In this document: positions 1 through 32,000 of the stretch, one piece after another
How positions within the stretch are numbered: position 1 is the stretch's first letter
Layout: each line of letters starts with the position of its first letter
Source of the DNA: Nostoc punctiforme PCC 73102
Lineage (GTDB): Bacteria; Cyanobacteriota; Cyanobacteriia; Cyanobacteriales; Nostocaceae
Assembly: GCF_000020025.1 (NCBI RefSeq)
Contig: NC_010628.1
Span: forward strand, 720,001 to 752,000
Reading direction: 5' to 3'
Length of the DNA: 32,000 nt
The notes under the pieces: generated by a model
Database searches by the model: none
What the model was told of the DNA's origin: nothing
The model's input: the letters and a program-made list of their open reading frames with translations, nothing else
Program-made: the position numbers and the translations under genes

Positions 1-10268: not shown

Positions 10269-10310
10269 TAATGACCAATGACTAATGACTAATGACTAAT
10301 GACTAATGAC
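10269..10310. repeat. Heptanucleotide tandem repeat (STRR-type), TAATGAC x6 (one CAATGAC variant)
   Basis: Read directly: six contiguous 7-nt units. The upstream CATTGGTATCATTAG is a near reverse complement of the repeat, giving hairpin potential just after the purA stop. Confidence 0.9.
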
Positions 10311-10324
10311 AAAGGACAACTTCT

Positions 10325-10924
10325 ATGACTATTACAGTCGAATCTCTAAAACGTCCAGAAGGCAGCAAGCCAAGAGCTTTGCGCCGTTCTGGATTGATAC
10401 CTGCCAATTTGTATGGTCATAAGGGTACTGAGTCCATTTCTTTGACCATTGAGGCTAAAACTGTTGAACGTTTGCTCAAAAGAGTTTCAGTCAACAATAC
10501 CTTAATTGAATTAAACATTGCTGATGCACCCTGGCGCGGCAAAGCCCTACTGCGGGAACTTCAGATCCATCCAGCAAAGGGTACACCATACCACCTCAGC
10601 TTTTTCGCGGTTGCTGGTCACGGCGATACTACGGTAGAAGTGCGCCTGCGTTTTGTAGGAACTGCTGTTGGTGTTAAACAAGAGGGTGGTGTGTTAGACA
10701 CCGTAATCACCGAATTGCAAGTAAGTTGTGCGCCAGAAAACATCCCAGATGTAATTGAAATCGATGTCACTAACCTGCAAATTGGAGACAGTTTGAGTAT
10801 TAGTGATATACCTTTTCCTGAAGGTGTAACACCTCTAGCTGAATTGGAACGACTTGTTGTGAGCGTTTTGCCACCGCAAATTAGTGCTGATGATGCTGGC
10901 ACAGAAACTGAAACAGCTTCTTAA
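10325..10924 (+). CDS. rplY: 50S ribosomal protein L25 / general stress protein Ctc
   Basis: 199-aa ORF. The N-terminus [18 protein letters not shown] and the two-domain length with an acidic C-terminal tail are typical of the Ctc-form of L25. Confidence 0.88.
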
Positions 10925-10954
10925 GCTAAGTAAACTGTGTAATAATTTCTGATG

Positions 10955-10982
10955 AAACCAGGGGTTCCCCCCTGGTTTTTTT
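10955..10982 (+). terminator. Rho-independent terminator downstream of rplY
   Basis: The GC-rich stem AAACCAGGGG / CCCCTGGTTT has a 4-nt loop (TTCC) and runs into a 7-T tract (10976-10982). Confidence 0.8.
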
Positions 10983-11007
10983 GTATTTGAACCGCAAAGG
11001 AATAGAA

Positions 11008-12537
11008 ATGACAGAAGCAACTCTTCCAGTCTTAATTGAGCAAATGTTGCAGCCTGGATTTTATCCCCATGCGGTAACAGAACCCATTGAACTAATTCAA
11101 ACTCACGTTTCTTATGTGCTGCTGACTGGGGATTACGCTTATAAGCTGAAAAAACCTGTGAATTTTGGCTTTTTGGACTTTTCCACCTTAGAGAAGCGGC
11201 AGCATTTTTGTCACGAAGAGTTGCGATTAAATCAGAGAGGTGCTGGTGAACTATATTTAGAAGTTTTGCCCATAACTTTGGTAGGGGAGCAATACCAGTT
11301 AGGGGGAACAGTTGAGGCTGTAGAATACGTGCTGAAAATGCGGCAGTTTCCTCAAGAGTCACTATTGAGTACGCTTTTTGAACAGGGTAAATTAAATGAG
11401 GCACGCCTAGATGAGTTGGGACGGGTAGTGGCTCAATATCATGCTGAAGCACAGACGAATGATTACATTCGCAGTTTTGGTGAAGTGCCAAAAGTTCGGG
11501 CTGCATTTGACGAGAATTATCAGCAAACTGAGAATTATATTGGTGGCCCCCAGACTCAGGAACAATTTACCGAAACAAAGCAATATACAGATAAGTTTTT
11601 TGCTGAACGTCCAGAATTATTTGCTAGCAGAATTCACAACAATTATATTCGTGAATGTCACGGGGATTTACACCTGAGAAATATTGCCCTGTGGAACGAC
11701 AAGATTTTGCTGTTTGATTGTATTGAGTTTAACGAGCCGTTTCGCTTTGTCGATGTGATGTATGATGTGGCGTTCACGGTGATGGATTTGGAAGCGCGGC
11801 AACGCAAGGACTTAGGTAATGCGTTTTTGAATGCCTACATAGAGCAAACTGGAGACTGGGAAGGTTTACAAGTGCTGCCTTTATATTTAAGTCGTCAGGC
11901 TTATGTCAGGGCTAAAGTGACATCATTTTTGCTAGACGATCCAGGTGTACCCGCGGCGGTAAAGGAAGAGGCGACAAAGACCGCCAGTGAGTATTACAAA
12001 CAGGCTTGGGAGTACACTAAACCAAAAGTTGGAGAGCTAATTTTGATGTCGGGGTTGTCGGGTTCTGGTAAAAGTACCACAGCAAGGCATTTAGCTCGTC
12101 AACAGGGAGCGATTCACCTGCGTTCTGATGCGGTGCGGAAACATTTAGGAGGAATTCCCCTGTGGGAAAAAGGTGGCGATGATTTGTATACGCCTGAGAT
12201 GACTGAGAAAACCTACACAAGGCTGCTGGAATTGGGCATTATCCTTGCTAAACAAGGTTTTTCAGTGATTTTGGATGCCAAGTATGATAAACAGCATTTA
12301 CGGCAAGAAGCGATCGCTCAAGCTACAAAACACGAAATTCCACTTCAGATTATCCAATGCACAGCACCGCTAGAAGTTCTAAAAGAGCGTCTCAACAACC
12401 GCACTGGTGATATTGCTGATGCCACCGCCGATTTATTAGCCTCACAAATCAAACAAGCCGAACCTTTCACTGAAGAAGAACAAGCCTACGTAAAGATTTT
12501 GGATACAACTCAATCACAAAAGGCACAATTAAAATAA
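11008..12537 (+). CDS. Bifunctional aminoglycoside-phosphotransferase-like kinase / P-loop (AAA-type) kinase protein
   Basis: The N-terminal half has APH/choline-kinase-like motifs (HGDLHLRNIALWN, LFDCIEF). The C-terminal half has the Walker A motif MSGLSGSGKST. The ATG at 11008 (after AAAGGAATAGAA) is preferred over the TTG at 10981, which lies inside the rplY terminator T-tract. Confidence 0.8.
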   Translation: MTEATLPVLIEQMLQPGFYPHAVTEPIELIQTHVSYVLLTGDYAYKLKKPVNFGFLDFSTLEKRQHFCHEELRLNQRGAGELYLEVLPITLVGEQYQLGGTVEAVEYVLKMRQFPQESLLSTLFEQGKLNEARLDELGRVVAQYHAEAQTNDYIRSFGEVPKVRAAFDENYQQTENYIGGPQTQEQFTETKQYTDKFFAERPELFASRIHNNYIRECHGDLHLRNIALWNDKILLFDCIEFNEPFRFVDVMYDVAFTVMDLEARQRKDLGNAFLNAYIEQTGDWEGLQVLPLYLSRQAYVRAKVTSFLLDDPGVPAAVKEEATKTASEYYKQAWEYTKPKVGELILMSGLSGSGKSTTARHLARQQGAIHLRSDAVRKHLGGIPLWEKGGDDLYTPEMTEKTYTRLLELGIILAKQGFSVILDAKYDKQHLRQEAIAQATKHEIPLQIIQCTAPLEVLKERLNNRTGDIADATADLLASQIKQAEPFTEEEQAYVKILDTTQSQKAQLK

Positions 12538-12730
12538 TTCGTAATACTTCGGCTACGCTCAGTACAAGTTCGTAATTCGTAATTCGTAATGACGCTCTCT
12601 AGGTTCAGGCAGCGTGTCGTAGACAAACGCTATGCGTAGCTTGCTTCCTCATAGAGGTCGCGGACTTGCTAGCGCTATGCTAACGTAATTCGTAATTGAA
12701 TCGAAAATTACGAACTACGAATTGGTATCT
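12537..12730. repeat. Composite intergenic repeat: ATTCGTA heptamer runs in inverted orientation bracketing a small dispersed repeat
   Basis: TTCGTAA x3 lies at 12569-12589 and the inverted AATTACGAA/CTACGAATT at ~12700-12725. The interior GCGTAGCTTGCTTCC recurs at ~28183-28197. Confidence 0.75.
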
Positions 12731-12753
12731 AGTTGATAGCCTTTTTTTACTAT

Positions 12754-13260
12754 ATGGCAGACAAAAAGAACGACTTTTTGAGTATTTCTCCCAGCTTCTT
12801 TTCTCAGTTGTTATTTGGGGCATTTTTAACATTTATATTAATAATGACCGGCTCCGCGCCAGCCCTAAGCATTTTCTTAGGAATCATGGGCGGTTTCATC
12901 CTCAGTTGGATTACCAATGTAACCGATAATAGCCCCCAAGCACCAAATGTAGCCTCCTCTGATGGTGTTGATACAGGACTAAAATACTGGTTATTTTTCA
13001 TGCTTGGCTTTGTATATTTAGGCTATCCAGCACCCACAAGTATCTTGCTGGGTGGAATAGGCGCTTTAGCTGGAGGCTGGATTACTGCTTGGTGGGGAAG
13101 TAAGGAAGAAACTAGAACTCAGTTGCAAGTTGAAGAATTAGAAGAGGGCGAAGTTGAACCAACAAACGACAGAATCAACAAACGGCAAACGAGAAGAAAT
13201 ACCCGCCGTTACCGTCGCGCTCCTGGAAGTAGTATCAATTTCAAGTTTTGGGAAAGGTAG
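12754..13260 (+). CDS. Small hypothetical membrane protein with basic C-terminal tail
   Basis: The ATG at 12754 (MADKKNDF..) is preferred over the TTG at 12733. There are three to four hydrophobic segments and an Arg-rich tail (NKRQTRRNTRRYRRAP). No family recognised. Confidence 0.5.
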   Translation: MADKKNDFLSISPSFFSQLLFGAFLTFILIMTGSAPALSIFLGIMGGFILSWITNVTDNSPQAPNVASSDGVDTGLKYWLFFMLGFVYLGYPAPTSILLGGIGALAGGWITAWWGSKEETRTQLQVEELEEGEVEPTNDRINKRQTRRNTRRYRRAPGSSINFKFWER

Positions 13261-13592
13261 TAATTTGGGAATTGGGAATCCCTTCCCTGCGGGACGCTAT
13301 GCGAACGGCTTCTCTACGAGACGCTACGCGTTAGCGGAGCTTTCGCTTTAGCGATACGCTCAGGGCAAGTGGGAATTGGGAACTTGTACTGAGTTTCGAC
13401 TGCGCTCAACTACCGCGCAGTCGTAAAGCCTGCGGCATAGCTACGCTTAGGGCGCAGCCTCTCGTAGAGAAGTATGGGGAATTGGGTATTAGTCAATAAT
13501 CAATAGTTATCTTTACCCTGCTTCCTTCTCAGTTCCTATTGCCTATTGCCCATACTTCGACTGCGCTCAGTACAAGTTCCCCATTCCCCACT
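13261..13592. repeat. Cluster of small dispersed repeats and GGGAATT heptamers
   Basis: GGGAATTGGGAA occurs at ~13266, ~13369 and ~13476. TCTCTACGAGACGCTACGCG relates to 2725-2745 and 28163-28185. CTTCGACTGCGCTCAGTACAAGT (13555-13577) relates to 12548-12569, and an inverted partial copy lies at ~13385-13410. Confidence 0.7.
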
Positions 13593-14384
13593 ATGTTTTT
13601 ATATCTCTCCAAATTACTGCCACTATTTTTTTATCCACTAGGATTAGCCTGTGTAAGTTTGGTAGTCGCATTAGTCACCTTGTGGAAACGACCGCGCACT
13701 GCCGCGATCGCAATTGCTTTTGCCCTAACTTTATTGCTATTTTGTAGTAACGCTTGGATTGCTAAATCATTAGTGCGATCGCTAGAATGGCAAAATCTGC
13801 CACTCGCCCAAATACCAGTTGCAGAAGCGATTGTGGTTTTGGGTGGCGCAACTAAATCAGCTTTTCCTCCAAGACCTACCGTCGATTTGAGTGAATCGGG
13901 CGATCGCGTGATTTATGCCGCCCAACTATATCGCCAAAAAAGAGCGCCTATAATCATTCTTAGCGGGGGTCGCATTGATTGGCGTGGTGGCGGTTCACCA
14001 GAGTCGGCAGATATGGCAACAATACTCACATCTATTGGTATTCCATCTGAGGCGATTGTTCAGGAACCGGAATCTCTCAATACTTATCAAAATGCTGTAA
14101 ATGTCCGAAAAATTTTAGAATCTCGTGGCATCAATCAAGTATTATTAGTTACTTCGGCAATGCACATGCCGCGATCGCTTAACATTTTTCAGCGTCAAGG
14201 AATTAATGTTATTCCCGCACCCACAGACTTTTTAGTTAGTCAGGGTGAACTGCAAGAACTTGGTGGCACTCCCAAAGCCGCTATACTAAATTTATTACCT
14301 GATACCGACAACTTGCACCAATTTACCAGCGCTTTAAAAGAGTACATTGGTTCTTTGATTTATCGCTTACGCGGTTGGCTTTAA
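13593..14384 (+). CDS. YdcF/DUF218 family membrane protein
   Basis: The ATG at 13593 (MFLYLSKLLPLFFYP) is preferred because the upstream part of the ORF is repeat DNA. DUF218 motifs are present: AIVVLGGA, IIILSGGR, VLLVTSAMHMPRS. Confidence 0.8.
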   Translation: MFLYLSKLLPLFFYPLGLACVSLVVALVTLWKRPRTAAIAIAFALTLLLFCSNAWIAKSLVRSLEWQNLPLAQIPVAEAIVVLGGATKSAFPPRPTVDLSESGDRVIYAAQLYRQKRAPIIILSGGRIDWRGGGSPESADMATILTSIGIPSEAIVQEPESLNTYQNAVNVRKILESRGINQVLLVTSAMHMPRSLNIFQRQGINVIPAPTDFLVSQGELQELGGTPKAAILNLLPDTDNLHQFTSALKEYIGSLIYRLRGWL

Positions 14385-14403
14385 TAATGTTAGGAGTTGG
14401 GAA

Positions 14404-14424
14404 TTATGAGTTATGAGTTATGAG
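14404..14424. repeat. Heptanucleotide tandem repeat TTATGAG x3
   Basis: Read directly from the sequence. Confidence 0.85.
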
Positions 14425-14482
14425 TTATTAATTATAAAATGCGGTAATTGCCTGAATTCCAAAGTTTTAACTTCAAACTCTT

Positions 14483-14503
14483 AATGACAAATGACAAATG
14501 ACT
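14483..14503. repeat. Heptanucleotide tandem repeat AATGACA x3 (last unit AATGACT)
   Basis: Read directly. The unit is related to the repeat at 10269-10310. Confidence 0.85.
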
Positions 14504-14518
14504 AACTAAATTAACTTT

Positions 14519-14740
14519 ATGTCTAAAAACTTACCTTATATTATGCCATCGCCTCAACCCCAAGTTGAGGAAGCTTTTGCTGCTTACCAAACAACTCACC
14601 AGTTCTACCACGAAGTTCGCTCAAGGTCAGAGTTTCAGCGTTATTGTGAGTGGTATTATGCAACAGCAGAGCAGAACCGCCAAGAACTAAAAAGAATGCG
14701 CGGCGAACTGAATATTTTCCAGTGGTTTCGCCGCCGATAA
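14519..14740 (+). CDS. Small hypothetical protein (73 aa)
   Basis: ATG-initiated ORF filling the spacer between repeats and ftrV. The composition is not low-complexity (…YHEVRSRSEFQRYCEWYYATAEQNRQELKRMRGE…). No family recognised. Confidence 0.45.
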   Translation: MSKNLPYIMPSPQPQVEEAFAAYQTTHQFYHEVRSRSEFQRYCEWYYATAEQNRQELKRMRGELNIFQWFRRR

Positions 14741-14745
14741 GTGAT

Positions 14746-14967
14746 TTAGATGACTTCTAACTCATTTTCACGTAAATGGGCTTTAAACTTTTTACTAAAC
14801 TGGACTACAACCGGCAGATTAGCGCTGACTGGTCTGCCTTGCCATTGGGTGGCAATATTGACTACATCGCCTTCTATGCCTTTGATGTCAAAAGCCTGAT
14901 TCCGATGTTCAGGATGATGATACACTACTACCGAATCTTTAACGCGGACGCGATCGCCAACTTTCAT
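14746..14967 (-). CDS. ftrV: Ferredoxin-thioredoxin reductase variable subunit
   Basis: MKVGDRVRVKDSVVVYHHPEHRNQAFDIKG…WQGRPVSANLPVVVQF…KFKAHLRENELEVI matches the conserved FtrV pattern throughout. The internal ATG at 14967 gives the usual ~73-aa length. Confidence 0.88.
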   Translation of the reverse strand: MKVGDRVRVKDSVVVYHHPEHRNQAFDIKGIEGDVVNIATQWQGRPVSANLPVVVQFSKKFKAHLRENELEVI

Positions 14968-15390
14968 AACAACATTTACACCTAGCATTTGCTTTTCCAC
15001 AAGTATCTGCTACAAAATATATGATTAAATTGGTTTAAATTCTATTTAATCAGCTATTTCTTGACGCTTCACAGGGGTGCGACGGCGCATTTGACCCTCT
15101 TCTGCCTCCAGGCACGTTTTAGCAATCCGTGCATAGTTTTCTAACTTTTTTGCCGCGTTAATAAATATTACCCTCACCCTCCGTTTTGCCCCAAAGCCAG
15201 GGAAACAAAAGAAAATAAAGCAATACTCAGATGTGCTTAGTACTTTAGCAAGAGATATAACCCTTTTACTTTCAGCGTAACTGAAAGTTTTCGGGGCATT
15301 CTAAAACCCTTCATTTGTATGACGGATATTAACATCTGGTCAGGAGAACATTTTACACAATTCCTGGAACAACAGGTTCACGACTTTACC

Positions 15391-15417
15391 AAAAAACTGG
15401 GTCTAAAGACCCGTTTT
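15391..15417 (-). terminator. Candidate terminator downstream of the SDR gene
   Basis: On the minus strand, a GGGTC-TTTA-GACCC hairpin is followed by AGTTTTTT. The stem is short (5 bp). Confidence 0.3.
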
Positions 15418-15498
15418 GACTTTAACAGGTTCGAATTTTCGTTAGAAAATTGGGTATAATTTTTCAAAAAGACTGTATGGGTAATTAGTTGTCAAAGC

Positions 15499-16287
15499 TC
15501 AAAATGTGCCCTGAATAGCTCCGCCATCTACTTCCAGCATGACTCCATTCACAAAGGATGCGGCTGGTGAACTTAGAAAGACAGCAACATTGGCAAACTC
15601 TTCTGGTGTCCCAATACGACCTAAAGGAACTGTCGCACTAACTCTAGCAATTTCTGCTTCTTTTGTTTCACCACTTTTAGCAATCCGCGCATTGATTAAT
15701 TCTTCCACCCGTTCTGTATATGTCCATCCTGGTAGAATGCTGTTGACGCGAATTTTATCGCTACCTAGTTCTTGGCTGAGAGTTTTAGTTAAACCAATCA
15801 CCGCTAATCGAATGGAATTGGACAACACGAGATTTTCGACTGGTTGTTTAGTTGAGGTTGAGGTGATGGTCAGAATCGCTGGTGTGGTAGATTGGCGTAA
15901 ATGAGGTAAAGCGAACTTTACCAAACGTACCGCACTTAGCAAAGTCAAGTTGATCGAAGTTTCCCAAGTTGCCAAATCGATATCGTCAAAAGTACCTGCG
16001 GGTGGGCCTCCGGCGTTGGTAACGAGGATATCCAACCCACCAAATCTTTCCACTGTAGTATTAATTACCCGCTCAATATCTGCTTGACTGGTAACATCTG
16101 CACGCAGAGATAGCACTTCTGTACCTGTTTCGCTTGCAATCTCCGCAGCAGTTGTGTCAATTGATTCACTACGGGCGCAGATGGCAACTTTTGCACCTTC
16201 ACGGGCAAATTGCCTCGCTGTAGCTTTGCCCAAACCTTTACTAGCAGCAGTTATTAAGGCGACTTTGCCACGGAGTTGCAAATCCAT
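15499..16287 (-). CDS. SDR-family oxidoreductase (FabG-like 3-oxoacyl reductase type)
   Basis: 262 aa. Motifs: KVALITAASKGLGKA, NAGGPP, and a proline-containing active-site region (…SILPGWTYT…). The length and layout are those of a classical SDR. Confidence 0.85.
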   Translation of the reverse strand: MDLQLRGKVALITAASKGLGKATARQFAREGAKVAICARSESIDTTAAEIASETGTEVLSLRADVTSQADIERVINTTVERFGGLDILVTNAGGPPAGTFDDIDLATWETSINLTLLSAVRLVKFALPHLRQSTTPAILTITSTSTKQPVENLVLSNSIRLAVIGLTKTLSQELGSDKIRVNSILPGWTYTERVEELINARIAKSGETKEAEIARVSATVPLGRIGTPEEFANVAVFLSSPAASFVNGVMLEVDGGAIQGTF

Positions 16288-16305
16288 AATCTTGATTTTT
16301 GTTGT

Positions 16306-17124
16306 TTACAGTAGCTTGAAGCCAAGATGATTGAGAACTTCCCGCAAGCGATCGCGTCCTCTCAATGACTCAACAGTTGCGATCCTTTGGGCTGAGTGTT
16401 CTGACCAATCACCAGGGACATTCATCTTTTGTTCAGTATAGAATTCTTTGATGATGTCGTTGTAGTGAGCGATCGCTTCTTCTTGCTCTGACAATTTATA
16501 AGTTTCGCGGTGCAACACTGCTGATTGTGGCAATCGTGGCTTAATCGCTGCTTCTACTTCAGGATTTGGATAGCCTACACACAGCCCAAATACAGCATAC
16601 ACAGAGGAGGGCAAATTCAATATCTCTGCTACCTCTTGCGGGTGGTTCCTGATTCCACCGATATACACTGTTCCTAAACCGAGTGACTCAGCTGCAACTG
16701 CTGCATTTTGCGCCGCCAAAGTTGCATCGATTGTTGCCATCACAAACATTTCCAAGTATTCCAGCGCATCATGAGATATGCCGCGACTGTCAGCAACGTA
16801 ACTTAGACGTGCCAAGTCTGCCAACCAAACCAAGAATAAAGGAACCTGCTTAATATGTGCTTGGTTTCCCGCTAATTTAGATAATTCTTCTTTGCATTCT
16901 GGATCTTCAACTGCTACCACACTCCAGGTTTGTAAATTAGAGGAAGTAGATGCAGATTGGGCGGCTGCAATTAACAACTCCAGAGTTCCCTCTGGTAAAG
17001 GATCGGATAGATAAGACCGGATGGAACGATGAGATAATAGTGCCGTCAGAGAATCATTCCATTCTTCGGGATTGAAGGGAATTTCACCGTAGCGCGATCG
17101 CAGTAGTTCTATAGGATTAGTCAT
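16306..17124 (-). CDS. NfsA-like NADPH-dependent flavin/nitro-reductase
   Basis: Collinear with the NfsA pattern (HRSIRSY, SSNLQ, AAQNAAVAAESLGLGTVYIGGIRN, LFGLCVGYP, KPRLP). The ATG at 17124, preceded by GGAG, is preferred over the longer ORF. Confidence 0.8.
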   Translation of the reverse strand: MTNPIELLRSRYGEIPFNPEEWNDSLTALLSHRSIRSYLSDPLPEGTLELLIAAAQSASTSSNLQTWSVVAVEDPECKEELSKLAGNQAHIKQVPLFLVWLADLARLSYVADSRGISHDALEYLEMFVMATIDATLAAQNAAVAAESLGLGTVYIGGIRNHPQEVAEILNLPSSVYAVFGLCVGYPNPEVEAAIKPRLPQSAVLHRETYKLSEQEEAIAHYNDIIKEFYTEQKMNVPGDWSEHSAQRIATVESLRGRDRLREVLNHLGFKLL

Positions 17125-17230
17125 AATCAACTCCCAAATTTTCCGATATTTTATTACTAACACCAATTCCATCTGTAAAGGCATACATCCACACATGGTT
17201 ATGCCTCTACAGCAAATTTATGATTCTGGT

Positions 17231-18349
17231 CTAAATCTTTGGTGAAAATGCAGCATATTGCTCTTGCGTTAGCACTGCATCTTTGACGTTAACTTGTTTA
17301 GGAATCAGCTTCAACTGATAATATGTATCTGCAACCTTTTGTTGTAAAGCTATCAGATTATCATCGATTGACACAATTCCAAAAGTTCGCCTACTAGTAG
17401 CTTTTCCCATTGTTACTCTGTCAATTGCTAGCACAGATGATAGAGTTTGGGCTACCTCTTCTCGATGCTGTTTAAACCATTCTTCTAAGCTTTGAATTTC
17501 TTCTAAAACTGCCTTGACAGTTCGGGGATTTTCAGTGACAAATTTACGGGTTCCCAAATAATATCCTCCCTGTTTATTAATTCCTGTCCCATCAATCAGA
17601 ACTCTGGCTTTAGTTGCCTCTTGAGCGGCTGCATAGAACGGGTCCCAAATTACCCACGCATCTATACTACCCTTGACAAATGCAGCGCGGGCATCAGCAG
17701 GTGGTAAATATTTCGGTTCAATATCTGTATATTTTAATCCCGCTTTTTCTAAAGCTTGGACTAACAATAAGTGGGCACTAAAACCCTTTTGAAAAGCAAC
17801 TTTTTTACCTTTCAAATCAGTAAGTTTTTTAATTGAAGAATTCTGAGGAACAAGAATTGCTGAACCAGCAGGACTAGAAGCAATACCAGCGACGTAAGTT
17901 AATGATGCTCCTGCTGCTTGGGCAAATATTGGCGGTGATTCTCCTACGTGTCCAAAATCAATACTACCCACATTCATGGCTTCTAGCAATTGTGGCCCCG
18001 CCGGAAATTCGATCCATTCTACAGATATCCCATTTGGTGACAAACGCTTTTCTAAGACACCTTTGTTTCTCAGCAATATATTCGATTTCTGATAGCCAAA
18101 TCTTAATACTGTGGCTTTACTGGAAGCAGAATTACTAACAGATGTCGCACTAGGATTAGAAGAACTAACAGTCGATGGCGATGAACAGGCAGCAAATAGT
18201 ACGCTCAGACACAGCCCTGTAACAAAAGCCCCCGTAATTGGCAAAGGAGAAGAAAAGAATAATTTGTGCTGGTTGTTAAATGGGATATTCCTGATTTTTA
18301 CCAACGATATCCACTTGGCAATGAAACGGCGAAAGATTAGGTTAATCAT
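17231..18349 (-). CDS. ssuA: Aliphatic sulfonate-type ABC transporter substrate-binding lipoprotein
   Basis: It has a lipobox-like signal (LSVLFAAC-SS) and an NMT1/SsuA-like periplasmic binding domain (LRFGYQK, GSIDFGHVGESPP, GSIDAWVIWDPF). The first ATG is at 18349; the ORF-track start at 18352 is TTG. Confidence 0.7.
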   Translation of the reverse strand: MINLIFRRFIAKWISLVKIRNIPFNNQHKLFFSSPLPITGAFVTGLCLSVLFAACSSPSTVSSSNPSATSVSNSASSKATVLRFGYQKSNILLRNKGVLEKRLSPNGISVEWIEFPAGPQLLEAMNVGSIDFGHVGESPPIFAQAAGASLTYVAGIASSPAGSAILVPQNSSIKKLTDLKGKKVAFQKGFSAHLLLVQALEKAGLKYTDIEPKYLPPADARAAFVKGSIDAWVIWDPFYAAAQEATKARVLIDGTGINKQGGYYLGTRKFVTENPRTVKAVLEEIQSLEEWFKQHREEVAQTLSSVLAIDRVTMGKATSRRTFGIVSIDDNLIALQQKVADTYYQLKLIPKQVNVKDAVLTQEQYAAFSPKI

Positions 18350-18493
18350 CAAAATGATTTTTCTGAGCTATATGAATACTATAAACTTATAGGTTTACCG
18401 GAGTATATAAATAAATTCAGGGAAATTTGACCAATCGTTGGTCGAGGTAACAGGCATTGTGTTGGACGATGTTTTAAATCCCCGTCCAACACC

Positions 18494-18565
18494 CAATACG
18501 GTTCGGTTAATGCAAGAGACGCGATCTAGGGTGTGTCATCAAAAAACCTTATCCGAACCGTATTG
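18494..18565. mobile_element. Short MITE-like element with CAATACGGTTCGG terminal inverted repeats
   Basis: CAATACGGTTCGGTTAA (18494-18510) is near-perfectly complementary to TTATCCGAACCGTATTG (18549-18565). The same terminal motif bounds the element at 28127-28267. Confidence 0.6.
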
Positions 18566-18579
18566 ATCCAACACCTGCC

Positions 18580-18607
18580 CTGTTGCCTGTTGCCTATTGC
18601 CTGTTGC
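18580..18607. repeat. Heptanucleotide tandem repeat CTGTTGC x4 (one CTATTGC variant)
   Basis: Read directly. The related CCTATTG x2 occurs at ~13537-13552. Confidence 0.85.
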
Positions 18608-18682
18608 CTTTAATAAAAAGAATGGAAAGTGGAAAAACTAATACTTCCCCTGCTTATTATCCTAATATCAAAAAATATATTA

Positions 18683-19444
18683 CTAATTCAGCAAATCAGG
18701 TTCTTCACGTACAATTCTGTCGTAAAGGGGCTGGAAACTGAACCACCCACTGATACGTGACCCCACTTGGGTTTGTGTCAAACGGGCTGTTTCGTGTTTG
18801 ATAATAGTAGGTCTACCCGCAGCTTCTGCCAGCAGTTGGGCTTGGCACGATCGCTCTAAACTAATGTACCAAAAGGCTGCTTCATCTACCGTCTGCCCCA
18901 CAGTTAAAATGCTGTGGTTACGGAGAATTATGGCTTTCTTTGGTCCCAAAGTTTGCGCCAGTCGTTGACCTTCAGAAGTTTCTAAAACCACACCTGTGAA
19001 ATCGTCAAACAGCGCATGATCTTCGTAAAAAGCACATGAATCTTGTGTCAAGGGATCAAGGAGACGACCTAAACTAGACCAGGCTTTACCATAAATTGAA
19101 TGGGCGTGAGCCGCCGCGATGACATCAGGTCGAGCTTCATGAATTTGAGAATGGATGGCGAAAGCAGCTCGATTCACTTCAGCATCGCCTTTAACCACCT
19201 CACCTTCTTTGTTAACTAATATCAGGTCAGAAACTCGGATATGACCGAAGTATGTTCCTAGTGGATTAACCCAGAAATGGTCTGTAAACTCAGGATCGCG
19301 AGCCGTAATATGGCCTGCGATTCCTTCGCTGAAACCAAATTTACCAAATAGGCGAAAGGCTGCGGCTAGGCGTTGCTTGCGGTGCAGGCGTTCGTCTTCA
19401 ACTCGCTCGAATACAGGGACTTGTGGTCTATTATACCTGGACAT
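18683..19444 (-). CDS. Class II aldolase/adducin-family protein
   Basis: MSRYNRPQ…FGFSEGIAGHITARDPE…, the AAHAHS metal-ligand region and NHSILTVG are typical of the family. The ATG at 19444 is preferred. The 58 upstream codons of the ORF overlap the preceding gene and look non-genic. Confidence 0.8.
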   Translation of the reverse strand: MSRYNRPQVPVFERVEDERLHRKQRLAAAFRLFGKFGFSEGIAGHITARDPEFTDHFWVNPLGTYFGHIRVSDLILVNKEGEVVKGDAEVNRAAFAIHSQIHEARPDVIAAAHAHSIYGKAWSSLGRLLDPLTQDSCAFYEDHALFDDFTGVVLETSEGQRLAQTLGPKKAIILRNHSILTVGQTVDEAAFWYISLERSCQAQLLAEAAGRPTIIKHETARLTQTQVGSRISGWFSFQPLYDRIVREEPDLLN

Positions 19445-20102
19445 GTTTTTTTTCCTCTTCCTCTTTGCAGGGAGCGTTGGAATATCCAGAGCGAAAGGAT
19501 TTGACGCTATGAGATTCTGGAATGAACTGGTGACGCAAGATACAACCAGCATCATTACCCAAAATATGAATAGATACAGATGCGCTCTGAGATGTAGTTT
19601 TGACGGCGTGGATATCACCGTCTGGGGGGAGAAGGCGGTAGATATCGCCTGGTTGAAGCGACCGCACTTCAGTTACTTGTAATTGTGCATGTCCTTCAGT
19701 ATCGCCGTTATCTACACGGCGGTAGACTGTTTCTTCTTGATTGCCTTTGTATAAACCGATCAATCCCCAGGCTAAATGATCGTGGACGGGAGTCGTAGAA
19801 CCTGGGGGAATCACCAAACTGAAGACTGACAGAGAACGATCTTTGGCGCGATAAAGTAGCCACTGACCTATACCACCACCCATCTTGCTTTCGGGATTAA
19901 TTTGGGCAAATTTTTCAGGTAGCCATTGCTGTTGGGCAAGCAGCTCTTGAAAATAGGGCTCTAATCTAGCGAGAGTTTGTGTGCGATCGCCAGCAGTGAT
20001 AGCGCTAATTTCACGAACTGTTGCTACAAAGGATCGTAGTTCCTGACTCTCAATAAACCATTGGTCTTCTGGCAATGGTTCCAAGATGGTGTCGTTTGTC
20101 AT
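19431..20102 (-). CDS. Cysteine-dioxygenase-type (CDO_I-like) cupin protein
   Basis: 223 aa. The cupin metal motif is PPGSTTPVHDHLAWGLIGLYKG… with a later IHAV. The layout matches bacterial CDO/thiol dioxygenase homologues. Its stop overlaps the aldolase start by 14 nt. Confidence 0.75.
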   Translation of the reverse strand: MTNDTILEPLPEDQWFIESQELRSFVATVREISAITAGDRTQTLARLEPYFQELLAQQQWLPEKFAQINPESKMGGGIGQWLLYRAKDRSLSVFSLVIPPGSTTPVHDHLAWGLIGLYKGNQEETVYRRVDNGDTEGHAQLQVTEVRSLQPGDIYRLLPPDGDIHAVKTTSQSASVSIHILGNDAGCILRHQFIPESHSVKSFRSGYSNAPCKEEEEKKHVQV

Positions 20103-20142
20103 CTATATTCCTCGGTTTGGGAGGCGACTGTTAACTAATTTG

Positions 20143-20216
20143 TAATTCGTAATTAAATTAAGAATTACGTTAGCGTAGCGGGGCGTAGCCCATTAAGAAT
20201 TACGAATTACGAATTA
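20143..20216. repeat. ATTCGTA/TACGAAT heptamer runs in inverted orientation around a dispersed repeat core
   Basis: TAATTCGTAATT lies at ~20143 and GAATTACGAATTACGAATTA at ~20197-20216. The core GTTAGCGTAGCGGGGCGTAGCCCATT (20169-20194) recurs as GTTAGCGGTAGCGGGGCGTTTAGCCCATT at 21735-21763. Confidence 0.8.
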
Positions 20217-20409
20217 TTTTAATACTAGGGTGAATTTTGAAGCCAAGTTGCTCAAGTTTTAAATTAGATAAAGACTCCTTCAAAATGATAGTAAAGGGAT
20301 ATCGCTGAAACACAGTAGCTTTACCTTGTGACAATAGCAGCCTAGCATGGCTGATGCGTACTGGATACAATGGTTCTTGGTTGGCATCGAGAATGAATAC
20401 TTTAGTCAT
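20200..20409 (-). pseudogene. Truncated remnant of an IscB-like / RRXRR-HNH endonuclease gene (PLMP domain plus a decayed RuvC-I motif only)
   Basis: The 69-aa ORF MTKVFILDANQEPLYPVRISHARLLLSQGKATVFQRYPFTIILKE matches the IscB/RRXRR N-terminal pattern V(F/Y)V(I/L)..(K/E)PL.P…R.LL..GKA.V….PFTI.L. The following LGFKIHPSIK resembles a decayed L.LKIDPGSK (RuvC-I). The last codons IIRNS-stop are encoded by the ATTCGTA heptamer repeat. Confidence 0.6.
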
Positions 20410-20572
20410 GCAATTTTGAAATAATCAAATTATTTACAGCAGTCTTCAAATATTTGAGACGAAGAATAGAGAGTAGTTAAATTACTTGAAAAGATTCTAC
20501 ATACCTACTTTGTAGGAAGGCGAAGCGCATCTGCGTTTCAAAACACTAAGATATTAATTAGGCAAAGCTGTA

Positions 20573-21694
20573 CTAAGCAATGACAGCTGCTTGTCGCTCC
20601 CGCCGTTGCACTTCTGCCCGAACTAGGGGAATCACATCACGACCGTAAGCGATCGCATCTTCTAATGGATCAAATCCCCGAATTAATAGAGTCGTTACTC
20701 CAGCATCATAGTAATCCACAAGTGACTCTGCTACTTGCTCCGGCGTACCAACGAGGGCGGTAGTATTACCATAAGCACCAGTAGCGGCAGCAATTGGAGT
20801 CCACAAGCGCTTATCGAAAATTTCGCTTTCTTGAGCAAACTGTAATAAACGACTGGAACCCACTGCTTCGGGACGTGCTGAATTCAAGCTGGGAGCTATC
20901 GGCGGTTGATTGTCTGTTTTTGCCGCTCGAATTTCTTTAACATGCGACAGAATTGAATGTGCCCGTTGCCAAGCCTTCTCCTCTGTATCACCCAAGATTG
21001 GCCGCAAAGATACACTGAACCGGGGCGATCGCTCCGGTGGTGTTACAGCTTTTACTTCACGTATTCGTTCTTTAATTGCTACAATCGGTTCTCCCCACAT
21101 CGCATAAACATCACTGTGCTTTGCACCCACAGGTACTGCTGCACCAGAAGCACCCCCAAAGTACACAGGTATATGGGGCTGTTGCAGAGACTTCACATCT
21201 GAGTAAGCATCTTTCACCCGATAGAATTCGCCCTCATAATCGAAGGGAGTTTCACTTATCCACACTCGACGTACAATGTCAAGATATTCATCTGTACGGC
21301 GATAGCGAGTATCATGGTCAAGCCAGTCACCATCACGTTGTTGTTCAGCATCGCTGCCACCTGTAATAATATGTACGGCGATGCGACCATTAGTAAAATG
21401 ATCCAAAGTTGCTGTCTTGCGTGCAAAGAGCGTAGGAGCCACGAAACCAGGGCGATGAGCGATTAAAAACTTCAACCGTTCTGTTGCAGCCGCCGCAAAT
21501 GATGCCACAGTTAAGCTATCAGGACCAGTTGAACCATAACCAACCAGCACGCGATCAAAGCCACCATTTTCATGTGCTTGAGCAAATTTGCGAACATAAG
21601 CGGCATCTATGGAACCCCCAGTGATTGCAACTCTTGGCCCATCTAACTCAGATATTTGTCGCGTTCCAATCATTCCAATAAATTCAATTGGCAT
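20573..21694 (-). CDS. ssuD: LLM-class FMNH2-dependent monooxygenase, alkanesulfonate monooxygenase (SsuD)-like
   Basis: 373 aa, collinear with E. coli SsuD as recalled (LKFLIAHRPGFVAPTLFARKTATLDHFTNGRIAVHIITGG; DGDWLDHDTRY; QQPHIPVYFGGAS; YAMWGEP; GNTTALVGTPEQVAESL). Confidence 0.75.
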   Translation of the reverse strand: MPIEFIGMIGTRQISELDGPRVAITGGSIDAAYVRKFAQAHENGGFDRVLVGYGSTGPDSLTVASFAAAATERLKFLIAHRPGFVAPTLFARKTATLDHFTNGRIAVHIITGGSDAEQQRDGDWLDHDTRYRRTDEYLDIVRRVWISETPFDYEGEFYRVKDAYSDVKSLQQPHIPVYFGGASGAAVPVGAKHSDVYAMWGEPIVAIKERIREVKAVTPPERSPRFSVSLRPILGDTEEKAWQRAHSILSHVKEIRAAKTDNQPPIAPSLNSARPEAVGSSRLLQFAQESEIFDKRLWTPIAAATGAYGNTTALVGTPEQVAESLVDYYDAGVTTLLIRGFDPLEDAIAYGRDVIPLVRAEVQRRERQAAVIA

Positions 21695-22385
21695 AGTGCA
21701 TATCTTTAAAAACTACATTGGGCAAAATAGTTCCGTTAGCGGTAGCGGGGCGTTTAGCCCATTCCAAGTTCTGAGTAAATTAGTTACTTGGAGCGCAGCC
21801 AGAAATCGTTAAACCTGTGGCATAAATAATTGTCTTGGGATAACAACAGGTATAAGGCTTTTAGCCTAGTTCATTTTTTTACATAGTTTAATTTTATTTT
21901 GCCAACTTACTTATCAACTAATAAGGTATTAAAAGACTTGATTGAGTGCTGTAGCAATAAAAATCAGAGCTTTTTGAACTGATTCAACAACTTTTTTATT
22001 ACTCTTTTGATTAAAGAAAAGATAAGAATGAGAGTCTAAAAGTAAACTCCAGAACTCTCGTTCTTATCGAAGACTAGGGATTTTCAAAGAATAAATCATC
22101 CAATCTTGTGAGGTAATCTCACATTTATTGATAAATATTTTAGCTGTAATATTTTTCTCTATAAATACGGCAAATTGGTCGGATAACCGTTGAATTAACT
22201 ACAAGCAAAAATTATCATATACAAATTGAAAAAGCAAGCCGATTGTCAGCATCTCCAGGTGAGAACAACGCGAAAAAGTATAATTGTCCATCTCAACTAG
22301 ATGTCTATCGTTCGTCTACAATGCCAAAAAGCAAGGAAAAGCTTTACTCGTACCAACTTATCAACTTCACTCGAAGACTAAAAAT

Positions 22386-23453
22386 ATGGTCAACCTAGAA
22401 GCTGAAGATCGCAAACAATTAATAACTCTTTTAAAAGAGTTACCAGAACTGGCTACAGAGCGATCGCGTCAGCAAATTTTGGAGCTAGCAGGTTTGAAAC
22501 AAGTAATACCCATGATCAATCTTTCGGGCGCTTCATTTGTGGCAGTTAGTGAGATCGTTAGCTATCTATCTAACTACGGGCGTTTAACCTATGACCATGA
22601 AGCGCTGGGGCTGTTCTTGAATACTTTGAAAAGCCTTACGGGAGCGCAGCAGCAAGAGTTTTTGGATATGCTACTGACTAAGTATGACATGATGACCCCA
22701 ATCGCAATATTACCTGCTATCAATGAGTGGCGAGGGGGGAAAACGACTTCAGATGTATTAGAGAAAATAATTGGTGAGAACACTCTACGCCCAATCTCAT
22801 TTTTACAGCAGGGGCTTCAGGTAGCGCGGTCAGTTGCCTATATTGGGGTCATAACTAGTCAAGAACGCTGGTCAGGAACGGGATTTCTTGTAGCTGAAGA
22901 TTTATTGTTGACTAATAATCATGTTTTGCCTAGCTCAAATCTACTGGCAGATACAATTTTTCGTTTTAACTACGAAGAGAATTTTCAGGGGGAAGCTCAA
23001 CCAACTGATGAGTATCGCCCTAAACCCAATGGAGCTTTTCATACCAACCAAGCTCTTGATTACACTTTAGTTCAACTCGGAGGAGAGCCGGGAAAAAAAT
23101 GGGGTTGGTTGCCACTAGCATCTAAAGCGATTAATATTGGTAGCCGAGTTAATATAATTCAGCACCCATCAGGGCAACCTAAACAGATTTCACTTCAGAA
23201 CAATTTTGTTCAATATGTGGGCGGTAATGTGGTGCAGTATATAACCTCTACCTTGCAAGGCTCCTCTGGTTCTCCAGTTTTTAATGATGGTTGGCAGATT
23301 GTTGCTCTACACCATGCTGGGGGTAATATTCCTGAACCAACAACTCAGCAGCATTACTTTAGAAATGAGGGGATAAAGATGGAGAGCATCTTAGCCGATT
23401 TACCCCTGGAGCTTGTAGACTTGCTTAAAGCGGCAACTATTACCTCATTTTAA
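22386..23453 (+). CDS. N-terminal helical (effector-associated-domain-like) module fused to a trypsin-like serine protease
   Basis: The ATG at 22386 is preferred over the TTG at 22284. Residues ~1-100 from that ATG are all-helical in character. The C-terminal half has an ordered His/Asp/Ser triad: TNNHVL (His, nt 22920-22922), LDYTLVQL (Asp, nt 23058-23060), GSSGSPVF (Ser, nt 23265-23267). No signal peptide is seen. Confidence 0.8.
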   Translation: MVNLEAEDRKQLITLLKELPELATERSRQQILELAGLKQVIPMINLSGASFVAVSEIVSYLSNYGRLTYDHEALGLFLNTLKSLTGAQQQEFLDMLLTKYDMMTPIAILPAINEWRGGKTTSDVLEKIIGENTLRPISFLQQGLQVARSVAYIGVITSQERWSGTGFLVAEDLLLTNNHVLPSSNLLADTIFRFNYEENFQGEAQPTDEYRPKPNGAFHTNQALDYTLVQLGGEPGKKWGWLPLASKAINIGSRVNIIQHPSGQPKQISLQNNFVQYVGGNVVQYITSTLQGSSGSPVFNDGWQIVALHHAGGNIPEPTTQQHYFRNEGIKMESILADLPLELVDLLKAATITSF

Positions 23454-23486
23454 AGAGGTTTTACAAGTATTTAAAGTTCGACAAGT

Positions 23487-24749
23487 ATGAATATCAAATC
23501 CCAATTGCTAGAGTTACTAGTAAAAATGCCAAATACTCAAACTGTTGGAGAGCGTAGAGCACTCTTGACTTTCACGGGATTTGATTATCTAAATATTAGA
23601 ATAAATGAAATTCAAAGCAATAATCTTTCCTTTTTTAATGAGTTGATTGAACTGATATTATCGGAAGGACAAGATAAATTATTAAATTTTATTAGAGCGC
23701 TCGCTGATAGTGAATTTATTGGTTTAGAATTTCGGCAAAAATTCAATGCTATCATTATAAAAATTTCGTCTCTAGAACCTCAAAAATTTAATAGTGAATT
23801 TATCGAGCAGAAGAATACTCAATCAGTTAATATTATTTCTATTAGCAGCCGAAGTGAAGAAAGCTTAGAAGAACAACAAGATACAAAGTTGCCTGTTCCA
23901 GCAATTCTGGGAACTCAGTCTTTTGAATTTACAGTTGTGATAGTAGATCCCCAAGGTAAAGAAATTAAACGTAGTCGAAGACAAAATTACTACTTAACTC
24001 AAGACCTTGGTAACGGGGTAAGTTTAGAAATGGTCTATATTCCAGGTGGAGAATTTTGGATGGGTTCACTAGAATCTGAAGGAAAGCGATACTCTAATGA
24101 AAGACCTCAACATAAAGTAACAGTCAAACCATTTTTGATAAGCAAGTATGCGATTACACAAGCACAATGGAGGGAAGTTGCTACTTTGCGAGAAGTTCGT
24201 CAAAACTTAAAACTTCGCCCCTCACGCAACGGAGGAAAAAGTCATCCTGTTACCCAAGTTTCTTGGTTTGATGCTGTTGAGTTTTGCGATCGCTTATCTG
24301 AAAAAACAGGTAAACAGTATCGTCTTGCTAGCGAAGCAGAGTGGGAATACGCTTGTCGTGCTGGAACCACAACTCCTTTTCATTTTGGGGAAACTATTAC
24401 TTCCGATCTAGCTAATTATGATGGTCGTTACTCTTATGGGTCAGAAAGAAAAGGAATTTATCGTGAAATAACTACTCCCATAGGTAGTTTGCAGGTTGCT
24501 AATTTCTTTGGGCTATTTGATATGCACGGTAATGTTTGGGAGTGGTGCTTAGACCATTGGCATGAAAATTATAATAATGCACCGAATAATAGAGATAGTT
24601 TGCGAGACAGTAGTGATAATCAAATTCATGTAATGCGTGGTGGATCATGGCGCAACGACCCGTACCTTTGCCGGTCAAGTTCCCGCTTACAAAAAATTGC
24701 TAGTGAGATGTCCAACCATATTGGTTTTAGAATTGTTTGCTCGCTCTAG
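23487..24749 (+). CDS. N-terminal helical (effector-associated-domain-like) module fused to an FGE-sulfatase (SUMF1-like) domain
   Basis: 420 aa. Residues ~1-100 resemble the N-terminus of the preceding protein. Residues ~140-420 show FGE-sulfatase motifs: MVYIPGGEFWMGS, RPQHKVTV, ITQAQW, HPVTQVSWFDAVEFC, RLASEAEWEYACRAGT, MHGNVWEWC, MRGGSW, IGFRIVC. Confidence 0.85.
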   Translation: MNIKSQLLELLVKMPNTQTVGERRALLTFTGFDYLNIRINEIQSNNLSFFNELIELILSEGQDKLLNFIRALADSEFIGLEFRQKFNAIIIKISSLEPQKFNSEFIEQKNTQSVNIISISSRSEESLEEQQDTKLPVPAILGTQSFEFTVVIVDPQGKEIKRSRRQNYYLTQDLGNGVSLEMVYIPGGEFWMGSLESEGKRYSNERPQHKVTVKPFLISKYAITQAQWREVATLREVRQNLKLRPSRNGGKSHPVTQVSWFDAVEFCDRLSEKTGKQYRLASEAEWEYACRAGTTTPFHFGETITSDLANYDGRYSYGSERKGIYREITTPIGSLQVANFFGLFDMHGNVWEWCLDHWHENYNNAPNNRDSLRDSSDNQIHVMRGGSWRNDPYLCRSSSRLQKIASEMSNHIGFRIVCSL

Positions 24750-24788
24750 ACTGATGCATTGTAAATTTTTGTCTAATTTATTCATAAC

Positions 24789-26123
24789 TTATGCTATTTT
24801 ATTCTCCTCTAAAGATGAATTGTCGATGGTGAGGTGTTGATGCTTTTTGCGTGCTGCAAGAGTTTGGCGATATTCGTATGCTTGAGGCACTGGTTCAAAT
24901 ATATCAATCCTCAAAACGCCAGTTGCTTTCTGAATTTCTTTGACAGCTTGCTCAATCTCATCCATTGAAACTTTGAAAAAATCTCTTTTTGGGTTAACTG
25001 TATTCACCTTTTTATCATCAAAACGTTGATGTAAGCGCTGCAATGTATCAAAAGCATCTTCAGAGAATATTTTGAAGTGAACATCAAATTGAAATGGAAC
25101 TGCGGGGTTCATGCCCCTAATATATTCATCTTCTTTATTACGAATGGTTCTACATATTCGGTATACATCCTGTTCAAGAGAGCCTATATTAGAAACTATA
25201 TAAATATATCCCGATTTGAGTCTTCTAGATTCAGAAAGAGCAGTTTCTTGATCACTTCTATCTTCAGCAACTTGTCGTTCTAGTTCCTGAATTTTCAAAT
25301 ATAATTGTTGTCGCTTTTCGCCTTCAGTCAGTTCTATTTCTTGTCTAACTTTGTTAAGCTCTTGTTGGTGAAGTATTTCTCTTTCTTCAGCTTCTTCAGC
25401 TTTCTGTGTTGCCTTGTCAATTGATTCACGTTCTTTATTTTGCTTTTTATCTTCTAGCTCTCTCTCGCGCTCTTGCTGTTTTTTATCTTCTAGCTCGTAC
25501 TGTAAATCTAACTCGATTAATTTCAATTGCAAATATTCTTCTGAGATTTTAGAATTTAAGGTTTTTAAACACTTATTATATTTGCTAAACGTATTATTTA
25601 TTCTCTTTTTCAAAGAGTCAATATTGTTATATCTAACTTCTTTTACCGCATACTTACATCGTTCTTCAAACGCAAGCTCAACCAATTTGAGAATGTCGTT
25701 TATCATTTTGTCGCCTTTTCTTGTACTATCACCAACAGTCCATTTAGTATCACAAATATACGCTTGGTTATTTTTTACCATATTTTCCTGTTGTAACTTG
25801 ATATTCTTCAGCCTATGTATGTAGTCTTCAGAACTGATAAACTCATACTTTGGCTCATAGTAATCTATAGATTGAAGATAGATTTTTGCATCAAGTTCAG
25901 AAAATTGCTGCTGAAGATTTATGATTTTGGTATTAAGAGATAGCTGCTGATTTTCTAGTAAATCAATATTTGATGCCAATTGCCGTTGATACCCTTCTTT
26001 GTCAGCTAATGTATCATACCTACGTAACTTCTCCCTCACCTGAGACTCTGCAATTAATGCTTGTACTAATGCAGCAATAAGTCCGGCTACTAATACCAAT
26101 AATCCTAGAAGTGTTAACGACAT
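24789..26123 (-). CDS. Membrane-anchored coiled-coil protein with DUF4041-like region and C-terminal T5orf172/MUG113 (GIY-YIG-superfamily) domain
   Basis: The N-terminal TM is LTLLGLLVLVAGLIAALVQALIA. Long heptad-rich, charged stretches are present. The DUF4041-like block is YICDTKWTVGDSTRKGDKM…LQLKLIELDLQYE. The C-terminal domain is GYIYIVSN…YRICRT…VPFQFDVHFKIFSEDAFDTLQRLHQRF…NPKRDFFKV (nt ~24939-25211). Confidence 0.78.
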   Translation of the reverse strand: MSLTLLGLLVLVAGLIAALVQALIAESQVREKLRRYDTLADKEGYQRQLASNIDLLENQQLSLNTKIINLQQQFSELDAKIYLQSIDYYEPKYEFISSEDYIHRLKNIKLQQENMVKNNQAYICDTKWTVGDSTRKGDKMINDILKLVELAFEERCKYAVKEVRYNNIDSLKKRINNTFSKYNKCLKTLNSKISEEYLQLKLIELDLQYELEDKKQQERERELEDKKQNKERESIDKATQKAEEAEEREILHQQELNKVRQEIELTEGEKRQQLYLKIQELERQVAEDRSDQETALSESRRLKSGYIYIVSNIGSLEQDVYRICRTIRNKEDEYIRGMNPAVPFQFDVHFKIFSEDAFDTLQRLHQRFDDKKVNTVNPKRDFFKVSMDEIEQAVKEIQKATGVLRIDIFEPVPQAYEYRQTLAARKKHQHLTIDNSSLEENKIA

Positions 26124-26219
26124 GGAACCTAGTATTACACTTGTGTACCCTTTAACTTAGCTTAGAGTATTTTTTTAGACGTGTGCCCAAAAATTAGTCA
26201 TTGTCGATGAGATATTCTA

Positions 26220-32000: not shown

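Follow-up and report, generated by a model that had tools for sequence, protein, structure and literature searches.

A protease gene, an FGS gene and a convergent nuclease gene

We analysed a 32-kb window of the Nostoc punctiforme PCC 73102 chromosome (32,000 nt; NC_010628.1, 720,001 to 752,000; coordinates below are window positions) in which two genes lie co-directionally, 33 nt apart, as an earlier note made from the sequence alone had stated. The first (22386..23453, +; ACC79380.1 / WP_012407405.1) encodes a 355-aa trypsin-like serine protease with an EAD8 adaptor, and the second (23487..24749, +; ACC79381.1 / WP_012407406.1) a 420-aa protein composed of an EAD8, a linker and an FGS domain (FGE-sulfatase / C-type-lectin fold). 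No terminator-like site was found in the 33-nt spacer (23454..23486, +), and the two genes are therefore likely to be co-transcribed. A gap of 39 nt (24750..24788) separates the FGS gene, tail to tail, from a gene on the - strand (24789..26123; 444 aa; ACC79382.1) that PADLOC, Pfam and its linkage identify as a SNIPE / PD-lambda-1 homologue. The upstream neighbour genes in the window are metabolic.

The protease reading frame runs from an ATG at 22386 to 23453; an alternative TTG start at 22284 is unsupported because every homologue begins at MVNLE. The product is cytoplasmic, with no signal peptide. Its N-terminus (aa 7-100, 22404..22685, +) matches Pfam EAD8 (PF19961) at E 2.3e-26 (92.8 bits, above the cut-off of 27) and forms a six-helix bundle in AF2 (pLDDT 93.2). 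The following, strongly conserved segment (aa 101-145, 22686..22820, +) contains invariant columns of the homologue alignment, including EKI.GENTLRPI, and a purpose-built HMM of this linker matches all orthologues; possibly it serves as a pro-segment or in activation of the enzyme. The Trypsin_2 domain (aa 164-308, 22875..23309, +; Pfam 5.9e-24) has V8/Glu-endopeptidases and Spl proteases as its closest solved structures. Its H/D/S triad, described earlier as intact, consists of H179 (22920-22922, +), D225 (23058-23060, +) and S294 (23265-23267, +; Ser328 in the earlier TTG-start numbering), all invariant across an alignment of 13 diverse homologues.

The second protein begins with its own EAD8 (aa 2-92, 23490..23762, +), supported by Pfam, hhalign and AF2 together. 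The Pfam match has an E-value of 1.4e-5 and, at 26.1 bits, narrowly misses the cut-off of 27, about half of the orthologues have a precomputed PF19961 match, and AF2 predicts six helices (pLDDT 75-87). A disordered acidic/Ser-rich tether (aa 97-131, 23775..23879, +; AF2 pLDDT 23-34) leads to the conserved motif LEEQQDTKL.VP, which is common to caspase-FGS fusions (alignment to P0063), and then to a beta-rich extension and the FGS domain (aa 136-420, 23892..24746, +). In agreement with the fold proposed earlier, FGE-sulfatase PF03781 matches aa 181-417 over profile positions 4-254 of 255 (E 1.2e-57, 195.9 bits against a cut-off of 23.3); this assignment rests on sequence because the AF2 model is of low confidence there. 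Neither a Walker A motif nor a Pfam match to an NTPase was found in this protein.

In the convergent gene product, the PADLOC PD-Lambda-1 model PDLC03976 matches aa 38-432 (1.6e-95), and Pfam identifies DUF4041 (5.5e-19), MUG113 (3.7e-7) and T5orf172 (1.2e-5). The protein also has a coiled coil, its nuclease is of the GIY-YIG type with the GIY and downstream motif residues invariant among 12 relatives, and aa 4-25 (LLGLLVLVAGLIAALVQALIA) form, by inspection, an obvious hydrophobic helix. It carries no EAD8.

Two EAD8 subtypes in one gene pair

The two N-terminal modules had been described as collinear, weakly similar and reminiscent of effector-associated domains. The shared module is EAD8 of Kaur et al. 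itself, with a Pfam score well above the cut-off for the protease and slightly below it for the FGS protein. Collinearity was borne out: when 51 FGS-family N-termini, with bridging sequences removed, were compared to the protease EAD8 alignment by hhalign, 85 collinear columns aligned in the same register (92.3% probability, E 5.4e-7), and AF2 places six collinear helices in both copies. The weak similarity is not significant pairwise, because direct BLASTP between the two N-termini gave no match at E<=100. In some FGS-family members, nevertheless, the EAD8 is almost the same as that of the protease (93/109 positions identical in L011). Taken together, Pfam, hhalign and these bridging members support homology of the two N-termini at the profile level.

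The copies in the window are of a protease-side and a partner-side subtype, respectively, so that the "homotypic" recruitment invoked earlier is only loosely correct: both are EAD8, but not of one kind. Conservation also differs (78-96% for the protease EAD8 versus 52-85% for the partner EAD8), a pattern that gives no sign of two sides of a tight interface simply evolving in step. By AF2 and by its position in clusters, EAD8 is a small, non-enzymatic, all-alpha terminal domain, located at the N-terminus in nearly all of 140 representative clusters. Foldseek ranks Death/CARD domains at the top for the protease EAD8, none significantly (best E 0.34, TM 0.45-0.60), and no Death/CARD Pfam match was found at E<=1. 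Profile links of EAD8 have been reported only to EAD1, EAD2 and EAD5 (Kaur et al. 2021, eLife 10:e70394).

The FGS domain lacks the catalytic cysteines of FGE

The solved relatives of the FGS domain are PvdO (best, 5e-38), FGEs and the DGR lectin TvpA. In an alignment to S. coelicolor FGE (2q17/6muj), the catalytic, copper-binding CxxxxC pair is absent. FGE "LcHDSYCN" aligns to "R-NDPYLC" of the window protein, with the first Cys falling in an insertion that the window protein lacks and the second opposite a Leu. Loss of this pair makes a binder or sensor more plausible than an enzyme, which favors the ligand-sensing role proposed earlier for this protein.

These observations bear on whether the pair might serve ordinary metabolism, its shared N-terminus being a generic helical region. 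The NCBI name of the FGS protein, the ranking of PvdO as best solved relative and the metabolic upstream genes point in that direction. Against it, both catalytic cysteines are missing, NCBIfam equivalog scores fall far under their cut-offs (PvdO 160 vs 500, EgtB 69 vs 360), and the N-terminus belongs to an adaptor family defined in conflict systems. The FGS domains most similar to it occur in fusions with caspase, CHAT or TIR, and SNIPE stays linked even where the flanking genes change. We regard a metabolic role as highly improbable.

The protease is constant and its partner varies

To place the locus in context, we compared 62 fetched genome loci around EAD8-trypsin genes. All share the protease, whereas its partner can have a STAND-TPR/WD40/FGS, TCAD2, unknown or plain FGS architecture. 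The gene directly after the protease almost always begins with EAD8, and the adjacent arrangement is kept in 47/60 protease loci, the exceptions being mostly contig ends. EAD8-FGS partners without Walker A account for 19 loci, EAD8-STAND partners (NB-ARC-TPR, nSTAND1-WD40, nSTAND1-FGS, nSTAND5-TPR) for 18, and EAD8 joined to TPR, TCAD2 or an unknown region for 10. In the survey of neighbour conservation suggested earlier, protease and EAD8-FGS genes were adjacent and co-directional in 19 loci from genomes and on 2 contigs from metagenomes. Coupling through EADs on neighbouring genes is the "EAD principle" of Kaur et al. 2020, and the two window genes, on the same strand and 33 nt apart, follow it.

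By sequence comparison, the window FGS protein is a chimera of a partner-type EAD8 and a linker-FGS module of the caspase-FGS kind. Its aa 103-420 are 72% identical to the linker-FGS of the caspase-FGS protein P0063. Its EAD8 resembles that of an EAD8-nSTAND1-FGS protein (L047), while the FGS domains of these two are only 27% identical. Within the family, the FGS domain is the most conserved part, and the EAD8 and linker the most variable.

No STAND/AAA+ NTPase lies in the 32-kb window, in line with the earlier reading; the sole P-loop proteins there are an AAA_33 kinase-like ORF and NadR. Similarly, the window holds no core NTPase or ternary component with an EAD (VMAP, iSTAND, STAND, GAP1), and the 19 EAD8-FGS loci, taken together with their 10-kb flanks, contain no EAD-fused core component. 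As to a cognate NTPase elsewhere in the genome, the earlier question was answered in part: a profile search for EAD8+NB-ARC/nSTAND1 N-termini identified at least 139 proteins, with none from N. punctiforme or its 8,234,322-bp chromosome among the matches listed.

These searches weigh on the possibility that the EAD8 pair is a non-autonomous satellite, docking onto an EAD8-bearing NTPase or ternary core elsewhere in the N. punctiforme genome, either an EAD8-STAND protein or EAD8-iSTAND2 with MoxR and vWA, that would supply an NTP-dependent switch. Extra EAD copies may lie elsewhere in a genome but go together with a core component that bears the cognate EAD (Kaur et al. 2020), and the order EAD8+Trypsin_2 -> ? 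-> EAD8+iSTAND2 -> MoxR -> vWA is recorded in Microcystis and Nostoc sphaeroides (Kaur 2021 supplements). Furthermore, the window partner-side EAD8 is of the same subtype as the EAD8s of STAND partners (median 82 bits), and the same protease orthologue is paired with EAD8-STAND genes in 18 other loci. On the other hand, N. punctiforme is missing from the matches listed above, the protease, FGS and SNIPE genes travel together, without an NTPase gene, into at least 10 genomic contexts and onto a plasmid, and the caspase-, CHAT- and TIR-FGS sister fusions have no EAD and hence no means of docking onto a core. We consider a satellite role unlikely.

A convergent SNIPE gene accompanies the FGS module

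The earlier note described a two-gene cassette. Comparison of loci argues that the convergent SNIPE homologue is the third gene of a conserved unit. SNIPE accompanies the FGS clade of the window in every assessable locus (~30), including 18/18 assessable EAD8-FGS loci, compared to 0/28 protease loci with other partners. Reciprocally, an FGS gene lies convergent to every SNIPE relative from metagenomes that reaches >=39% identity (6/6). FGS-SNIPE gaps in relatives span ~15-190 nt, the longest being 768 nt in a decayed locus (L100). The linkage holds whether the effector is an EAD8-tethered trypsin or a fused caspase, CHAT or TIR, and these fusions occupy the same position beside SNIPE without an NTPase. 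Since a TIR variant exists, it is the FGS module and not the protease to which SNIPE is linked. This SNIPE-FGS linkage appears to be previously unreported.

The 18 loci with the protease-FGS-SNIPE trio show 12 different contexts on the upstream side and 10 on the downstream side, and on a Nostoc plasmid the gene order is rearranged with all three genes kept. The module has a GC content of 33-39% versus 41-47% in the flanks. In N. punctiforme PCC 73102 it looks like a compact, horizontally mobile anti-invader module.

E. coli SNIPE is a membrane nuclease that cuts phage DNA during injection and works alone; without its TM anchor it is highly toxic and cuts host DNA. The study describing it makes no mention of an association with effector-FGS units (bioRxiv 10.1101/2025.11.03.685801).

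Given how strict the linkage is, SNIPE and the FGS-effector unit might do more than share a locus and work as one integrated, mechanistically coupled three-gene system, which we consider rather unlikely. The FGS domain might guard or read out either SNIPE itself or phage proteins with which SNIPE interacts; alternatively, the active protease might process SNIPE, for example freeing the nuclease from its membrane anchor for suicidal defence. With all four effector types the linkage is strict in both directions, and it outlasts both gene-order rearrangement and SNIPE allele replacement (in L004, FGS is 79% and SNIPE 53% identical). The partner is missing from more distant FGS fusions (P0044, P0059) and from more distant SNIPEs (27-31% identity, tandem SNIPE pairs). 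The toxicity of anchor-less SNIPE (bioRxiv 10.1101/2025.11.03.685801) and the established defence theme of protease-activated pro-nucleases, including caspase-nuclease pairs (PMC12799240), also speak for such coupling. However, SNIPE of E. coli suffices alone, and the window SNIPE lacks EAD8 and, being convergent, is not co-transcribed with the protease and FGS genes. The TIR-FGS variant (L068) cannot act through proteolysis, the nucleases of PMC12799240 are MBL-fold rather than GIY-YIG, and complementary defence genes are often co-located without physical coupling.

In its fullest form, to which we likewise assign a low probability, the cyanobacterial SNIPE clade and effector-FGS would be one immune system in which the FGS domain monitors SNIPE, or the phage entry machinery with which SNIPE interacts, and fires a suicide effector (EAD8-tethered trypsin in the window, caspase, CHAT or TIR elsewhere). 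The effector would fire when the SNIPE first line is overrun or inhibited, possibly with proteolytic release or activation of the anchored nuclease. If true, this would be a two-tier, guard-type defence without an NTPase switch.

PD-lambda-1 itself reportedly came from the screen of Vassallo et al. 2022.

A proposed NTPase-free mechanism

Our preferred explanation, which we hold to be moderately probable, is a small mobile anti-invader module of two transcription units: an EAD8 protease with an EAD8-FGS sensor, plus the convergent SNIPE, and no NTPase. The first unit, probably an operon, would pair a cytoplasmic trypsin-like protease as effector with a non-catalytic FGS protein as sensor, each bearing an EAD8. 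The conserved protease-side EAD8 would dock with the faster-evolving partner-side EAD8, giving a non-covalent version of the caspase-FGS, CHAT-FGS and TIR-FGS single chains. Binding of an invader-derived ligand by the FGS domain would then cluster or de-repress the tethered protease, which would cut cellular targets and arrest or kill the infected filament cell (abortive infection). No NTPase switch would be necessary. The second unit, the co-inherited SNIPE membrane nuclease, would most simply provide a complementary first line of defence; any cross-talk between the two units is hypothetical.

Adaptor-tethered trypsin-like proteases have experimental precedent in bacterial immunity (PMC10312443, PMC13236601). 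The NTPase-less operation envisaged in the earlier note is supported by the caspase-, CHAT- and TIR-FGS fusions, which share the linker-FGS module and lack an NTPase.

Several points argue against this mechanism. The characterised adaptor-protease systems all have an NLR-like ATPase, and the oligomerisation that activates tethered proteases would not obviously come from a monomeric lectin-like sensor. The window FGS N-terminus falls just short of the EAD8 cut-off (26.1 versus 27 bits), and pairwise comparison with the protease EAD8 reveals no similarity. The best conserved region is the putative FGS sensor domain, and EAD8 and linker vary most, the opposite of what is expected for a diversifying sensor of invaders. 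Moreover, the window holds no DGR to diversify the FGS domain: we found no TR-like copy of the FGS gene 3' end and no ORF of >=250 aa with a YxDD RT motif there, and the VR-equivalent residues (389-410) hardly differ between closely related Nostoc strains.

Comparison with known systems

The observation made in the earlier note is confirmed and its interpretation partly supported, while its description of the cassette as undescribed was too strong given related loci in Kaur et al. 2021 and Dore et al. 2023. EAD8+Trypsin_2 genes and EAD8+nSTAND1+FGS proteins already appear in Kaur et al. 2021 (eLife 10:e70394, Fig. 2I), and an EAD8-nSTAND1-FGE + EAD8-trypsin locus, "DGR6", is known from Thiohalocapsa PB-PSB1 (Dore et al. 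2023, bioRxiv 10.1101/2023.09.22.558884). Like the window, such loci encode a protease of this family that also starts with this EAD8, next to a gene for a partner that has the same partner-type EAD8 at its start and FGS at its end, and their predicted logic likewise runs from sensor through adaptor to protease. In contrast, the window partner has no STAND NTPase between EAD8 and FGS (420 versus ~825 aa), its FGS belongs to another clade (27% identity to L047 versus 72% to caspase-FGS), and a SNIPE neighbour is present that those loci lack. STAND-FGS systems are frequently accompanied by a DGR (Kaur et al. 2021), unlike the window. The string "EAD8+FGS" and a DUF4041/T5orf172 (SNIPE-type) gene label are both absent from the searchable Kaur 2021 supplement files.

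An NTPase-less precedent is the two-gene PNPase+bDLD3 -> bDLD3+FGS locus (Kaur et al. 2021, eLife 10:e70394) of Symploca sp. SIO2E6 (NET60851.1/NET60852.1, 414 aa), whose operon string reads "-> <-HAD"; a bDLD3-NPCBM + bDLD3-PNPase locus is also described there. As in the window, two adjacent genes of a filamentous cyanobacterium share one adaptor without an NTPase, with an effector enzyme on one and a lectin-fold FGS of ~415 aa on the other. The adaptor, however, is the Death-like bDLD3 rather than EAD8, and the effector a PNPase nucleosidase rather than a protease.

Closest in their FGS part are the cyanobacterial orthocaspase-FGS, CHAT-FGS and TIR-FGS proteins, with the same linker-FGS module (60-73% identity, including LEEQQDTKL.VP), a convergent SNIPE neighbour and no NTPase. 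They differ in that the effector is part of the same polypeptide instead of being recruited, as proposed for the window, by way of EAD8, and a small Pepco gene often precedes the caspase- and CHAT-FGS genes. The third gene shares DUF4041, a GIY-YIG/T5orf172 nuclease and a putative N-terminal TM helix with SNIPE / PD-lambda-1; the E. coli protein stands alone, whereas in the cyanobacterial clade the gene invariably converges on an effector-FGS unit. Protease-activated pro-nuclease pairs, among them the caspase-nuclease "canu" (Tuck et al. 2025, Science, PMC12799240), link a trypsin-like or caspase protease to a nuclease in a combination that recurs across antiviral systems. There the nuclease has an MBL fold, and a cleavable segment gates it, whereas that of the window is a GIY-YIG SNIPE for which a proteolytic link is hypothetical.

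CARD-NLR systems (Wein et al. 2023, PMC10312443; Caulobacter LypABC, PMC13236601) also have a trypsin-like protease with an N-terminal helical adaptor that binds the N-terminal domain of a partner; the catalytic serine is essential and the outcome is cell death or lysis. These systems need an NLR-like ATPase and use gasdermin or nuclease executioners, whereas the window partner is a lectin-fold protein, and CARD and EAD8 have no significant sequence or structure match, as noted above. Together, these comparisons identify the window locus as a variant of the computationally predicted EAD8-trypsin + EAD8-partner systems (Kaur et al. 2020/2021).

Domain architecture of the protease and FGS genes

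The protease gene (window 22386-23453, + strand; 355 aa, 100% identical to ACC79380.1) and the FGS gene (23487-24749, + strand; 420 aa, 100% identical to ACC79381.1) are co-directional and 33 nt apart, in agreement with the earlier note. The protease start was placed at ATG 22386, as MVNLE opens all homologues; the ORF list also holds an alternative TTG at 22284. There is no terminator-like site in the 33-nt spacer, and a promoter and terminator scan near the module genes produced no signal exceeding shuffled expectation.

Both proteins match the Pfam adaptor family EAD8, bearing out the proposal that their N-terminal modules are EAD-like. In the protease, EAD8 (PF19961, aa 7-100, E 2.3e-26) precedes a Trypsin_2 domain (aa 164-308), while in the FGS protein a match at aa 2-92 (E 1.4e-5, 26.1 bits against a 27-bit cut-off) precedes the anticipated FGE-sulfatase fold (aa 181-417, E 1.2e-57). 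The intact H/D/S triad previously noted in the protease corresponds to H179, D225 and S294, which are invariant across diverse homologues; among solved structures, those of the V8/Glu-specific and Spl proteases come closest. The segment between the EAD8 and protease domains is also invariant (EKI.GENTLRPI) and, speculatively, may be regulatory. As previously suggested, no NTPase lies nearby: the whole 32-kb window encodes no STAND or AAA+ switch.

Homology of the two N-terminal modules

The two modules had been described as collinear and weakly similar. Compared directly by BLASTP, the N-termini (110 aa each) gave no alignment at E ≤ 100. By contrast, hhalign matched FGS-family N-termini to the protease EAD8 alignment with 92.3% probability (E 5.4e-7, 85 collinear columns), in the same register as drawn in the earlier note; the input comprised 51 FGS-family N-termini, with members bearing an obviously protease-like EAD8 taken out first. 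The similarity of the two N-termini is therefore real solely at the profile level, and the pairwise resemblance is not significant.

AlphaFold2 predicts a confident six-helix bundle for the protease EAD8 (pLDDT 93.2) and a matching six-helix pattern for the FGS protein N-terminus (pLDDT 75-87). The full-length FGS protein model (mean pLDDT 56.9, below 50 in the FGS half) was kept out of the fold search. A Foldseek search of the EAD8 model against the PDB gave nothing significant, its top matches being Death and CARD domains (E 0.34 at best, TM 0.45-0.60); because these matches are not significant, a Death-like fold for EAD8 is offered as a suggestion from the predicted model.

A constant protease with variable partners

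We surveyed the neighbourhoods of the protease family, a very conserved one whose members in filamentous cyanobacteria and some Chloroflexota are 65-95% identical. Taking one genome per species yielded 62 loci, in which ORFs were called and scored with HMMs built from alignments. The gene directly 3′ of the protease gene lies on the same strand, usually 15-140 nt away, and nearly always begins with EAD8. At 19 of the 62 loci it encodes an EAD8-FGS protein of about 420-470 aa without a Walker A motif, and the protease/FGS pair is thus conserved as neighbours. A further 18 loci carry an EAD8-STAND NTPase (by Pfam NB-ARC-TPR, nSTAND1-WD40, nSTAND1-FGS or nSTAND5-TPR), and 10 carry EAD8 joined to TPR, TCAD2 or an unannotated region; the remainder are mostly contig ends. 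Adjacent genes that each carry EAD8 match the 'EAD principle' (Kaur et al. 2020).

The EAD8 domains fall into two subtypes. The protease-side form is highly conserved (median 182 bits against its own HMM, 16 bits against the FGS-type HMM), while a partner-side form is common to FGS and NTPase partners, the NTPase-linked EAD8s reaching a median of 82 bits with the FGS-type HMM and just 19 with the protease HMM. The partner type is rare, accounting for 140 clusters (50% identity) in a set of 1.84 billion representatives. It is almost always N-terminal, and many of its carriers lack an NTPase.

Some partner proteins bear the protease type instead (L011, L040, L047 at 2297-2647, and L057), and one protein, P0275, has it fused to NB-ARC. 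These exceptions suggest that the two subtypes have repeatedly exchanged sequence by gene conversion or domain swapping. A near-identical copy of the EAD8 of its own protease is found on the FGS protein in seven family members and at locus L011, where 93 of 109 positions (85%) are identical.

A less likely alternative is that an EAD8-NTPase core is encoded in trans elsewhere in the genome. In other Nostocales, EAD8-trypsin genes do lie beside EAD8-iSTAND2-MoxR-vWA (Kaur 2021, eLife 10:e70394), but a profile search for EAD8 with NB-ARC or nSTAND1 returned no protein from N. punctiforme PCC 73102 among the 139 matches listed, with iSTAND2 and VMAP types falling outside that profile.

Origin and nature of the FGS protein

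Residues 103-420 of the FGS protein, spanning the linker, a beta-rich extension and the FGS domain, are 72% identical to aa 356-672 of P0063, a caspase-FGS fusion. Compared with the EAD8-nSTAND1-FGS protein at L047, it shows only 27% identity in the FGS domain, while the EAD8 domains of the two proteins align (30% identity, E 5e-6). These comparisons therefore identify the FGS protein as a chimera that joins a partner-type EAD8 to a linker-FGS module. Its derivation from an EAD8-nSTAND1-FGS protein by NTPase deletion was rejected, given 27% identity between FGS domains against the 72% linker-FGS match to caspase-FGS.

The linker-FGS clade is otherwise fused to caspase (Peptidase_C14), CHAT or TIR. 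In effect, EAD8 together with a separate EAD8-trypsin gene takes the place of the covalently fused effector, and this equivalence is the best available support for both the adaptor hypothesis and NTPase-independent operation.

Both FGE catalytic cysteines are absent from the FGS domain. Its closest match is PvdO (5e-38), followed by FGEs and the DGR lectin TvpA, and the protein scores far under the cut-off of every NCBIfam enzyme equivalog; an ordinary enzymatic role is very unlikely. Signs of DGR diversification are absent: the window contains no template repeat and no reverse transcriptase, and the VR-equivalent residues hardly differ between close strains, so that a DGR-diversified sensor at this locus was rejected.

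Across the family, the EAD8 and linker vary most and the FGS domain is conserved most, a pattern that was unexpected. Within the otherwise disordered, variable tether, EAD8-FGS and caspase-FGS proteins share the motif LEEQQDTKL.VP..GTQ.FEF (window 23865-23915, FGS protein aa 127-143; P0063 aa 380-396), which may, as a speculation, be a processing or regulatory site.

A SNIPE homologue is a conserved third gene

The cassette had been proposed to consist of two genes. Tail-to-tail with the FGS gene, 39 nt away, lies a third (24789-26123, - strand; product 100% identical to ACC79382.1), whose product matches the PADLOC PD-Lambda-1 model (1.6e-95) and combines a hydrophobic helix at the N-terminus with DUF4041 and a GIY-YIG-type nuclease (T5orf172/MUG113). 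PD-lambda-1 has recently been renamed SNIPE; the E. coli protein, a nuclease anchored in the membrane, cleaves phage DNA while it is being injected, acts alone, and is toxic to the host without its anchor (bioRxiv 10.1101/2025.11.03.685801). A convergent SNIPE homologue (47-94% identity) follows EAD8-FGS at all 18 loci with enough downstream DNA and at none of the 28 protease loci with other partners, so the two-gene description must give way to one of three genes.

The trio recurs in 12 upstream and 10 downstream contexts, all different. A SNIPE is still present at L004 despite replacement of the allele there (SNIPE 53% identical, FGS domain 79%), and on a plasmid of Nostoc sp. HK-01 all three genes are retained in rearranged order. 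A metagenome scan with the SNIPE alignment found six relatives at ≥39% identity, each with a convergent FGS gene next to it. In two cases that gene encodes EAD8-FGS and is accompanied by the protease; the others are one caspase-FGS gene, one TIR-FGS gene and two truncated ones. Every caspase-FGS or CHAT-FGS protein looked up in the fused clade had a convergent SNIPE. Overall, the SNIPE genes of this cyanobacterial clade are always placed tail-to-tail with an effector-FGS gene (the window and loci L001-L024, L063-L068 and L090-L100), the effector being EAD8 with trypsin, caspase, CHAT or TIR. SNIPE is absent beside two FGS fusions of greater divergence, and distant SNIPEs (27-31% identity; L071-L086) form tandem SNIPE-SNIPE pairs without FGS.

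SNIPE, or what is left of it, persists at two decayed loci. Among decaying module copies, L094 (Nostoc sp. MS1) and L100 both encode a C-terminally truncated EAD8-FGS protein; DDE transposases have inserted at L094, where a transposase call is joined to the remnant of SNIPE, and the L100 protease is cut down to a 159-aa EAD8 fragment. At L090, L095 and L098, a Pepco-domain gene (PF24393, 112-125 aa) lies immediately 5′ of the caspase-FGS or CHAT-FGS gene, the position of the EAD8-trypsin gene in the window.

The strictness of this linkage speaks for a single, mechanistically integrated SNIPE/FGS/effector system. We consider such integration unlikely: the SNIPE and FGS genes are convergent, E. 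coli SNIPE is active alone, and the TIR variant excludes a purely proteolytic link.

Genomic surroundings

The remaining window genes are housekeeping genes, including purA, L25, a luciferase-like monooxygenase, an RluA-like synthase, NadR and PnuC. PADLOC matched none of the other unannotated ORFs, so the module is an islet amid housekeeping genes and not a piece of a large defence island. Its GC content (0.33-0.39 over 22000-26000, against 0.41-0.47 in the flanks) fits horizontal acquisition. The flanks (the luciferase-like monooxygenase and RluA-like genes) are common to the closest Nostoc strains alone. A phage-borne cassette was rejected, as IMG/VR viral contigs contained no protease relatives.

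The only Rfam matches in the window, far from the module, are two abutting tRNA-like genes between an SDR-like ORF and purA (8593-8664 and 8666-8737, both + strand; 50 and 36 bits). ARAGORN called the first alone, its identity undetermined, with a 4-base anticodon 'ttca'; an 8-nt anticodon loop is suggested for this gene. Within 20133-20409 (- strand), a 69-aa ORF represents the N-terminal fragment of an RRXRR protein (PF14239, E 2.9e-13, covering positions 1-59 of the 174-position profile), probably left over from an IscB/HNH-type element. An inverted repeat of 22 nt (20133-20154/20198-20219, 91% complementary) adjoins this fragment, where no Rfam RNA reached gathering score.

Proposed mechanism and relation to known systems

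The domains, intact triad, lost FGE chemistry, conserved adjacency, equivalence to fused effector-FGS proteins and SNIPE linkage were established computationally here. They are best read as a probable sensor-adaptor-effector unit that works independently of an NTPase and lies beside a direct-acting nuclease. EAD8 would dock the protease to the FGS sensor, the FGS domain would bind an invader ligand, and ligand binding would switch on the protease, with an abortive outcome.

EAD-type adaptor systems of multicellular bacteria form a large set known almost wholly as predictions. The present module is unusually small and tractable, with three genes in about 3.7 kb and a Nostoc host that is open to genetics. 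It could show whether EAD8 domains truly bring effector and sensor together, whether protease activity can be triggered by a lectin-fold FGS domain when no STAND ATPase is involved, and why SNIPE, recently characterised as a stand-alone nuclease defence, invariably pairs with effector-FGS genes in cyanobacteria. The natural covalent caspase, CHAT and TIR fusions of the FGS sensor provide ready-made controls for the adaptor hypothesis. The three-way linkage is strict and unexplained, and sits in a compact, testable locus.

The cassette had been put forward as a candidate undescribed one, which overstates the case. EAD8 is in Pfam and the core idea has been published as a prediction; the literature already holds EAD8-trypsin, EAD8-nSTAND1-FGS and an NTPase-less bDLD3-FGS pair (Kaur 2021; Dore et al. 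2023, bioRxiv 10.1101/2023.09.22.558884). The searchable portion of the Kaur 2021 supplements yielded neither the exact EAD8-FGS architecture nor any DUF4041 or T5orf172 strings. We found no mention of SNIPE-FGS linkage in the SNIPE preprint, and the constant SNIPE partnership of the FGS clade appears to be unreported. Experimental precedent for an adaptor-tethered trypsin-like protease comes from CARD-NLR systems (PMC10312443, PMC13236601), which use an NLR-like ATPase. Protease-activated nucleases also have experimental precedent (PMC12799240), but the nucleases there are of the MBL type.
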